Origin: Ostreococcus lucimarinus
Taxonomy: Eukaryota
Reading direction: 5' to 3' (one strand)
Length of the DNA: 64,000 nt
NCBI GenBank assembly: GCA_000092065.1
Contig: CP000583.1
How positions within the stretch are numbered: position 1 is the stretch's first letter; the number at the start of each line of letters is the position of its first letter. Positions 1 to 64,000 of the stretch are shown piece by piece. Under the pieces are notes generated by a model. That model saw only the letters and a list, made by a program, of their open reading frames with translations. It was not told the origin of the DNA and ran no database searches. The position numbers and the translations under genes are program-made.

Positions 1-169
1 TCAGATCGATCGCGATCGACCGCGCGCGGTCGCGTCTCATCGTCGCATCCCTCCGTTCGTACACCTCACCGTTCGATCGCGCGCTCGTCGCCCCGACCAT
101 CGAATCCATCGAGAATGTTTTGGATAATCCAACCGCGAGGGAACACGATGTGAGGCGCCGTCGCGGGCG

Positions 170-400
170 CGCGCGTCGTCGGTCGGTCGACGCACCGACC
201 GCGCGTTCGTTCGCGTTCGTTCGCGTTCGTTCGCGCTCGTTCGCGCTCGTTCGCGCTCGCGCTCGCCGTCGACCGCGTCGCGCTGTCGCGCCGCGTCCCG
301 TCGCCGCCGCGTCGCCTCGGCGTCGCCTCGCCTCGCCTCGACGCGTCGGCGGTCGGCGGTCGGCGGTCGGTCGGTCGGGACGCGCGCGCGCGCGGACCGC
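170..400. repeat. GC-rich simple-sequence tract: (CGTTCG)n, (CGCTCGTT)n, (GCCTCG)n, (GGTCGGC)n in 5' flank of first gene
   Basis: Directly visible tandem short units (cgcgttcgttcg x3, cgcgctcgttcg x3, gcctcgcctcg, cggcggtcggcggtcgg). Confidence 0.7.
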
Positions 401-1114
401 GATCGCGATCGATCGCCGCTGTGTGCGCGTCGAAACCGCGATCTCGATCTCGATCGCGCGATCGATAAAAGATAAAAACGCCATCGACGCGAGGGTTCGG
501 AGGGGAACGACCTCGCGCGCGGACGCCGCACTCGGCGGACGCGGCGCGATGACGCGCGCGTCGAAGCGAAAGGCGGCGGCGCCCGTGGCGACGACGAAAG
601 CGGGTGCGCGCGGTGCGATGCGCGCGCGATCGCGCGCGCGAGAGACGGGCGCGAGAGACGGGCGAAAAGTCGAACGATGATGGAAACGATGCGTCGCGCG
701 CGCGCGAACGACGACGCGAACGGGGGGGCGAGGGACGACGAACGGGCGCGCGCGGGCGCGTCGAGCGAAGACTGACGAGCGATTCGCCATCTTGACGCGA
801 AATAGTGGCGTTGAAAGAGAAAAAGGGCAAGGTAGGCGCGCGATTCGGTCGAGTTCGAGACGCACTTGAAACGGTGCAAATGCGCGTTGAAGGCGAAGAC
901 GACGACCGATGTCTTGCGGATGCAGCGTCGCGAGGCGCGGTCGCGCGCGAATGGTGTGGGAAAAATATGTGCAAACGCGACGACGACTGACGATTAACGC
1001 GACGAACGCGCGCAGGCATCGGTGAAGAGTGCCGGAAAACAAACGGCGAACGACACTGCGACGTCGAAGCGCAGGACGAGCGACGACCCTTACGACTTCG
1101 ATGTGGATCAGGAA

Positions 1115-1811
1115 ATGTACGGTGTGACCGTAAAATGGGTCAATAAGGGACAAACGACGTCGGAGTGGAAGTTTACGGTGCCGGTACGTCGAGTTCGCGC
1201 GCGTCGACGATGAACGCGTAAACCCTAATCTGTCTTTGAACCCTAGACTAACCGCCGACGCCCTCGAACAGACCGACGCGACGGTGGACGCCTTGCGCGG
1301 CATGGTGCATGAGACCACGGGGGGTGTTTTGACTAAAGATAATATCACTTTGAAGCATAAGAGTCGAACGATGGAACCCACTGACGCGCAGTTGGGATCT
1401 TTTGGAGTCCGCGATGGCTCAGACATCGTGCTCATCCTGAACAACGACGGCCAAGGCGTACCCGCGGCACCAACCATGGTGAACACGCAATTTCCGGGTG
1501 AACCCGTGGCGAAGAAGTCCAAAAAAGCGAAGGATAAGGGTGGCGACAAGAAGCGAGAGCGTTTCTCTCAGAGTGAGGCTGAAGATTTGATCAAGGGAGT
1601 TCAATTGTTTGGTTTGGGGCAGTGGGCGCACATTAAAAGTTCCTTTTTCCAGGACACCTCTCGTAGCGGCGTCGACTTGAAGGACAAGTGGCGCAATCTC
1701 GTAACCGCTTCCGAACGACCGCCTGGTTTCAAGTTTCGTGTGGAGTATCTTAACGACGCTTCGTTTTTGGCCCGCGTCGCGCAAGTGAACGCCGAATCTC
1801 AAGCAAAGTGA
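1115..1811 (+). CDS. Ubiquitin-like domain + C-terminal telobox-type Myb/SANT protein (TRF-like telomere-repeat-binding family); 2 exons, intron about 1184..1271 (GTACGT donor, cag acceptor; acceptor could alternatively be at 1246)
   Basis: Exon1 MYGVTVKWVNKGQTTSEWKFTVP joined to TDATVDALRGMVHETTGGVLTKDNITLKHKSRTMEPTDAQLGSFGVRDGSDIVLIL gives a ubiquitin-fold pattern; C-term RFSQSEAEDLIKGVQLFGLGQWAHIKSSFFQDTSRSGVDLKDKWRNLV carries the telobox hallmark VDLKDKWRNL. Confidence 0.5.
1184..1271 (+). other. Intron of the Ubl-Myb gene containing telomere-repeat-like motifs (AAACCCTAA 1220-1228; AACCCTAG 1239-1246)
   Basis: ccg|GTACGTcgag...gcgtAAACCCTAAtctgtctttgAACCCTAGactaaccgccgacgccctcgaaCAG|acc. 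Confidence 0.5.
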
Positions 1812-1869
1812 GCTGAGACTAATACGCGCGTGTCGGTAACAATGTTCGAAAATGTAAAACTTTACAACA

Positions 1870-2652
1870 TCACCCTATGGGCTTGTTTTCCATCCCTTCC
1901 ATCGGCGTGTCTTCGCTCGCCGTCTTCGCTCGCTTCGCTTCCTTTGTTCCGTCCTCTTGGAATTTCCCTTCGAGCTCGAATCGCGCTATTGACTTCTTTT
2001 GGAAGTTCACAACCGACGCCGTGGCGTCGACGATGAACGCTATAGATTCTAAATACTCTTCCTCAGTCAACGCACCGGTCGTGGAGCACCCGACTATGGC
2101 GATTTCCTCCTTTTCTCTATACTTGCTCAGCGCGCACGCGCGCACCACCGCCCTCGCTTCGTTTTCCTCTCGCTTCGTCGGGTCGATCACCTTCGTCCCA
2201 TCGCTCAATATCGCGCACGCATTCGCACATATCAACCCATGCATGGCCACATCCGCGTCTATGAGCGCGCAACAAAGCGCGTTCACGCACGCCGCCTCGG
2301 CGTTACCGTCGTCGCTCACGATTCGCGCCGTCGCTCGCAAGCCGAGTCTCGGAAAATCATACCGCACCACCGTCGCCTCGATCGCCCCTCGCACGCGCGC
2401 TTCGCACGCTCTTTCTTCCTCTCTCGTCATCCCGCTCGCGCTCGTGAGTTCAAACTCCACGATCCCGCGCTCGACCTCTTCGCGCCAAGGTTTCACTTTT
2501 TGCGGCCCGTGCACGGTGGCGACGACGATCGTACCGTCGATGGCGTACTCCGCGCTCCCGTGCGCGCCCGCGACGTAGTGTCGGTGCAAGCGTTGTCTTC
2601 GCAGCATCTCGCTCGAGCGTCCATCGCCCCGGAGCGCGGTCGCGGGCGCCAT
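1870..2652 (-). CDS. Exosome complex RNase PH-like subunit, Rrp46/EXOSC5-like
   Basis: GSAEYAIDGTIVVATVHGP; LRATARIVSDDGNAEAACVNALCCALIDADVAMHGL; SDGTKVIDPTKREENEARAVV matches the EXOSC5 C-terminal pattern (LVLDPTSKQEKEARAVL). Confidence 0.65.
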   Translation of the reverse strand: MAPATALRGDGRSSEMLRRQRLHRHYVAGAHGSAEYAIDGTIVVATVHGPQKVKPWREEVERGIVEFELTSASGMTREEERACEARVRGAIEATVVRYDFPRLGLRATARIVSDDGNAEAACVNALCCALIDADVAMHGLICANACAILSDGTKVIDPTKREENEARAVVRACALSKYREKEEIAIVGCSTTGALTEEEYLESIAFIVDATASVVNFQKKSIARFELEGKFQEDGTKEAKRAKTASEDTPMEGMENKPIG

Positions 2653-3193
2653 GCGCGTCGAGCGCGTCGCCGTGTGACGCCGCGCGTTCGGGCAGTTTCC
2701 GGACGGTCGCGTCGTCGTCGCGCGTCGTCGTCACGCGCGTCGTCGAGTCGATTGAATCTGATCTTAATACAACACGTCCCAACGCGGCGCGACGCGCGAC
2801 GCGCGTCGTCGTCGTCGCGCTCGGCGTTTGGTTCGCCCTCACTTTCCTACGATGGGATCGAACAACGACTGATACACCAACGCCGCCGGTTGCATCACCA
2901 CCCCGATGAACAACTGGCTCCCCGCGAACACGACGAACTGAAACCACCCGGGCGGCTTGCCCGTGCGCTCGTCCACCGGCCACCACGGCTCCGGGGCGTC
3001 GGGCTTCGGGACGTAGTTGATCAAGTTTTTCGTCGACCCGCCTCGTCCCTTTGATCCCTTTGACGACGACGACGACGTCTTCGTCCCGCCCTTGGACGTC
3101 GTCGCGCGTCGCACCGCGCGCGCGCCGCGTCGCGGAACGCGCGCCGTCGTCGCGATCGCGCGAGGCGGTGCGCGCGCGCGCGCGACGGACGCC

Positions 3194-4645
3194 ATGGCGT
3201 CGCGAAGTGCAGACCGTTCGCGTCGCGTTCGCGTCACGTCGCGACGCGACCTCGACGGCGCGGCGACGATGACGGCGTCGACGGTGCGGATAGAGATGGA
3301 CGCGCGCGTCGGCGCGGGCGATCGCGCGCTGCGCGCGTTCGCGTCGTCGAGCGGGCAAAGTCGAGGCGCGAGGACGCGCGGGACGGTGACGACGACGAAC
3401 GATGACGACGACGACGACGACCCGCGGTGGGTGGTGTGCTCGGGACGACCGTTTCGCGGACGCGTGCGCGTTATCGCGGACGCGAACGCGCTCGCATCGT
3501 TGGTCGTGGAGCGGGTGACGGTGGAGTGGGTGGGACGCGAACGCGTGGGCGCGGAGGAGCGAAGCGTCGCGCGGTCGCCGCCGGGCGAGGTGGCGCGCGC
3601 GCTGACGCTCGAGCCTGGAAGCACGGTGGGGCTGAAGTTTGGCATTGATTTACCTCCGGGATTAGCGCCGAGTTTTCGAGGCGAGCACTCGAGGTATTGG
3701 TATCGCGTGACGTGCAAGGCGACGACGGCGAGCGGGGAGACGCTCGAGGCGAGCGCGCCGTTGACGGTTCGCGCGGGGGATTGGGATCTTGAACGCCGGG
3801 GAGAAGATGACGGTGAATTGTGTGACGATGTGGGCGATGATGATGATGTAGGCGAGATGCGAGAGACGTACAGCGCGCGTGATTTAACTGCGCCGTGGAT
3901 ACACATCGAGGACACCGTGCCGCCCGAGTCGCCGCGATTCAACGGTTCACTAGCGTCGCCTCGCGCTTTGCAGATGTGGGGAGACGTCGAACCGCAGGTG
4001 AGGACACCTCGCGAAAGCTCGACACCGCAAGCGGGCGAAGGATCGGTGTTCACTCCGCAATCGCACGGGCAGAGAAAAAAATCAAAGGCGTACGTCGTGA
4101 GCATGGGCGAGGATCGACTCGTCAAGGTGACGCTGCGCAAGCCCGCACCTAAGTGCGCGATTGGGGGCGAAGTGGCGGGTATACTCGACTTTACGTGCGC
4201 CGAACCTGGAAAAGCGCGAGCGTCCCATGTGCTCATTACGCTCGAGTCGAGTGAAATTATACACGCAGAGGCCAAGACGGTGCACGGCGGCAAGCCGCCG
4301 GTATATAGGAAAATTTGGGTACAAACGCACGAGCGAGTCGAGCATCTCAATACCTCGAATTTCGCTCTTAATTTACCTGCAAATTCCCCTGGAAGCTTTC
4401 GAACATCAAAAGTTGAGCTCAAGTGGCAGCTCAGATTCGAAATTACGTCAGTTAAGAAGACTCCGGCAGGAGAATTCGCGGCGTTTTTCAAAGGCCAAAA
4501 GCACCAGAGCGAGATTTCGACGCTCGAGTGGATACTTCCTCTCGACGTGGGTACAGATTGGCTGACTAACGTTACGAAAATACCCAAGATTAGCAGTTCG
4601 TCAAAGATTCGGAGAGAGTCATCGTTAGTTGCGATGCATGATTAG
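3194..4645 (+). CDS. RGP1 homolog (RIC1-RGP1 Rab6 GEF complex subunit)
   Basis: GIDLPPGLAPSFRGEHSRYWYRVTCKA and TSKVELKWQLRFEITSV match human RGP1 motifs (PPSFRGQSVKYVYKLT, SLKWRLHFEFVTS); strong GC3 on + strand. The overlapping 582-aa Ser-rich minus ORF is judged antisense artefact; ORF-track start 3017 is a TTG, first in-frame ATG is 3194. Confidence 0.6.
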   Translation: MASRSADRSRRVRVTSRRDLDGAATMTASTVRIEMDARVGAGDRALRAFASSSGQSRGARTRGTVTTTNDDDDDDDPRWVVCSGRPFRGRVRVIADANALASLVVERVTVEWVGRERVGAEERSVARSPPGEVARALTLEPGSTVGLKFGIDLPPGLAPSFRGEHSRYWYRVTCKATTASGETLEASAPLTVRAGDWDLERRGEDDGELCDDVGDDDDVGEMRETYSARDLTAPWIHIEDTVPPESPRFNGSLASPRALQMWGDVEPQVRTPRESSTPQAGEGSVFTPQSHGQRKKSKAYVVSMGEDRLVKVTLRKPAPKCAIGGEVAGILDFTCAEPGKARASHVLITLESSEIIHAEAKTVHGGKPPVYRKIWVQTHERVEHLNTSNFALNLPANSPGSFRTSKVELKWQLRFEITSVKKTPAGEFAAFFKGQKHQSEISTLEWILPLDVGTDWLTNVTKIPKISSSSKIRRESSLVAMHD

Positions 4646-4692
4646 CGATGCGATGCGCTATTAGCACTACTTGTGATTATAAACACGAGAAT

Positions 4693-7113
4693 TTAGGCAG
4701 TCGGCGCTCCCGCCGCGACATTTGACCACAACTCGTTGAACGCGTCTGAATTGGTGGAGACGACGCCAAACTTTTCCATTTGCACGGCGTACTCCTTGGC
4801 GTCTAAATATAGCTGACGACAAATCTTGTCTGTGTCGCCCACACCCGTGCTGCTAGTTTTCCCTTGTCGATCTTTAAGACGATTCAGACTTGCCTCAGTC
4901 TTCTTGACCGTCGCCACAAGATCGCTCGCCATTTCAGCGTATCTTTCAGACACGGAATCTACGACCTTATCGACTATTTCTTGTCTCGAAGTCTTAGAAA
5001 ACATTTTTGTGCGCTCATTATCCAAAAATGCTTGCAAGGGAGCGAGAATCGTGGGCACGAAATGACTGTGTCTTGTCGGCATGGGCTTGTTCGTCATGCG
5101 AAATGTGGCGGTGATCCCCTTGAGCTGCTTCAATGATTCAACGCATCTCTCGACGTATACTTTCACGATGAATGCGTCGAGCTGCGGAATAATTTCTTGC
5201 AGCTCGTTTGCGCCTTCTAAGACGCAATCCACCGCGATTTGAGCGGTGTCTTCGCCGAGAATGCTCGTGCTCGCTTTCACGCACGCTGCACCGTCCGAAC
5301 GCACTTTAGCGCACAACTTTTCAACATCCAAGCGCACTAAAATTAACTCATCTCCACCCGCTGTGGCGCCCCAACTAGAAGAAGACGTAACCATGGTGAC
5401 TTTACCTTCTTCAGCATTCGAATCGGAGCTTTGCTGAACAGATAAAGCCTCGATGCCGGCTTTCACCCAAGTTCTATATCGCGACAACACCTGCGCAAAC
5501 AGTCTAATAAATTTGTCCGTGAGGGCTGGAACGAAGACTTCCTCCGCCATGCATTTCGCCATCGTCAGCCATGTTTGCGTTGTCGGTGTGAGTAAAAATC
5601 CATCGCTCGCTCGCGAGGTATCAAGACCCGGCTCGTTCAGCTCTTCATCGACATCGCAAGCAAACTCTTGGAAGCGCAAATTAAAGTACACCGAAAGATT
5701 CCACCTCTTCATGTACGATTCCAAGTACCTGGACGCCCGGAAATGATTCAATGACGCCATCGTTGGTGCGAGATCTTCTAATATATCCACAAACTTCATC
5801 GCCGCGCGATAGTTCTTGATGAAATCCTGTGGGATTCCCGGCGAGTACGCTTTCTCAAAAGCTGAACTCAGTTGCGAATCAACCTCTGCGAGTACAGTTC
5901 CAGCGAGAAAGTCGTGCGACTGTAGGCCCGATTCGGCGACTCGCGTAAGATCAAGTACGTAAGAGCACGATGTAAGCGCAGTTTCACTTAGTTTTGGCAA
6001 CACTGACGCAAAATCTTCCTCGGCAATCGATTCAAGCGTCTTCTCCACCGCTGGGCGGATCAATACAGTTCGAATCGCGCTTTCCACAACGTCAAACTTC
6101 CCGATCGCGGTGCAACCGTGCAAGCAATGACTTATAACGTTCGCGTTCTTTTCTTTTAAACCATCGATGAGCGCAGTTTGCGCCAAAGAAGTGAGCTTCA
6201 ACTCGCAATACTCGATTCGGTCGGCGAGGTCTCGAATCGCCGAAAGATCTTTTCCTTGCTTTTGGTAAAACTTTAAGCGATTTACTTCGCTCGAAATGCG
6301 ATCGAGCATCCGCGCGCGCTCGTTCACATCTCCACTGATGTGCTCTCGATGCATATCGTCCGTTTCAGCTCCGCTCGGCGTCGCTTGATCGTCCTCAAAC
6401 GCTGGAGCCAACATCTCCAAGCCTTCGCGATCCTCCGCGCCGATCACCACCGAGGCGAGTAAGTCTCCAGCTCTCTCCCCACCCGTCGCACCATCGCTCG
6501 CCGATGACTTTCCACCGACGACATCTAACTCTCCGAGCAATCGCTCAACCTTTGAAACCGTATGTCCGCACTCATCCGCCAGGCGCTTGCTCGCGCTCGC
6601 GCGCGCCTGCGCCTCTCGCTCCTCCGCGCTCGCCTCCAACCGTTCCAGCGCTCGCACGATTTCCTCCCTCCCCTCGCTCACCTCTCGTTTCGTCTCAATC
6701 TGTCCCGGCATTATTTTATCCCTCAACTCCGCGTAATCCCTCAGATCATCCCCGAGCGACGCAAACTCCTCGTAGTTTTCGTTCACCAGTCGCTCCAGCG
6801 CCTCGCGCGTCTCCCGCTCGTGCCCGTCCAGCGCCTCCCTCAGCGTTTCCGATCCCACGAACGTCGTGATCTCCTCCACGTACTCCCACGGATCGAAATC
6901 ATCCCTCTCGAACGCCCGCGCGTCGAACCACGTCGGCCTTCCATCGCGCGCGTCGTCGAGATCGCCCGTCCCGTTCGCCTTCGCGACGCTCGCGTCGTCG
7001 TCGTCGTCGTCGTCGTCGTCCCGCCGTCGTCGTATGCGCACGTCCTCGTCGTCGCTCGACGTCGTCGTCGTCGTTCGCGCGTCGTCCTCGTCGCCGTCCA
7101 TCGCCGCCGTCAT
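4693..7113 (-). CDS. COG2: Conserved oligomeric Golgi complex subunit 2 (COG2)
   Basis: N-terminus FDARAFERDDFDPWEYVEEITTFVGSETLREALDGHERETREALERLVNENYEEFASLGDDLRDYAELRDKI matches the COG2 N-terminal domain pattern (F..D.F.....L...L...L......LIN.dY.dFv.L...L). Confidence 0.7.
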   Translation of the reverse strand: MTAAMDGDEDDARTTTTTSSDDEDVRIRRRRDDDDDDDDDASVAKANGTGDLDDARDGRPTWFDARAFERDDFDPWEYVEEITTFVGSETLREALDGHERETREALERLVNENYEEFASLGDDLRDYAELRDKIMPGQIETKREVSEGREEIVRALERLEASAEEREAQARASASKRLADECGHTVSKVERLLGELDVVGGKSSASDGATGGERAGDLLASVVIGAEDREGLEMLAPAFEDDQATPSGAETDDMHREHISGDVNERARMLDRISSEVNRLKFYQKQGKDLSAIRDLADRIEYCELKLTSLAQTALIDGLKEKNANVISHCLHGCTAIGKFDVVESAIRTVLIRPAVEKTLESIAEEDFASVLPKLSETALTSCSYVLDLTRVAESGLQSHDFLAGTVLAEVDSQLSSAFEKAYSPGIPQDFIKNYRAAMKFVDILEDLAPTMASLNHFRASRYLESYMKRWNLSVYFNLRFQEFACDVDEELNEPGLDTSRASDGFLLTPTTQTWLTMAKCMAEEVFVPALTDKFIRLFAQVLSRYRTWVKAGIEALSVQQSSDSNAEEGKVTMVTSSSSWGATAGGDELILVRLDVEKLCAKVRSDGAACVKASTSILGEDTAQIAVDCVLEGANELQEIIPQLDAFIVKVYVERCVESLKQLKGITATFRMTNKPMPTRHSHFVPTILAPLQAFLDNERTKMFSKTSRQEIVDKVVDSVSERYAEMASDLVATVKKTEASLNRLKDRQGKTSSTGVGDTDKICRQLYLDAKEYAVQMEKFGVVSTNSDAFNELWSNVAAGAPTA

Positions 7114-7182
7114 CTATCGCGCGCCGCGTCGCGCGGCGTCGACGCGCGTCGCGTCGTCGCGCGCGCGCGCGACATCCAATCC

Positions 7183-7292
7183 GTCACCACGAAACCCCGT
7201 CCCGCGTCGCGCTCTTCGCGTCACCACGAAACCCCGTCCCGCGTCGCGCGTCGCGTCACCACGAAACCCCGTCCCGCGTCGCGCTCTTCGCG
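7183..7292. repeat. Tandem repeat, about 36-bp unit x3 (GTCACCACGAAACCCCGTCCCGCGTCGCGCTCTTCGC) in the divergent COG2/downstream-gene promoter
   Basis: Copies start at 7183, 7220, 7255; copy 2 has CGCGTCGC in place of CTCTTCGC. Confidence 0.8.
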
Positions 7293-7589
7293 TCGCGAAC
7301 GGGCGAGTCGACCCGACGTCGACGCGCGCGCGCGCGTCGGCGCGTCGGCGCACCGGCGCGCGGCGCCGACGCCGCGTCTCGACGGCGCCGCGTCTCGACG
7401 GCGACGCGCCGACGCGCCGACGGCGCCGACGCGCGACGACCGTCGAGGGCGCGCGCGAACGCGCGCGGGCGAGAACCCGAACGCGCGAGAACCTGAACGA
7501 ATCGTCGCGGGGCGTCGAACCCGCGGACGCGGGACGCGGGACGCGGGACGGCGCGGACGACGATCGGAACGACGACGACGACGACGACG

Positions 7590-8885
7590 ATGGCGGAGGA
7601 CGGCGACGATCCGGGGCTGGTGTCGTTCGATGAGCTGGCGAGCGTGGGGACGATGCGGGCGGAGGACGCGCCGCGAGGGTCGTCGCCGGCGGCGAACGAG
7701 GAGGATAGTTTCGGGAGCGCGACGAGCGAGGGGCAGGCGTCGCCGGCGCCGACGATGATGAGGAGCGTGTTGACGCGGAAACCGTCGGTGGCGGCGCTGA
7801 AGGCGATGTTGATGAGCGAGCGGGATGAGGAAGGGGCGGGGGAGGGGAGCGAGACGGACGAGGACGAGGGGGTGTGCTCGCTCAGCGAGTTCGCGATGGT
7901 GTTGAACGCGGCGGCGTGGGTGAGTGTTGACGATGCGCGCGCGCGCTTTTGGGAAATGAATCGTTGTTTGGACCCGTACTGACGTTTTTGACGCGCGTAG
8001 GACGATGCATCGGTCGGGGCGTTGGGCGTCGAAGTCATCGTGAAGCAGCTCGAACTCTTGCGAGGGAAAATCGCGCCAGAGGCGTCTCTGAGCAGCATGT
8101 TGGGGTTTGATCTCGCGGAAGACTTGTCGGTACGCGCTAACAGCGCTGGTATGGTGAGCGTAGGTGCGATCGGAAACGTTCTCTACCGCGGTTTGTCGCG
8201 ATCACGGAGCGTGGCGACGCTCTCGAGCGACCGGGAAAGATTTGAAGACATCCTCGATCGACGCGCGGTGAAGAATATATCAAAGGTGCTCGGTGGAGGC
8301 GATGAAGACGCGATCATCACTTCTGAGGATCTTAAAGCTAAGCTAGATTACTATGGAGTGCGATCAAGCATGACGGACATCATTTCCATCATGACACAAG
8401 CCGACATCGAGAGCACGGGCGTGGTCAAGGTTGGGGATCTCAGTCGGTTGTTGGCGCGAGAGCTCGAGCAGTTGCGAGGTTTGCTCGATGAGAAAGTCGA
8501 TAATTCGAAAAGTGAAAGATTTAGAGTTTCTTTAGACATTGAACGCGACGGCGCAGAAACGAGCAACAGTCTGTTGAAAGGCCAAGCCACCTTTGGCGTA
8601 CTTCAACGGTTTCCGACGGCGCGCAAAGACAGACAAAAGCCGGGGCGTTTGCTGTGGGCGAAAGATGACGAAATGTGCGCGGTGTGTCTATTCGATCGAT
8701 CCGGGACGATGATGGTAGAAGAACAAGGTCAACTGATAGATCTACCCACCAAGCTCGATTATTTCACCGATGTTGCGCGCGATGCAGACACGCGAACCAT
8801 CGTCCATCTTCCCGCGCCGCCGCCTCAGGAACAGGAGAAAAAGAAGGGTGGATTCGCCAGCTTCTTCTGCTGCTTTTCCGCTTGA
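7590..8885 (+). CDS. Hypothetical acidic protein, 2 exons (intron 7920..8000, 81 nt, GTGAGT...TAG, in-frame join)
   Basis: ORFs 7590..7982 and 8022..8885 are in the same frame and joined by a canonical intron (WVSVDD read-through is intronic); exon 2 carries an EF-hand-like pair (ITSEDLKAKLDYYG / TQADIESTGVVKVGDLSRLL). No family recognised. Confidence 0.4.
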
Positions 8886-9024
8886 GCGCTCGCACAGAAC
8901 GATAATTGATGTCAATCTTTCCATCGCACGCATCATAGTATTTATGAATACAAGATTCATTTTGCGCCCGCGCCCCTCCGCTCCGCTCGCGTCCTCACAC
9001 GCGAGCGCGTCGTCATCGTCCATC

Positions 9025-10182
9025 ATGTCTGGGACAGAGCGCGCGCCGGCCGCGGGCGACAACCACCACCTATCGCACACCCGCGGTGATTCTGTATCCT
9101 CGCTGAACGCCGCGTCGTCCACGTCGACGACGCGGCCTTTCGAGATGCGCGACTTTGTCACCGTGGACACAATCGGCGAAGGGTCGTATTCGTCCGTGCG
9201 TGAGGTGTTTCTGGCGAACAAACCCACGGAGAGGTACGCGCTGAAGATAATGGATAAGTCACACATCGTGCGCGAGGGTAAAGCGCGGTACGTGGCGACG
9301 GAGAGGGCGCTCTTGGCTGGACGGTTGGCGGATTGCGACTGCGTCGCGGCGCTGCGGTTTACGTTTCAAGACACTTACTCGCTGTATCTCGGCATGGAAC
9401 TGTGCACGGGGGGAGATTTATATTCACAATTGAAACGCTCGGAAGGCGAGGTGATGACGGAGGAAAAGGCGGTGTTTTATGTGTCCGAGGTGACGCGGGC
9501 GGTGCAACAGTGTCACGCGCGCGGCATCGTGCACAGAGACGTCAAGCCCGAGAACGTTTTGATCGATTCGACTGGTCACGTAAAATTGTGTGACTTCGGT
9601 AGTGCGCTTGATTTACAACCTGTGATGACGAGTGTGCTCACTGCGATCGCGGAACAGGCGGTGAAGAAGGATGCAAAGCATAAGAAGAATCGCTGCGCGT
9701 CCTTCGTTGGCACAGCGGAATACGTGGCGCCAGAAATCTTAGAAGGGTGCGCAGAAACCACCACGGCGGTGGATTTGTGGTCTATCGGAGTGATGACGTT
9801 TCAACTGTTGACCGGACGCGTGCCGTTTAAAGATAAGACGGAGTACTTGACCATGCAAGCCGTGCTCAAGGGGAAGTATGTGTACCCACCCGAGGCAAAC
9901 GTCTCGAGCGCCGCAAAGGATTTCATCGATAAACTCCTCGTTCGAGAGCCCAAGAAACGGCTCGGGTTTGAAGACGAGACGTCTATCCGCAGTCATCCGT
10001 TTTTCGCTTCCGTGAGCGATTGGTCTACGCTCCGAGCACGAAAAGCTCCGAGCGTGCTCACCGCGACTGGCGTCGGTTCCGACGCCACCGTCTCCGAAAG
10101 CGAATCCGAGAGCGATACAGACGACGACGAAGAATGGCGCGCGCGCGTGAACGCCGCGACAGCCGCTTTAGACGCGCTTTAG
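9025..10182 (+). CDS. AGC-family Ser/Thr protein kinase, PDK1-like (3-phosphoinositide-dependent kinase 1 catalytic domain, no PH domain seen)
   Basis: IGEGSYSSV...YALKIMDKSHIVREGKARYVATERALL...HRDVKPENVLIDSTGHVKLCDFGSA...CASFVGTAEYVAPEIL...KRLG...HPFF; colinear with human PDK1 (ILEKRHIIKENKVPYVTRERDVM, ANSFVGTAQYVSPELL). Start trimmed to the ATG after the end of the upstream gene. Confidence 0.7.
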   Translation: MSGTERAPAAGDNHHLSHTRGDSVSSLNAASSTSTTRPFEMRDFVTVDTIGEGSYSSVREVFLANKPTERYALKIMDKSHIVREGKARYVATERALLAGRLADCDCVAALRFTFQDTYSLYLGMELCTGGDLYSQLKRSEGEVMTEEKAVFYVSEVTRAVQQCHARGIVHRDVKPENVLIDSTGHVKLCDFGSALDLQPVMTSVLTAIAEQAVKKDAKHKKNRCASFVGTAEYVAPEILEGCAETTTAVDLWSIGVMTFQLLTGRVPFKDKTEYLTMQAVLKGKYVYPPEANVSSAAKDFIDKLLVREPKKRLGFEDETSIRSHPFFASVSDWSTLRARKAPSVLTATGVGSDATVSESESESDTDDDEEWRARVNAATAALDAL

Positions 10183-10464
10183 CTCACTAGAATCTACGCG
10201 CGTCGTAGTACATTTGTTTGACACCGTCTTCCGCGCCTGCGCCAAGTAAAAACAAACTCACGTCGTCAGCGGTCGAATCGGAGCACAGACTTAAAAATCG
10301 ACCCGCGAGCGAATGAACGAAGAAGCCTCATCATTTTCGAACAGGTTTGGCATCAAACGCGCCGTCGTCGTAAAAACGTCAACGCATATTCTGTTCTAGT
10401 AGCTGTGTTGTGCATCATCGGCTTTCGTCGTTCGCGCCTTTCGCGTCGTCGCGCGTCGCGTCGT

Positions 10465-10495
<31 letters not shown>

Positions 10496-10731
10496 TCGCC
10501 TCGCCTCGCATCGACGCACCTTTCCGTAGACGCATCGCCACCGCGCGCGTCGCGCGATGCCGTCGTCGCCCGTCTCTGTTCCGTGAAAAAGCGCACCGGC
10601 GGCGGCGGCGAACGGGACGATCGCGCGTCACTCAGCGACGCTCGACGCGCGAAACGCGGGATACGGTGAAACGCGCGTCAAAAACCTCGGTCGTAGCCTC
10701 GCGAGCGCGCGTGATCGACGCGAAAGCTGCG

Positions 10732-11829
10732 ATGGACGACGGCGGCGAAGCGTGTCGCGCGGAATGCGCCGAGCAGCCGTTCGACGTCGCGTTCGCGCCC
10801 ACGACGCACGTCTTCGCGGTCGGGCTGATCAACGGTGACGTCGAGCAGTGGTCGCACACCCAGAGCTCGTGCGCGAAGCTGGAGACGCTGCGAGGGGTGC
10901 ACGCAGGGGAGACGTGCAGGACGCTGGCGTACGTGGACGGAGGGAAGACGCTGCTGAGCGGCGGCGCGGACGCGTGCGTCGTGGCGACGGATGTAGTCAC
11001 CGGAGCCGTGGTGGCGAGGCTTAAAAACGCGCATACCGTGGCGATTAATCGATTAATCACGCTGAATGAGCACCTGATTGCGACTGGAGACGACGACGGA
11101 TGCGTGAAGATTTGGGATACACGCGCGCAGACCGAATGCGCAAAACACAAGCCTTTCGTGGATTTTGTGAGCGATATGAAGTACGCGGGGGAGGGTAGAA
11201 ACGAAATCGTGATTTCGAGTGGCGATGGTACGCTCGGATGCTTAAATTTGACGACAAACAAAATGGTGGGGCAGTGCGATAACTTGGAGGACGAGTTATT
11301 AAGTTGCGAAATCGTAAAGAATGGCCGTAAAGTCGTCGCCGGTTCGCAGGAAGGAGTGCTGGACATTTTCACTTACGGTAAATGGGATGATATATCTGAC
11401 AGATATCCGGGACATCCTCAAAGCGTGGACGCCATCGCGAAGGTGACGGAAGACATGGTTGTCACCGGCTCGAGCGATGGTTTGATCCGCGTGATTTCAG
11501 TCCTTCCGAACAAAATTTTGGGCCTCGTGGGTGAGCATAGCGACATGCCCATCGAGCGTTTGACAATGAGCTTCGATAAGAATATGCTCGCGTCGTCTTC
11601 GCACGATAAGACGGTCAAATTGTGGAAGGTTGACTGGTTGACGGAGGAGGGCGCGTGGGACGACGCCGAAGAAATGGACGTCGAAGAAGCAGACGACGAC
11701 GACGATAGCGACGATGACGGAAAATCCAAGAAACGAAAATCCAAAAGCAAAGGGAAAAAGCAAGTCGCCAATCAACAGAAAGCGGAGAACAAGAAGAAGG
11801 CGGTTACCAAATTTTTTGCTGATATGTAA
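10732..11829 (+). CDS. WDR55: WD-repeat protein 55 (WDR55/Jip5) homolog
   Basis: NAHTVAINRLITLNEHLIATGDDDGCVKIWDTRA, VISSGDGTLGCLNLTTNK, AIAKVTEDMVVTGSSDGLIRVISVLPNKILGLVGEH are colinear with human WDR55; acidic/lysine tail. N-terminal Arg-rich extension of the ORF track (from 10405) discarded. Confidence 0.8.
   Translation: MDDGGEACRAECAEQPFDVAFAPTTHVFAVGLINGDVEQWSHTQSSCAKLETLRGVHAGETCRTLAYVDGGKTLLSGGADACVVATDVVTGAVVARLKNAHTVAINRLITLNEHLIATGDDDGCVKIWDTRAQTECAKHKPFVDFVSDMKYAGEGRNEIVISSGDGTLGCLNLTTNKMVGQCDNLEDELLSCEIVKNGRKVVAGSQEGVLDIFTYGKWDDISDRYPGHPQSVDAIAKVTEDMVVTGSSDGLIRVISVLPNKILGLVGEHSDMPIERLTMSFDKNMLASSSHDKTVKLWKVDWLTEEGAWDDAEEMDVEEADDDDDSDDDGKSKKRKSKSKGKKQVANQQKAENKKKAVTKFFADM
11825..11829 (+). 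terminator. TGTAA (green-algal type polyadenylation signal) overlapping the WDR55 stop codon
   Basis: gatATGTAAtg: TGTAA contains the TAA stop. Confidence 0.3.
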
Positions 11830-11999
11830 TGTGGAATAAAATCTTGAGAAAAAGCGTGCGTGTTAACAACTTTTGACGAGCGTTTTTCACTGCCAGAAAA
11901 ACGGTTGTGCCTCGATAGAAGTCGACGCACGTACGACGAAGACTTGATGAAAACCCAGTCGTTGTGTTGTGTTAGAAACACTGAGATTGACGCGCTTGG

Positions 12000-12878
12000 A
12001 TGGATGCTACTTCCCTCGGCTCGGCGTTTGACTTGTGCTGGCCCGATGATGGAACGGTCGAGGTGTTTGGCCTCCAGCTGAATCCGTTCTTGCACTTTGA
12101 TGCCAAGTTGGCGCGAAACGAAGAGGATGAGATGTCTAAAATGGCGATGGAAATGTTTGATTTTGAGAACGAAGCCGATTGGGATTTGCCATGCGAGGAA
12201 AAGGCGGAGCTGGACACGTCGCAAGTCGAGCGACATCGCCAGTCGAAGGACCGAGAAGTTCTCAGGGCAAATCGTAGGACGACTCCGATGAAGAGTACGA
12301 ATCGTAGTAGTAAATGGAAAGGCGTTACTCGTCATAAAATCACAAGTCGGTGGGAAGCACATCTGTGGGATGCCACGTACGAGCGTGTGCGCAAGAAATC
12401 GTCCGGCGGGCGCACGCGCGGGCGACAGGTTTATTTAGGAGGATGGATCTCCGAGCTCGACGCCGCGCGTGCGTACGATCTTGCCGCGTTGCGATTCTTC
12501 GGTACTCGACAGGTTCTGAATTTTGATGTGAGTAATTACACCGAAGAAATCAAAGCCATGCAGGAGTATTCACCCGCTGATTGGGTTTGTGAGCTAAGAC
12601 GGCGATCTTCCGGCTTCTCTCGCGGAGTGAGTGCTTACAGAGGAGTGACAAGTCATAAAGGGAAAAATTCCAAGGGAAAATGGGAAGCGCGCATTGGGCG
12701 AGTTATGGGCAACAAATACCTTTATTTGGGCACGTATCCAACCGAGCGCGCAGCGGCTGAGGCGTACGACTGCGCGGCGCTTCTTTATCGCGACTCGAAG
12801 GCGGTGACAAATTTCGATCGCTCGAATTACTCAGAGGAAGAGATCGCGAACGCTGGACTCGGCGCAAAAATATTGTAA
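12000..12878 (+). CDS. AP2-family transcription factor with two AP2 domains (APETALA2/AINTEGUMENTA-like)
   Basis: KWKGVTRHKITSRWEAHLWD...GRQVYLGGWISELDAARAYDLAALRFFG (AP2-R1) and YRGVTSHKGKNSKGKWEARIGRVMGNKYLYLGTYPTERAAAEAYDCAALLYRDSKAVTNF (AP2-R2). Confidence 0.8.
   Translation: MDATSLGSAFDLCWPDDGTVEVFGLQLNPFLHFDAKLARNEEDEMSKMAMEMFDFENEADWDLPCEEKAELDTSQVERHRQSKDREVLRANRRTTPMKSTNRSSKWKGVTRHKITSRWEAHLWDATYERVRKKSSGGRTRGRQVYLGGWISELDAARAYDLAALRFFGTRQVLNFDVSNYTEEIKAMQEYSPADWVCELRRRSSGFSRGVSAYRGVTSHKGKNSKGKWEARIGRVMGNKYLYLGTYPTERAAAEAYDCAALLYRDSKAVTNFDRSNYSEEEIANAGLGAKIL
12874..12878 (+). terminator. TGTAA putative poly(A) signal overlapping the AP2 gene stop codon
   Basis: atatTGTAAaag. Confidence 0.3.
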
Positions 12879-12944
12879 AAGAATTGTTGTTTACTTTTTA
12901 TTGCAATGTTCGTCACGAACGCTTCATCATACATGTCTTCTCGC

Positions 12945-14345
12945 TTATCTGGATCGCTTTTTTCGAGACTTGCGGCTGTTTTGTGGGCGACCATCGTTAG
13001 ATTTTGGCGGGGCCGAGTTCGGGACATCCATGATTTCGGGAGTCACGACCTCAACAACGTTTGCGGGACCATCGTCGAAATCGGCGAACTCGGCAGCTAC
13101 GGCATCGCTAACTTCTTCAACTCTCGGTGGCGGTCTGACGGGCATTTGCGCGCCGCTTCTTCTTTGAGACTTGGGCACGTATTCAACACGCACGGGCTCC
13201 GCACCGTTCGCACCACCAGCAGCACCGGACTTTGCGACGGGCGGCTCGGGCGCCGTAGTCGTTTTTCGGAGGATGAGCGTCTGGGCTGTGGTGATGATGT
13301 TGTTCGCGAACCAGTACAAGGTGAGACCGGCCGGAACGTTGAGAGAGAAGAAACCAATCATGAGCGGAAGGAACTTCAAAATGGCCTGGCTTTGTTGTTG
13401 GGCCGGGTCATCGGTCTTCGGCTGAGGGCTGACAATTTGCTGCGACACGTATTGGGAGGCCACGAGCAACACCGGGAGCACTAAGTAGGCGGTGGTGTCG
13501 TGCCAGCCGAGCGGGGGGTGACCGTCGACGAACGGCCAAAGCCAGGCGAAGCCACTTCCCGCGTTACGAGAAGCGATGGACGTCGGACCACCGAGGGAAG
13601 GAATCCAATAGAAACCATCCGTGAGCAAGCCTTCGGACGCGGCGTTGCTCAACGCGCGATACAACCCGATAAACACTGGAAGCGTGGCGAACACTGGCAA
13701 GCACCCCGCGAGAGGGTTGAAGCCCGCCTCCTTGTACAATCTGGCTTGCTCCATTTGCAATCGCTCCGGATCGTTCGCGTACATCGCTTGAAGTTCCTTG
13801 ATTCGCGGTTGCATCGCTTGCATCTGCATCGAGCTCTCCACCTGCTTCTTGGACAACGGGAACGTCGCGAGCTTCACCAGCACCGTCAACACGATGATGG
13901 AAAACCCGTAAGAGTACGGCACCCGTCCGTCCAAGACGCTATCGATCCCCTCGAGCGCGGACTCCAGCCCATCCGTAATAGGTCCTAACCACCCACCCTT
14001 CTGTAATCCCGCCGCCTTGAGCGCCTCCGCATCGTTCAAATCTATCCCCGCCGTCGCCGCCGCGGCGTCCGCCACGTCGAACACGCGCGACGTCACGAGC
14101 GTCGCGTGCGCGTTCGCCGTCGCCGCCTGCGCGCGTTCGGCGAATTCACCGAGCGCATCGATCGCGCTCGCGCCCGCGACGACGCTCGCGCGTCGCGCGT
14201 TCGTCCGCGTCGCGTTCGCGCGTCGCGCGCCGGTCGAGCCGCCGCGCGTCGAGGTCACGACCGCGCTCGTCGTCGTGCGTCGCGCGCATCGCGTCCCGCG
14301 CGTCGCGCGATGCGCGCCGACGGCGGAGGATGACGAGGCGAGCAT
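12945..14345 (-). CDS. ALB3: ALBINO3-like thylakoid membrane insertase (YidC/Oxa1/Alb3 family) with N-terminal transit peptide
   Basis: YGFSIIVLTVLVKLATFPLSKKQVESSMQMQAMQPRIKELQ...EQARLYKEAGFNPLAGCLPVFATLPVFIGLYRAL...LYWFANNIITTAQTLILRK; Ser/Thr/Arg-rich N-terminus. Confidence 0.85.
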   Translation of the reverse strand: MLASSSSAVGAHRATRGTRCARRTTTSAVVTSTRGGSTGARRANATRTNARRASVVAGASAIDALGEFAERAQAATANAHATLVTSRVFDVADAAAATAGIDLNDAEALKAAGLQKGGWLGPITDGLESALEGIDSVLDGRVPYSYGFSIIVLTVLVKLATFPLSKKQVESSMQMQAMQPRIKELQAMYANDPERLQMEQARLYKEAGFNPLAGCLPVFATLPVFIGLYRALSNAASEGLLTDGFYWIPSLGGPTSIASRNAGSGFAWLWPFVDGHPPLGWHDTTAYLVLPVLLVASQYVSQQIVSPQPKTDDPAQQQSQAILKFLPLMIGFFSLNVPAGLTLYWFANNIITTAQTLILRKTTTAPEPPVAKSGAAGGANGAEPVRVEYVPKSQRRSGAQMPVRPPPRVEEVSDAVAAEFADFDDGPANVVEVVTPEIMDVPNSAPPKSNDGRPQNSRKSRKKRSR

Positions 14346-14635
14346 CGTGTGTCTCGTTCGGGCGTGCTTCGAACGCGAGGACGCGCGTCGTCGTGTGCCG
14401 ACGCGCGAGGGGCAAAATCATCTTTTGCGGGTGACGTTGTCAAAAAATCGGCGAATCAGGACTCGCCGATTTAGGACATCGCGACTGGGGACTTATCTGG
14501 GCGTCGCGAGACGCGCTCGGATTACAATTGAGTTGGTAAATGATCGCGAACGCGTGCGGTTGAGACTAAGACGCGCGCGAGCGATGCGCTCGATTCGATT
14601 GTCAATTTGCCGTTGTACACGGCGCGGGTGGAAGT

Positions 14636-17600
14636 TTACCGAATGGCGTCGGCGACGAGTTGGGCTTGCTCTTGCGCGTGCACGGCGGCGTACCCGGTTG
14701 CGGGCGAAGACGCGGGTTTGCGACCAGCGTAGCGCGTTTCGCCCGATCGACCGAGGTCTTTGAACAACGTACTCATTCTCGGTTGGACGTGCCACCACGC
14801 GCCCATGTTCATCGGTTCCTCTTGGCACCAAACAACTTCGGCATTCGGGTAACGCTTCAATTCGCGCTTGACGAGATCCCACGGGAACGGCGCGAGTTGT
14901 TCGATGCGGCAGATTTTCACCCTGTCGATGTTCTTCGCCGCATCGCGTTCGTCGTCGAGATCGTAGTAAACCTTTCCGGAGCAGAAGATGACTCTTTCCA
15001 CCTCATTCTCCGCAGGAGAGTCCATGCTGCGCGACTTCGAAGTCTTGTCCATGATAAGTCGCTTGAAGCGAACGCCTTGAAGTGAATCGTTGTCGTCGCT
15101 GTTATCGAACTCGCTGATATCGGAGACCGCTTTCGGATGACGCAATAGATTCTTCGGGCTCATCACGACGAGCGGCTTGCGGAATTCACGATGAACCTGT
15201 CGGCGCAACATGTGGAAATAGTTTGCGGGCGTGGTGACGTTGCAAATTTGCCAGTTGCATTCTTGCAACTGCGTGCGGCGTTCCATTTCCATCTCAGGGA
15301 TCTGCGTCGGATCTTCGTCAGCCATTTGCAAGAAACGTTCAAGTCGAGCGCTACTGTGCTCGGGACCTTGTCCGTCGTAACCATGCGGAAGAAGTAGCGT
15401 GAGACCGCTTTGACGTAACCACTTTGCCTCACCGCTGCTGATAAATTGATCGATGATGACTTGAGCCGTATTCGAGAAATCACCAAACTGCGCTTCCCAT
15501 AAGATCAAACAGTTGGGATGCTCAAGAGAGTAGCCAAGTTCGAAACCGAGCACACCGTACTCGGACAAAGAAGAGTTGCAAACCGTGAAGAAGTTCTGAC
15601 CTCGACCCGGGTTGCCGCTGTAGACGTTTCGCAAAGGAATGAAACGCTCGCCCGTGATTTGATCATGAATCAGCGCGTGACGATGAGAAAAAGTGCCACG
15701 CTCGACATCTTGTCCAGACAAACGCACATGGTTGCCTTCATCGAGTAAAGAAGCGAACGCCAAAGCTTCGCCCATGGCCCAATCGATACCGTTGCCGTTT
15801 TCAATCATGGCGCGACGATTTTCATAAACGCGCTTCACGACTCGATGTGGTGTAAATCCCGCAGGAATCGCGGTGATAAGTTGTCCGAGATTCTTTATGT
15901 GATCCATCGGTAAGCCAGTGTCTGCGATGCGCGAAAGCTGATCCGGGCTCTTGAAACCTTGCCAATGCGATGCGAGCCAGTCACGTTGCTTCGGAACATA
16001 GTCCTTTGACGCCGTGAACTCCTCTTCCATAATGTTATTGATCTTTTCCTTCATGCTGACGAAGTCTTCCGGGGTGATGATGCCTTCGTTGACGAGTTTG
16101 GCGCTATATTTCGTCAAAACACTGGGATGTTGCTGAATCACCTTGTACATAAGAGGTTGCGTGAACATGGGTTCATCAATCTCGTTGTGACCGTATTTGC
16201 GATAGCACACGATGTCGACTACGGCGTCCGTCTTCCATTTCATTCTCCATTCGGTGGCGAGTTCCATGACCCACGCCACCGCTTCCACGTCATCACCGTT
16301 AACGTGAAACACTGGAACTTCCATGCCCTTAGCTACATCGGTGCAGTAAGCGCTCGAGCGTGAGTACTTTGGATCAGTCGTAAAGGCGACTTGGTTGTTC
16401 ACGACGATGTGCAAAGTCCCACCGACGCTGTACTCGGGCAATTTGCTCATGTCAAGCGTCTCGTACACAATCCCTTGACCACTGAAAGCACCGTCACCGT
16501 GCAGCAAGATAGGCATAGAACGATCGCCGTTCGGATCTTTCGTGTAGAACTGCTTCGCACGAGTCTTTCCAGTAACCACCGTGTTTACCGCCTCAAGATG
16601 CGATGGATTCGCAACCAAGGAAAGATGGATTTGACCGCCGCGTAACGTCGGACGATCGAACGAAGTCCCGAGATGATATTTCACATCGCCTGATCCAGTA
16701 TACTGCGATTCCGTGTTCGGTAACTCGTCCACGAGTTTTGGACCACCCTTAAACTCGTTGAAAATCGTTTGAAGCGGTTTGCGCACGACGTTCGCGAGCA
16801 CATTTAAACGACCGCGGTGCGGCATACCGATCGTGATAGCTTCAACCCCCATCTCGGCCGCCTTATCGATCGCTTCCTTAAATCCAGGCACGAGGCTTTC
16901 ACAACCTTCCAAACCGAATCGCTTCGCTGCGCTGTACTTGTTGGACAAGAAACCTTCGAAAAGTTCGCCCCAAGCTAAGCGGTCCAAAATAATTTGTTTC
17001 CGTTCCGGCGAATACTGCTTCTTGCGCTCGGTCTCGATTTTCGCTCGAAGCCAGTTACATTGCTCACGATCTTGAATATGCATGTACTCGTAGCCCACCG
17101 TGCCGCAGTACGTCTCTTTGAGCCTGGTCAAGATTTGACGCAACGTCTGCACCGGACGGTCTTCGCTCAAGAAGCCCTTCATTTTCCAAGTTCCAATAAA
17201 GAAATCTCGATCCATATCGTCTTCCGTGAACCCGTACAGGCTTGGATCGAGAGAGATTGGCATCTCACGCTCATCAAGCGCCAATGGATCGAGATTGGCG
17301 ATGCTATGTCCGCTAATTTGATACGAGCGGATCAACATCATCAACCGCATGGATTCCTGAATCGTTTGCGCGTCCAACGGTCGCCCCACAGCCATAGGCG
17401 CCGTACCCGTCGACATCGCGGTGTACATTTCAGATATTTCAGCTCCACTCACGCCCGCATCTGTTTACGCGAAAAAATGCACGGAATTCTCGTCAGTCTT
17501 CGTTCGCTCCGAATTTGGATTGGTCCGCCAACCGAATTGAGGGAATTGAATCGCGCGCCGTTCCAGTTCGCCTTCAAAACCTCATCCTCGCCGTCTCGCG

Positions 17601-18045
17601 CATCCATCGACGATCGCTACGTACCCATCTGTCTCAACAACGACGCCCACGATTCCGGTACGCTCTTCGGATCCTTCCTGTACTCGTCCTCCATCGCCTC
17701 CAAGTACGCCGCGCTCGAGGCGTTTAAAAAGTCATCCCTCATCTCTCGATTCGGCGTCGGTTTCGGCGGCGCCACGCTCGCGCTCGCCTTCGATCGCGCG
17801 AACACCGCTTCAGCCATATTTTCACGCGTCGCTCGTTCGCCGTGAACGCGCGCGCACGCCGACGCGGGCATCATTCGTCGCGGAGAATTCGCCAACGACA
17901 TCAATCCGCGACGGCACGGCGCGATCGGCGCGCGCGTCGTCGCCGTTCGCGCGGCGCACGCGGCGCGCGCGCGATCGAACGCGCGCGCGACGCTCGGCGA
18001 TGCGAGCGCGCGGATGACGCGTCGACGCGCGTGCGACGACGACAT
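14636..18045 (-). CDS. OGDH: 2-oxoglutarate dehydrogenase E1 component (mitochondrial), 2 exons: 18045..17625 and 17460..14636; intron 17461..17624 (164 nt, GTACGT donor, aaacag acceptor)
   Basis: Exon 1 (ORF 17617..18045) has a presequence plus DFLNASSAAYLEAMEDEYRKDPKSVPESW (OGDH N-terminal motif); exon 2 is the 938-aa OGDH body. Phase-1 junction reconstructs ...RQM-D-AGVSGAEISEMY. Confidence 0.9.
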
Positions 18046-18214
18046 GGTCGACTCGCCGCGCTCGCAGCGAGCGGTTCGTTATGCCGTGCCGCCCGTCGCG
18101 CTCGGGTGGTTGACCAGACAGACGGACGACGGCTCGCGCGAGGGCTCGCGCGACGGCGAGACGTCCGATGACGAAAGTGATCGAGCGATGACACTGGAAG
18201 AAAAAAAATACTTA

Positions 18215-19315
18215 TCACTTTTTGGCGAACACGCCTTGGTATAAATAGACGGCGACGATGCTCGCGGAAACGGCGAGCGCGCCGACGTAGTTGTAGACGC
18301 CGCCGCTCGCGTTTTCCAGTTGCGCGGCGGTCGGGGAGAGCGCGGTGGCGGCGCCGAAGGTGTAGATGGTCATCCAATCGATCAATGCGATCGATGCGGC
18401 TATGGATAGATTGAGTTTTTTGAACGTGCCGCCGCCCAAGCGACCGCGCTTGGCGGCGTCAATGAGTATGTACTGCGTCGGCGCGAGAAGAAAAACCGTC
18501 GCGAGACCGAACGCGCGTTGAATCAGTTGCGAGCTCGGTTCCATCTCGTTCACGATAGCCAACGGTGAAAGCGGGCTGAAGGCGAAAGAGCCACCAACGA
18601 CGAGGCTAGTCCAGAACGAAACCTTGTAGAAGAGCTCGAGATAGCCACCCGTTTCGGAGCGCTCGTTGAGGTTCTTCGCTTCTGCGAAATCTTTGCCTAC
18701 GCGCGCCCACGTCTCGTCGTGTCCCGGGCCGTATTCTCGAATCGCCTTCACACTCGTCGCGAACGCCGGCGCGAACGTCACCAAGAGTCCGCCCACCGCC
18801 GCCGCGTTCGGTCCCGTCTCGCCCGTCGCCTGACTTTGTAAGTACGCGCCTAAGAAAGCCACTGCGAAGCTTCCCGTGAACAAAACCATCGCCAGCGCCA
18901 ATCGCTGATACGTCTCCGAATTCAACCGACTATTCTTCGCCGCGTCTGCGAGCGTGTACAACGCCGTGAGCGCGATCAAAGCGAACGCATCCGTCCCAAA
19001 GGCGTTACTAAAGTGCTGCACGCTCGCGAGGCTCGAAAAGCTTTGTCCAAACAGCGGCGTCGCGCACTCCAACCCGAGCCCATTCGTCACGAGCGCGCTC
19101 GGATACGCCAAAGTCGCAAGCGTGGGCACACCCATGGCGATCGCCGAGGCGATAAACGCGCCCTCCTCGCCGCCGTCGTTCGTTTTCGATGAAGATGACG
19201 AAGACGCGCGGTTGGCGGTAATCATCCGTCCCACGCGCGCGCCTCCTCGCGCGATCACGCGTTTCGGCTCGACGCGCGATCGCGCGTGACATCGCGCGTC
19301 GATCACCGCGCGCAT
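18215..19315 (-). CDS. Hypothetical polytopic membrane protein with organellar-type N-terminal targeting peptide
   Basis: Several hydrophobic segments (IALTALYTLADAA, LALAMVLFTGSFAVAFLGAYL, LLVTFAPAFA, FWTSLVVGGSFAF, IAASIALIDWMTIYTFG); Ser/Arg-rich N-terminus. No family recognised; start 19315 chosen arbitrarily among in-frame Met. Confidence 0.35.
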   Translation of the reverse strand: MRAVIDARCHARSRVEPKRVIARGGARVGRMITANRASSSSSSKTNDGGEEGAFIASAIAMGVPTLATLAYPSALVTNGLGLECATPLFGQSFSSLASVQHFSNAFGTDAFALIALTALYTLADAAKNSRLNSETYQRLALAMVLFTGSFAVAFLGAYLQSQATGETGPNAAAVGGLLVTFAPAFATSVKAIREYGPGHDETWARVGKDFAEAKNLNERSETGGYLELFYKVSFWTSLVVGGSFAFSPLSPLAIVNEMEPSSQLIQRAFGLATVFLLAPTQYILIDAAKRGRLGGGTFKKLNLSIAASIALIDWMTIYTFGAATALSPTAAQLENASGGVYNYVGALAVSASIVAVYLYQGVFAKK

Positions 19316-19407
19316 GCTCGTTGACGCCGGTCGAGACGCCGCGCGCGTCTGTGCCGCACACGTCGACGCGCGGCGACGACGCTCAACGCTTTGCCGCGTC
19401 GACGACG

Positions 19408-20394
19408 ATGTCCAACTACCCGACGTCGACGCAGAAGAGCTTTTGGCTGTACGACACGCACGAGGACGTGCGCGCGGCGCGCGAGGAGACGCGCGCGACG
19501 ACGCTGAAGAGTGCGACTTTGAACGATGATGGAGAATCCACATCGGCGAAAACGGTGGAGAAGGACGCGTTGACGAGCGAGGAAGAGCGATTGATCCTGC
19601 GGTATCACGAACATAAGATTCAGACGATATGCGCGGCGTTTGTGCTGCCGCGAAAGGTGAAGAGCACGGCGGTGATGTTGTTTAAGAGGTTCACGCTGCG
19701 ACACGGCGTCGGAGCGCACAGCCTGAAGATTATCATGTTGACGAGCATATACGTCGCGTGTAAGGTTGAGGAGAGTTACATCAGCGCTGATGAGTTTTGC
19801 AAAGGGGTGAGAGAGGATCCGGCGCGAGTGCTCGCGGCGGAGGTGACGTTTTTGTCGGGATTGAAGTTTCAGCTCGTGTGCTACGGCGCCGCTCGACCGC
19901 TCGACGGGTTCCTCAGAGACGTGGAAGATGGAGGGTGTAAGGTCACAGGCGCACAGCTTGTGGCGTGCCGAAAGAGCGCTTTAGAGACGATCGATGCGTT
20001 GATGCTCACGGATGTTCCTTTAGTGCGTCCTCCGGGACAAATCGCACTGTGCGCGCTTCGTCGCGCTGCGCGCCAAGCCGAGGCAACGGACCTTGTCGAG
20101 TATTGTGAAGCCGTCGGTGCGCGCGCGACGGGGATCGTCAAAGCGCCCAAGGGGGCGTTGTTGAAGGGCATTTTAGATGAGATCGAGACGCACGTCGAGG
20201 ACGGCACTGAGCCCGACGAGGCGGTGGTGAAGAAGATCGACAAAAAGCTCAAACTGTGGCGAGCAAAGTACGTCGCGGCGAGCAAGGCGACGGCGGAGGA
20301 CGAAGCGAAGAAGACCGAGCGCGACGCCAAACGACGAAAGAGCGAACAATTTCGCCAAGAAATGATCGCTGCCGAGGAGGACGCATTAGGATGA
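19408..20394 (+). CDS. CCNH: Cyclin H (CDK7 partner)
   Basis: SFWLYDT...RYHEHKIQTICAAFVLPRKVKSTAVMLFKRFTLRHGVGAHSLKIIMLTSIYVACKVEESYISADEF matches human cyclin H ([41 protein letters not shown]). Confidence 0.75.
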   Translation: MSNYPTSTQKSFWLYDTHEDVRAAREETRATTLKSATLNDDGESTSAKTVEKDALTSEEERLILRYHEHKIQTICAAFVLPRKVKSTAVMLFKRFTLRHGVGAHSLKIIMLTSIYVACKVEESYISADEFCKGVREDPARVLAAEVTFLSGLKFQLVCYGAARPLDGFLRDVEDGGCKVTGAQLVACRKSALETIDALMLTDVPLVRPPGQIALCALRRAARQAEATDLVEYCEAVGARATGIVKAPKGALLKGILDEIETHVEDGTEPDEAVVKKIDKKLKLWRAKYVAASKATAEDEAKKTERDAKRRKSEQFRQEMIAAEEDALG

Positions 20395-21068
20395 CGCGCT
20401 CGCTAAATGCACTTTGCTTTAATATACTTCAATAGCTCTGCGCACGCTGAGGTTAACTCACTCCACAACTTCGCGCGCGTGTGTCGTGCGCGCGCGCGCG
20501 CGGACGTCAAAAAGCGCTCACCAGTCGAAAGGACACGCGCGGATGTATTAACGCACGTGGCGTGCGCATCGCCCGCAGAGTACGTCGTTCGCATTCCTCT
20601 TCCGCGTTCGCGCCGCCTCTCCTCTCAACAAGCGAACTTACCCCCGCCTCGGCGTCTTTCATCGCCGTTGGCGGTTTTTCAACCTCGCAAAACTAAAGAT
20701 GGATTTTTTAGGACACCTCCGAGAAACACTTTGGAGCCTCTCCCTGTACAACACCGCGTCGGCGACGAATTAACTCGGTCGAGGTTGGTGTGCCACGGGG
20801 CTACATTCTGCGTGTCGAACTTTTTTTGTTGTTCTCATTCAGCGTCGAATCGTCGCGAGCGTGCGTTCGATGTGCGTGGCGTTCGATCAACTGACAAGTT
20901 TCGTGTGTCTTATTCGCGTTCATTCGTGCAGGTCGACGCACGCGGAATCGGCGTCGACGCGTCCACACGCGTCCACTCGCGTCCACTTGATTTATTTGTA
21001 ATTTGTAACAACCCACTGTAAGCTATAGTGCGCTCCTAATACAATGTCGTCTAATCTATATGCTCGCG

Positions 21069-21428
21069 CTACTTCTCTACGTGCCCTGCTGGTAAGAGCG
21101 CCGCCGCCACGCTCCGTCCTTCCTCTACCAAGACATTGAACGTGCTCGTCGCGTTGACGGTGTCGCTCGCGTCCACAGCAACGCCGAGCTCCTTCAAATA
21201 ATTCAGCGTCTCCTCGTTCAGCGTCGCGACGGTTCGCCCCGTGCCAACGATAAGTAAATCAGGCGTCGGGTCGAGAATCTCCAGCGCCGCCAAGGTCTCG
21301 GGCGTGATCTCACTCACTCGCGTCGGCGACCACGCCGCGTGCAGCGAGTCGTACGCGAAGACGCCGCCGACGCAATACGCGCCTTTGATCGCGAACCCAC
21401 GCGCGTCGTAGCTGTCGAGCGAAAGCAT
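21069..21428 (-). CDS. Mth938-domain (DUF498) protein, NDUFAF3-like complex I assembly factor; a possible upstream presequence exon is unresolved
   Basis: SYDARGFAIKGAYCVGGVFAY...AAWSP...ITPETLAALEILDPTPDLLIVGTGRTVATLNEETLNYLKELGVAVDASDTVNATSTFNVLVEEGRSVAAALLP matches the Mth938 domain consensus. Same-frame ORF 21438..21686 (MLASTASRLARRLIARAP...) looks like a mitochondrial presequence but is separated by a stop with no clean intron found. Confidence 0.55.
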   Translation of the reverse strand: MLSLDSYDARGFAIKGAYCVGGVFAYDSLHAAWSPTRVSEITPETLAALEILDPTPDLLIVGTGRTVATLNEETLNYLKELGVAVDASDTVNATSTFNVLVEEGRSVAAALLPAGHVEK

Positions 21429-21757
21429 CGCGTGCGGTCAGTGCTTGATTCCATCGCGTGGATGTCGTGCGTGTCGCGCGCGCGGCGTCGTTTGCGCGTA
21501 CTTGTCGAAGATGACTCGTCCCTCTGGACCTTGCAGCAGCTCAAACGTGTTCGGATCGGATAACTGCCCGTACGCGCGCGCGAACGGCAGCTCGCAGCGC
21601 GAGCAAGACGTGGACGCTATCATGACGTGTGATGGCGCGCGCGCGATGAGCCTACGCGCGAGACGAGACGCGGTGGACGCGAGCATGCGGGCAGACTTGT
21701 GCAGTTGCGCGCGCGTTAAGTTACAAAATTGTTGATCCGTGTTCTAGGGCATCAATA

Positions 21758-23413
21758 CTACTGCATTAATTCGGCCTCGATTTCTTCGAGCGTTTTACCG
21801 CGAGTTTCAACGACGGTGAAGTAAATCGATGCCAAAGCTAGGACGCCGACGGACGCGAAGCCCAAATACGTGCCGCGCAAGCCGACGGTTTCTTGCACTG
21901 TTGGAAGGAACAAGGACACGAGAAAGTTGCTACCAAAGTTACTCAGCGTAGCCAATCCTACGGCTGCGGAGCGCACCTTGGATGGAAAGACCTCGCCCAC
22001 GAGCAACCACGCGATCGGGCCGAAACTTAACTGATACGCGCCGACATAAAGAAAGATGGCGGCGACGGACGCTTGCGCTTGCGCCGTCGTTTGCACCTCT
22101 CCGGGCGTGTTCAGCGCCGCCAATGCAAACAAACATGCAGTGATGATGCTAATACCACCGAGCAACAGCGGACGTCGTCCCAGGCTGTCCACTTTGGAGA
22201 CGGCGATGCCAGTCATAAATAGCTTCCAGATGCCGAGAATGACGGAGACATTTGCCGCGTCCTCGACGCTCCAACCGGCGGCTTCGAACGTCTGCGTCGC
22301 GTAGTACAGTACGCTCGGTTGCCCGGTAAATTGCTGAAATAAGACCACAGACAGTCCAATGTACAACGGCCGCACATATTTCTTGTCAAACAAACTCATC
22401 GCGCCCGAGCCGCCGGCGGAGCTGTTGTTGCTCACCGCGGCCATGAAAATATCCTCCAATTCTTCGTCAATCTTCATCATCTCCACGTCACTCTTCGCCT
22501 CTCTAATTCTAACTAGTGCCTCACGCGCCTCATCACGCGTGTCTTTCCCATCTCCACTCTTGGACGCGATCCATCGAGGCGAATCGGGCAACCAAATCGC
22601 GCCCGCGAGCAACAAACCGATTAGAGGCGTCGCCTCCAGCGATAGTTGCCTCCAGCCTCCGTCAGCAGTGATCACGCCTTCGCTCGCCAAGTAACCGAGC
22701 AAAATACCGCCCACGATGAATCCTTCCTTAAGCGAAATGAGACTTCCACGCAACGAGCTTGGCGCGGTTTCCGCGATGTACACCGGCGCGCTGTGCATCG
22801 CAAAGCCGATTCCCAAACCATAAATCAACTTGGCCAGAACCAAAGGCTCAAATCCTGGCGCGACACTCGACGCAACACTCCCAACCAAATACAGCGTCGC
22901 CGCCAATATGAGCTCTTTCCTCGAGCCTAATCGATCGCCCACGCCGGCGCCGGCCGCTGCGCTCGCCGTCAACGCGCCGAATAGCGAAGCGCTCACAAAC
23001 TGCCCACTCTGTATGCTGGTCAGCGCAAACCCGTCCCCTCCACTCGCCGCACTCGCGGTGATGTTCTCCAGTGCCCCCGAGGAGATTCCGATATCCCATC
23101 CGAAGAGTGCGCCCGCGAGCGCCGGGAACAAAAAGTTTCGAAGCACCGCAGCGTTGAGTTCACCGTCGTTCCCGCCTTCGTTCGACGTCGACGCCGCACG
23201 CGCGGTCGCACACCGTCGTGCATGACGCGTATGCGCGCGTAACACGCCGCGGGGCGTCGATATCGACTTTCCAACCCCTTGGATGCGCGTCGATGCGCGT
23301 GTGCCGCGTCGCCGCGGCAACGCAACGTTCGCGCTCGTGGACGCGCGCATCGAGCGATTGGTCGTGTACAGCGCGCGCGATGTCGTCGGTGAGGCGACTC
23401 GCTTGGCTAACAT
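21758..23413 (-). CDS. MFS sugar porter with N-terminal transit peptide (plastidic glucose/xylose transporter-like)
   Basis: 12-TM sugar-porter pattern: GWDIGISSGAL, LGSRKELILAA, PESPRWIASKSGD, PETRGKTLEEIE; Ser/Thr/Arg-rich N-terminus. Confidence 0.8.
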   Translation of the reverse strand: MLAKRVASPTTSRALYTTNRSMRASTSANVALPRRRGTRASTRIQGVGKSISTPRGVLRAHTRHARRCATARAASTSNEGGNDGELNAAVLRNFLFPALAGALFGWDIGISSGALENITASAASGGDGFALTSIQSGQFVSASLFGALTASAAAGAGVGDRLGSRKELILAATLYLVGSVASSVAPGFEPLVLAKLIYGLGIGFAMHSAPVYIAETAPSSLRGSLISLKEGFIVGGILLGYLASEGVITADGGWRQLSLEATPLIGLLLAGAIWLPDSPRWIASKSGDGKDTRDEAREALVRIREAKSDVEMMKIDEELEDIFMAAVSNNSSAGGSGAMSLFDKKYVRPLYIGLSVVLFQQFTGQPSVLYYATQTFEAAGWSVEDAANVSVILGIWKLFMTGIAVSKVDSLGRRPLLLGGISIITACLFALAALNTPGEVQTTAQAQASVAAIFLYVGAYQLSFGPIAWLLVGEVFPSKVRSAAVGLATLSNFGSNFLVSLFLPTVQETVGLRGTYLGFASVGVLALASIYFTVVETRGKTLEEIEAELMQ

Positions 23414-23670
23414 CGCCTCTTCTATTAGTCCTCTCTCGTGCGCGCGTGCGTGTGAAGCAAACTATGAAGTGAAGTTTGGATAAAGTCACCGCGGCGTGGC
23501 GCGGCGACGGCGAATGGTGAGATGCGAGGCGTGATTGAGAGGGACGATGAGTATTGTTGATGATTATTGATGTTATAAACTGCGCGTGCGTGGCGCTGTT
23601 GTACACGTGGCGGTACGTGGCGGCTGTCGTACGTGTATTTGTTTCACAGTGAAGTACAATTCTCGCGCTC

Positions 23671-24846
23671 TCACATCGGCACGTCTTCGACGTCTTCAAC
23701 TTTACCGTCATATTCTGGCTCTTCCACGACTGGTTGTTGTTCGTCCGATTCCGGTAATGCCGCAGTTGGATTTGTCTCGGTGGCTGGTTCGATGAGCGCC
23801 GCGGGGTGATCGCCCGAGACTTCCACTTGCACGGTGTGCGACTTGTTCGCTGATTCGTCGCGGTCGGCGGAGACGGTCAAGACGCCGTCAGCGCACGAGG
23901 CGCGAATGCTGTGGAAATCGATGTTTCGTGGCAAGCTTTGCTGAAACACGGCACGACCGTGAGAAGTTGCGATATTGATGTGAAGCATACGGTCGGCGGC
24001 CAAGCGGCAAGTGACCTTGTCGGCGGAGACGCCAGGCACGGATCTTCGAACCAAGGTGACGTTTTCCTTTGTAGAATCTTCCTCGACGACAGAGTTCACA
24101 CTGGAGACGATGATATCCATGGGAATAATCGCATGCGGATCCGCCATCTTAATGTTCAAAAGACCGTGGCGCACGGTGACGTCAATGTGCTTCACCTCGA
24201 GATCTGTCGGCAAGTTTTTAAACGTCTTGGCGAAGGTGCCAAACGTCTTCGAGTCGCCCCGAACGACCAACATATCCTCCGGTTTGTGCAAAGTCACGGT
24301 GATATCGCGTTCGCCAAAGCCCGGCACGCTCAAAGTTATCGTGCTCTCATCACCATCGTCGTCGGTTTCCATGTCTTCCTCGCCCTCCGCGATCGCCGCG
24401 CGCGCCGTCGCGTTGATGGGCACCCGAACGGCTTCCGACGTCTTCTTTAGCACCGCGATTCTCAGAATGCCATCGATGCACGACGCCTTGGGCGTGACGC
24501 TCATGTCGATGTATTTCGTCGGCAAGCCGAGCTCGGTCATCGAACGCTCGCCCGCGCTCACGCAAAGCTTGGCGTTCCCCCGGGCGTCCGTCGTCACGTG
24601 GACGTGGACGTCCTTCGCCGCCAGTCCCGGCGCGTGCGCCGAAATCAAAAATCCTCTTTTCGTCTCTTCCACCTTCGCGCGCCCGATCGCCCCTCGCATC
24701 GCGCGCATCGCGCGTCCATCTCGCACAAAATTGAAGTTCCCCTCGCCGACGTCTCGCATCACGTGCTCAAACATCGAATCGACATCGCTCGCCGCTCGCA
24801 TCATCGCACCCATCGCACCCATCGTCGGCATCATCGGCCCGAGCAT
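23671..24846 (-). CDS. Small heat-shock protein family member with three tandem alpha-crystallin (HSP20) domains
   Basis: ACD1 FLISAHAPGLAAKDVHVHVTTDARGNAKLCVSAGER...SCIDGILRIAVLKK; ACD2 ITLSVPGFGERDITVTLHKPEDMLVVRGDS...VKHIDVTVRHGLLNIKMA; ACD3 VTLVRRSVPGVSADKVTCRLAADRMLHINIATSHGR...ASCADGVLTVSADRDE. The ORF-track upstream 1.25 kb is antisense to NFS1 and discarded; start MLGPMMPTMG at 24846. Confidence 0.6.
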   Translation of the reverse strand: MLGPMMPTMGAMGAMMRAASDVDSMFEHVMRDVGEGNFNFVRDGRAMRAMRGAIGRAKVEETKRGFLISAHAPGLAAKDVHVHVTTDARGNAKLCVSAGERSMTELGLPTKYIDMSVTPKASCIDGILRIAVLKKTSEAVRVPINATARAAIAEGEEDMETDDDGDESTITLSVPGFGERDITVTLHKPEDMLVVRGDSKTFGTFAKTFKNLPTDLEVKHIDVTVRHGLLNIKMADPHAIIPMDIIVSSVNSVVEEDSTKENVTLVRRSVPGVSADKVTCRLAADRMLHINIATSHGRAVFQQSLPRNIDFHSIRASCADGVLTVSADRDESANKSHTVQVEVSGDHPAALIEPATETNPTAALPESDEQQPVVEEPEYDGKVEDVEDVPM

Positions 24847-25095
24847 CTTTTCCCTTGTTCTTGTTCTCTTTGTTTTCGTCCTGCGCCGTACGTCGAGTAC
24901 CGCGTGTGTTTGTTTTTTCGCGTTCGATTCCTCGCTCGCGCGCGTGTGACTTCGCGTCGAAGTCGCTGTGTTGCGTGTAGTTGTGACGCCGCGTCCTATG
25001 CGCGCGCGCCGTTTCGAGTCCTCCTCGCGTCCAACGCCCCTTGACGAGTCACGAATCATCAAAGACCCCCCTCGATTCTCGCGTAGTTTACTCGC

Positions 25096-25123
25096 GAACG
25101 TTCTAGAATCGTCGAGAATGTTC
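25096..25123. promoter_or_regulatory. Heat-shock element: GAAcgTTCtaGAA (three contiguous inverted nGAAn units), then a GAAtgTTC dimer 8 nt on
   Basis: cGAAcgTTCtaGAAtcgtcgaGAAtgTTCg read directly; about 250 bp upstream of the sHSP ATG (minus strand), about 40 bp upstream of the NFS1 ORF start. Confidence 0.6.
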
Positions 25124-25161
25124 GCCGACGCCGCACTGCGCGAGGGCACCCCGCGCGCGAC

Positions 25162-26610
25162 ATGCGACGCGCGATCCGCGCGTTCGCGCGCGGCGCGCGC
25201 GCGATCGACGACGCGGCGTCGGCGTCGGCGTCGGCGACGGCGACGGCGACGGCGCGCGGGACGTCGCGCGGGACGCGCGCGGAATCGGGACGTCGATGGG
25301 ACGCGCGCGAGCGATCGCGGGCGCGAGGGATGTCGGCGCTGGCGCAGCCGGTGAGCGCGCCGATCGAACCGGAGTTTGAGATGAAAGGCGTGACGCTTCG
25401 CGGGCGGCCGCTGTACTTGGACATGCAGGCGACGACGCCGTTGGACCCGCGAGTGCTGGACGCGATGTTGCCCTATTTCACAGAGCAATACGGGAATCCG
25501 CACTCGAGAACGCACATGTACGGCTGGGAGACGGAGGATGCCATCGAAAAGGCGAGAGGAGAATTGGCGTCGCTCATCGGGGCGAACGCGAAGGAGATTG
25601 TGTTCACGAGCGGGGCGACGGAGTCGAACAACATGTCGCTCAAGGGGGTGGCGCGCTTTTACAAGGATAAAAAGAAGCACATAATCACAACGACGACGGA
25701 GCACAAGTGCGTGTTGGACTCGTGCAGACAGCTCGAACGTGAAGGTTTCGACGTGACGTATTTGCCCGTGAAGGAAAATGGATTGGTAGACTTGAAGGAG
25801 CTTGAAGCGGCGATGCGCGACGACACCGCCATCGTCTCCGTCATGGCGGTGAACAACGAAATAGGGGTGATTCAGCCTTTGAAAGCGATCGGTGAGCTTT
25901 GCCGATCGAAGAAAATATTTTTTCACACCGATGGCGCGCAAGCAGTTGGGAAGGTACCGATGGATGTGAACGATATGAACATCGACCTGATGTCGATTAG
26001 CGGGCACAAGTTTTACGGTCCCAAGGGGATCGGCGCTTTGTACGTCCGTCGTCGTCCTCGAGTTCGGATGGAGCCTATCATCAACGGCGGCGGTCAAGAG
26101 CGAGGGTTACGCTCGGGGACGCTACCGACCCCGCTCATCGTCGGTATCGGTGAAGCTGCTCGCGTGGCGCAGAAGGAGTTGCAGCGCGACGAAGAGCACG
26201 TCAACCGCTTGGCTAAGAGATTGATAGAGGGCATCGAATCTCGCGTCGAGCACACGCAATTAAACGGTGACCGTGAAGCGCGCTACCACGGCAACGTGAA
26301 CATGTCCTTTGCATACGTGGAGGGTGAATCCATGCTCATGGGACTTAAAGAAATCGCGGTGAGCAGCGGCAGCGCGTGCACGAGTGCGTCTTTAGAGCCA
26401 TCCTATGTTTTGCGTGCGCTCGGTGTGAACGAAGAGATGGCGCACACGTCGGTAAGATATGGATTAGGCCGATTCACTACTGAAGCCGAGGTCGATCGCG
26501 CCATCGAAGCCACAGTGCGTCAAGTCGAAAAGCTTCGTGAGATGTCTCCGCTCTGGGAGATGGTCCAGGAAGGCATAGATTTAAAGACGATCGAGTGGAG
26601 TCAACATTAA
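25162..26610 (+). CDS. NFS1: Cysteine desulfurase, mitochondrial NFS1/IscS type, with presequence
   Basis: [42 protein letters not shown]...[42 protein letters not shown]...[21 protein letters not shown] (PLP-lysine and active-site Cys loop). Confidence 0.9.
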
Positions 26611-26791
26611 CAAGCTCGCGCGCGCGTCATTTTTCGTAGAATTCAATTAGTTCAGTTCATGTTATCATCACCACGTTTTGTTCGTAATATTCCTAAAAGT
26701 CTTGTATAAAAAGTTCGCGCTACTGGCCGAGCGCTCGGCGTCTAATATTCGTATTGTTAAACGTTCGCTTGGTAATCGACACCGTCGTTTA

Positions 26792-27307
26792 TTACGCAGA
26801 CGGTGCCGCATTCTTGTTCCCCGCATCACCCCTTCTAGCTTCATGCTTCTTCGCCTGCGCCTGGTGGAAAGCTTTTGCCATTTTCTTCTTCATCGGCATC
26901 GTCGCCTCTCGCTTGAAGCTCATGGTCGGCTTTCGCTTCCGCGCTGGGGAAGAAGTCCCCATACCAGGTTCTTGGTAACCCGGCGACGTGACGTCCAAAA
27001 CAGAGCTCGACATCGCCAATTCGATTCGAATCTGCGTGGCTTTGGCGTTCTTCACCGTCACCGGCGCGTACGTCGTGCACTGATGCACCCCCAGCATCGA
27101 TCTCTTCACCAGTTCCGCCGCCGCCACCGTCTTGCTCACCTGTAACCCAACACCAACCAGCGCCACGACCTCCGCGGTGCCTTCCTCCAGCGCTTTCACC
27201 GCTTGCTGGGCGCGTTCGCGCGCGTCCGAATCCGCGACCACCTCCACGTCCACCGTCTTCGCCGTCGCCTTCGTCTCTCGCTTCGCGTTCGCCATGTTCT
27301 GCGACAC
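26792..27307 (-). CDS. Alba-like DNA/RNA-binding domain protein (Alba/Rpp20/Rpp25 superfamily) with basic C-terminal tail
   Basis: VKALEEGTAEVVALVGVGLQVSKTVAAAELVKRS...VTVKNAKATQIRIEL fits the Alba fold; K/R-rich tail. Confidence 0.45.
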   Translation of the reverse strand: MSQNMANAKRETKATAKTVDVEVVADSDARERAQQAVKALEEGTAEVVALVGVGLQVSKTVAAAELVKRSMLGVHQCTTYAPVTVKNAKATQIRIELAMSSSVLDVTSPGYQEPGMGTSSPARKRKPTMSFKREATMPMKKKMAKAFHQAQAKKHEARRGDAGNKNAAPSA

Positions 27308-27671
27308 AAAGACGTACGAGTTTTCGTTCTCAGCCTTCTTTCGATGCGCGCGTCCTTCAAATCGAGCGTTCGCGGGAGATTCGCGAATCGAATTTCAAAT
27401 TTGACTGTTTGCGAGCGGCACCAGACGAGACGTTTTCTCGCGGATATCCACGTCGCGCGCGGACGTTGACGATCGCGAGCGCGTCTAGCGACGTGCGTGA
27501 GGAGGTTTAGTCTCCGGGCGAGCGTTGACGGCGAGCGATTCACGCGTCGCGTCGTGCGGAGTGCTTTCGCGAGAATTTCGCATTTGCTGACGCGGCTCGA
27601 GATATTTCGGGTGTGGGATGTGAGACGCGCGCGCGAGAGCTAGAAATCTCCAAATGTCTAAAAACGCTAGG

Positions 27672-29327
27672 CTAAGGGTAACGGACGCGATGCACGGTTA
27701 ATTGAAGGGATTTCTTGACGAGCGCGAAGCGCTCGCGGCGGTTGCCAGACGCGAAGGCGTCGAAGACGTCGTCGAGGTGGTCCAAGGAGAGGTGCGGAAA
27801 GATGGATAAGACGCGCTCATAGTCCAAATTCTGTGTGCGTTCGCGCAGACGTTCGAACGCGAGGGCGGGAGCGATGATGATGATATTCTTGGCCGAAGTC
27901 GTGCACATGGGCTGGTCAGCGACGCAAACGCCCTTGGAAGTGGCGGCGAGGAGGAGTTCCCGCACGTCATCGACGCTCGCGCCGGCGGCGTCATAGACCG
28001 AAACGAGATCGGACTCACCGCTCGATTGGGCGAGAATCGAGAGCGGGGGTGAATATGTCTTCCAGAATAGCGCGAAGCGTCCGCTCGAGCCGCCATCGAA
28101 TGCGGCATCTGTTTTCGCTAGAGTTCGCATCGAGCGCACGACTCCGCCTTGATGTAATACGCCAAATAAACACGCCAATAGCGCGTTAATTGCGATCCAG
28201 ATCGCGAACAATCGCCGCTTTCGAGAAACTAATGTACTTCTCGAGTAGTGCGCCGCCAAGACGCACATAGGAAGAATCATCGGCGTCAGAAATCGAGGCT
28301 CTTGATGCGGCGCAAGCGAAAGCGCCGCGAGAGGAAACAAAACACTCGCCCAAAGAGTTCGCACGATTAAATCTCTCGACGATGCGTCTCGTCTTCTTCG
28401 CATCAGTGCACTGAGACTGACGAGCCACAGCACGCTGAACATCAAAGGACCATTGACGAGGACGTGCAAATACCTAGGATGTAAACCGTGCCGCGCTAAG
28501 TTATCGGCGTTGACGTTATATCTGAACGAGTTCCACGGCGTGATGATCCAGTTCTTTGACGTCCAAACCCACACATTGAGCATATTCGTATCGCTAAAGT
28601 ATGCCGTGTCGATCACGATGCACACCACCGCGGTGAGAATCGCCGCCATCGCACCACTCCAAACGCCGACCAACATCGTCAGTGGCGACTTTTCTCGCGC
28701 TCTCGCAACCACATACACCGCCCAAGGCGCGATGAACGCACCGCTCGTAAACCTTATAAAACTACTCACCATCCCTATCGTGCCGATAGCGACACAGCGC
28801 GAGACGGGTCCTAAATACTTGCGTTCAGTTGTCGCGACAAGCGCGCAAGCCGCTGTCGCATATGTCTCCAAAGAATTACTAAAAGGCCGAACGAGCAGCA
28901 CTAAAGTCACCCAAGATGTCGCAAACAATACACCCGCTTCATTCACCGCCCCAGTCGTCGCCGATCCCACCGCCCTCGCGCACGATACCACCGCCAAGTC
29001 AACCGTAGCCGACGCCGCGCACAGCGCCAACCGCGGCGCATACGTCGTCACCCACGATACGTCTAACGCGGCGCCCGTCGCCCGCGCGATCGCGCACGCG
29101 ATGAGATACGATAATCCACTACTCGCGTACGCGCCTAAGATTGATCTTGCGGGCGCGTCGGCGGTGTATTCCCACGGCAACTGCGTCTCTGTCCCGAACA
29201 CGTTCGCAGCGGTGACTTCGTTGGATTGAAACCACTCATCCGGATGGACGTATCCAGGCGCGAACGCAAACGCGAGTCTCAAGAGTGCGAGACCGACAAG
29301 CGTGGCGCGCGCGAGGGTCTCACCCAT
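27672..29327 (-). CDS. GT22-family dolichyl-phosphate-mannose mannosyltransferase (GPI mannosyltransferase PIG-Z/SMP3- or PIG-B-like)
   Basis: N-terminal FAFAPGYVHPDEWFQSNEV (the HPDE-FQS motif of GT22 PIG-B/PIG-Z/ALG9/ALG12) followed by multiple TM segments. Confidence 0.65.
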   Translation of the reverse strand: MGETLARATLVGLALLRLAFAFAPGYVHPDEWFQSNEVTAANVFGTETQLPWEYTADAPARSILGAYASSGLSYLIACAIARATGAALDVSWVTTYAPRLALCAASATVDLAVVSCARAVGSATTGAVNEAGVLFATSWVTLVLLVRPFSNSLETYATAACALVATTERKYLGPVSRCVAIGTIGMVSSFIRFTSGAFIAPWAVYVVARAREKSPLTMLVGVWSGAMAAILTAVVCIVIDTAYFSDTNMLNVWVWTSKNWIITPWNSFRYNVNADNLARHGLHPRYLHVLVNGPLMFSVLWLVSLSALMRRRRDASSRDLIVRTLWASVLFPLAALSLAPHQEPRFLTPMILPMCVLAAHYSRSTLVSRKRRLFAIWIAINALLACLFGVLHQGGVVRSMRTLAKTDAAFDGGSSGRFALFWKTYSPPLSILAQSSGESDLVSVYDAAGASVDDVRELLLAATSKGVCVADQPMCTTSAKNIIIIAPALAFERLRERTQNLDYERVLSIFPHLSLDHLDDVFDAFASGNRRERFALVKKSLQLTVHRVRYP

Positions 29328-29397
29328 CGCGCGCGCGTCTATGCAGGGACAGTTGCGTGTGCTTACGTTGCTAGTACGCGCTAAATCTATTCTACGT

Positions 29398-30237
29398 CTA
29401 GTCTCTGAGGTCGAAGCCGTAATCTAACCCTCTGCGCTCGTCTACGATCATTGAATTCCCTGAAATGATCTTCCCGTGCCGGTTTTTCACCCGCGCCACG
29501 TAATCATCGTAGCCGTCGGTGTACTCGACTCGGCGAATGCTAGTCCCGTATCCTGTGAGCTTGGTAAGAGACTCACACGATTTGAACACCTCACTCGGTA
29601 TGGTGTGCACACCGACGTTGTCATCGATGTTAAGCTTTCGAAGCCTTTTTAATCGCCCCAGCGCGGCGGGGATGACGGTGAGTGCGCACGCGCTCGCGTC
29701 GATTTCCTCGAGTCGCTCGCAGTCGGCGAGCGCATCCAACGCGCTCGAATCGAGCGACTTATTCCTCGCAAACTTCACCGTCGTCAGCGCGATACACGTC
29801 GAAATCGTCGTAGGAATCGTCGATAACTCGCATTCACACGCACTGAGCGTCTGCAGCGCCTTTAACGATCCGATGGTCGCCGGCAGCGCGCGCAGTCGGT
29901 TGCCGTCGACGATGAGCGTCTTGAGCTTTACCAGCGCCCCGATTTCATCCGGTAGCGTCTCTATGACGTTCGCCGCGAGCACAAGACGCGTAATGTTGAC
30001 GCAATTTCCAATTTCTCGCGGTATCTCGCGCAGCTTGTTGTTCGTCGCGTCGAGATTGCGAAGTTTCAGTGCGAATTCACGCTCTCTGTCGAACAACTTT
30101 TGTGGCAGCTCGCGCAAGTTCGCATCGCGCAGGGCGACGATTCCAGTGCTTTTCCACGCATTTTCTCGAGATTCTGTTTTCGATTTCGCCGCAGGCGCGC
30201 GCTTAGACGTTTGGGGAGCGCTCGCGACACAGCCCAT
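29398..30237 (-). CDS. Leucine-rich-repeat protein with N-terminal MGC acylation motif
   Basis: About 8 LRRs (LxxLxLxxNxL: LRELPQKLF, LRNLDATNNKLREIPREIGNCVNITRLVLAANVIETLPDEIGALVKLKTLIVDGNRLRALP...); N-terminus MGCVASAP (Gly2/Cys3, myristoyl/palmitoyl-type). Confidence 0.55.
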   Translation of the reverse strand: MGCVASAPQTSKRAPAAKSKTESRENAWKSTGIVALRDANLRELPQKLFDREREFALKLRNLDATNNKLREIPREIGNCVNITRLVLAANVIETLPDEIGALVKLKTLIVDGNRLRALPATIGSLKALQTLSACECELSTIPTTISTCIALTTVKFARNKSLDSSALDALADCERLEEIDASACALTVIPAALGRLKRLRKLNIDDNVGVHTIPSEVFKSCESLTKLTGYGTSIRRVEYTDGYDDYVARVKNRHGKIISGNSMIVDERRGLDYGFDLRD

Positions 30238-30347
30238 GTCTCATAGTGAGGACGGCTGGCGCCCGCGAGGCGACGGCAAGAAAGTTTCGCATTGTAATCG
30301 CAGCTGATTACTACATCGCTAAATGGCTATGATGACAGCGTACGCGA

Positions 30348-32073
30348 TCACTTCTTTTCCTTTTCCTTTTTCTCCTTGGACTTGGACTTGCCTTTCCACT
30401 TTTTCGGTAGCGGCGGCATCGCCTCGTCGTCATTTTTCTTGCGCGGCGTCTTCTTGCGCTTCTTCTTGTCGGGCGCGTACACTTTCGGGTCCGCACCCAT
30501 AGGCATGTCAAGAGGCGCACGTCGCGGATTGTCTTCTTTGCCGTCTTTACGCTTCCGACGGCGCAAACCCTTCTCGCCGGTGTGATTCAACATCCACTCT
30601 GGCACTTCGCAGCCGCTATTCTTCATCACGTTGGCGATCGGTTTCAAGTCTCCTCTTTGCGCGTCTTCTTCGGTGAAAAACGTAATCGCAGCTCCAGGAC
30701 GACCCGCGCGACCACTACGACCGATGCGATGGATGTAACTCGTGGGAGAACCAGGAAAATCAAAGTTGATGACGGTGGAGACACCGACGAAATCCATCCC
30801 GCGCGCCATTAAATCCGTCGCGATAAGAACCCACGTCTCGCCCATGCGGAATCGATCGACTTGCTCTTCGCGCTTAGAATCTGACATTTCGGCGTGAATC
30901 AGTCCGATGTGTAATCCATCGCCCGTGAGCTCTTTAGCGAGATGCTTCGCTCGCTCCTTTGACTGCGTGAAAATAATAACCGGTGGCTTGATGCCTTCGC
31001 GAATGATTTGACGTAACGCCAACAGCTTCCCCGCCTCGTGCCCACAAAATACCATACGCTGTGAAATCGTATTCGACGCGCTATTTCGCTCACCCACGGT
31101 GAGCCGAATCGGGCGCGCCATGACGCTTCGCGCGAGTTCCTCTACTTTTTCGGGCAGCGTCGCGCTGAACAACGCGCGGGTCACGTCTTTGTTGTCGCAC
31201 GCCGCGACAACGGCGTCAATCTGCTCGACAAAACCCATCTCGAAGAGTTTATCCGCCTCATCCAACACGAGATAAAGCACCTTGGATAAATCAATCTTGT
31301 CGTGCTGCAACAAAATCTTGAGTCGCATCGGCGTCGCGACGACGATGTCCACCTTGCTAAAATCGTTCCCAGCCGTCGCTTTCGTCAACAGACACGACTT
31401 CAACCCACTGACTCCTCGCGAGAGAATGCGTAAGATTCGCGCCGACTGCCCCGCGAGCTCCTTGGTGGGCGCGAGCAAGAGCGCTCGCGCGCCGCCCTCT
31501 TCGTGCGTTCCGAGCTTCATGATAATCGGCAACAGAAACGCCAGAGTTTTACCGCTCCCCGTGGGCGCGATGGCGAGTAATTCGCTCCCCGAGCACAAGA
31601 TCGGCACCGCTTGACGCTGAATCGGCGTCGGTTCTTTGAAATTCGCCTCGCGCATGCGCTCGAGCAGGCGCCGGCCGCACTTGTACCTCTCGTGCAGTTC
31701 CTCAAATCCTTGCAACGGCGCTGGACACGCCCCGTCCGCGCCTTGCACGCGCATCTTCAGACGTTTTCGCATCGCGTTTGCCTCGTTGTCCGCGAGCGGG
31801 GTCCACGACGTCGAGACGTCGCGCGCGTCGCGCCCAGCGTCCGAATCCGATTCGTCCGAGTCCGAGCCCGACTCGTCGTCGTCGTCGTCCGAATCCGCGC
31901 GCGCGGCGCGCGAACCCTCGTCCTCGTCGCGTTTTGCGTCCTCACCGCGTCCTTCCGCGAAGCTTCGCGCCACCGCCGCGTCCACGGGCTTGAAGTTTTT
32001 CCGGTTAAATTTCGCGCCGCCGCACAGTTCGGCGAACGCCTGCGCCTGTTTCGCCCTGCTCGACGCGCTCATG
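30348..32073 (-). CDS. DDX52: DEAD-box ATP-dependent RNA helicase DDX52/ROK1
   Basis: Q-motif FKEPTPIQRQ, APTGSGKT, DEAD (LVLDEADKLFEMGF), SAT, IIFTQSKERAKHLAKEL...LIHAEMSDSKREEQVDRFRMGETWVLIATDLMARGMDFVGVSTVINFDFPGSPTSYIHRIGRSGRAGRPGAAITFFTEED is colinear with human DDX52; lysine-rich tail. Arg-rich 190-aa ORF-track N-extension removed (start MSASSRAKQ). Confidence 0.85.
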
Positions 32074-32918
32074 GCGCGCGTCGCGGCGCGGTGATCGAAG
32101 ACGCGCGACTTCGATTCGTTCGAGCGTCGCCGCGGCGGCGGCGAGACGTCGCTTCGACGATCCGCGGCGCGATGTGGGCGACGCGGGGCGCGTCCGGCGC
32201 GTCGCCAAAAATGTGTCATTCGCGCAATACCAGCTCGCGAGGCCGCGGCTGTCGCCGCGCGCCACCGAAAACGACGCGCGCGCGCGCGAAATAAACTCCG
32301 CGAGGCGCTCGCGCGAATGCCGGCGACGTTCGCGCCGTCGAGCGGTGCGATCCCGCGCCGAACCATCGCGCGCAAACCATCGCACGTCGCCTCGAATGAT
32401 GCAAAATCCATCATTCGGGCGCTTAAATCGCGTCCGAATTCGACGAAAAGTCGGGAAACGCTGGAGCACGAAAAGTTCTGACCGTCGGCGCGAAGAGCAT
32501 AAAGAAACCAAGCGATACCGGGGGTTCCTGACGTCTTCCGACATCGGTACTTATCCGGCCCACGCGGTCTTAACTGAGAAGTTCCGATGGGTTTCTGTGA
32601 TTTTCCGCGGGTGTGGTCGCTTGATAACACCATGATACGCACGACCCTTTAGCCGCGCACCACGGGGGATTACGACGCGAAAGTTACGGGTACTTTTGAC
32701 ACCATTTACGTACTGTAACACTCGAACCCCCATCATTCACAAAATGCACCCCTCCATTTATCGCTCCCCCCGCGCCGATCCGGTGATGGCGCTCGCGCCC
32801 CTCTTCGTGCGCGCGTTCGCCCCGCGCGCGCGGTCGACGCGCGACCGCGCGCCGCGCGCGCGTCGACGTCGCGCGCGGCGTCCGCGCACCGCCGCGCGCC
32901 GCTCGCGCGCGATCGGAC

Positions 32919-34297
32919 ATGTCGAACATCGCGCGCGCCGCGGCGCGCCCCGCGCCCCGAGACGCGCGCCGCGCGACGCGCGCGGCGCGCGCGGCGCCGC
33001 GCGGCGGCGGCGGCGGCGGCGAACCTCGGGCGTCGTGGTCGCCGCGCGCGTCGTCGCGCGCGCGACCGTCGCCGTTCAGCGCGCGCGCGCGCGGACGCGG
33101 ACGCGGATCGAGCGCGGACGCGGTGAGCGTGGACGCGCGCGTCGCGGCGCGGACGCGACGCGACGAGGACGAGGACGGGAGGGGGCGGGTCGTCGGCGCG
33201 AGACGACGCGCCGGCGCGGGAACGTCGGCGGTGGCGCTGGAACGGCGCGCGGACGCGGCGCGGCGGATGCGACGACGGAGGATTCGCGTGGCGCCGAGCG
33301 CGGGATCGCGGGACGACGACGACGCGGGATGGGATGAGGGACCGATCGGCGGCGACGAGGACGACGCGCGCTGGGGCGGGGCGCCGACGAAGTCGCGAGA
33401 GGACGACGGGGACGATTGGTTCGGAAGCATGACTTCGATGGACGTAGACGCGTATGGGGACGTAATGATGGGCGGTAAGCGTTCGAGCGGGTCGACGGCG
33501 TCGTCCGCCGCCGATGACATCATCGACGGCGCGAACGACTGGTTCAACAACAACGACGACTGGTTCGAGCCGCAGTACAAGGAAGTGAACGCGCCGCCGG
33601 GAACGATGCTGGAAAAGGTTCAACGCATGACTCTGAACGAACCGTCGGACTTTAGCTTCAAGGATGGGGAGTATTTTGACTTGATGGGATACGTCAAGCA
33701 CAAGACGGATAACGAGTTTTGCTTGGTGCTCGAGGTGGCGGAACGCGCGCGAGAACGCAAGCTCGAAAGATCCGAGAGTTTAAGCGGCACCGGGCCGCGT
33801 TTGCCCCCGATTCAACAGGTACGTTCGTAAGGCTCGATCGCAAGACTTTTCTTGGCGATGACGAAAAACGCATTGTGGAACACCGAGTCGCAAATCATGC
33901 GGACAAAACTGCGCCATCCATTTCCGTAGCCATTTCCGAGAGTTTTTGATTTACGATTCCCGCTTTTTGACGCGTTTCGAGACGACTGACGTGTTCGTAA
34001 CTTTTCACATTCATTCAGGCAATCGCGGATTTAGCGCTCGAGATCGAGTTGAGCGGAGGCAAGACGTCGGCGTACTTGGCGATGCGAGAAGCCGCCGATC
34101 GGGCGCGCTTGCGCTACGAGCTTCAACAGGCTTCGTGGTGTTGGGACAAGTACTCCGAAGACTCCATGCGCGCATTGGGTGTGAGTGAAAAGGCGGAGCA
34201 GATGCTGCACCAAGGCGAGCGCATCGACGAAGCTATGGATTTCGAGCGGGAACTCATGATTGAGGACATGAACGACTCGGGCACTCGACGATTCTAA
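32919..34297 (+). CDS. Hypothetical protein with Trp-acidic (DWF) repeats; 2 exons, intron 33819..34018 (200 nt, GTACGT...ttcattcag); 5' end uncertain (first clean ATG at 33429)
   Basis: ...GWDEGPIGG...DDWFGSMTSMD...ANDWFNNNDDWFEPQYK...LPPIQQ joins phase-0 to AIADLALEIELSGGKTSAYLAMREAADRARLRYELQQASWCWDKY... (ORF 34049..34297, same frame after splice). Upstream part lies in an extreme-GC tract. Confidence 0.35.
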
Positions 34298-34355
34298 ACA
34301 CCGCGATGATTTCATTAAATTCTTTGTTGTACCAGCATCATTTTTCATACAATCT

Positions 34356-37300
34356 TCATTCATTCTCTTTTTCTATGCGCGCATACATTTCGGCGATGTT
34401 TTCCTTACCCCCGACGACCGATTCCTCGTTAAAAGTTTTCCACGACGCGACGCTCGCCGACCCTGCGTGCTCGTTGATCGAGTACACCAATCGCAGAGCG
34501 CTGCGAAGTAAATCGTTGTTACGATCAATTTCTTGCTGCACCGCGTCACTCTTCACGCGCGCGGTGAACGTCTTCACCAGCGGTTCGCAAAATGCGTCCA
34601 AGTTCGCGAGCACAGCGTCCGCCGAGTTGGGCGCGACGCCGGCGCTCAACTTGCGCAGCGCCGCGTGCGCGAGCATCTTGATGTCGTAATGATCACCAAG
34701 CCCGCTCGCGAGGGCTACGACGACGTCACGCGCATTCACTAAACCGCCACACGAGTCCAAAATGGTATTAACGCATTCAAACGCGGATTTTCGGCACTCC
34801 AAGCCATCGTCGACGGTGTGCTTGAAGGCGCCGAGATCGATGACGCGAACGAGCTCCGTCGCGATGGCTGTCTGTTCAAGCAGCTTTGGTAAAACATCGG
34901 AAAGAAGAGGCGTGATGAGCGTGCTCTCGCGATGAATCACAGCAGTGAGCGTTTTTATCACCGAAGTTCGCACGTTTACGTCCTCATCCGATATGGCGCC
35001 CATGAACTCTGGCAATCGCAACTCGCTTCGGATCTTCGTGAGCTCGCCCTTTTCGCTCGCCAACACGGCGAATTTTATCGCAGAGATGAGCGTCGCCTTT
35101 TCGAGGGGCGACGCGCTCACGGCGAATCTTTTGTGTACGTCTTGTATGAGCTTGCTCGGATTTGACGCCGCCAATCTGCCGAGGCACTCGGCGACGACGT
35201 TTCGCACGCCTTCCTCCTCCGAACTCGCGGTGCCGTACAAAATCGTCAACACTTTACTCGCCTCGTCTTCGGTCAAGTTTCCGACGACGATAACCTCGCG
35301 AAGCGCCTGAAGAAGCGAGTACTGATGCTCCATAGAATCGCTCTCGAGCTTTGACACGATGAGCGGGAGATATTTCGCACGATTTCCTACGGCGACTCGC
35401 CCGAGCGTCAACGCGGACGCGCCCTTGACTTCGTCTCCGTAGCTATCGAAAGCGGAAAACAAAATGGTTTCTAATTCTTTATCAGCCGAAAGATCGGTCA
35501 AACGACCGATTTCGCCGATGCAAAGTAGCGTGTACACAGCCTCGATTCCACTGACTCCTTGGAGTTTGGCTAGCAGCGTCGACATGGTTTGCTTTATCGC
35601 CGCCGCGGCGACGCATGCGGCGGCGACGCACTTGGCTAAACTGTGCGCCACGAACTGACTATCGACGGACTGAATGTCTTTCGTGTCGGATAAAGCCTCG
35701 AAGAGAGATTCAAAATTCACCACACCGGCAAGAATGAGATTCTTATAGAGCTCTTGAAGCGATTTCAAAGTCTGTCTCTGCACCAACGGCGACCGCGTGA
35801 GCTTGAGCGCGAGTGGCATCGTCGACTTCGCCGTCTCCTGAGTCGCCTTGGGGAAGACGCTGGCGGCGGCTACGATTGTGGTTAAAAGTCCAACAGAAAG
35901 CGTAGCAAGATGCAAGTCTTCTTCGCTCAAGAGAGTCGACGCTTCGACGACGATGGGGACGACGTCGGGATCTTGTAACGCCGCGCGATGCGATGAAATC
36001 AACGCCGTGAGCGCCGCGAGCGCACTCTCGCGTAAGGATTTATTCGCCTTGCGCAGGAAAGTCGTGAGCTCGCTCGTCATCGCAGCCGCAACGGCAGAGA
36101 GATCCATTGGCCGAGAAGATCCCGCGATCATGGCGAACGCACGCACAGCAGGTAAACGAGTCGTCTCGTTTCGCGAACGTTCGAGGAGCAATCCGAGCGC
36201 TCGCGATTGATCCTGAGTGTTGATGTGATCGTTCAGCGTGGCCAGAATTACCGCCGAAGCGTGAATCGCAGCTTCTTTGACGTCTTGGTCTTCATCACTC
36301 GCGTCGAGCTTGGTGAGAACTGCATCTAGTAATGACTTGATTTGACTTGCGTTTTCGGCGGACACCGCTCCCGTGTCTTCTCGGCGCAACACAGAAACCA
36401 CAGCGGCGCACGCGCGCAACGCCTCGGTGACAAGTTTGTAATACTTGTCGGTACAGGCGGCAAAAATTTGCGGCAATAAATCTCGCACGTATGGCTCTAG
36501 GATCTCCAAGTTATTCGGCTTGCAAACACTGCAAACAAACGCGAGCGCCTCAATTCGAGCCGAACTTCCACACGCCTTGTCGCCGACGCAACGTTGGACG
36601 ATGTTCATCAACGAGCTTCGAATTTCTGCGTCCGAGATGTCGGAAAGTATGCTAGGAAACACCGATGCGAGAGAGCTCAGGAGCGCGAACGCCGCAACCT
36701 GCGTCTTAGGCGACTTTGAAGCCGATTCTCGAATGATGATTCGAATGACATCCGTCGTCGTCTCTCTCAACTTGGCGCTCATCTTGGACTCTGGATCGTG
36801 TTCGCGGAATTTTGCACCCACTCGAACGATGTCGCCGATGACAGAAAACACATCCAGTTGCACGCTCGGCTCACGATCCTTCGTTCGCGCGAGAAGTTTG
36901 CTCATGACGTCGTCGTAGTGCTCCGACAGCGTCGGCTCGGACGCGACGCCGACGAGGGCGCTAAGCATTTTCGCAGCCGCGCGACGAACTTTCCAGCTCT
37001 CGTCGTCGTCATCGTTGTATTCATCGTCGTCGCTATACACATCCTCATCTTCGTCTTCGTAAGTATCCATGTCTTCCGTTTCGTCGTCGTCAAAATTTGG
37101 ATCGTACGAGATGTACTTGAGCGCGCACGCAAAGCGTGCGGCTGTGCCCTCATCGCCTTGCACGTTCGCTGGACACGAAGAAACGACGTTATCGATCGCT
37201 TGAAGCGCACCCTCTATGTTCACGATCACCTCCTCGTCGTACTCGTCCGTGGAAGATTCGCAAACGCGAAGTAATAAAGGCATCACCTCGTTCACGTACT

Positions 37301-38060
37301 CGCCAAAGCGATAGCCGAGCGCGCGCGCGGTGGCGCCCAAGACAAACGTGTGCAAGTCACTCTTCCCTTTCTTTGCCGCAACCTTATCTTTCAACACTTC
37401 CATCACCATATTCACCGTCTGATTGAGCATGTCATCCTTCATGAACGTCGCCAAGAGCGCCAAACACTGCGCCGCGCGTTTACGCGTCCCCGACTTGCCG
37501 TGTTCCAAATGTTTCAACAACGTCTCTTGCAACTTTGCGCTGTGCTCTTCACTCAATCTCGCGTGCGGCATCTCACTGAGCACCGTCATCATGACGTGCA
37601 ACACATCCACGGCCTCCGCGGCGACGTTCATCTCATCCGCCGTCGCGCCCGCGCGCGCCGCCGTCGCCACGTGCGTCGCCAACGCCGGCGCGCACGTTCC
37701 CAAAACGCCCTCTCTCGCCCCCCCCTCGAACCCACCGATCTCCCGCACGATCGTCTTCAGGCACATGCACGCCGCGTCTCGCTTCGCCGCGTCCTTTTTC
37801 TCCCCCACGCTCGCGCACAGCGCTCTCGTCGTTCGCTCCGCCGTCGTCGTCTCGCCTCTTCGCGCGATCGCCGCCGCGCACTTCATCGCCAGTCCCGCCA
37901 CGTCCGCCGCCTGATCGAACACCGCCTTGAGCACCGCGTCCATCGCGCTCTCCTCCGTCTCGCGCGACGGGAACTTATCGAACGATTCTCGCGTCACCTC
38001 TCGCAGCAGGTCCGAGCACGCCATGTACCTGTAATCTGCCGCGTCGTCGTCGTCAGTCAT
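34356..38060 (-). CDS. CAND1: Cullin-associated NEDD8-dissociated protein 1 (CAND1), HEAT-repeat protein
   Basis: N-terminus MTDDDDAADYRYMACSDLLREV...DKFP matches CAND1 (FRFMATNDLMTEL...); GLAMKCAAA...; about 1230 aa of HEAT repeats colinear with CAND1. ORF-track 257-aa Arg-rich N-extension removed. Confidence 0.8.
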   Translation of the reverse strand: MTDDDDAADYRYMACSDLLREVTRESFDKFPSRETEESAMDAVLKAVFDQAADVAGLAMKCAAAIARRGETTTAERTTRALCASVGEKKDAAKRDAACMCLKTIVREIGGFEGGAREGVLGTCAPALATHVATAARAGATADEMNVAAEAVDVLHVMMTVLSEMPHARLSEEHSAKLQETLLKHLEHGKSGTRKRAAQCLALLATFMKDDMLNQTVNMVMEVLKDKVAAKKGKSDLHTFVLGATARALGYRFGEYVNEVMPLLLRVCESSTDEYDEEVIVNIEGALQAIDNVVSSCPANVQGDEGTAARFACALKYISYDPNFDDDETEDMDTYEDEDEDVYSDDDEYNDDDDESWKVRRAAAKMLSALVGVASEPTLSEHYDDVMSKLLARTKDREPSVQLDVFSVIGDIVRVGAKFREHDPESKMSAKLRETTTDVIRIIIRESASKSPKTQVAAFALLSSLASVFPSILSDISDAEIRSSLMNIVQRCVGDKACGSSARIEALAFVCSVCKPNNLEILEPYVRDLLPQIFAACTDKYYKLVTEALRACAAVVSVLRREDTGAVSAENASQIKSLLDAVLTKLDASDEDQDVKEAAIHASAVILATLNDHINTQDQSRALGLLLERSRNETTRLPAVRAFAMIAGSSRPMDLSAVAAAMTSELTTFLRKANKSLRESALAALTALISSHRAALQDPDVVPIVVEASTLLSEEDLHLATLSVGLLTTIVAAASVFPKATQETAKSTMPLALKLTRSPLVQRQTLKSLQELYKNLILAGVVNFESLFEALSDTKDIQSVDSQFVAHSLAKCVAAACVAAAAIKQTMSTLLAKLQGVSGIEAVYTLLCIGEIGRLTDLSADKELETILFSAFDSYGDEVKGASALTLGRVAVGNRAKYLPLIVSKLESDSMEHQYSLLQALREVIVVGNLTEDEASKVLTILYGTASSEEEGVRNVVAECLGRLAASNPSKLIQDVHKRFAVSASPLEKATLISAIKFAVLASEKGELTKIRSELRLPEFMGAISDEDVNVRTSVIKTLTAVIHRESTLITPLLSDVLPKLLEQTAIATELVRVIDLGAFKHTVDDGLECRKSAFECVNTILDSCGGLVNARDVVVALASGLGDHYDIKMLAHAALRKLSAGVAPNSADAVLANLDAFCEPLVKTFTARVKSDAVQQEIDRNNDLLRSALRLVYSINEHAGSASVASWKTFNEESVVGGKENIAEMYARIEKENE

Positions 38061-38357
38061 CGCGCTCGACGCGTCGCGTCGCGCGTCGTCCCGCACCCTT
38101 ATCCGGCGACTGCATCTTCGACAGCGCCTGCGCGAGCGTGCCGCGCGCGGCGGCGGACGCCATCGCGTCGCGATGTCGCGACGCGATGGCGTCGTCGTCG
38201 TCGTCGCGGGCGTGGTGCGCGTGTGCGGACGGGATTTTGTGAATGTATCGAAAAACCAATCCTCTTTTCGGCCTCGCGGCGTCCCCATTCGCGCGCGCGC
38301 ATGACGCCCGCGTGCGCGTCCGTCGCGCGATCGCACGGCGCGCGGTGCACGGCGTCG

Positions 38358-39983
38358 ATGGCGCTCGCGTCCTCCTCCGCGTCGCCGCGCGCGACGACGG
38401 CGGGGGCGGCGGTGCCGTGCGGCGGCGCGCGCCGCGCGCGAGGTCCAGCGGTGGTGGCGCGACGGGCGCCGACGGTGCGGCGAGTCGCGACGCGCGCGAC
38501 GGTGGACGAGGACGCGCCGAAGTACCAATTGATCACGTTCTTTCGATTCGCCGCGATCGAGGACCCGGTGGCGGAGGTGGAGCGGCATCGCGCGCACATC
38601 GAGCGACGGGGCTGGGAACTGCGAGGACGGATATACGTCAACGAGCAAGGCATTAACGCACAGATGTCTGGACGAGGGCGAGAGGGAGAGGAGTACGCGC
38701 AATGGGTCGAGAGCGACGCGCGATTCGCTGGGATGCGGATATCGGTGTATCCGATGGATGCTCAGGCGCACCCGAGACTGGCGTTGCGATACAAACCCAA
38801 CTTGGTGCAACTCGAGGGAGGGACGAATCATTTACCGTTGACCGATCGAGAGAAGCGCGCGAAGCCGTTGTCGCCGAAGGAGTGGCACGATAATCTCATC
38901 AAGGTGAACTCGGGCGCGGAAGACGCGCCTTTGCTTTTGGATGTGAGAAACGGGTACGAGTGGGACGTCGGACATTTTCGCGGCGCCGAGAGACCGGTGC
39001 AAGAGTCTTTCAGGGAAACCGTCTATACGAACGTGCAAGACGGCTTAGGACCGCTGGCAAACGTGGATAAAGAAAAGCCGATCATGATGTACTGCACAGG
39101 TGGCATCCGATGCGACGTGTATTCTACAGTATTGCGAGAGCAAGGGTACAAGAACGTGATGACGCTCGAGGGCGGCGTGCAGGCGTACTTTGATGAGTAC
39201 GGCAAGCGCGATGATCAACTTTGGGATAACCATTTGTTTGTGTTCGACAGTCGACTCGCAATGGCCCCTGATGGACGTCCGAGCGCCGAGCTAGGCGAAG
39301 CAGCGGCGACTTTGCGATGTTACTGCTGTGGCGACAGTTCGGCGCCACCGCCGCACCGCAACTGCCCCAACGTCGATTGCAATAGGCTCTTCCTCGTGTG
39401 CAGTAAATGCACCGATAAGCTCGATGGATTTTGTTGCGAAGAATGCACGAAATCCGCGCACGTTCGACCGCAACTCGTCGTCCCTGGACGATATGAAAAG
39501 TATTCCAATTACGATACGCCTGAGAGTCGAGCGGCTCGCCGCGGTCCTGGTCGCTCTTTGAGAAAGGACAGACGCCGACAGCGGCGTAAACTCGAGCTCG
39601 CGGCGTATGTTCTCGAGAACATGACGAGCGCTGATGAAAGCCGGGCTCGTCTTGTGCACGCAACGGGTGGAACTTTCGCCGATCGCACGCGTAGCCTAGT
39701 CGATGCCAGTCGTGCCATTGTCGTCGAGGATGAGGATGACGACACTGAAGACGACGAGGAGTCCGATAGCGACTCTGGAGGTGAAGAAAATGAATATGGG
39801 AGGACTATAAACCCGGCGCTGAGTAGATATAGCAAGCAGCGCATCACGTTGCGCGAAGCGTACGCGTTGCTCGCCGAAGACGAGCGCACGCCGGAAAAAC
39901 TCGTTGAAGCTGCGGAACGCGTCGCGGAGGAACGAAAGCGAATGAAGCGCCTCGAACACGAAGAAACGACCGCGATGATGTAG
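38358..39983 (+). CDS. Rhodanese-domain protein of the TrhO/YceA (UPF0176, tRNA U34 hydroxylase) family with transit peptide and acidic C-terminal extension
   Basis: YVNEQGINAQMS, rhodanese active-site loop MYCTGGIRCD, C-terminal Cys cluster NCPNVDCNRLFLVCSKCTDKLDGFCCEECT, all colinear with E. coli YceA/TrhO. Start coordinate inferred from the ORF-track frame (+/-1 nt). Confidence 0.75.
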   Translation: MALASSSASPRATTAGAAVPCGGARRARGPAVVARRAPTVRRVATRATVDEDAPKYQLITFFRFAAIEDPVAEVERHRAHIERRGWELRGRIYVNEQGINAQMSGRGREGEEYAQWVESDARFAGMRISVYPMDAQAHPRLALRYKPNLVQLEGGTNHLPLTDREKRAKPLSPKEWHDNLIKVNSGAEDAPLLLDVRNGYEWDVGHFRGAERPVQESFRETVYTNVQDGLGPLANVDKEKPIMMYCTGGIRCDVYSTVLREQGYKNVMTLEGGVQAYFDEYGKRDDQLWDNHLFVFDSRLAMAPDGRPSAELGEAAATLRCYCCGDSSAPPPHRNCPNVDCNRLFLVCSKCTDKLDGFCCEECTKSAHVRPQLVVPGRYEKYSNYDTPESRAARRGPGRSLRKDRRRQRRKLELAAYVLENMTSADESRARLVHATGGTFADRTRSLVDASRAIVVEDEDDDTEDDEESDSDSGGEENEYGRTINPALSRYSKQRITLREAYALLAEDERTPEKLVEAAERVAEERKRMKRLEHEETTAMM

Positions 39984-40207
39984 CTCAAATTGCGTACAGT
40001 TTAAATGATATTATTACCTGATAAATGAATGACGGAACAGTAAACGAATGATGTTATTGCGGTTGTGGAGACAACGACAAAGTGTGAAGTCAAAAATATT
40101 TTGAACTTGTGAACTTCTGTGAAGAGCTCTTGAATGCAATCAAGAGCTTCTCTTTATTTTATTGGTACGTAATATTCGTGGCAGTTTACACGCGTGCACG
40201 AGCGATC

Positions 40208-41692
40208 TTAAAAGTTCGCCAGATTCGCCGTCTGAAGCTGAACAGAAATGCTCAGCCTGCTCTTTCCGTTTTGAGACGCTCTTTGAGCGTCGCAAGCGTC
40301 GGAGTAACTTCGAAAGTTTATCACAGCGACGCCAGAACAAAGACCAGTCCAATCGTCGCGGACAATTTGGACGGAGTTGATAGCTCCGAACGGAGCAAAT
40401 GTTTTGTACAGGAATAATTCATCCGCAGCGGGTGGAAGATTTTGGATACACATCGTAGCGCCACCTTGCGCCATCGAAGTCGCCGACGCGAACTTTTGAT
40501 GGGATTGCATAGGAGCATCGAATTTATGCGAAGGGGACGAACCGAGCACCGCAAGCGCGGCAAAGTCGTCTCCGTCTTGCGGGCCAACACTGAGTAATTC
40601 AGTGAGACCGCTCTGGGAAGATATGCGGTTGAGATTCATACTCGAGCCGAGGACGTCGATCAACTCCCCCCCGTCGTGCGCGGAGTCGTCCGTGTTGTTC
40701 GACAGGCGCTGAGTATTCACGGGTACAACTTGCGTTGAACGTTTATTATTTTTTCCTTGCGCCTCGGCGTAGCGCACGACGAGTGGCGGCCCATTGGGGA
40801 CGAGCAAGCGCCCGTTGGCGCGCGTGACCGCCGCCGTGGCTTCGGACTCGCGCAAAAATCGAATCAACGCCCCGCTCGACGTGCTCCTGTTTGCGTGGAG
40901 CAAACGGCACTCAACAATGTGCCCAAAATGCGTAAAAAATGCCTTCAGATCATCGTGCGTCCAAGAAGGGGGCAGACCTTTGACGTAGACGTTATCACTC
41001 GGCGGCGCGTTTGCCGCGCCCCCCGCGCCGTCGCTCTCGCCGTCGGTGTTCGCGAATTTCACCTCGAGCATCTTTCCCGCGTATTCCTTACCGTTGAATC
41101 GCTCGATCGCGTCCTCAGCGCGCGCCGTGCTGACAAACTTAACGAACCCAAATCCTCGACTCTTATTCGTCGACACATCGCGAATGACGCAGCACGATTG
41201 CACCTCCCCGCACGCCTCGAAGAGCCTTCGAAGCGTCAACTCGTCGACGCGTTCGGAGATGTTCTTCACGTACAAATTCGCGTGTTTCCTCGACGACGAC
41301 GGCGTCGTCGCCGCGTAACCTTGACCATCAGAGTACATCATCGAACGCGTCCCGCGCGCGTGCCCCCCCCCGCCTCCGCGCTCGCGATCCTCCGAGCTCG
41401 TCGGCGACCCCCCTCGCGCCGAATCTCGCGACCGCGCGCTCGATTGCGAATCGCACGACCCCACCCCGAACCCGTACGTCGTCACCGGCCCTCCCGTCGG
41501 CGCCGGCACCGATCGCACGTCGCTCCTCGCGCGCGCGCTCGCCCGCGCGTCGCCGCCCTCGCGCGCGGGATCGCTCGTCCAGAGCCCGCGCGCGCCGCTC
41601 CAACCGCTCGGCGCCCCCTCGCATTCTTCCGTTCCGAAAACGTTCCCGCGCGTCGCGCGCGCGCGCGCGTCGTCGCGCGCGAGCGTCGCCAT
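40208..41692 (-). CDS. RNA-binding protein with three RRM domains
   Basis: RRM1 LYVKNISERVDELTLRRLFEACGEVQSCCVIRD...SRGFGFVKFVSTARAEDAIERFNGKEYAGKMLEVKFA; RRM2 VYVKGLPPSWTHDDLKAFFTHFGHIVECRLL...; RRM3 MCIQNLPPAADELFLYKTFAPFGAINSVQIVRD...; start MATLARDD after discarding the Arg-rich extension. Confidence 0.65.
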   Translation of the reverse strand: MATLARDDARARATRGNVFGTEECEGAPSGWSGARGLWTSDPAREGGDARASARARSDVRSVPAPTGGPVTTYGFGVGSCDSQSSARSRDSARGGSPTSSEDRERGGGGGHARGTRSMMYSDGQGYAATTPSSSRKHANLYVKNISERVDELTLRRLFEACGEVQSCCVIRDVSTNKSRGFGFVKFVSTARAEDAIERFNGKEYAGKMLEVKFANTDGESDGAGGAANAPPSDNVYVKGLPPSWTHDDLKAFFTHFGHIVECRLLHANRSTSSGALIRFLRESEATAAVTRANGRLLVPNGPPLVVRYAEAQGKNNKRSTQVVPVNTQRLSNNTDDSAHDGGELIDVLGSSMNLNRISSQSGLTELLSVGPQDGDDFAALAVLGSSPSHKFDAPMQSHQKFASATSMAQGGATMCIQNLPPAADELFLYKTFAPFGAINSVQIVRDDWTGLCSGVAVINFRSYSDACDAQRASQNGKSRLSISVQLQTANLANF

Positions 41693-42061
41693 CGCGCGTC
41701 GTCGCGCGCTCGTCCCTCTCGCGGCGACGCCGCGCGCGCGCGCGCTCGCGTCGTCGTCGTCGCGCGCGCGTGTGCGGCGACGCGCGATGGCGCGTGACGT
41801 CGGTCGACGCCGCGAAGCGTCACTTTCGCTGAAAAGTCGCGGGGCGTCGCGGGGGGGGGCGCGATGGCGTTCGCGGGCGCTCGAATGCGAGGTCGATCGC
41901 GTCGCGGGGGGTTTATTTCGAATGGCTCGTCCGTGGGTCGTGACTCGAGATGAGAAGGGTCGGGAGCCGCCGACGATCGCGGTCGGTCGCCGCCGCGCGC
42001 GCGGCGATCGCGGCGGCGCGCGCGCGCGGCGGCGGACGCGGCAGAGCGCGACGACGGCGCG

Positions 42062-43126
42062 GTGACGGACGCGCGAGGGATGGGCGCGAAAGATGACGAT
42101 AAGACGCGGTTCATGGCGGTGTTCAGGGAACTCGCGGATGGGTTGGTGCGGGACGAGATCGACGATCGGCAGGTGAAGATCGCGGTGGAGTGGATAAAGC
42201 GGATGATTGATTACAACGTGCCGCACGGGAAGTTGAACCGCGGACTCGCGGTCGTGGACGGCGTGCGAGCGCTGAAGGCGGCGAAGAATGAAACGGTCGA
42301 CGAAGAGGAGCTGAAACGGGCGATGGTGGTTGGATGGTGCATCGAGTTTTTGCAGGCGTACTTCTTGGTTGCGGACGACATCATGGACGAGAGCGTGACG
42401 AGAAGAGGGCAGCCGTGCTGGTACAGGCAGCCGGACGTGAAGATGACGGCGATTAATGACGGTATCTTATTGGAGATGATGCTGTATAAGTGCTTGAAGA
42501 AGTACTGCAAGGGATTGGAGTGTTACGCGGATCTCGTGGAGCTGTTCCACGACGTGACGTACCAAACGGCGAGCGGGCAGTTGATTGATTTAATCACCGC
42601 CCCGATCGGGGTTGTGGATCTCAGTAAGTACACCATGGAGGCGTACATGCGCATTGTGACGTATAAGACGGCTTTCTACACCTTTTACCTTCCGGCGGCG
42701 TGCGCCATGCGATTGTGCGGCGTCAAGGATGAGGCGGCGTACGAAAAGGCGAATGAAATTTGCATCAAGCTCGGGCAGTTTTTCCAAATCCAAGACGATT
42801 ATTTAGACTGCTACGGTGATCCCGAGGTCATTGGTAAGATCGGGACAGATATTCAAGACAACAAGTGCGGCTGGCTCGTCGTTCAAGCGTTGCTCAAGTG
42901 CACCGACGAACAGCGCAAAATCATCGAGGAAAACTACGGAAGAGCCGACGCAGAGTGCGAAAAGAAAATTAAGGCGCTCTACGTGGATCTCGACTTAGAG
43001 GCGACGTACAAAAAGTACGAGGAAGAGTCCTACGCCGACCTTCGATCGATCATGGAGTCGCAGAAGGTTTTGCCGGAGGGTTTGTTTGGCGCGATGTTGG
43101 CGAAAATTTACAAGCGTCAAAAGTAG
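42062..43126 (+). CDS. FPS: Farnesyl diphosphate synthase (trans-isoprenyl diphosphate synthase); true ATG probably at about 42080 (MGAKDDD)
   Basis: First Asp-rich motif LVADDIMDES, second motif FQIQDDYLDCYGDPEVIGKIGTDIQDNKC, KRQK C-terminus. Confidence 0.9.
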   Translation: MTDARGMGAKDDDKTRFMAVFRELADGLVRDEIDDRQVKIAVEWIKRMIDYNVPHGKLNRGLAVVDGVRALKAAKNETVDEEELKRAMVVGWCIEFLQAYFLVADDIMDESVTRRGQPCWYRQPDVKMTAINDGILLEMMLYKCLKKYCKGLECYADLVELFHDVTYQTASGQLIDLITAPIGVVDLSKYTMEAYMRIVTYKTAFYTFYLPAACAMRLCGVKDEAAYEKANEICIKLGQFFQIQDDYLDCYGDPEVIGKIGTDIQDNKCGWLVVQALLKCTDEQRKIIEENYGRADAECEKKIKALYVDLDLEATYKKYEEESYADLRSIMESQKVLPEGLFGAMLAKIYKRQK

Positions 43127-43173
43127 GAGTCGATTTTTTATTAATATCACATTGAAGGGGAACTCAGCGCACA

Positions 43174-44538
43174 CTAGTAATGGTCGATCGACATTGCGGA
43201 TGGCGGGGTACTAAGCATGCTAGAACCACCCGGAGAAGCCTGCATCGCGACCGCGCGCTCGCGACGTTGTCCCTTATTGTTCATGTCCTCCATCGCTTCG
43301 AACAGCTCGTTGTGATATTCCACCACGGTGTCGCGCAGTTCTTCGTACGTGCGCATGAGCCCATCCATATCGCGATTGTGCTCGTCCGTCAACTTCTTCA
43401 TCGCAGCCTCGAGCTCGGCGATTTCCTTTTGATTTTCCAACTCCTTTTGGCGCTGGTGACCAGCTCTCGCTGTTCTCGCGGCGAGCTCCTCCTGCGCTGC
43501 TCGCAGCGCAGCCTCCGCGGCGTCTTTCTTGAGCTTACCTTGGGACTCCATGCGAGCCATTTTTTCTTCCATGGCTTGTTTTTGACGTTGTAACTGCTCC
43601 ATCTTCGCGTCCAACTTCCACGTCTCCTCCTCGGCGGTGGAGACTTCTGCTTCGAGCGCCTTGAGTTTCGCCTTTTGTTCTTCGCCTTCTTTTCTGCTCT
43701 GTTCGATCCCTTTCATGACTTCAATCGTCTCGCGCATCTCCCTTTCCATGCTTTGCAAATAGTTGAATTGCTCCTGCAACTGCGCCTCTTCCCGCTGCCT
43801 CTCCGCCGCAAGTTGCTGCTCGGCACCCTCCTGATTCGCCCTGGCCGCTTTCTCGATTTCAAACTGCTCCTTCAGCCGGTTTTCCTCCTCTATCAACGCT
43901 TGAAGCTCGTTTTCAGACGCCAAAGCGCGCGCTTCTATCTCGCTCGCCTCCAAACTCGCGGCTTCGACCTCGAGTTCAAGCTGCGCCACCTCTCGCGCCA
44001 GGGCGTCTGGGTCGTTCTCGTTCACGAACGCCTCCGCCTCCGCAATCTCCGCCTTCAATCGCTCATTCTCCGCTAATGCCTCCAAATACTTTCTTTCTTC
44101 TTCATCCTTCTCCGCCAGCGCCTCTTCGTACTCGATCAATCGCTCTTCGCGAAATTTCGCAAAGTTGATAATCGCGCTCAAATTCCTCCGCGTGCGCCCG
44201 TACTCGGGCTTAAACACATCCTTCAACGAGAAATCCTCGAGCCCCGCCCCGCGCGCTAAATCTTGCATCGCCCTTATGAACGCCAAATTCGGAATCGCCT
44301 CATCATACAGTTCCGGGTAATCCAACTTCGCGTACGCCTCCTCGTCGATCGCCCCCAGCTCCGCCATCGTCGTCCCAAAGAAAATCTCAATCAGCGTCTC
44401 ATACGCCGGTCTCAGTCCATCGTGCGTCGGTTTCAGCAGATCCGTCTCGCTCAGCGGCACGTCCAGTTCGCGCAGGCACGCGAGAATCTCCGTGTTGCTC
44501 AGGATCGGGAACGAATACGTCGTCTGCGCGTGCGCCAT
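43174..44538 (-). CDS. NUF2: Kinetochore protein NUF2 (NDC80 complex)
   Basis: N-terminus TYSFPILSNTEILACLRELDVPLSETDLLKPTHDGLRPAYETLIEIFFG is the Nuf2 calponin-homology head pattern; remainder is a long E/K/A/L coiled coil. Confidence 0.65.
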   Translation of the reverse strand: MAHAQTTYSFPILSNTEILACLRELDVPLSETDLLKPTHDGLRPAYETLIEIFFGTTMAELGAIDEEAYAKLDYPELYDEAIPNLAFIRAMQDLARGAGLEDFSLKDVFKPEYGRTRRNLSAIINFAKFREERLIEYEEALAEKDEEERKYLEALAENERLKAEIAEAEAFVNENDPDALAREVAQLELEVEAASLEASEIEARALASENELQALIEEENRLKEQFEIEKAARANQEGAEQQLAAERQREEAQLQEQFNYLQSMEREMRETIEVMKGIEQSRKEGEEQKAKLKALEAEVSTAEEETWKLDAKMEQLQRQKQAMEEKMARMESQGKLKKDAAEAALRAAQEELAARTARAGHQRQKELENQKEIAELEAAMKKLTDEHNRDMDGLMRTYEELRDTVVEYHNELFEAMEDMNNKGQRRERAVAMQASPGGSSMLSTPPSAMSIDHY

Positions 44539-44755
44539 GGCGCTTCGAGTTCAAACGTTCAAACGCGATCGTTCGTTCGTTCGTTCGCGTTTCGCGCGCG
44601 TCGTCGCGTCTCTCTCGCGTCGACGCGGACTCGCGGACTCGACGCTCGAATCGCGCGTCGCGCGTCGCGTCGTCGCGCGTCGCGGTCGCCGCGTCGTCGT
44701 GTGCGGTGCGACGGTTGGCGCGCGGGCGCCATCGGGCGACGCGCGACCGCGCGCG

Positions 44756-45856
44756 ATGTCCGTCGAAGACGCCGACGCGCGCGCCGACGACGATGCGAAC
44801 GTCGCGTCGATGGGCGACGCGAGCGCGGCGGCGACGAGGAAAACGCCGCTGAACGCGGAGCAAAAGCGCGCGCTCGTGGACCAGCTCGAATTTTACTTTG
44901 GCGACGCCAACGTCGTGACGGACGCGCATCTGCGAGGGATGATGGACTCGAACGACGATGGGTGGGTGTCGCTCGCGGAGGTGTGCGCGTTTAATCGCAT
45001 GCGGGCGAAGCTGAAGAAACGTCGGTGGGAGGACGTCGCGGCGAACGCCGTTCGCGAGCTCGGGTCCAGCGTCGTCGAAGTATCCGAAGACGGCTGTAGC
45101 ATAAGAAGATTGGAGCCGGTGCCGGATTTCGACGTGGAGGAGATACAGTCTAGGACGGTGGTTGTGGAGAACGCGCGGGAGTTTACGGTGGCGGCGTTGA
45201 GAGCGGAATTCGAGACGTGCGGGGAGGTGCTAAACGTGCGCGTGCGGCAGCCGGGCGGGAAGAAGTGCGACGTGGAAAAGCCGCGCGGGTTAGATTTAAT
45301 CGTGGCGAATTCGAATTCGAATCGCGCGCACGCGTTGGTTGAGTTTAGTTGCATCGCCGAAGCGCAAGGGGCAGTGACGAGGTTGGACAATCCTACCGAC
45401 TGGCGAAATGGTATGCGCGTGCGCGTGTTGCTCAAGCCGGGCCAGAAGAAAAAAGCGAAAAAAGTTCAGAAGGACCCCCCCGCGGCGCTCGAGGATGGCG
45501 GTGACGGAGAGAAAGCAGATGGTGAGGGCGATGAGGGTGATGGAGAGAAAGCGGAGGGCGAGGCCACAACGAAAAAGTCCAAGAAGAAGAAGAAATCCAA
45601 GCCTGATTATTCCAAATGGGCCTCCGCCGCCGCTTTCCGCGAGAACAAGATGACGATCACCAGCCTCGGCGGCGATGACGAAGCGACGGATGGTAACTCG
45701 GGAGAATCACTCGAGGACGCGCTTCCCAAAAAGTTGGTTTTGACGCCGCGAAGTCCAACCATGCCAGACGGCTCGCCAGGCTTCACACGAAAGCGAACGG
45801 TCACTCCAACGATAGACATCGCCAAAGAAGCCCACGATAATGGCGGCGGTGAATAG
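44756..45856 (+). CDS. La-motif + RRM protein (genuine La / LARP7-type)
   Basis: La motif QKRALVDQLEFYFGDANVVTDAHLRGMMDSNDDGWVSLAEVCAFNRMRAKL; RRM TVVVENAREFTVAALRAEFETCGEVLNVRV...; lysine-rich tail. Confidence 0.65.
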   Translation: MSVEDADARADDDANVASMGDASAAATRKTPLNAEQKRALVDQLEFYFGDANVVTDAHLRGMMDSNDDGWVSLAEVCAFNRMRAKLKKRRWEDVAANAVRELGSSVVEVSEDGCSIRRLEPVPDFDVEEIQSRTVVVENAREFTVAALRAEFETCGEVLNVRVRQPGGKKCDVEKPRGLDLIVANSNSNRAHALVEFSCIAEAQGAVTRLDNPTDWRNGMRVRVLLKPGQKKKAKKVQKDPPAALEDGGDGEKADGEGDEGDGEKAEGEATTKKSKKKKKSKPDYSKWASAAAFRENKMTITSLGGDDEATDGNSGESLEDALPKKLVLTPRSPTMPDGSPGFTRKRTVTPTIDIAKEAHDNGGGE

Positions 45857-45906
45857 ATTCGATGCTATAATATTCGACATAGGTTTACAAGGCGGTAAAT
45901 TAACAC

Positions 45907-46968
45907 TTAGCCGACGTTAGCGTCAGTGAGTGAAGCGCACGTGCACTGACCCGCGCTCGTCAGCATCGGTAGCCCGTTCCAATTCGCTCCTTTCGTCGCA
46001 TCCGTCTTCAAATCTTTTTGAACACCCTCCCATATCTTCTTTTTCGCAACTTTATTGACGCCGTGCGGCTCGATATTCTCCGCGCCATCCCATGTGATGC
46101 GTTCGCCTGGCACGGCGCCTTCCGGAGCGCAGAGCAACTCAACATTTTCGTGCGCTGCATCGGATGCGGCTAAGAGCATACCGTTCGACTTCATCCCAGC
46201 CATATTACGTGGCTTTAAGTTCGCCACGACGATGACGAGTTTGCCTAAAACGTCGTCTTTGCTCATGTATGGCGCTAAACCAGAGCAAATGAGACGCGGT
46301 TCGTCCTCTCCGCACTCGACCATCTCAACGTATAGTTTCTCACTCTCGGGATGATTTTCTACGCTCAACACCTTACCAACCTTAAGTTCCATTCCGAGCA
46401 ACTCCTCATTCGGCGTCACAGCGGACGACGCCGATGCAGTCGTCGTCGTCGACGGTTCGTCGACGCTCGTCGCTCCTGGTCCAAAATCTGTCCCGACGCT
46501 TCCGCCCACCGCCGGTACCTTGATGAATTTCCCGTCCCAGTGCGCGCTCTCTTTCATCATCCTCTCAACGTCTTCAAAATACTCCGGTTCGTCGTCTCGC
46601 ATCCAGTCATCCGCCATGAGCCCCTCCCGTCCCGGCGCCTCGTACTCTTCCGCGTTCGACAAGTCAATCTCTCTCAACTTTCCGAACCATTTCACGATCT
46701 CGTGCACCTTGGGCGTCCAGTCTTCGATTTCCTCGTCCGTGATGTCGATTGCCGCCATCTTCGCCAGCTCGCGCAGGTCTGGGAGCGGCGGGAGCGGCGG
46801 GAGATCGCTCTCTGGGACCCTCTTGACGGACGCGTGAGAACCCTGGAGCGGGGTTGAGTTGGGGTCGAACGCGCGCGCGCGGGACGAACGACGCGTGGCG
46901 CGCGCGCGAAGCGGAGCAAGAAGCAGTTCTGCACGCGCTAACATCGCAGCTAGTCGACGAAGCGTCAA
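45907..46968 (-). CDS. Transit peptide + GatC-like domain + C-terminal EMAPII/Myf-type tRNA-binding (OB-fold) domain
   Basis: GatC-like: AAIDITDEEIEDWTPKVHEIVKWFGKLREIDLSNAEEYEAPGREGLMADDWMRDDEPEYF...GKFIKVPA (GatC Pfam pattern ...LsEEE...l..i...L.evD...ve.......lReDe....f.VP). tRNA-binding: MELKVGKVLSVENHPESEKLYVEMVECGEDEPRLICSGLAPYMSKDDVLGKLVIVVANLKPRNMAGMKSNGMLLAAS. Confidence 0.55.
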   Translation of the reverse strand: MTLRRLAAMLARAELLLAPLRARATRRSSRARAFDPNSTPLQGSHASVKRVPESDLPPLPPLPDLRELAKMAAIDITDEEIEDWTPKVHEIVKWFGKLREIDLSNAEEYEAPGREGLMADDWMRDDEPEYFEDVERMMKESAHWDGKFIKVPAVGGSVGTDFGPGATSVDEPSTTTTASASSAVTPNEELLGMELKVGKVLSVENHPESEKLYVEMVECGEDEPRLICSGLAPYMSKDDVLGKLVIVVANLKPRNMAGMKSNGMLLAASDAAHENVELLCAPEGAVPGERITWDGAENIEPHGVNKVAKKKIWEGVQKDLKTDATKGANWNGLPMLTSAGQCTCASLTDANVG

Positions 46969-47160
46969 AGCGAGGCGCGATGTGCGGCGCGTGAGTGTTT
47001 GTTACCTGCAGGTTTAGACGACGGGACGAACGACGCGCGAGTCAACGACATTTCGCGTCGTGCGAGCGACGTGCGAGCGATTAGACCGTGGCGAGCCGAT
47101 GTGTGAGCGTCATAAATCGTTCGAGAGGCGATAGGTATAATCTGAGACGGTGGTGTTATC

Positions 47161-48322
47161 ATGGTGCGAATCACGCTGGAGCTTTTGCGGCGGCGCGCCG
47201 AACACAACGACGGCGCGCTGTTCACGCTCGAGGAAGTGGCGCTGCATCAGCAAGGCATAGAGCGGTTAGAGGTGCTTCAAGAAGCGTGTCCGAAGCTGAA
47301 AATTGTGTTGCTCCACGATAACTTGATCCCAAAGATAGGTGCGGCGTTCTGGCGCTCGCGTGGTGCGCGCTTGTTGACTGACAGCGAGACGCCACGCTCT
47401 CATAGAAAACGTGCGCAAACTCAAGGCGATGGAGTACTTGAACCTGGCGATGAATAATGTGACGACCATAGAAAACTTGGAGAAATGCGAGTCGCTGGTC
47501 AAGCTTGATCTCACCATGAATTTCATCACGCTCAAAGGGTTGCTGAAACTGGACCGACTCGCGGTCAACCATAGTTTAAGGCAGCTGTTCTTGATGGGGA
47601 ATCCGTGCGCGGATTTCGAAGGATATCGCTCGTTTGTCATCGGAACGTTGCCGCAGCTCACCCACGTCGATGGCACGGACGTCACACACGTAGAGCGAAT
47701 AATCGCAAGGCAGCACTTGCGGCGCATCACTGAAGATTTGGAGAAGGCCGCTGCCGCCGAGACGGCGACGACGGTCAGCGTGGACGAAATCGCGTCAATA
47801 GAACCCGACGCACGTCCGTGGTGCGCGGCGACTCGCATTCTCGATAATGAAGTCAAAATGACCACATCGTCCTCAATGAAACAGCCGCAAAATCATTTCG
47901 ACGACGCCCGTGATGCATTCGATGTACTTCCAGACGACATCGCCGACGTCAAGCAGAAGAATCAAGGCGATTTCGATTTCAAGCTCACCGATTCTGAGGA
48001 TGAAACTTCGATAGAACTCGAGATTAAAGTCGGTACCATCATCGACACCTCACTCATCCACGTCGATATTCATCCAAAGTTGGTGCGCGTGAAAATCAAA
48101 GGCGAGTTGTTGCAGCTGAAGCTCTCGCACGAAGTGGCCACAGACGCGAGCGTCGCCGAACGCTCAAAAGCGACGGGCAAGCTTCTGATCACAATGCCTA
48201 AACTAAACTGGCATTTGAAACCTAAATCAGTCGTAAGGGGAGACCCAAAAATCCGAGATCATCACGCAAGAGTGACCTACCACCGCGCGGAGAACGACGA
48301 ACCGCCCGATGTGATTTGCTAA
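47161..48322 (+). CDS. LRRC6: TilB/LRRC6 (Seahorse) homolog, axonemal dynein-arm assembly factor with LRR + LRRcap + CS domain; 2 exons, intron 47339..47405 (67 nt)
   Basis: MVRITLELLRRRAEHNDGALFTLEEVALHQQGIERLEVLQEACPKLKIVLLHDNLIPKI|ENVRKLKAMEYLNLAMNNVTTIENLEKCESLVKLDLTMNFI...LFLMGNPCADFEGYRSFVIGTLPQLTHVDG is near-colinear with human LRRC6; CS domain IIDTSLIHVDIHPKLVRVKIKGELLQLKL. ORFs 47161..47457 and 47411..48322 are joined by a phase-1 intron (ag|GT...catag). Confidence 0.8.
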
Positions 48323-48338
48323 GCGATTCGCCGGCGCG

Positions 48339-49052
48339 TCATTTGGGTAAATCTCGGAGTGGCGCGCGGCGCACTCGCGGTTCGTTGAATGATCTATCCA
48401 CGCCTTCGTGCGTGTGCTCAAACCTTCCTAGTGGGATGATCGTCTTGCCGTACTGTTCATTTATCAGCTCACCGGCGCCGGCGTAAAACGCTATGATGGA
48501 GACGCCCACGCCGAACAACGACGCGACGAGTTTAAGAGCAGAGCTTCCCGAATCCTTCGCCCCACCGAGCAGGAAAAACAGTGCCGCGAGGGTGAAAAAC
48601 AGCGAACTTATCGCAACGTTCGTGTTCAACGACGCACAGAAGAGCACAAGAGTGAGAAATCCCCACATGAACAACATGGCTTCTTCGGCGACTTTATCGC
48701 GAGGGATGACGGCTTCATACGCCAACACTTCGTACGTCCCGTATGAAAGCCAAAATCCGCCGTACGACGCGAACGCCACGGCGCTGAAACTTTGTCCTCG
48801 AAGTGCAGAAAGGATACCCGCGAGAAGTTGGACTAAGCCACCGAATCCAAAGGCGAACCCGATGGTCACGCCCACGGCGCCGTCGTCCGAGGCGCCCACG
48901 CGAAGCTCCTTCACACTCAGCATAGCTGTCGTCAATGCGAACGCCCACAGACCGAGCGTGCCGACGTTAGCGATCGGTGGTTTCATCGTCATCGTTTGCA
49001 TCCTCTCAAGAGCATCTAGGCGTTTTTCGATGTTTCTGACGTTAGCGTCCAT
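48339..49052 (-). CDS. GPR1/FUN34/YaaH (AceTr) family acetate/succinate channel
   Basis: ANVGTLGLWAFALTT (NPAPLGL-type motif), AFASYGGFWLSYG (SYG-FWLS motif), 6 TM segments. Confidence 0.8.
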   Translation of the reverse strand: MDANVRNIEKRLDALERMQTMTMKPPIANVGTLGLWAFALTTAMLSVKELRVGASDDGAVGVTIGFAFGFGGLVQLLAGILSALRGQSFSAVAFASYGGFWLSYGTYEVLAYEAVIPRDKVAEEAMLFMWGFLTLVLFCASLNTNVAISSLFFTLAALFFLLGGAKDSGSSALKLVASLFGVGVSIIAFYAGAGELINEQYGKTIIPLGRFEHTHEGVDRSFNEPRVRRAPLRDLPK

Positions 49053-49127
49053 GATGGACCTGCGAGTCTGCGTGTGAAGGAGAAGTATCGTAGTCGCAAC
49101 GACGACGCTGGTTTTACAATCATCTAT

Positions 49128-50111
49128 CTACTCTGGATCCGGGAGTTCCGCTAGCAAGCTCAAGAGCATGGATCGCTCAGATTGAAACGACTCGTCTTCG
49201 CGCGTGGTTTGGAAATCTTCGAGGTAGGTGATGAGCTTGGCTTTGTTCTTGGACAAAATCATCGCCACCGACGCGGGTTTGTCGGGATTTGCGACAAACA
49301 CCTTGAAGATGTGAAACGCTTCAAACTGAATCGATTTCGATTCATCTCGCATCAAATTCATCATTAAGCACAGGTTTTCAACTTCCGCGACGTATTTCAG
49401 CATCACGGTCACGTTCGCGCTGTCGAGCAAGAGTTCGCCGAGCAGTTTGAGCGCCTGTCGGCGAGTGACGTAGTTACCCTTTTCCAAAAGATCCGTGTAC
49501 GCCTTGACGAACCTCTCGTAATTCGCGTTCAAGAACTCCGCCGCCACGTCTTTATGTCTCGTCAACGCCTCTCGAAACGTCGCCATCGCATCGCTCGCGA
49601 TTTCAAACGTTTCCAACTGCATGTACTCGAACATTTTCCAAAAGTTTTCCCCGTACAAAATCTTTCGCACCAGCGTCTCGTTCCTACACATATCCCTCAG
49701 CATCGCCCCGAACGTCAACGCCACGTCCGAGTTTTCGTACCCTCGCGCGATCGCCTCCAAAACCTCCGGGTTCTCGCTCAGATCCTCCACCACGACGTCG
49801 TGTCCCCGCACCGACGTGCGCACGATGCAATTAAAAACCGTCGCCGCGTCCTTCCTCGTCTCGAACGGCAGATGCGGCAGGTGCGAGACGATCTGCGCCA
49901 CCAGTCCGCACGCATTCGCCTTCACCACGAGCGTCTCGCACGCTTGCTGCGCCGACGCATCGCCGCTCAGCAACAGCGCTCGCATCTCTCCAAAGTACTT
50001 GCTCACGCTCTCCACATCCTTGGCGCTCGTGCGATCGACGCGCAGGCGCTCGAGGGCGGCGTGCGACTTCGTGACGAGCTCTTCGGGCGTGCGGACCTTT
50101 TTGCCGAACAT
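49128..50111 (-). CDS. CAB39: MO25 / calcium-binding protein 39 (CAB39) scaffold of the STRAD-LKB1 complex
   Basis: MFGKKVRTPEELV start and colinear ARM-like repeats (RDMCRNETLVRKILYGENFWKMFEYMQLETFEIASDAMATFREALTRHK, LLGELLLD, LMMNLMRD.SKSIQFEAFHIFKVFVANP) typical of Mo25. Confidence 0.85.
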   Translation of the reverse strand: MFGKKVRTPEELVTKSHAALERLRVDRTSAKDVESVSKYFGEMRALLLSGDASAQQACETLVVKANACGLVAQIVSHLPHLPFETRKDAATVFNCIVRTSVRGHDVVVEDLSENPEVLEAIARGYENSDVALTFGAMLRDMCRNETLVRKILYGENFWKMFEYMQLETFEIASDAMATFREALTRHKDVAAEFLNANYERFVKAYTDLLEKGNYVTRRQALKLLGELLLDSANVTVMLKYVAEVENLCLMMNLMRDESKSIQFEAFHIFKVFVANPDKPASVAMILSKNKAKLITYLEDFQTTREDESFQSERSMLLSLLAELPDPE

Positions 50112-50197
50112 CGCGACGCGCGCGCGACGCGCGAAGCTCTGTGCGGGCGACGCGTGTCCTCGGCACCCGCAGGCGCGTCACAATCAGCCGCGGTACC

Positions 50198-50767
50198 ATG
50201 CGACCGAGTCTGTTGACGTCCGATCGCGCCCAACACAGCGCCGCGCGCCTATCCCGCGCCCGCGACGCCGTCGCGCGCCAGCGCGCGGCGTTCCAGAGGT
50301 TTCAAACGACGCGCGGAAGCGATGGATTCGCATCGACGTCGTCGCGCGAATCGCCCGCGTGTAGCGCCGTGCGCGAATCCACGCGCACGCGCGCGACGCC
50401 GAAAGACACCAACGTGTTCATCGAATCGTTCTTCGACCTCGCGGACACCGTCGCTGGCGGACGCGAAGGCCCCGGGTTCTCCAAGCTCGCCGAGCGCATC
50501 GGCGACGACGTCTACGTCCAAGTCAACGCGTGGCGACTCTACACGCGCGACATGAAATTCCACGACGGCTTGGCCAAGGTATTCGCGGTGAAAATCGCAC
50601 AAAACAGCAATAAAATCGACGACGCGGTGATCGACGAAGTCTTAGGCGTCGTTCGCGTGCCTTTGGGGGGCGGGAAATCCGACGTCCCGCTCGGCGATTT
50701 GTGCCCGTCGCCGAGCGTGAACAATTTGAAGAACATCTTGCGCGATTACGTGGACGATCGTCTGTGA
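50198..50767 (+). CDS. Hypothetical small protein with organellar-type N-terminal targeting peptide
   Basis: ORF 50141..50767; Arg/Ser-rich N-terminus, then a non-repetitive region (DTNVFIESFFDLADTVAGG...YVQVNAWRLYTRDMKFHDGLAKVFAVKIAQNSNKIDDAVIDEVLGVVRVPLGGG). No family recognised; start chosen at MRPSLL so as not to abut MO25. Confidence 0.3.
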   Translation: MRPSLLTSDRAQHSAARLSRARDAVARQRAAFQRFQTTRGSDGFASTSSRESPACSAVRESTRTRATPKDTNVFIESFFDLADTVAGGREGPGFSKLAERIGDDVYVQVNAWRLYTRDMKFHDGLAKVFAVKIAQNSNKIDDAVIDEVLGVVRVPLGGGKSDVPLGDLCPSPSVNNLKNILRDYVDDRL

Positions 50768-50927
50768 TGCCGACGCGCATTTTCCGACGGCTTCATCCGT
50801 CCGTCCGCGCGTTCGTTCGTTCGAGCGCGCGCTCTTTAGTTATCATCAATAGACAGCCAACCTGCAGCTAATCCGCCGACCGCCCCCGCGCTCTATCTGA
50901 TCCACTTCCCGAGTCCCTTTTTTCTGA

Positions 50928-52739
<1,812 letters not shown>

Positions 52740-52878
52740 ACATCTTTCCCGTCTCTTATCGTTGCGATCGTAGGGTGACTTCTAGAGTCCTGGATTAATC
52801 TCATTTATCAACTGTCTGATATCCAAAGCCGCCTCGCCGCGCCGCCGCGCCCGCAGACCTCGACGCCCGCGAGCGGCC

Positions 52879-53679
52879 ATGAGCGACGCCGAGCGTCGCG
52901 CGGACGAAAGAGACGCGTTGAAAGCCATCCTCGGCGTCGACGCCGTCGAATACACCTCCGCGTCGACGATGCGCGTGCGCATAAAAGACGAAGCGTTTTG
53001 GTGCGACGCGTCGTTGCGAACGCCCGACGACTACCCGAGCTCGAGCGCGCTGGACGTGCACGCGGTCGTGAGCGACGCGTTGAATCGTGAGCACGAAGCG
53101 GCGATCGTCGCGCGCGCGAGAGAGGTGGCGCGCGCGAGCGTGGGCGAGGAAAGCGCGTACGCCGTCGTCGCCGAGTTGGAGCAAAGTTTCAAGGAAGTCT
53201 TGGCGGAGGCGCGGGCGGCACGCGAGAGCGCGCGGACGACGACGACGGTCGAGGAGGACTATCACGCCGTCGTGCGCATCGATCACATGAACGATTCGGT
53301 TGGATATGTGAAATTGCTCAAGAAATGGTGCGAAGGGGAAGGCTTGGGCGCGCGCGCGCTTCACAAGCCGGCGACGGCGTCGGGTCGGATCGAGGGCGTG
53401 TTCGTCGCGTTATCCGGCCCGAATGACGGCATCAAATCGTTTTTGCAACGACTGCGCACCGAGCTCGTGGACGTGGATTCGAAGGGCGTCCGGTGTCGCG
53501 AACGCAAAGCGACGACTTTGTGTCACCGCAAGCGCAGCACGGTGAAACCTGGCGAGCGCGCCGTGGAATCGTTCCATGGATTCGAGTTGATTCCGTACGA
53601 CACGGAGGGACAGCTCGAGGACGCGCTCGCGAAGCTCAACCTCTTGCACGTCGGCGACGGCGCGAGCCGATTCGCTTAG
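52879..53679 (+). CDS. RWD-domain protein (RWDD2-like: N-terminal RWD + C-terminal DUF1115-like region)
   Basis: RWD-like start ERRADERDALKAILGVDAVEY...; C-terminal VVRIDHMNDSVGYVKLLKKWCEGEGLGARALHKPATASGRIEGVFVALSGPNDGIKSFLQRLRT. Confidence 0.45.
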   Translation: MSDAERRADERDALKAILGVDAVEYTSASTMRVRIKDEAFWCDASLRTPDDYPSSSALDVHAVVSDALNREHEAAIVARAREVARASVGEESAYAVVAELEQSFKEVLAEARAARESARTTTTVEEDYHAVVRIDHMNDSVGYVKLLKKWCEGEGLGARALHKPATASGRIEGVFVALSGPNDGIKSFLQRLRTELVDVDSKGVRCRERKATTLCHRKRSTVKPGERAVESFHGFELIPYDTEGQLEDALAKLNLLHVGDGASRFA

Positions 53680-54287
53680 AAGATATAGCCAACGTAGTAA
53701 TACATCGCCGGCGACGGATGTCGATCCGGACGACGTCGTCATCGCCGTCGCGTCGCGCGCCCGCGCGACCGTCGCGCCCCGTGTCTCTCACCTCACATCG
53801 TTCAAACCTAAATCCTTCCACGTCTCGTCTTCGTTTCCTCCCGTCCCGCCGTCCTCTGTCGCGAAAACCGAACCGTCGTCGTCGTCGTCTCGTCAGTCGT
53901 TCGCCTCGAACGCGCGCGCGTCGTCCGCGCGCCTCGTCCGCCCCACTCCACGCACCGTTCCCCTCCTCCGCGTCGTCCACCGGCGCCGCCATCTCCGCGT
54001 TCAACCGCACCGCTGCGCGCGCCGTCGTCCATCGTTCGCCTCGTCAGTCGCCGTCGCCTTTTTCCGCGTCGCCGTCGTCTCGCGTTTTTCACGCGCGCCC
54101 GCGCGTTTCGTCCCCGGTCCCGACGCACCGTCGTCCGGCAGCGCGTCGTTCGCCCACGCGTCGTCGACGACGTCGATCGCGCGCCAGTCCGCGCGCACCG
54201 CGCCGTCCTCCATCGTCGTCGTCTGTCGCGCGTGCGACGCGATTCGTTGCGACGCCGCGCGCGTGTTTTGAAAAACGCGCGAAACAT

Positions 54288-54460
54288 ACCACCGAGGGCG
54301 GACCCGAGATAGCACTATAACGGATCCGAATACCACTAAAGCGGCCCCGAACCGGAAAAATTTATATATCGCCCCTTTAGAGAGTACCTACACACATGAC
54401 GAGTCATGAACCGTGGATATATACGTATTTTACACCGAACCACTTAAAGCGGACCCAAAA
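54288..54460. repeat. Low-GC island with three copies of an about 22-bp motif (ACCACTAAAGCGGCCCCGAACC / ACCACTTAAAGCGGACCCAAAA / ACCACCGAGGGCGGACCCGAG)
   Basis: Read directly at 54288-54310, 54334-54355, 54439-54460; the surrounding sequence is AT-richer than the window average. Confidence 0.5.
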
Positions 54461-54465
54461 AATGC

Positions 54466-54530
54466 GGTCGGTCGGTCGGTCGGTCGGTCGGTCGGTCGGT
54501 CGGTCGGTCGGTCGGTCGGTCGGTCGGTCG
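54466..54530. repeat. (GGTC)n microsatellite, about 16 units
   Basis: gcGGTCGGTCGGTC...GGTCGccgcg read directly; spurious ORFs on both strands encode (SVGR)n/(PTDR)n. Confidence 0.95.
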
Positions 54531-54558
54531 CCGCGTGGGGGCCTCGCGCGCGATGATT

Positions 54559-54622
54559 ATCGTCGCGTCTGGATAACGCGTCATCGCGCGACGACGCGTT
54601 ATCCAGACGCGCGATGACGATG
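54559..54622. repeat. Near-perfect about 60-bp palindrome (inverted repeat GCGTCTGGATAACGCG / CGCGTTATCCAGACGC around a self-complementary 14-nt spacer)
   Basis: Arms 54565-54580 and 54595-54610 are exact reverse complements; spacer tcatcgcgcgacga is palindromic at 12/14 positions; flanks atcgtc/gacgat extend the stem. Confidence 0.85.
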
Positions 54623-54820
54623 GCTCGCGACGGTGACGACGCGCGAGCGCTCATCTACGGCCTGCGACCGTTCGCGCCGAGCGCGGCGCTGCGACGACGA
54701 CGCGATGGGGGGGCGGGACTCGACGCGACGACGCGCGGCGGCCGCGCGCCGGGCGCGCGCGCGCGAGGGACGAACGCGGCGCCGTTCGCGGCGAGCGCGA
54801 GCGAAAGCGACGCGGCGGGG

Positions 54821-55690
54821 ATGAAATTCGCGAAGGATGTGTTCGCGGGGACGTGCGGCGGGGTCACGGTGACGCTGCTGGGGCACCCGTTCGACACGGT
54901 GAAGGTTTTGTTGCAGACGCAGAGCAGTAAGAATCCGGTGTACTCGGGGGCGGTGGACGCGGCGAGCAAGGTGATCAAGGCGGAGGGCGTGGGAGGATTG
55001 TATCGTGGGGTGACGTCGCCGCTCGCGGGACAGATGTTCTTCCGGGCGACGCTGTTTTTTGCGTACGCGCGCGCGAAGGAATTCGTGGGGGTGTCTCCGG
55101 AGGACCCGCTGAGTTACGCGAAGGCGGGCGCGATGGCGTGGTTGGCGGGGACGTTCTTTGAGTCTCCGATCGATTTGTACAAATCGCAGTGGCAATGTCA
55201 ACTCGTCAAGGCGAAGGCTGATCCCACGTACAAGTCGCCGTACGGAAGCGTGGTGGACGTCGTCAAGGAGTCGTGGAAGTACAACGGCGTTCGCGGGCCG
55301 TACCAGGCGTTTCACGCGACGATGGCGCGGAACTTGCCCGCCGGCGCGGTGTACTTTGGGGTGTTTGAAAACGTGAAGAACTCGTTCGCGAAGACGAACG
55401 AGGATGGAAAAGCGACGAACGCGCAAATTATTTTATCCGGAGGCATCGGTGGTTTCTTTTACTGGTCGTTGTTCTATCCCATCGACGTCATCAAGAGCGC
55501 CTTGATGACGGACGCCGTGAACCCGGCCAAGCGCAAATTTACCGGATTCTTCGATGCCGCGGGCAAGCTGTACGCCTCGGGCGGCGTCAAGGCTTTTTAC
55601 AGAGGCCTTGTCCCGTGTCTCTTGCGCGCGTCTCCCGCCAACGCGGGTATGCTCTTCACGGTGGACTACATTCGGCGCATCATAGATTGA
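54821..55690 (+). CDS. Mitochondrial carrier family protein, carnitine/acylcarnitine carrier (SLC25A20/BOU)-like
   Basis: Three Mitochondrial-carrier repeats; GHPFDTVKVLLQTQ matches the CAC signature GHPLDTVKVRLQTQ; PIDVIKSALMTD; ORF-track start 54614 lies inside the palindrome, so the first carrier-like ATG (MKFAKDV, 54821) is used. Confidence 0.75.
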   Translation: MKFAKDVFAGTCGGVTVTLLGHPFDTVKVLLQTQSSKNPVYSGAVDAASKVIKAEGVGGLYRGVTSPLAGQMFFRATLFFAYARAKEFVGVSPEDPLSYAKAGAMAWLAGTFFESPIDLYKSQWQCQLVKAKADPTYKSPYGSVVDVVKESWKYNGVRGPYQAFHATMARNLPAGAVYFGVFENVKNSFAKTNEDGKATNAQIILSGGIGGFFYWSLFYPIDVIKSALMTDAVNPAKRKFTGFFDAAGKLYASGGVKAFYRGLVPCLLRASPANAGMLFTVDYIRRIID

Positions 55691-55761
55691 TTTGTTTAGG
55701 AGATTTTAAGTCAGTACTATCACCGACACATCGCTCAACGGATTCTAGTGTCTAATCGGCG

Positions 55762-56424
55762 TTACAATTCTAATTTCTTCGCGGCGACGACCACACCGTC
55801 GGCGTCGGCGTACACGTAGCTCCCCGGCTCGAAATCGACGCCGGCGAAACTCACCCGCGCGTCTCGACGTCCCGGATCCCGCTTACTACTCTTCAACGGG
55901 TGCGTCCCTATCGCCTTCACGCCGACATCAAATCTCGCGATATCTTCGCTATCACGCACGCACCCATTCACGATGATACCACTCCATCCATTCGTCGCCG
56001 CCATCTCCGCCAAGTTGTCTCCCAACAGCGCGCAGCGCGTCGACGCGCCGCCGTCGACGACGAGCACTCGCCCCCTCCCCGGCTCTTCGAGCGCCGCTCG
56101 GACGAGAGGATTATTTTCGTAGCACGACACGGTCGTCACCTCACCGTGAAACCGTCGTCGACCGCCGAAATCCTTGAAATAATTCGGCGTCGCCACGCGC
56201 ACCGCGCGCGCCGTCGTCGCGTCGTCCACGTTTTCTGGATGATGCGCGTCGCACGCGTCCGCCGTGCCGAACCTCGACGCGTTCGCGGGCGGTGACGGCG
56301 TCGCGGGCGTCGCGTGCGTCGTCGTCGAACGCGCGGCCGAGCGCGCGACCTCGAGCGCGAGTCGACGCGCGCGCGACATCGCGCGCGCCGCTGTGGGGAC
56401 CGGTCGGGCGCGTCCCCAAACCAC
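55762..56424 (-). CDS. RraA-like / 4-hydroxy-4-methyl-2-oxoglutarate aldolase family protein (DlpA/MenG-like fold) with targeting peptide
   Basis: VLVVDGGASTRCALLGDNLAEMAATNGWSGIIVNGCVRDSEDIARFDVGVKAIGTHP matches the RraA family core. Confidence 0.7.
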   Translation of the reverse strand: MVWGRARPVPTAARAMSRARRLALEVARSAARSTTTHATPATPSPPANASRFGTADACDAHHPENVDDATTARAVRVATPNYFKDFGGRRRFHGEVTTVSCYENNPLVRAALEEPGRGRVLVVDGGASTRCALLGDNLAEMAATNGWSGIIVNGCVRDSEDIARFDVGVKAIGTHPLKSSKRDPGRRDARVSFAGVDFEPGSYVYADADGVVVAAKKLEL

Positions 56425-56534
56425 GGCGCGTCCCGACGCGCGCGCGACGGCGTCGACGCGTCGACGACGGATCGACGCGCGTGAGACGATAGCGTGCGAA
56501 CGCTCGATCGTCTCGCGCGCGATCGACGCGCGCG

Positions 56535-57284
56535 ATGGAGCGATGCGCGGAGGAACAAGCGATGGAAATCGAGGCGCTGGAGAGCATCCTCATGGGTGAC
56601 ATGCGTAAACTTCCCGACGATTCCGGGGACGGGATCGCCTCGATCGCGAACTGCGCGCAATACCAGATTGAAATCAGCGCGTACGGTGATAACGATAGCG
56701 TGCCCGAGGACGAGGACGAGGACGACGCGGTGTTGGGATTGGTGTTCGCGCACTCGGAGACGTACCCGGACGAGCCGCCGAGCCTGAAGTGTCGCAGCGT
56801 GCGAGGCCTGCGCGAGCACGAGTTGGCGGATATCAGCGCGAAAGTGATGAAACAGGCGAGTGAGAGCGTGGGGGCGCCGATGATTTTTGACTTGGTGCAG
56901 ACGTGTAAGGAGTGGATGCGTCGGCGCGTCGGCGCGAGCGACGTCGTCGACGAGGAAACCGAGGAGCAGCTCAAGGCTCGACTCGAGGCCGAGGCCGAGG
57001 AGCGCTTGCGTCAAATGCGTCTCGTGGGCACGCCCGTGACACCAGAGAACTTCAAGGCGTGGCAGGCGGCATACATGGCGGAGATGGGCGAATCTCTCGT
57101 GCCCGCCGAGTCGCGCGTCGACGGCAGGCTCACCGGTCGGCGATACTTTGAGACGCGTTCGGCGAAGGAATTACAGGATGATCTCGACGCCCAGGACGAG
57201 GACGGGGACTCCATCGACGGCAACGACGATGATGATGATGACTTCAGTTCTTCCGACCGATCAGACTCCGATCGCGATGATTAA
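56535..57284 (+). CDS. RWDD1: RWD domain-containing protein 1 (RWDD1 / Gir2 / DFRP2) homolog
   Basis: EEQAMEIEALESIL...AHSETYPDEPP...MIFDLVQTCKEWM...VGTPVTPENFKAWQAAYMAEM and the acidic tail are colinear with human RWDD1. Confidence 0.8.
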   Translation: MERCAEEQAMEIEALESILMGDMRKLPDDSGDGIASIANCAQYQIEISAYGDNDSVPEDEDEDDAVLGLVFAHSETYPDEPPSLKCRSVRGLREHELADISAKVMKQASESVGAPMIFDLVQTCKEWMRRRVGASDVVDEETEEQLKARLEAEAEERLRQMRLVGTPVTPENFKAWQAAYMAEMGESLVPAESRVDGRLTGRRYFETRSAKELQDDLDAQDEDGDSIDGNDDDDDDFSSSDRSDSDRDD

Positions 57285-57412
57285 TCGTTCGCGTAAAGCG
57301 CGCATAGCCTAGGATAGTTGTAGAGCTCGGATAGCACGAAGTCGAATAGGAAACGTCACACCGCCGCGCTGGCGCGCGCGGCGCCCCGTCGGGGCCGACA
57401 CAGCGACGCGCG

Positions 57413-58918
57413 ATGGACAATCCTTACGCTGACCTCAGCGCCGCGAACGATGAGGAATCAGCCGGCCTCGTCCGCGCGAACGACGAAAACGCGTGCGACT
57501 CGAGCTCGAACGATGAAAACGCGTCACCGCTCGTTCAGTTAGACGCCACGGAACACTCGGTCGACGCCAGGCTGCCGCGAGCGGACGTGCGGACGATTGC
57601 GCTGAACACGTGGCTTTACATGGCGACGCCGATGTCCATGCCGGCCACGGTCGCCGTCGCGGGCGCGAGATGGTCGATGGTTTTTTTCACATACAGCGCG
57701 GGGTCCACGTACTGGACCGGACGCGTGCTGGGAAAGGCGTTTTTAGCCGATCCGACGTGCACTACGTACGCGAAGATGACGTCTAAGGCGGCGTCGCGGG
57801 TGCTGATTCGTCGGGGCGTAGACGAGAGCAAAGTGGGGAAGTGGGAGCCGCGCATCGAGTTTGCGGTCCTCGTGTTGCAGTTTGTCACGTATTATCTCGA
57901 TGCAACCGTCCAGATAGTGTACATAACGCAGTACTTTGGCCAGACGTTCACAAATGTGAAGATGTGTAGCGCGACCTGGGCGTTGTTCGTGGGCGTGATG
58001 TCGTTACCCGTGGTGCAGATTCCCACGATTCACGACTCTGGGCGCGTCGTAGCGCTACCGTGCGTCGCGGTTGTCGTCGCTCTCGCGGTGTTTTTCGGTG
58101 AGATCCTGTCCACAAGACCGTGGGAGAAGTGTGACCCAGGACCAACGTACGGTCGCGTCGTGACGAGCGCGAGCGTGTTCAATTCGCTTGGGAACTTTGC
58201 GTATGGATTTGGTGGACACGGCTTGTATCCCGAGGAGTTGCGCGAGATGAAACATCCCGAAGATTGGCCGAAGGTGCTGAACATCACGTACGGCACGATG
58301 GTTCCAATATATTTGCTCGTGATGTACTGGGGTTACAAAGCATACGGTGATTTCGCGAAGGGAAATATTAACTTGAACTTTCCGCACAATGGCGCAAACA
58401 TTGTCTCCATGCTGATGCAAAGCGTTCAGTGTTATTATGGCGTCTTCTTCACCTCCATTACGCTCATGATGCGAATTGAGACGTATTTGGGAGTTGACCC
58501 AACACGAGGCTGGAGCGTCGTCACGCGATACGGCGTCTCACCGGCGGTATTTCGCCTTGTGTTTCGAACATTCTTTCTCGCCACCGAAGTCATAGTCGCC
58601 GCGATTTTCCTTGCGGTATCTGGAGACGTCATTCTCGACATCCAATCGCTCGCAGGAGCGGTTGGTATGACGGCTATGACGTTTTTCCTTCCTTCGTTGA
58701 TTCATTACGGGTTCAACATGACTGAAAGGTCGTCAAATCTCGAACGGTTCTGGGTCGTGGTGAACTTCACGATGGGCGTCGCGATCATGTTTTCGGGCTT
58801 GTACGGGTCGCTGTCGAGCCTTTTCGCGAACAAGCTCGTGGACCAGTGCCCGGTGGAGTACGTTTACGCCCCGCACGACCCGAGAGATCCGTGTTACGTC
58901 AGTGGCATTCACTACTGA
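57413..58918 (+). CDS. Amino acid transporter, AAAP (Aa_trans) family, about 11 TM
   Basis: Hydrophobicity pattern and motifs (NTWLYMATPMSMP, GNFAYGFGGHGLYPEE, NITYGTMVPIYLLVMYWGY) are consistent with amino acid/auxin permease-type transporters. Confidence 0.65.
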   Translation: MDNPYADLSAANDEESAGLVRANDENACDSSSNDENASPLVQLDATEHSVDARLPRADVRTIALNTWLYMATPMSMPATVAVAGARWSMVFFTYSAGSTYWTGRVLGKAFLADPTCTTYAKMTSKAASRVLIRRGVDESKVGKWEPRIEFAVLVLQFVTYYLDATVQIVYITQYFGQTFTNVKMCSATWALFVGVMSLPVVQIPTIHDSGRVVALPCVAVVVALAVFFGEILSTRPWEKCDPGPTYGRVVTSASVFNSLGNFAYGFGGHGLYPEELREMKHPEDWPKVLNITYGTMVPIYLLVMYWGYKAYGDFAKGNINLNFPHNGANIVSMLMQSVQCYYGVFFTSITLMMRIETYLGVDPTRGWSVVTRYGVSPAVFRLVFRTFFLATEVIVAAIFLAVSGDVILDIQSLAGAVGMTAMTFFLPSLIHYGFNMTERSSNLERFWVVVNFTMGVAIMFSGLYGSLSSLFANKLVDQCPVEYVYAPHDPRDPCYVSGIHY

Positions 58919-58979
58919 GCTCCCTATGTTGTACAAAAATGTATTGTCTAACTTCACTTGGAGCCGCGAGCGCGCGCAA

Positions 58980-60116
58980 ATGTCCGCACTCGGTGCGTTC
59001 GTCCCGCGCATCTCCTCGGCGCGATTTGCGCGACGCGCCCTGACTCCCCATGCGCGCGTGATGTCCGCGAACGCGTCGAAGAGCGAGGACGAAGTCATCC
59101 TTGTCACCGGGGCGACCGGTCGCGTTGGTAAAGAAGTCGTCGCACGGTTATCGGCGATACCCGGATTCAGAGTACGCGCGGCGACGCGGGATAAATCGGC
59201 ATACGCCGAGGCGCTCGGCGCGCACGAAACCGTGGTTTTTGACCTGGAAGATAAATCGACTTGGCCAGGCGCGATACGAGGCGCGACGAGATTGTTCTCG
59301 AGCACGCAGGACAAGCACATCAGCCAGCACATGGAGTTTGTGAAGTGGTTGGGAAACACTCCAGAGGTACGAGATAGCTTAAAGCACATTGTACGGGTGA
59401 GTTGTTTCGGAGCTGATACGAATACAAACTCGTACGATGCGTCTATTCACGTATCGAGACAGAACGCCGGAATACCGCTCATGCTGCAGCATTATTGGTG
59501 GTCCGAGGAATGCTTTATCGAAGCCGGTTTCAAGGAAAAGTTGACTTCTGTTCGAGGTAACTTTTACATGAATCATTTACTGAAGAACGAGCTCGAAAGT
59601 ATAAAGACAAAGGGAATGTTCACGTCGCCTTTGGGAGACTGCAAGAATAGTTTTGTAGCGTGCAACGACATGGCGGAGGCAGCGGTGAGATGCTTCGTCG
59701 AGGGACCTGAAAGACACGGGGATAAATTCTATGACATCTGCGGTGCGCAAAGTACGAGTATGGCTGAAGTGGCTGAGATTTTAACGAAAGCTTTAGCCAC
59801 CGACGAAGCGAAAAATGTGTGCCCGGAAGCCCACGGGAAGCGCATCACGTATGTGCCACAAGACATCGAGCAGTTCGAGCAAGACTTTGGTAGTACGCGA
59901 GCAGAATTTTTCGAGTACCTTCGAAATGGATTCTATTCTCGGTGTTCGCCAGACTTTTATAACATCACCGGTAAACGGCCGATGACGTATTTTGAATATT
60001 TGACGACAAAAGGCGCCGCAGGCGATACCGGTCTGACGGAATTATTTTCTTCGCAGGGCGCGTTGTTCACCAAAGGTGTCGATCAGTTCAAAGATCTCAA
60101 GGATGTCAAGAAGTGA
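58980..60116 (+). CDS. NmrA-like NAD(P)-binding (atypical SDR) family protein
   Basis: ILVTGATGRVGKEVVARL Rossmann motif plus NmrA-like C-terminal region; start set at the first ATG after the upstream gene's stop. Confidence 0.65.
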   Translation: MSALGAFVPRISSARFARRALTPHARVMSANASKSEDEVILVTGATGRVGKEVVARLSAIPGFRVRAATRDKSAYAEALGAHETVVFDLEDKSTWPGAIRGATRLFSSTQDKHISQHMEFVKWLGNTPEVRDSLKHIVRVSCFGADTNTNSYDASIHVSRQNAGIPLMLQHYWWSEECFIEAGFKEKLTSVRGNFYMNHLLKNELESIKTKGMFTSPLGDCKNSFVACNDMAEAAVRCFVEGPERHGDKFYDICGAQSTSMAEVAEILTKALATDEAKNVCPEAHGKRITYVPQDIEQFEQDFGSTRAEFFEYLRNGFYSRCSPDFYNITGKRPMTYFEYLTTKGAAGDTGLTELFSSQGALFTKGVDQFKDLKDVKK

Positions 60117-60193
60117 ACACTCTAAATCAGATGTATTAAAAACAGGTGTGTGTTGTCTCTGCTATGGCTCGACCAGAAGCCTTCAACGCTACA

Positions 60194-61051
60194 TCACTCT
60201 TCGTCTTCCGTCGCCTCTAGAACAACCTTCGCGGACGCCGCGTAGTGAAGTTTCGCCGCCGCGATGCACTTCATAAGCGTATCTTCCGTCGCCTCGACTT
60301 CACCGCCTGGCTTAAAAACTCCCCGAAGTAACCCGTCCTCCGTCAACACCACGCTCACCTCGCACTCGCTCAGCGCTTCCTCCTCCCGCGTCGGATCCAC
60401 CAACAAATGTTCTCGATAAAGCGCCGTCGTCAGGCACACCGGCATCGTCTGCACGTCCAAACGCGTCCCCTTTCGCACGCCATCGCCGTTCATCGCCGTT
60501 CCATCACCCTCCAGCGCCACCTTCCCTCGCGTCACCGCGACCTCCGGCAACACGCAGTCCCGCAGCGCCGCCATCACCGCCGTCACCGCGCAATCCGCCG
60601 CCCCTCCGTCATCGCACAGCACTATCACATCCACTCTCACCCGCCACGCGAACGTGCCTCGTTCGACGCACAGCTGCTTCAAATCCTTCCCCAGCACCGC
60701 CGCGTTCGCCACCGCGCTCGCGCACGCCGCCGCCGCCGCCTCCCTTCGCCCCCGCGTCCGTCCGTCTCGCGCGTCCTCGCTCGCCTGCGGCGCGTGATCC
60801 ACCGCTATCTCTAAAAACCCCTCCTCCGGCCGCGTCGCGTCCGGCGTCGCGATCGTCGCCGTGACGCCCGCGCACGCCGTCGTCGCGCCGTGTTTCGCGA
60901 GCGCGCTCCCCAGCGCGCCGCTCGCGACGCCCGTCGCGCACGTTCGCGCCCGCGCGCGCCCGAGCGGTCTTCCGTCCCCTCTCGCGCCGCTCGCCAGCGT
61001 CTTTTCGCACGCCTCGCGCGGGTACAACCGCGCGTACGCCGCGGATTCCAT
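60194..61051 (-). CDS. EXOSC8: Exosome complex RNase PH-like subunit Rrp43/EXOSC8
   Basis: GARGDGRPLG; VMAALRDCVLPEVAV; LLVDPTREEEALSECEVSVVLTEDGLLRGVFKPGGEVEATEDTLMKCIAAAKLH is colinear with human EXOSC8 ([51 protein letters not shown]). 209-aa upstream ORF-track extension discarded. Confidence 0.8.
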   Translation of the reverse strand: MESAAYARLYPREACEKTLASGARGDGRPLGRARARTCATGVASGALGSALAKHGATTACAGVTATIATPDATRPEEGFLEIAVDHAPQASEDARDGRTRGRREAAAAACASAVANAAVLGKDLKQLCVERGTFAWRVRVDVIVLCDDGGAADCAVTAVMAALRDCVLPEVAVTRGKVALEGDGTAMNGDGVRKGTRLDVQTMPVCLTTALYREHLLVDPTREEEALSECEVSVVLTEDGLLRGVFKPGGEVEATEDTLMKCIAAAKLHYAASAKVVLEATEDEE

Positions 61052-61157
61052 CGTCCGAGACGTCCGAGGTGTGGGGGAACGACGCGCGCGCCTCGCGCCC
61101 GTCGCGCCGCATCGCGACGCGCGCGCGCGCGATCTCGCGTCTCGATCGTCTCGGACG

Positions 61158-62282
61158 ATGTTCGCGAACGACGCCGCGGGCGCCGATCGGCGCGGGACGC
61201 CCGCGAGGCGCGGGCGAGACGAGGACGCGCGCGCGCTCGCGACGCCGCGCGCGGACGCGCGGGCGCGGCGCGGCGATTTCGCGTCGCCGGTGACGGCGGG
61301 GCGAACGCGCGAGCGCGACGACGGACGCGCGATCGGGACGATGGAGGAAAGGGCGGGGATCGGGTCGGCGACGCGCGACGGCGCGCGCGGCGCGGGCGAG
61401 CGGGCGAGCGAGGCGAGGGGGGCGCCAAAGTTTTCGTCGTTGCTCTTCGCGTCGCCGGGGGCGAATCGAGAGACGACGCCGAGCGGAGGGTTGTGTCGCA
61501 CGGAGAGCCTCGCGGGAGGTGGATCGACGCCGAGGACGAGCGGGGGGTCGAACAGGTACTTTGGCGGCGGTGGACCGGCGAGCGCGAACCGAGGGAAACT
61601 GGAGGAGCGCGCGACGCCGGCGCCGGCGCCCGTCATCGGAGGGGTGTCGAGCCGAGGAACGCCGCTGTTCGCGCGCACGGAGACGGGTGGGGATGATCAC
61701 ACGCCCGGATTCTTGCGAAGGGCGATCGAGAAGACGCACGCGGAGAACGCGGCGGGGATCGACGCGCGAGGAGGCGAGGAGGCGTTGAACTCGTGGTTGG
61801 GAGCGCGCGGGGCGAAAGCGATCGACGCGCGCGGCGCGCCGTCGACGACGAACGCGGCGTTCACGACAGCGGCGGTGTTGAGCGATTCAGAGGCGGAGCA
61901 TTGGGTCACCGTGTACGGGTTTTCAAAGGATGAAAAGGCTGTCGTTTTGCGCGAGTTTCAACGCGACGGCGACATCGTCAACTTTGGCGCGTTCAACGAC
62001 AGTGGGATCTCAGTGAACTGGTTGCACGTCAGATTTGCTACGAAAGAAAGCGCCCGTCGCGCGTTGCGTAGAAACGGTCAAAACATTAGCGGAATCATGG
62101 TCGGCGTGAAGGAGCTCGACGCCAAGTCCAGAGCGGACGTCGGCGCGGGCGGATCTGGCGAAGGCAGACTATCGCGAAACGCGTCCGTGCGGCGCGTGGC
62201 GCCGATGCGCGACGGTATTTCTCTTCAACCGCGCCAGCGCACGACTTGGGACAAGGTGGTTCAGTTTATTTTCGGCGCGTGA
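61158..62282 (+). CDS. NUP35: Nucleoporin NUP35/NUP53 homolog (C-terminal RRM-like MPPN domain)
   Basis: WVTVYGFSKDEKAVVLREFQRDGDIVNFGAFNDSGISVNWLHVRFATKESARRALRRNGQNISGIMVGVKE matches the Nup35 RRM-like domain; N-terminal part is low-complexity, start uncertain (61158 or 61341). Confidence 0.6.
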   Translation: MFANDAAGADRRGTPARRGRDEDARALATPRADARARRGDFASPVTAGRTRERDDGRAIGTMEERAGIGSATRDGARGAGERASEARGAPKFSSLLFASPGANRETTPSGGLCRTESLAGGGSTPRTSGGSNRYFGGGGPASANRGKLEERATPAPAPVIGGVSSRGTPLFARTETGGDDHTPGFLRRAIEKTHAENAAGIDARGGEEALNSWLGARGAKAIDARGAPSTTNAAFTTAAVLSDSEAEHWVTVYGFSKDEKAVVLREFQRDGDIVNFGAFNDSGISVNWLHVRFATKESARRALRRNGQNISGIMVGVKELDAKSRADVGAGGSGEGRLSRNASVRRVAPMRDGISLQPRQRTTWDKVVQFIFGA

Positions 62283-62340
62283 GCTCGAGTTTGGACGAGC
62301 GACGTCGAAGGGAGCGATGAAATAAAAATCAACACGTAGT

Positions 62341-63042
62341 TTACACAATATCGTCCAGATTCAAGTGTCCCGTCGTCATAAGCTTATCAATCGCTAGTTG
62401 GGCGGTGACGACCGAGGGCATCATCATCACGCCACCGTACATTAATCGTTTCAACTCTCTCGCCGTCACGCGTTCATGCGTCATGTTAAACTCCTCCGCG
62501 TCGCGCTCACCCTCGTTGCACTCCTCACCATCGATGTTCAAGAACGGAAAGCACCTATTCCGACACCACTTCGTCTCCAACAGCCCCGGATTATCGTCGT
62601 CTAGCAGACTCATCAGCGTACCTCCGCGCAACCTCGACTCTTGCTGCAGTTCCTCGCGCGCCACCTCGTCCAAGCTCTCGTGTTTCCCCGGTTCAAAGCA
62701 CCCGCTCGGCAGCACGACGCACTCCGAATTACTCCCTTGCGCGTACTCTCGTATGATGGTAAACTCCGGCTCTCCGCTCACCGTGCGTTCGCGACTGTGA
62801 AACGGCGCCACGCACACGAACCGAAACTCGCTTCTCGGGTGTCCCACGACGTCGTACGCGAACGACCGCGTCGTCCCGTCCTCGTCCGCGAACTCGATCT
62901 CTCGATCGTACACCGTGAGATACCTCGAGTGCACCACGTCTTCGCGCGCGATCGTTCCCGCGCGCACGCTCGCCGCGCGCGTCCCCGTCCCGCCGTCGTC
63001 GCTCGCGCGCGTCTCCGTCCCGCCGTCGTCGCCGCGTCCCAT
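62341..63042 (-). CDS. Nudix hydrolase family protein
   Basis: Nudix-box-like GKHESLDEVAREELQQESRL (G..E.......REL.EE..L); upstream 247 aa of the ORF-track ORF is Arg-rich junk. Confidence 0.55.
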   Translation of the reverse strand: MGRGDDGGTETRASDDGGTGTRAASVRAGTIAREDVVHSRYLTVYDREIEFADEDGTTRSFAYDVVGHPRSEFRFVCVAPFHSRERTVSGEPEFTIIREYAQGSNSECVVLPSGCFEPGKHESLDEVAREELQQESRLRGGTLMSLLDDDNPGLLETKWCRNRCFPFLNIDGEECNEGERDAEEFNMTHERVTARELKRLMYGGVMMMPSVVTAQLAIDKLMTTGHLNLDDIV

Positions 63043-63303
63043 CGCGCGCGCGCGCGCGCTCGGCGCCGTCGCCGCGCGTCGCGCGCGCGTCACCGCCGCC
63101 GCGCTCGATCGCTCGATCGCCGTTCGAGCGCGCGCGCACCGCGCGAGCATGGGTTTGGCGGACGCGACGTCGGACGCGACGTCGTCGGACGCGACGGGAC
63201 GGCGCGGAAGGTTTTCCGCGGGACGGACGACGCCACTCGCGCGCGCGACGACGACGCGCGCGAACGACGCGAGCGAAACGGAGCGCGGAACGCGACGCGC
63301 GCG

Positions 63304-63786
63304 ATGCTGCGCGCGGTGCGTCGAGCCGCGCGGTCGGCGGCGTCGCGCGCGAACGCGGAGGCGCTGACGACGCGAGCGATGGCGATCGCGCGCGGCGAAG
63401 ACGCGACGCGAACGGTGACGGTGGCGCGGACGGTGACGCGCGCGCACGCGACGACGGCGCCGACGATTCCGTCTAAACCGAGCCAGCCGGTGCAGACGAA
63501 ACGGCCGGGGAAGCTGCCGAGCGACGCGGCGCACACGGCGAAGTGGCTGGATTCGAGCGCGAAGCCGAGCCCGATGGAGTACAGCGCGAGCGCGGAACCG
63601 GTGGGGGTGCCGGGAGATAAGGTGAGCTGTGATTCCCCGGGGGCGTGTAAGGATCGGTTTGGTGACGCCACGGGGGGGCTGGGGGCGCCGAATACGTACT
63701 ATAAGTTGAACGATACCTCGCCCGAGTCGCCGGCGAAGTGCAAGTATTGCGGGCTGCGCTTCTACTCGCTCGGCGGACATCACTGA
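63304..63786 (+). CDS. NDUFS6: NADH dehydrogenase [ubiquinone] Fe-S protein 6 (NDUFS6, complex I 13-kDa zinc-finger subunit) with presequence
   Basis: C-terminal zf-CHCC: VSCDSPGACKDRFGDATGGLGAPNTYYKLNDTSPESPAKCKYCGLRFYS matches [30 protein letters not shown]. Confidence 0.8.
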   Translation: MLRAVRRAARSAASRANAEALTTRAMAIARGEDATRTVTVARTVTRAHATTAPTIPSKPSQPVQTKRPGKLPSDAAHTAKWLDSSAKPSPMEYSASAEPVGVPGDKVSCDSPGACKDRFGDATGGLGAPNTYYKLNDTSPESPAKCKYCGLRFYSLGGHH

Positions 63787-63844
63787 CGCGGCGACGCGGC
63801 GGTACTTTTGGTCGGTACTTTTGTAACAAAAGAACAGAATGTAG

Positions 63845-63906
63845 TCAATGTCGTCGTATCGATCGTGTCATCGCGTCAATGTCGTCGTATCGATCGTGTC
63901 ATCGCG
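63845..63906. repeat. Perfect 31-bp tandem duplication (TCAATGTCGTCGTATCGATCGTGTCATCGCG x2)
   Basis: Copies 63845-63875 and 63876-63906 are identical. Confidence 0.95.
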
Positions 63907-64000
63907 TTCCGCGCGCGTGTCTCTCGGCTTTGATGATCTCGTCTACGACCCCCGGGTCGGCCAACGCGGAGACGTCGCCGAAATCGTCGACGTCGCCGGC
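63902..64000 (-). CDS. Possible 3' end (C-terminal 33 codons) of a minus-strand gene running off the window
   Basis: Open GC3-rich frame AGDVDDFGDVSALADPGVVDEIIKAERHARGTR ending at TGA (63899-63901); too short to classify. Confidence 0.25.

Follow-up and report, generated by a model that had tools for sequence, protein, structure and literature searches.

A six-unit heat-shock element array conserved with a small heat-shock protein gene in the divergent sHSP/NFS1 intergenic region of Ostreococcus

Canonical eukaryotic and plant heat-shock elements (HSEs) are bound by trimers of the heat-shock factor (HSF), with Chlamydomonas HSP70A/HSF1 and the promoters of plant class-I small heat-shock proteins (sHSPs) as examples. 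Among the closest described divergent arrangements, the rice genes Oshsp17.3 and Oshsp18.0, both of which encode sHSPs and are demonstrably heat-inducible, lie head to head across an interval of ~355 bp that contains several HSEs (PMC2955743). In Cyanidioschyzon merolae, the sHSP gene CMJ101C is likewise divergent to its neighbour, across 345 bp, and its promoter serves as a heat-inducible expression tool for which a short upstream region suffices for heat induction; according to the authors, this interval contains no typical HSE (three nGAAn units) (PMC4206486). Our literature search turned up neither a description of HSEs in Ostreococcus promoters nor a paper tying NFS1 to an HSE, and the locus described here is therefore a new instance of a kind already known.

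The stretch of DNA analyzed (the window) comprises 64 kb of contig CP000583.1 of Ostreococcus lucimarinus CCE9901. The features of the locus are listed below, with positions counted from the first letter of the window.

25096–25123, no strand assigned: HSE array in which six inverted 5-bp units follow one another directly, GAA cg TTC ta GAA tc gTC ga GAA tg TTC
25096–25108, no strand assigned: perfect trimer GAAcgTTCtaGAA, forming the end of the array nearer to the sHSP gene and farther from NFS1
25116–25123, no strand assigned: perfect dimer GAAtgTTC, in phase with the trimer
23671–24846, minus strand: sHSP gene, 391 aa, HSP20/alpha-crystallin family (Pfam PF00011, E = 3.9e-17), the presumed target of the array
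25162–26610, plus strand: NFS1, mitochondrial-type cysteine desulfurase, 482 aa (Pfam Aminotran_5, E = 7.9e-95), the divergent neighbour
24973–24989, minus strand: TATA-like motif GCGTCACAACTACACGC (CGTCAyWAy N3-4 GACGC), 109 nt downstream of the array
25039–25058, minus strand: TGATTCGTGACTCGTCAAGG, with GACTC/TGAGTC (AP-1-like), between the array and the TATA-like motif
24919–24935, minus strand: GCGAGGAATCGAACGCG, common to the lineage of L006 and L007, likely the 5′ UTR or transcription-start region of the sHSP gene

Positions 25095–25124 read cGAAcgTTCtaGAAtcgtcgaGAAtgTTCg, letter for letter as in the initial annotation of this DNA, which had described a perfect trimer and a second GAAnnTTC dimer 8 nt away. 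Both are present, but the gap between them is 7 nt, which places the dimer in the 5-bp register of the trimer. The two are joined by the imperfect unit gTC at 25111–25113; because this unit is a single mismatch from TTC, the entire 28 bp form one array, with five perfect units, an imperfect fourth one and 17 of the 18 core positions matched. The sequence had thus been read correctly, and what had been taken for two separate elements is really one in-phase array, hence a stronger case. It contains more than the three contiguous nGAAn units, in alternating orientation and 5-bp register, that define an HSE, and it lies in the promoter region of a chaperone gene, 250 nt upstream of the ATG of an HSP20-family protein. 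Among six environmental haplotypes of O. lucimarinus, the core positions of the array were invariant, and the sole change within it was a spacer substitution (ta to ca, in L021), while bases near the array varied and a 3-nt indel was found.

How far such a pattern departs from chance depends on its length. Perfect trimers occurred three times in the window against 1.0 to 1.2 expected, a count reached by 6–14% of shuffles, and a perfect trimer by itself is not significant here; the other two lie within the coding regions of CAND1/TIP120 (36170) and Nuf2 (44146). GAAnnTTC dimers showed no enrichment (20 observed, 27 expected). Since neither count was enriched, both were dropped as significance tests, and only the in-phase six-unit reading proved significant. 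Specifically, the six-unit pattern with up to three mismatches had one match in the window against 0.06 expected, and with no more than one mismatch it appeared in none of 300 Markov-simulated windows; an analytic estimate from base composition gave ~3e-5 such arrays (17/18 core positions) per window by chance. In 271 kb of unrelated loci we found five runs of three units and none of four or more. The array at 25096–25123 is the only one of its kind in the 64-kb window and stands beside the only chaperone gene found there.

The distance to the sHSP gene, put at ~250 bp in the initial annotation, was measured as 250 nt from the start of the array to the ATG at 24846, and the description of the product as a triple-ACD sHSP agrees with the HSP20 Pfam match and with three ACD-like internal repeats (repeat 1 versus 3, E = 5e-6; repeat 2 versus 3, E = 0.01). 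The N-terminus is Met-rich (MLGPMMPTMGAMGAMM), and the orthologues also start with clusters of ATG codons; their first in-frame ATGs likewise open a Met-rich N-terminus, which supports the start at 24846. An upstream in-frame ATG on the minus strand (25059; region 25045–25059) would give an ORF of 462 aa, the choice of prokaryote-style automatic gene callers (P0001, P0005). This start was rejected because the additional 71 aa are not conserved in the orthologues and overlap the TATA-like and other promoter motifs; the protein probably does not include this extension. Among the 44 non-overlapping long ORFs of the window, Pfam scans identified neither a further chaperone gene nor an HSF gene. 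A perfect three-unit GAA/TTC run was also seen inside the sHSP coding sequence of two comparison loci, ~580–590 nt past the ATG (L004:4730–4742 and L006:3769–3781); the window counterpart is just GAATCTTC at 24074, and the run is probably a coding coincidence.

On the other side, the NFS1 ATG at 25162 lies 39 nt beyond the last base of the array, in agreement with the ~40 bp given initially. An in-frame stop is located 78 nt upstream of this ATG, with no further ATG in between. The predicted protein is a class-V aminotransferase with an Arg/Ala-rich presequence and is labelled "cysteine desulfurase" in database sources. The targeting peptide contains a GCG/GAC triplet microsatellite (gcgtcggcgtcggcgtcggcgacggcgacggcgacggcg; window about 25205–25250), whose length varies among environmental haplotypes of the same species (L001–L003), NFS1 measuring 478–482 aa in this cluster. 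Farther along, an Alg9-like ORF (27672–29327) is identical to XP_001416929.1 of O. lucimarinus CCE9901. The sHSP and NFS1 genes are separated by only 315 bp with the array inside, in a divergent pairing that is itself conserved, as in a bidirectional promoter; in an interval this short, any enhancer of the sHSP gene is necessarily close to NFS1.

Conservation in related genomes had been proposed as a check on the element, and the outcome was clear: arrays occurred in all ten representative loci and at one distant homologue. The comparison loci were gathered by an sHSP protein search, contig look-ups and a metagenome scan with NFS1; the set consists of ten representative orthologous loci from about seven Ostreococcus-type lineages, with sHSP proteins 48–57% and NFS1 proteins 78–90% identical. 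The order of genes, Alg9-Alba-NFS1(−)-sHSP(+)-sugar transporter, was kept across lineages wherever the recovered contig was long enough to show it. The intergenic flanks are beyond alignment across lineages, and every one of them contains an in-phase GAA/TTC array of three to eight units. Perfect runs of three to five units were present in nine of the ten representatives, rising to six to eight units once imperfect ones were allowed, and the tenth (L011) has a six-unit array in which two units are imperfect. The arrays of eight comparison loci are as follows.

L004: GAAccTTCgaGAA..GAAgcTTC
L006: TTCgaGAAtgTTCgaGAAtgTTC, five perfect units
L008: TTCgcGAAcgTTC
L009: GAAtcTTCgaGAAtgCTCgaGAAatTTCtgGAAacTTC, eight units, one imperfect
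L011: GAAtgGTCgaGAAtgGTCgaGAAtgTTC, six units, two imperfect
L017: GAAtgTTCgaGAAtgGTCgaGAAtgTTC, six units, one imperfect
L018: GAAcaTTCgaGAAcaTTC..TTCtcGAA
L019: TTCgaGAAtcGTCgaGAAatTTCtgGAAacTTC, seven units, one imperfect

Perfect runs of at least three units numbered 12 in 4.05 kb of these intergenic regions, compared with 5 in the 271 kb of unrelated loci, a roughly 160-fold difference in density. The imperfect units are usually GTC (GAC on the other strand), with the G retained, and mutagenesis of HSEs has identified the G as the most critical base of the unit. Both this type of imperfection and the spacer-only change among haplotypes fit selection on the core positions. In the lineage of L011 (positions 1–260) and L017 (reverse strand, about 4500–4800, in sHSP orientation), a promoter module of ~90–110 bp is tandemly repeated two to three times and consists of the HSE, then GAGTCGTGAACGGTCAAAGAGTC, then CCGGTGCCCAG.

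Next to the array, the sHSP side of the intergenic region carries several recurrent motifs. The TATA-like motif, ~130–140 nt upstream of the sHSP ATG in the window, was found in every Ostreococcus-type lineage, and in five lineages 108–121 nt separate it from the array; in a more distant homologue (L096), a canonical TATAAAA takes its equivalent place. From this arrangement we infer that the motif at 24973–24989 is a core-promoter element of the sHSP gene, which would set the approximate position of its transcription start. Two kinds of record were considered as direct evidence for transcription starts and set aside. The contigs L094 (1,540 nt) and L095 (2,286 nt), tried as transcript-derived, are both genomic, the former because the same metagenome sample series gave contigs of at least 100 kb and the latter because it holds a neighbouring gene, and some of the "Tara" records with CDS offsets are clearly multi-gene contigs.

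TGAGTC/GACTCA occurs between the array and the sHSP ATG in six of eight lineages, a level reached in none of 100 shuffles, although this enrichment is suggestive only, as many 6-mers were tested. These AP-1/GCN4-like motifs are often paired and stand between the HSE and the TATA-like motif (equivalent places checked: L004, L006, L008, L009, L011, L017, L018 and L019), and they may represent a second stress-responsive input, of bZIP type, to the sHSP promoter. The hexamer GGTGCC/GGCACC is present in the sHSP promoter of seven of eight lineages, often paired as GGTGCC N4-5 GGTGCC GTTTCG; it lies between the HSE and the sHSP ATG in L006, L008, L009, L011, L017, L018, L019 and L096, and the single O. 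lucimarinus copy (25145–25150) falls between the HSE and NFS1. The hexamer was rejected as a promoter motif of general use, with 20 occurrences in the window against 21 expected. A CGTTTCG/CGAAACG element is likewise found in several Ostreococcus sHSP promoters, including that of the window (25005–25021).

Next, we considered which of the two genes the array follows. Eight of the representatives include NFS1, and in each of them the array is nearer to the NFS1 ATG than to that of the sHSP gene; if distance were the only guide, NFS1 would be taken for the target. The distances vary differently: the proximal array lies 224–270 nt from the sHSP ATG in seven of the ten representatives and 324–385 nt in the other three, whereas its distance from the NFS1 ATG ranges from 39 to 181 nt among the eight. 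The distance to the sHSP gene is thus constrained, while that to NFS1 drifts. The conserved accessory motifs also stand on the sHSP side, and the NFS1 side amounts to a short stretch of 39 nt in O. lucimarinus.

Loci in which the two genes are apart point the same way. At L096, where the sHSP homologue is distant (35% identity) and NFS1 is missing from the neighbourhood, a perfect array of five units, with two further ones, lies 150 nt upstream of the TATAAAA. Conversely, six loci in which NFS1 lacks an sHSP neighbour (L022–L026 and L033; NFS1 identity 71–79%, GC 0.50–0.74), taken to be from other green picoalgae, had no HSE in the 900 nt upstream of NFS1 (350 nt in L026), even by relaxed criteria (three units with up to one mismatch, or four with up to two). 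In L023 and L024, an apparent complex-I subunit gene lies just upstream of NFS1. In these comparisons, NFS1 is neither linked to an HSE by itself nor held at a constrained spacing from one. In a more distant sHSP lineage (L012 and L013; 30% identity, GC 0.63), no canonical HSE was found, indicating that HSE control is not universal in this sHSP family. These two loci have a doubled TTT(TC)TCAGAAACG motif with TTC-N3-GAA spacing immediately before a TATAAAA box (L012:2780–2830 and L013:4860–4910), and the CGTTTCG/CGAAACG element noted above is related to this motif. The Aminotran_5 gene upstream of the L013 sHSP homologue, considered as a second sHSP/NFS1 pair, proved unrelated to NFS1 (BLASTP E = 32).

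Taken together, these comparisons argue that NFS1 co-induction is not what the array is conserved for. We consider the array to be an HSF-binding HSE that would act as a stress-inducible upstream activating sequence of the minus-strand sHSP gene, and we put the probability of this reading at roughly 85%. The initial annotation had called a canonical HSE belonging to the sHSP gene, and that call holds up: the product has an HSP20 Pfam match, the gene is the only chaperone gene among the 44 ORFs, and the array is conserved with it. Its further suggestion, that Fe-S cluster biogenesis is co-regulated through NFS1 from the shared array, runs against the HSE-free unpaired NFS1 loci, the L096 array without NFS1 and the drifting NFS1 spacing.

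That suggestion, in which the HSF-bound array would also activate NFS1 so that Fe-S biogenesis is induced together with the sHSP, would add to the sHSP reading rather than replace it. HSEs are palindromic and functional in both orientations, HSE-containing bidirectional promoters are known (the rice pair with its 355-bp interval; PMC2955743), in each of the eight loci with NFS1 the array is separated from the NFS1 ATG by 39–181 nt, and both the divergent pairing and the wider synteny are maintained across lineages. With intergenic regions of ~200–300 bp in this genome, however, proximity is unavoidable and carries little information, and the literature search yielded no paper linking NFS1 to an HSE. 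Given also the HSE-free solitary NFS1 loci, the spacing that is unconstrained toward NFS1 but constrained toward the sHSP gene, and the placement of the accessory motifs, a shared element of this kind seems doubtful. A palindromic array in a 315-bp interval could nevertheless activate NFS1 as a bystander or interfere with it. In the latter case, HSF binding and strong divergent transcription under stress would lower NFS1 expression by promoter occlusion, the array overlapping the core promoter or 5′ UTR of NFS1. A mere 39 nt between the array and the NFS1 ATG in O. lucimarinus means that NFS1 transcription must start within, next to or beyond the array, but the 76–181 nt in other lineages leave room for a separate core promoter. 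We know of no precedent for promoter occlusion caused by an HSE, and interference appears improbable.

It is less probable still that the array is a chance occurrence, a functionless low-complexity 10-bp tandem repeat or the target of a factor different from HSF. A lone perfect trimer is no rarer than chance in the window, replication slippage could give rise to the 10-bp periodicity (GAATGTTCGA-like) inherent in the array, and the whole promoter module is tandemly duplicated in L011 and L017. Against this, the six-unit array is far rarer than chance, and it stays in phase across flanks that cannot be aligned, with changes that hit spacers or exchange TTC for GTC. To our knowledge, no other factor family recognizes inverted nGAAn units in a 5-bp register; STAT-type sites have the form TTC-N3-GAA.

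Under the preferred reading, with the array as an HSE of the sHSP gene, heat or proteotoxic stress would lead the single Ostreococcus HSF to occupy the array (one Hsf gene is reported in O. lucimarinus; PMC6563006). The six in-phase nGAAn units could hold two adjacent HSF trimers, bound cooperatively. HSF on the array would then activate the sHSP core promoter ~110 nt away, which the CGTCAyWAy..GACGC motif appears to mark, and the three-ACD sHSP would be produced. In the available part of the O. tauri Fe-limitation RNA-seq supplements (PMC4855317), the only matches to "Hsp20" and "desulfurase" were unrelated genes, for a p23-like protein and SHMT, and the orthologous pair was not present.

The array is an ordinary HSE in the standard place, and it opens no long-standing question; what is mildly new is only the possible bystander coupling to Fe-S biogenesis. 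It is tentative, and on balance unlikely, that the head-to-head placement in the Ostreococcus clade lets one HSF-bound array raise NFS1 expression under heat or proteotoxic stress. If it did, the heat-shock response would be coupled to the repair or renewed synthesis of Fe-S clusters that are labile to heat and ROS, and this coupling would arise from gene order in a compact genome, with no NFS1-specific element. The locus is a clean example of a cis-element tracking one gene of a divergent pair through evolution, and it suggests that an HSF/HSE system with extended in-phase arrays has been retained in one of the smallest free-living eukaryotic genomes. In practical terms, the 315-bp interval, or the stretch of ~260 bp between the array and the sHSP start codon, makes a good candidate compact heat-inducible promoter for Ostreococcus genetics, analogous to that of CMJ101C.

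In comparison with canonical HSEs, nothing essential differs. The O. lucimarinus array has at least three contiguous inverted nGAAn units in a 5-bp register, among them the plant-type TTCtaGAA core, and it precedes a TATA-like element in the promoter of an HSP20 gene; extended arrays of this kind could hold two trimers. What sets the case apart is its setting in a picoalga with a single HSF and a 315-bp intergenic region, with binding and induction predicted from sequence. The head-to-head layout recalls Oshsp17.3/Oshsp18.0, but where both rice partners are heat-inducible sHSPs (PMC2955743), the Ostreococcus partner NFS1 is a housekeeping Fe-S enzyme whose orthologues carry no HSE when apart from the sHSP gene. 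The closest algal parallel, CMJ101C, shares with the Ostreococcus gene its divergent orientation and an interval of similar size, and whereas no typical HSE was reported in the C. merolae interval (PMC4206486), the Ostreococcus promoters contain clear arrays of three to eight units.

Follow-up and report, generated by a model that had tools for sequence, protein, structure and literature searches.

The window analysed here is a stretch of 64,000 nucleotides of Ostreococcus lucimarinus (contig CP000583.1). On its minus strand, at 45907..46968, the list of open reading frames and their translations holds a frame that codes for a GatC-EMAPII fusion and runs uninterrupted across both domains (Table 1). 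A sequence-only reading had assigned 353 residues to the protein. However, that length counts from a TTG. The real start lies eight codons further on, at the first ATG of the frame (46944), and the protein therefore comprises 345 rather than 353 residues and begins with MLARAELLL. Every motif that the earlier reading quoted was found in the translation. The fusion is expressed as one transcript: an MMETSP transcript ORF (P0125) that is marked complete codes for 345 aa with one substitution relative to the fusion protein. Two metagenome proteins, P0001 and P0121, match it in length and sequence, and P0121 occurs on 59 independent contigs. The public model for O. lucimarinus CCE9901 (XP_001416935.1) has 161 aa, begins at the internal Met185 and lacks the GatC half. 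As this truncated model is the sole annotated protein at the locus, the GatC half has been left unannotated in O. lucimarinus, and the full-length ORF corrects the annotation. The orthologues of O. tauri and Chlamydomonas already carry the GatC name, which was assigned automatically.

Table 1. Features of the GatC-EMAPII gene, with positions in the window and residues of the 345-aa protein.
Feature	Position	Strand	Residues	Basis or remarks
GatC-EMAPII fusion CDS	45907..46944	-		345 aa, intronless, complete; stop codon 45907..45909
Presequence-like region	46795..46944	-	1-50	putative organellar targeting peptide; translation, composition
GatC domain	46507..46794	-	51-146	PF02686, profile matches to solved GatCs; R116/D118 in 'MRDDEP' and terminal 'FIKVPAV' strand
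Ser/Thr/Gly/Ala linker, low-complexity	46417..46506	-	147-176	low pLDDT, variable in homologues
Trbp111/EMAPII-type OB-fold tRNA-binding domain	46096..46416	-	177-283	PF01588, PDB matches, Foldseek
Motif K244-P-R246-N-M-A249-G-M-K-S253-N-G-M256	46177..46215	-	244-256	predicted pocket for the tRNA 3′-terminal CA
EMAPII-specific C-terminal subdomain	45910..46095	-	284-345	alignment to last residues of 1NTG and 1EUJ; superposition

The proposal that the middle region is a GatC domain was borne out by profile searches, in which both Pfam families of the fusion were significant over their whole models. For GatC, PF02686 gave 33.6 bits (E 4.6e-8) over model positions 1-66 of 66, above its curated cutoff of 23 bits, and the other fusion proteins scored between 28 and 53 bits. 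The NCBIfam equivalog TIGR00135, a model designed for bacterial and archaeal genomes, was covered at positions 5-91 of 93, but the score of 38.7 bits falls short of its cutoff (47.1). The GatC domains of 14 fusion proteins were combined into a profile, which was run against solved GatC chains. All four solved bacterial GatCs were covered nearly end to end, with E-values of 3.2e-12 for A. aeolicus 3H0L_C (residues 9-91 of 94), 1.6e-6 for 2DF4_C, 7.2e-6 for 4WJ3_C and 1.4e-5 for 3AL0_C. In the fusion proteins R116, D118, F123 and V143 vary little or not at all, the domain is 41-79% identical across the Mamiellophyceae, and AF2 predicts helices at residues 57-63 and 70-90. A GST-like N-domain as in Arc1p, which had been raised as an alternative, was rejected, as profile searches gave no GST match and a clear GatC match.

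To find relatives of the GatC domain, an exhaustive profile search was used instead of a single-query word-indexed search, which had returned three fragments and was uninformative. It yielded 5408 GatC-type matches, among which the nearest unfused relatives were green-lineage GatCs of 120-170 aa that are named ‘chloroplastic/mitochondrial’ (Linum, Citrus, Vanilla, Klebsormidium, Mesostigma, Nannochloris and a pedinophyte). Land-plant organellar GatCs (Linum P0266, Citrus P0265, Klebsormidium P0269) match the GatC domain of the fusion with E-values of about 1e-19 to 1e-20 and likewise consist of a targeting peptide and a GatC domain of ~95 residues. However, they stop after the ‘VRVPKV’ strand at 120-170 aa, whereas in the fusion a linker and an EMAPII unit of 169 residues follow. 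Bacterial GatCs (3H0L, 2DF4 of S. aureus, 4WJ3 of P. aeruginosa and 3AL0) share the ‘lReDe’ and ‘f.vPkv’ elements with the fusion but are free-standing proteins of 94-104 aa. The engineered construct 3AL0_C alone has a linker and a partner at its C-terminus: in this T. maritima transamidosome crystal, GluRS is linked to the C-terminus of GatC, and the C-terminal end of GatC thus tolerates a tethered partner.

The N-terminus resembles a transit peptide, as had been suggested. It is rich in Arg, Ala and Ser; the first 33 residues contain 7 Arg, 7 Ala, 6 Leu and 1 acidic residue and have a net charge of +5. Identity among homologues ranges from 2 to 50% in this region, which is poorly conserved, as presequences are. 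Judging from this composition, the peptide probably directs the protein to an organelle. The linker is predicted to be disordered and exposed, with an AF2 pLDDT below 50 at residues 136-174. Within Ostreococcus the linker is 30-47% identical, and in other Mamiellales 3-23%. The spacer, counted from where the GatC domain ends up to the conserved ‘LLGM’ that opens the EMAPII unit, has 20-55 residues in the homologues. No conserved cleavage-site motif was found in the linker across the homologue alignment.

The C-terminal half contains the complete OB-fold tRNA-binding domain that had been recognised from its sequence. PF01588 (tRNA_bind) was matched with 96.8 bits (cutoff 27, E 8.4e-28) over positions 1-95 of the 96-position model. 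In the PDB, the OB-fold domain matches TyrRS-C, EMAPII, Arc1p and Trbp111 in sequence, and with Foldseek the same structures were retrieved with TM 0.85-0.94. The domain itself is predicted with a pLDDT above 90. The similarity extends to the end of the protein. The EMAPII-like domain of human TyrRS (1NTG) aligns through its residues 10-169 with residues 185-344 of the fusion protein (E 7e-33), and the AF2 model superposes on it with TM 0.90 and an rmsd of 1.5 A. For 1NTG, 1EUJ, 5ZKG and 4R1J a TM of 0.88-0.94 was obtained over 164-170 columns. By alignment and predicted structure, this half is a complete two-subdomain EMAPII unit in its monomeric form. The C-terminal subdomain of EMAPII mimics the dimer interface of Trbp111 (PMC11286949).

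The earlier description of this unit as a tRNA anchor needs to be modified. The tRNA-binding fold is present, but a co-crystal structure from 2024 has the OB fold capturing the 3′-terminal CA and not the tRNA body, so that ‘3′-end catcher’ is the better reading (PMC11286949). The fold binds the single-stranded 3′ ends of tRNAs non-specifically and with micromolar affinity, tolerates 3′ adducts and lowers the Km for tRNA of synthetases to which it is fused (PMC11286949). In Trbp111, K33, R75, F78, S82 and M85 hold C75-A76 of the tRNA, with F78 stacking on C75 (PMC11286949). Motif spacing, rather than superposition, pairs the pocket motif of the fusion with K73-P74-R75...F78...S82...M85 of Trbp111. 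With equivalence assigned by motif spacing, none of 23 fusion proteins deviates at R246, S253 or M256, and K203, at the position of Trbp111 K33, is invariant too. The F78 position is occupied by Ala in O. lucimarinus and by Gly in O. tauri, and by one of these two residues in the Mamiellophyceae. The CA end may therefore be bound less tightly. Isolated EMAPII domains bind tRNA weakly, at 20-40 uM (PMC11286949). Judging from its fold, the fusion protein probably binds tRNA.

The fusion is real, far beyond chance: more than 30 homologous clusters keep both domains, and the linker is not conserved. As the earlier reading had proposed checking, the architecture is conserved in green algae. It is present in Mamiellophyceae, at least 12 named Chlorophyceae and Bryopsis. 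In Chlamydomonas the orthologue is Cre08.g364650. The Mamiellales clusters P0010-P0027 are roughly 50% identical to the fusion protein, and on the contig of P0010, which is probably from Mamiellales, the gene order around the fusion is kept, which marks P0010 as an orthologue from a related genome. In Trebouxiophyceae, Pedinophyceae and streptophytes, GatC is unfused and is accompanied by a free organelle-type EMAPII protein. The named free GatCs in the lists examined all come from these fusion-free lineages (Trebouxiophyceae, a pedinophyte, streptophytes). Chlorophyceae carry a second, free EMAPII paralogue in addition to the fusion, which indicates that gene duplication has happened in the EMAPII family. 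The architecture, thought at first to be unusual, is so relative to bacteria, animals and land plants, but it is not unique, being widespread in chlorophyte algae. Given the patchy distribution and the domain tree, the fusion may have arisen more than once, and a repeated origin, if true, would strengthen the functional link between GatC and EMAPII. In the neighbour-joining tree of EMAPII domains (100 bootstraps), built to tell a single from a multiple origin, the deep nodes were unresolved and some re-rooted support values were unreliable. Literature searches found no published description of a GatC-EMAPII fusion, and GatC is absent from the list of known fusions of this domain in the 2024 structural paper (PMC11286949).

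The fold of the appended unit is shared with plant and bacterial MetRS, human TyrRS, Arc1p and AIMP1, where it acts in cis as a tRNA binder, and this group contains its best PDB matches. However, the hosts in these cases are synthetases or multi-synthetase hubs, whereas here the host is the non-catalytic scaffold subunit of an amidotransferase. Arc1p/AIMP1-type cofactors dock synthetases through a GST-like or helical N-domain, in place of which the fusion has GatC. Free EMAPII-like proteins of Viridiplantae (At3g59980 type; Papaver P0031, Marchantia P0103, Chlorella P0473, Volvox P0460) have a unit that is 48-56% identical to that of the fusion and, like the fusion, a transit-peptide-like N-terminus, but they lack a GatC domain.

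We favour, with a probability of roughly 0.65, the reading that the fusion is an organellar GatC subunit with a tethered domain that captures tRNA 3′ ends and passes Glu-tRNAGln to GatB. The precursor, with its N-terminal targeting peptide, would give rise to the GatC subunit of an organellar GatCAB. Its GatC domain would wrap around the GatA-GatB interface and stabilise it, as GatC does elsewhere, and a disordered tether of about 30 residues would connect the GatC C-terminus to the monomeric EMAPII-like OB-fold unit. Since the fold binds the 3′-terminal CA and tolerates adducts, the tethered domain would most likely raise the local tRNA concentration at the enzyme. When the non-discriminating GluRS releases Glu-tRNAGln, the EMAPII unit would capture its acceptor end and deliver it to the active site of GatB. 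The unit may also protect the labile ester or help to release Gln-tRNAGln. We infer both the assembly of the fusion with GatA and GatB and this hand-over.

The closest parallel is found in B. subtilis, where YtpR, a free-standing protein with the tRNA_bind domain, has been cross-linked to GatB and proposed to present Glu-tRNAGln to GatCAB (PMC10090944; PDB 9a77). Here, too, a PF01588 OB-fold protein is physically with GatCAB. However, YtpR makes a non-covalent contact with GatB, whereas the domain of the fusion sits covalently on GatC. Additionally, YtpR belongs to the bacterial PheT-N/YtpR branch, of which the fusion protein is not a member (NF045760 YtpR, 18.8 bits against a cutoff of 100). 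In Chlamydomonas, the protein of Cre08.g364650 has been detected by MS on chloroplast ribosomes and shares its heat-response cluster (B) with GatA/GAT1 (PMC8894945). This co-clustering is similar heat-response behaviour in ribosome pulldowns and not a demonstrated complex.

Four other explanations were considered. It is unlikely that the one ORF gives rise to two proteins, a separate GatC and an EMAPII-like protein, by initiation at Met185 or by proteolysis of the linker after import, in which case the fusion would be a co-expression device only. XP_001416935.1 begins exactly at Met185, the linker is predicted to be disordered and exposed, and plants and Trebouxiophyceae run both functions as separate organelle-targeted proteins. 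However, Met185 is not conserved, being Phe in P0321 and with no Met in P0030, P0338, the Chlorophyceae and Bryopsis. Because of this, and because full-length transcripts exist, the Met185 start of the public model was rejected as the main product. An EMAPII half starting at Met185 would lack a targeting peptide; the transcript and metagenome ORFs are full length, and the linker carries no conserved motif at which cleavage would be expected across the homologues. It is improbable, too, that a free canonical GatC serves GatCAB and that the fusion, rather than being the working GatC, is a tRNA chaperone of the organelle or a cofactor of the AIMP1 type, in which the domain derived from GatC has come to dock a different partner. 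The free EMAPII paralogue of the Chlorophyceae and the TIGR00135 score under the equivalog cutoff would fit such a role. On the other hand, the GatC domain is complete, keeps R116, D118, F123 and V143 and is conserved across the Mamiellophyceae to the degree given above. In O. tauri and the Chlorophyceae examined, RefSeq/UniRef GatC names were seen only on fusions, and the named free GatCs in the lists examined were all from lineages in which no fusion was seen.

That the EMAPII unit has nothing to do with tRNA and is linked to GatC incidentally appears very improbable; it would then be, for example, a chaperone of protein export like CsaA or a signalling fragment that is set free. CsaA chaperones and the EMAPII cytokine share the fold, but the matches to EMAPII, TyrRS-C and Arc1p have E-values of 1e-33 to 1e-19 and those to CsaA 8e-6 or worse. 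The A76-pocket residues are invariant, and in three classes of algae the domain is repeatedly found joined to a tRNA-modifying enzyme. An artefact, whether a chance ORF, a false join in the assembly or two genes merged by mistake, has next to no chance of being true. In the public annotation of O. lucimarinus the gene is confined to the 3′ half, but an artefact was ruled out by the single intact frame, the 59 independent contigs of P0121, the transcript P0125 and the same architecture in dozens of species.

In plant and algal organelles, Gln-tRNAGln is formed by the indirect route only. How the mischarged and labile Glu-tRNAGln is kept off the ribosome and delivered to GatB is the long-standing ‘transamidosome’ problem, and a natural GatC with a 3′-end catcher offers an experimental handle on it. 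The fusion can also be read as a ‘Rosetta stone’, according to which GatCAB-type amidotransferases routinely partner with a domain of the Trbp111/EMAPII type to which tRNA 3′ ends bind. We consider this generalisation possible but doubtful. If true, the partner would shuttle or protect the mischarged acceptor end, attached to GatC in many chlorophytes and acting in trans through the At3g59980 type in land plants and through YtpR in bacteria. The fusion itself lends independent support, from eukaryotes, to the partnership recently proposed for YtpR and GatB in bacteria. To our knowledge, no function has been reported for the free organelle-type EMAPII-like proteins of Viridiplantae, and the fusion suggests a candidate function for this uncharacterised plant organellar protein. 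In Arabidopsis, the N-terminus of the At3g59980-type protein has been mapped to residue 76 (PMC5947142).

The ORF listing and its translation gave a single unbroken reading frame on the minus strand, from window position 46968 to 45907, the interval given in the sequence-only reading. As listed, the frame opens with TTG, and its first ATG lies at 46944. Because the host is a eukaryote, this ATG was taken as the real start, giving a protein of 345 aa (N-terminus MLARAELLL) instead of the 353 aa proposed earlier. The length is confirmed by two equally long proteins from the homology searches: P0121, with exactly 345 aa and found on 59 contigs, and P0125, a 345-aa MMETSP transcript ORF that is flagged as complete and differs from the window protein by one residue. 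Residue numbers refer to the 345-aa protein, and domain coordinates were checked by translation. The public O. lucimarinus CCE9901 model (ABO95228.1/XP_001416935.1, our P0149; 161 aa, 'predicted protein') agrees residue for residue with the window protein from position 185 on. It starts at the internal Met185 and leaves out the entire GatC half, which is unannotated in the public genome. For the orthologue in O. tauri (XP_003078155.2; 350 aa, ~70% identical), the model is full-length and bears the name 'Aspartyl/glutamyl-tRNA(Asn/Gln) amidotransferase, C subunit'. Among metagenome members of the clusters, pipeline names vary between 'AIMP1', 'MetRS beta chain' and 'GatC'.

Coordinates of the fusion gene, its public model and neighbouring features
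Feature	Position	Strand	Basis
Full GatC-EMAPII gene	45907..46944	-	
Public model XP_001416935.1	45907..46461	-	
Codon of residue 249 (equivalent of Trbp111 F78/Arc1p R274)	46201..46203	-	motif spacing
Divergent upstream neighbour, LRR protein	47161..47457 and 47411..48322	+	PF23602, E 5.8e-27
Shared gene order, window	42062..46944		
Shared gene order, metagenome contig L001	3001..7016		

The earlier reading had seen a GatC-like region fused to a complete Myf/EMAPII domain and suggested a Pfam search, in which both profiles scored above cutoff. PF02686 (GatC) was matched over its full model (1-66/66; 33.6 bits, cutoff 23); the bacterial equivalog TIGR00135 of NCBIfam was covered from 5 to 91 of 93 positions but missed its cutoff of 47.1 bits, scoring 38.7. 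A GatC-domain profile built from 14 fusion proteins (alignment A2) matched all solved bacterial GatCs from one end to the other (A. aeolicus 3H0L_C, 3.2e-12; S. aureus 2DF4_C; P. aeruginosa 4WJ3_C; T. maritima 3AL0_C), with MRDDEP and FIKVPAV of the window protein aligned to the conserved 'lReDe' and 'f.vPkv' elements. An exhaustive search of 1.84 billion representative proteins with this profile returned 5408 proteins at E <= 0.001. The fusion proteins ranked first, followed by proteins of 120-170 aa that have the domain at the C-terminus and then by bacterial GatCs of ~95 aa. Named members of the second tier are green-lineage GatCs, from Mesostigma, Nannochloris, a pedinophyte and the streptophytes Linum, Citrus, Vanilla and Klebsormidium, the last four named 'chloroplastic/mitochondrial' GatC. 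The N-terminal domain is thus a genuine organellar GatC, inherited vertically. The top match of the search, P0252, is 3678 aa long and matches positions 41-80 of the profile 30 times over short stretches; it is probably an artefact of repeats or low complexity and not a GatC. Another representative, P0330 (399 aa), joins an EamA transporter domain to a C-terminal GatC domain and could represent either merged gene models or a further GatC fusion.

The tRNA_bind profile PF01588 matched with 96.8 bits (cutoff 27). In sequence alignments, residues 185-344 pair with positions 10-169 of the C-terminal EMAPII-like domain of human TyrRS (7e-33), and EMAPII/AIMP1 is matched as well (1e-28). The AF2 model of this unit (pLDDT >90) gives TM scores of 0.86-0.94 when superposed on 1NTG, 1EUJ, P. 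vivax p43-C and Arc1p-C. The unit is the complete monomeric EMAPII form, OB fold plus C-terminal subdomain, and not the shorter Trbp111 form. In a 2024 co-crystal, the Trbp111/EMAPII OB fold captures the single-stranded 3'-terminal CA of tRNA and not the elbow, through K33, R75, F78, S82 and M85 (PMC11286949). The fold makes no use of the terminal cis-diol and can accept 3' adducts, so the authors suggest that aminoacyl-tRNA may be accommodated or even protected; its micromolar affinity fits hand-over to a catalytic site (PMC11286949). By motif spacing, K244-P-R246-N-M-A249-G-M-K-S253-N-G-M256 of the window protein corresponds to K73-P74-R75...F78...S82...M85 of Trbp111, and K203, R246, S253 and M256 are invariant in 23 fusion proteins. 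Trbp111 F78 stacks on C75 of the tRNA, and its equivalent in Arc1p is R274 (PMC11286949). This position is Arg in chlorophycean fusion proteins, free plant proteins and human EMAPII; it is Ala or Gly in the Mamiellophyceae fusion proteins (Ala in the window protein, Gly in O. tauri), a substitution that may alter specificity or affinity for the 3' end.

Of residues 1-33, 7 are Arg, 7 are Ala, 6 are Leu and one is acidic, for a net charge of +5; this region is the least conserved stretch after the linker. Both features are typical of an organellar presequence, in line with the transit peptide proposed earlier. Residues 147-176 are rich in Ser/Thr/Gly/Ala and predicted to be disordered (AF2). 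Identity within Ostreococcus and in other Mamiellales, respectively, is 30-47% and 3-23% for the linker, 73-79% and 41-51% for the GatC domain, and 81-91% and 60-68% for the EMAPII unit. In homologues the spacer, counted from where the GatC domain stops up to the 'LLGM' with which the EMAPII unit begins, measures 20-55 residues. Such a pattern reads as the signature of two constrained domains on a flexible tether. Fusions of non-Ostreococcus Mamiellales (P0010-P0027, among them P0012, P0017 and P0023; alignment A1, columns about 150-215) carry a conserved 'PLEERLAxALxEDTxLPxNPNPL' just upstream of the GatC domain, absent from Ostreococcus, and one subgroup has an extra conserved insert of ~60 residues ('NPEWAKHWIDGEMPDGVDRELEAALLE...').

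With the window protein as query, the search yielded ~30 clusters of proteins carrying both Pfam domains, every one of them of marine metagenomic or transcriptomic origin; one includes the O. tauri orthologue (P0163). The exhaustive search added a Volvox africanus fusion and a truncated Tetrabaena model. A Volvox query recovered fusions, named GatC in UniRef, in Volvox, Pleodorina, Astrephomene, Gonium, Edaphochlamys, Monoraphidium, Dunaliella, Haematococcus, Chlamydomonas reinhardtii (CHLRE_08g364650v5), C. incerta, C. eustigma and the ulvophyte Bryopsis. The architecture is common in chlorophyte algae, spanning Mamiellales, Chlorophyceae and Bryopsis, and bears automatic GatC names in several genomes; the sequence-only reading was essentially right in observation and interpretation. 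Fusion-bearing Chlorophyceae hold a second, EMAPII-only protein of ~250 aa with a transit-peptide-like N-terminus. Among the matches listed, streptophytes, Trebouxiophyceae, Ulva and Ostreobium have EMAPII only in free form, and free GatC is present in streptophytes, Nannochloris and a pedinophyte. A neighbour-joining tree of EMAPII domains did not separate a single from a repeated origin of the fusion.

Based on the pocket-motif correspondence and the invariant residues, we propose that the protein would be imported into the plastid and/or mitochondrion, where its GatC domain would join GatA and GatB in a complex. On its tether, the EMAPII unit could then catch the tRNA acceptor end, most usefully that of Glu-tRNAGln leaving the non-discriminating GluRS, and deliver it to the active site of GatB. 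A lower apparent Km and less escape or hydrolysis of the mischarged tRNA would follow. What the data show is the identity of the two domains, their completeness and the conservation of their fusion; complex formation, targeting, tRNA binding and hand-over are inferred. We also considered that the working GatC is a second, free protein, or that the EMAPII unit serves a purpose other than tRNA binding. Processing or internal initiation could yield two separate proteins; the lack of conservation of Met185 and the existence of full-length transcripts weaken this possibility. An artefactual ORF is refuted.

The fusion is of interest mainly for connecting GatCAB with a tRNA 3'-end-binding cofactor. 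A parallel exists in B. subtilis, where the tRNA_bind protein YtpR, free there and not fused, contacts GatB according to in-cell cross-linking MS and AlphaFold-Multimer; presentation of Glu-tRNAGln to GatCAB is the authors' speculation (PMC10090944). The integrative YtpR-GatB model 9a77 was among our fold matches. In 3AL0, the entry for the T. maritima transamidosome, one chain is an engineered 'GatC-linker-GluRS' construct, so the C-terminus of GatC can bear a tethered partner. We found no paper noting or studying a GatC-EMAPII fusion, including the 2024 survey of the domain's fusions, whose hosts are MetRS, PheRS, TyrRS, Arc1p, AIMP1 and tRip, with GatC or any amidotransferase absent (PMC11286949). 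The Chlamydomonas orthologue, Cre08.g364650, was detected by MS among chloroplast-ribosome-associated proteins and shares heat-response cluster B with GatA/GAT1 (PMC8894945). Its label in Table 1 of that study, 'Methionyl tRNA synthase', presumably derives from the tRNA_bind domain and conceals the GatC identity. The fusion also suggests a function for the plant organellar EMAPII-like protein; in Arabidopsis, the N-terminus of the free At3g59980 maps to residue 76 (PMC5947142), consistent with transit peptide removal.

The fusion P0010 lies on a related 893-kb metagenome contig (L001), where its neighbours are those of the window, namely a La-domain gene and a gene for polyprenyl synthase. The common order is GatC-EMAPII, convergent La-domain gene, polyprenyl synthase, with a Nuf2 gene between the latter two in the window. 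The divergent upstream neighbour combines LRRs with the CS domain of dynein axonemal assembly factor 11 (LRRC6/tilB-like). Ostreococcus is not known to have a flagellum, which makes such a gene odd there. Its N-terminal LRR part lies in another frame, which suggests an intron or frameshift near 47411-47457.
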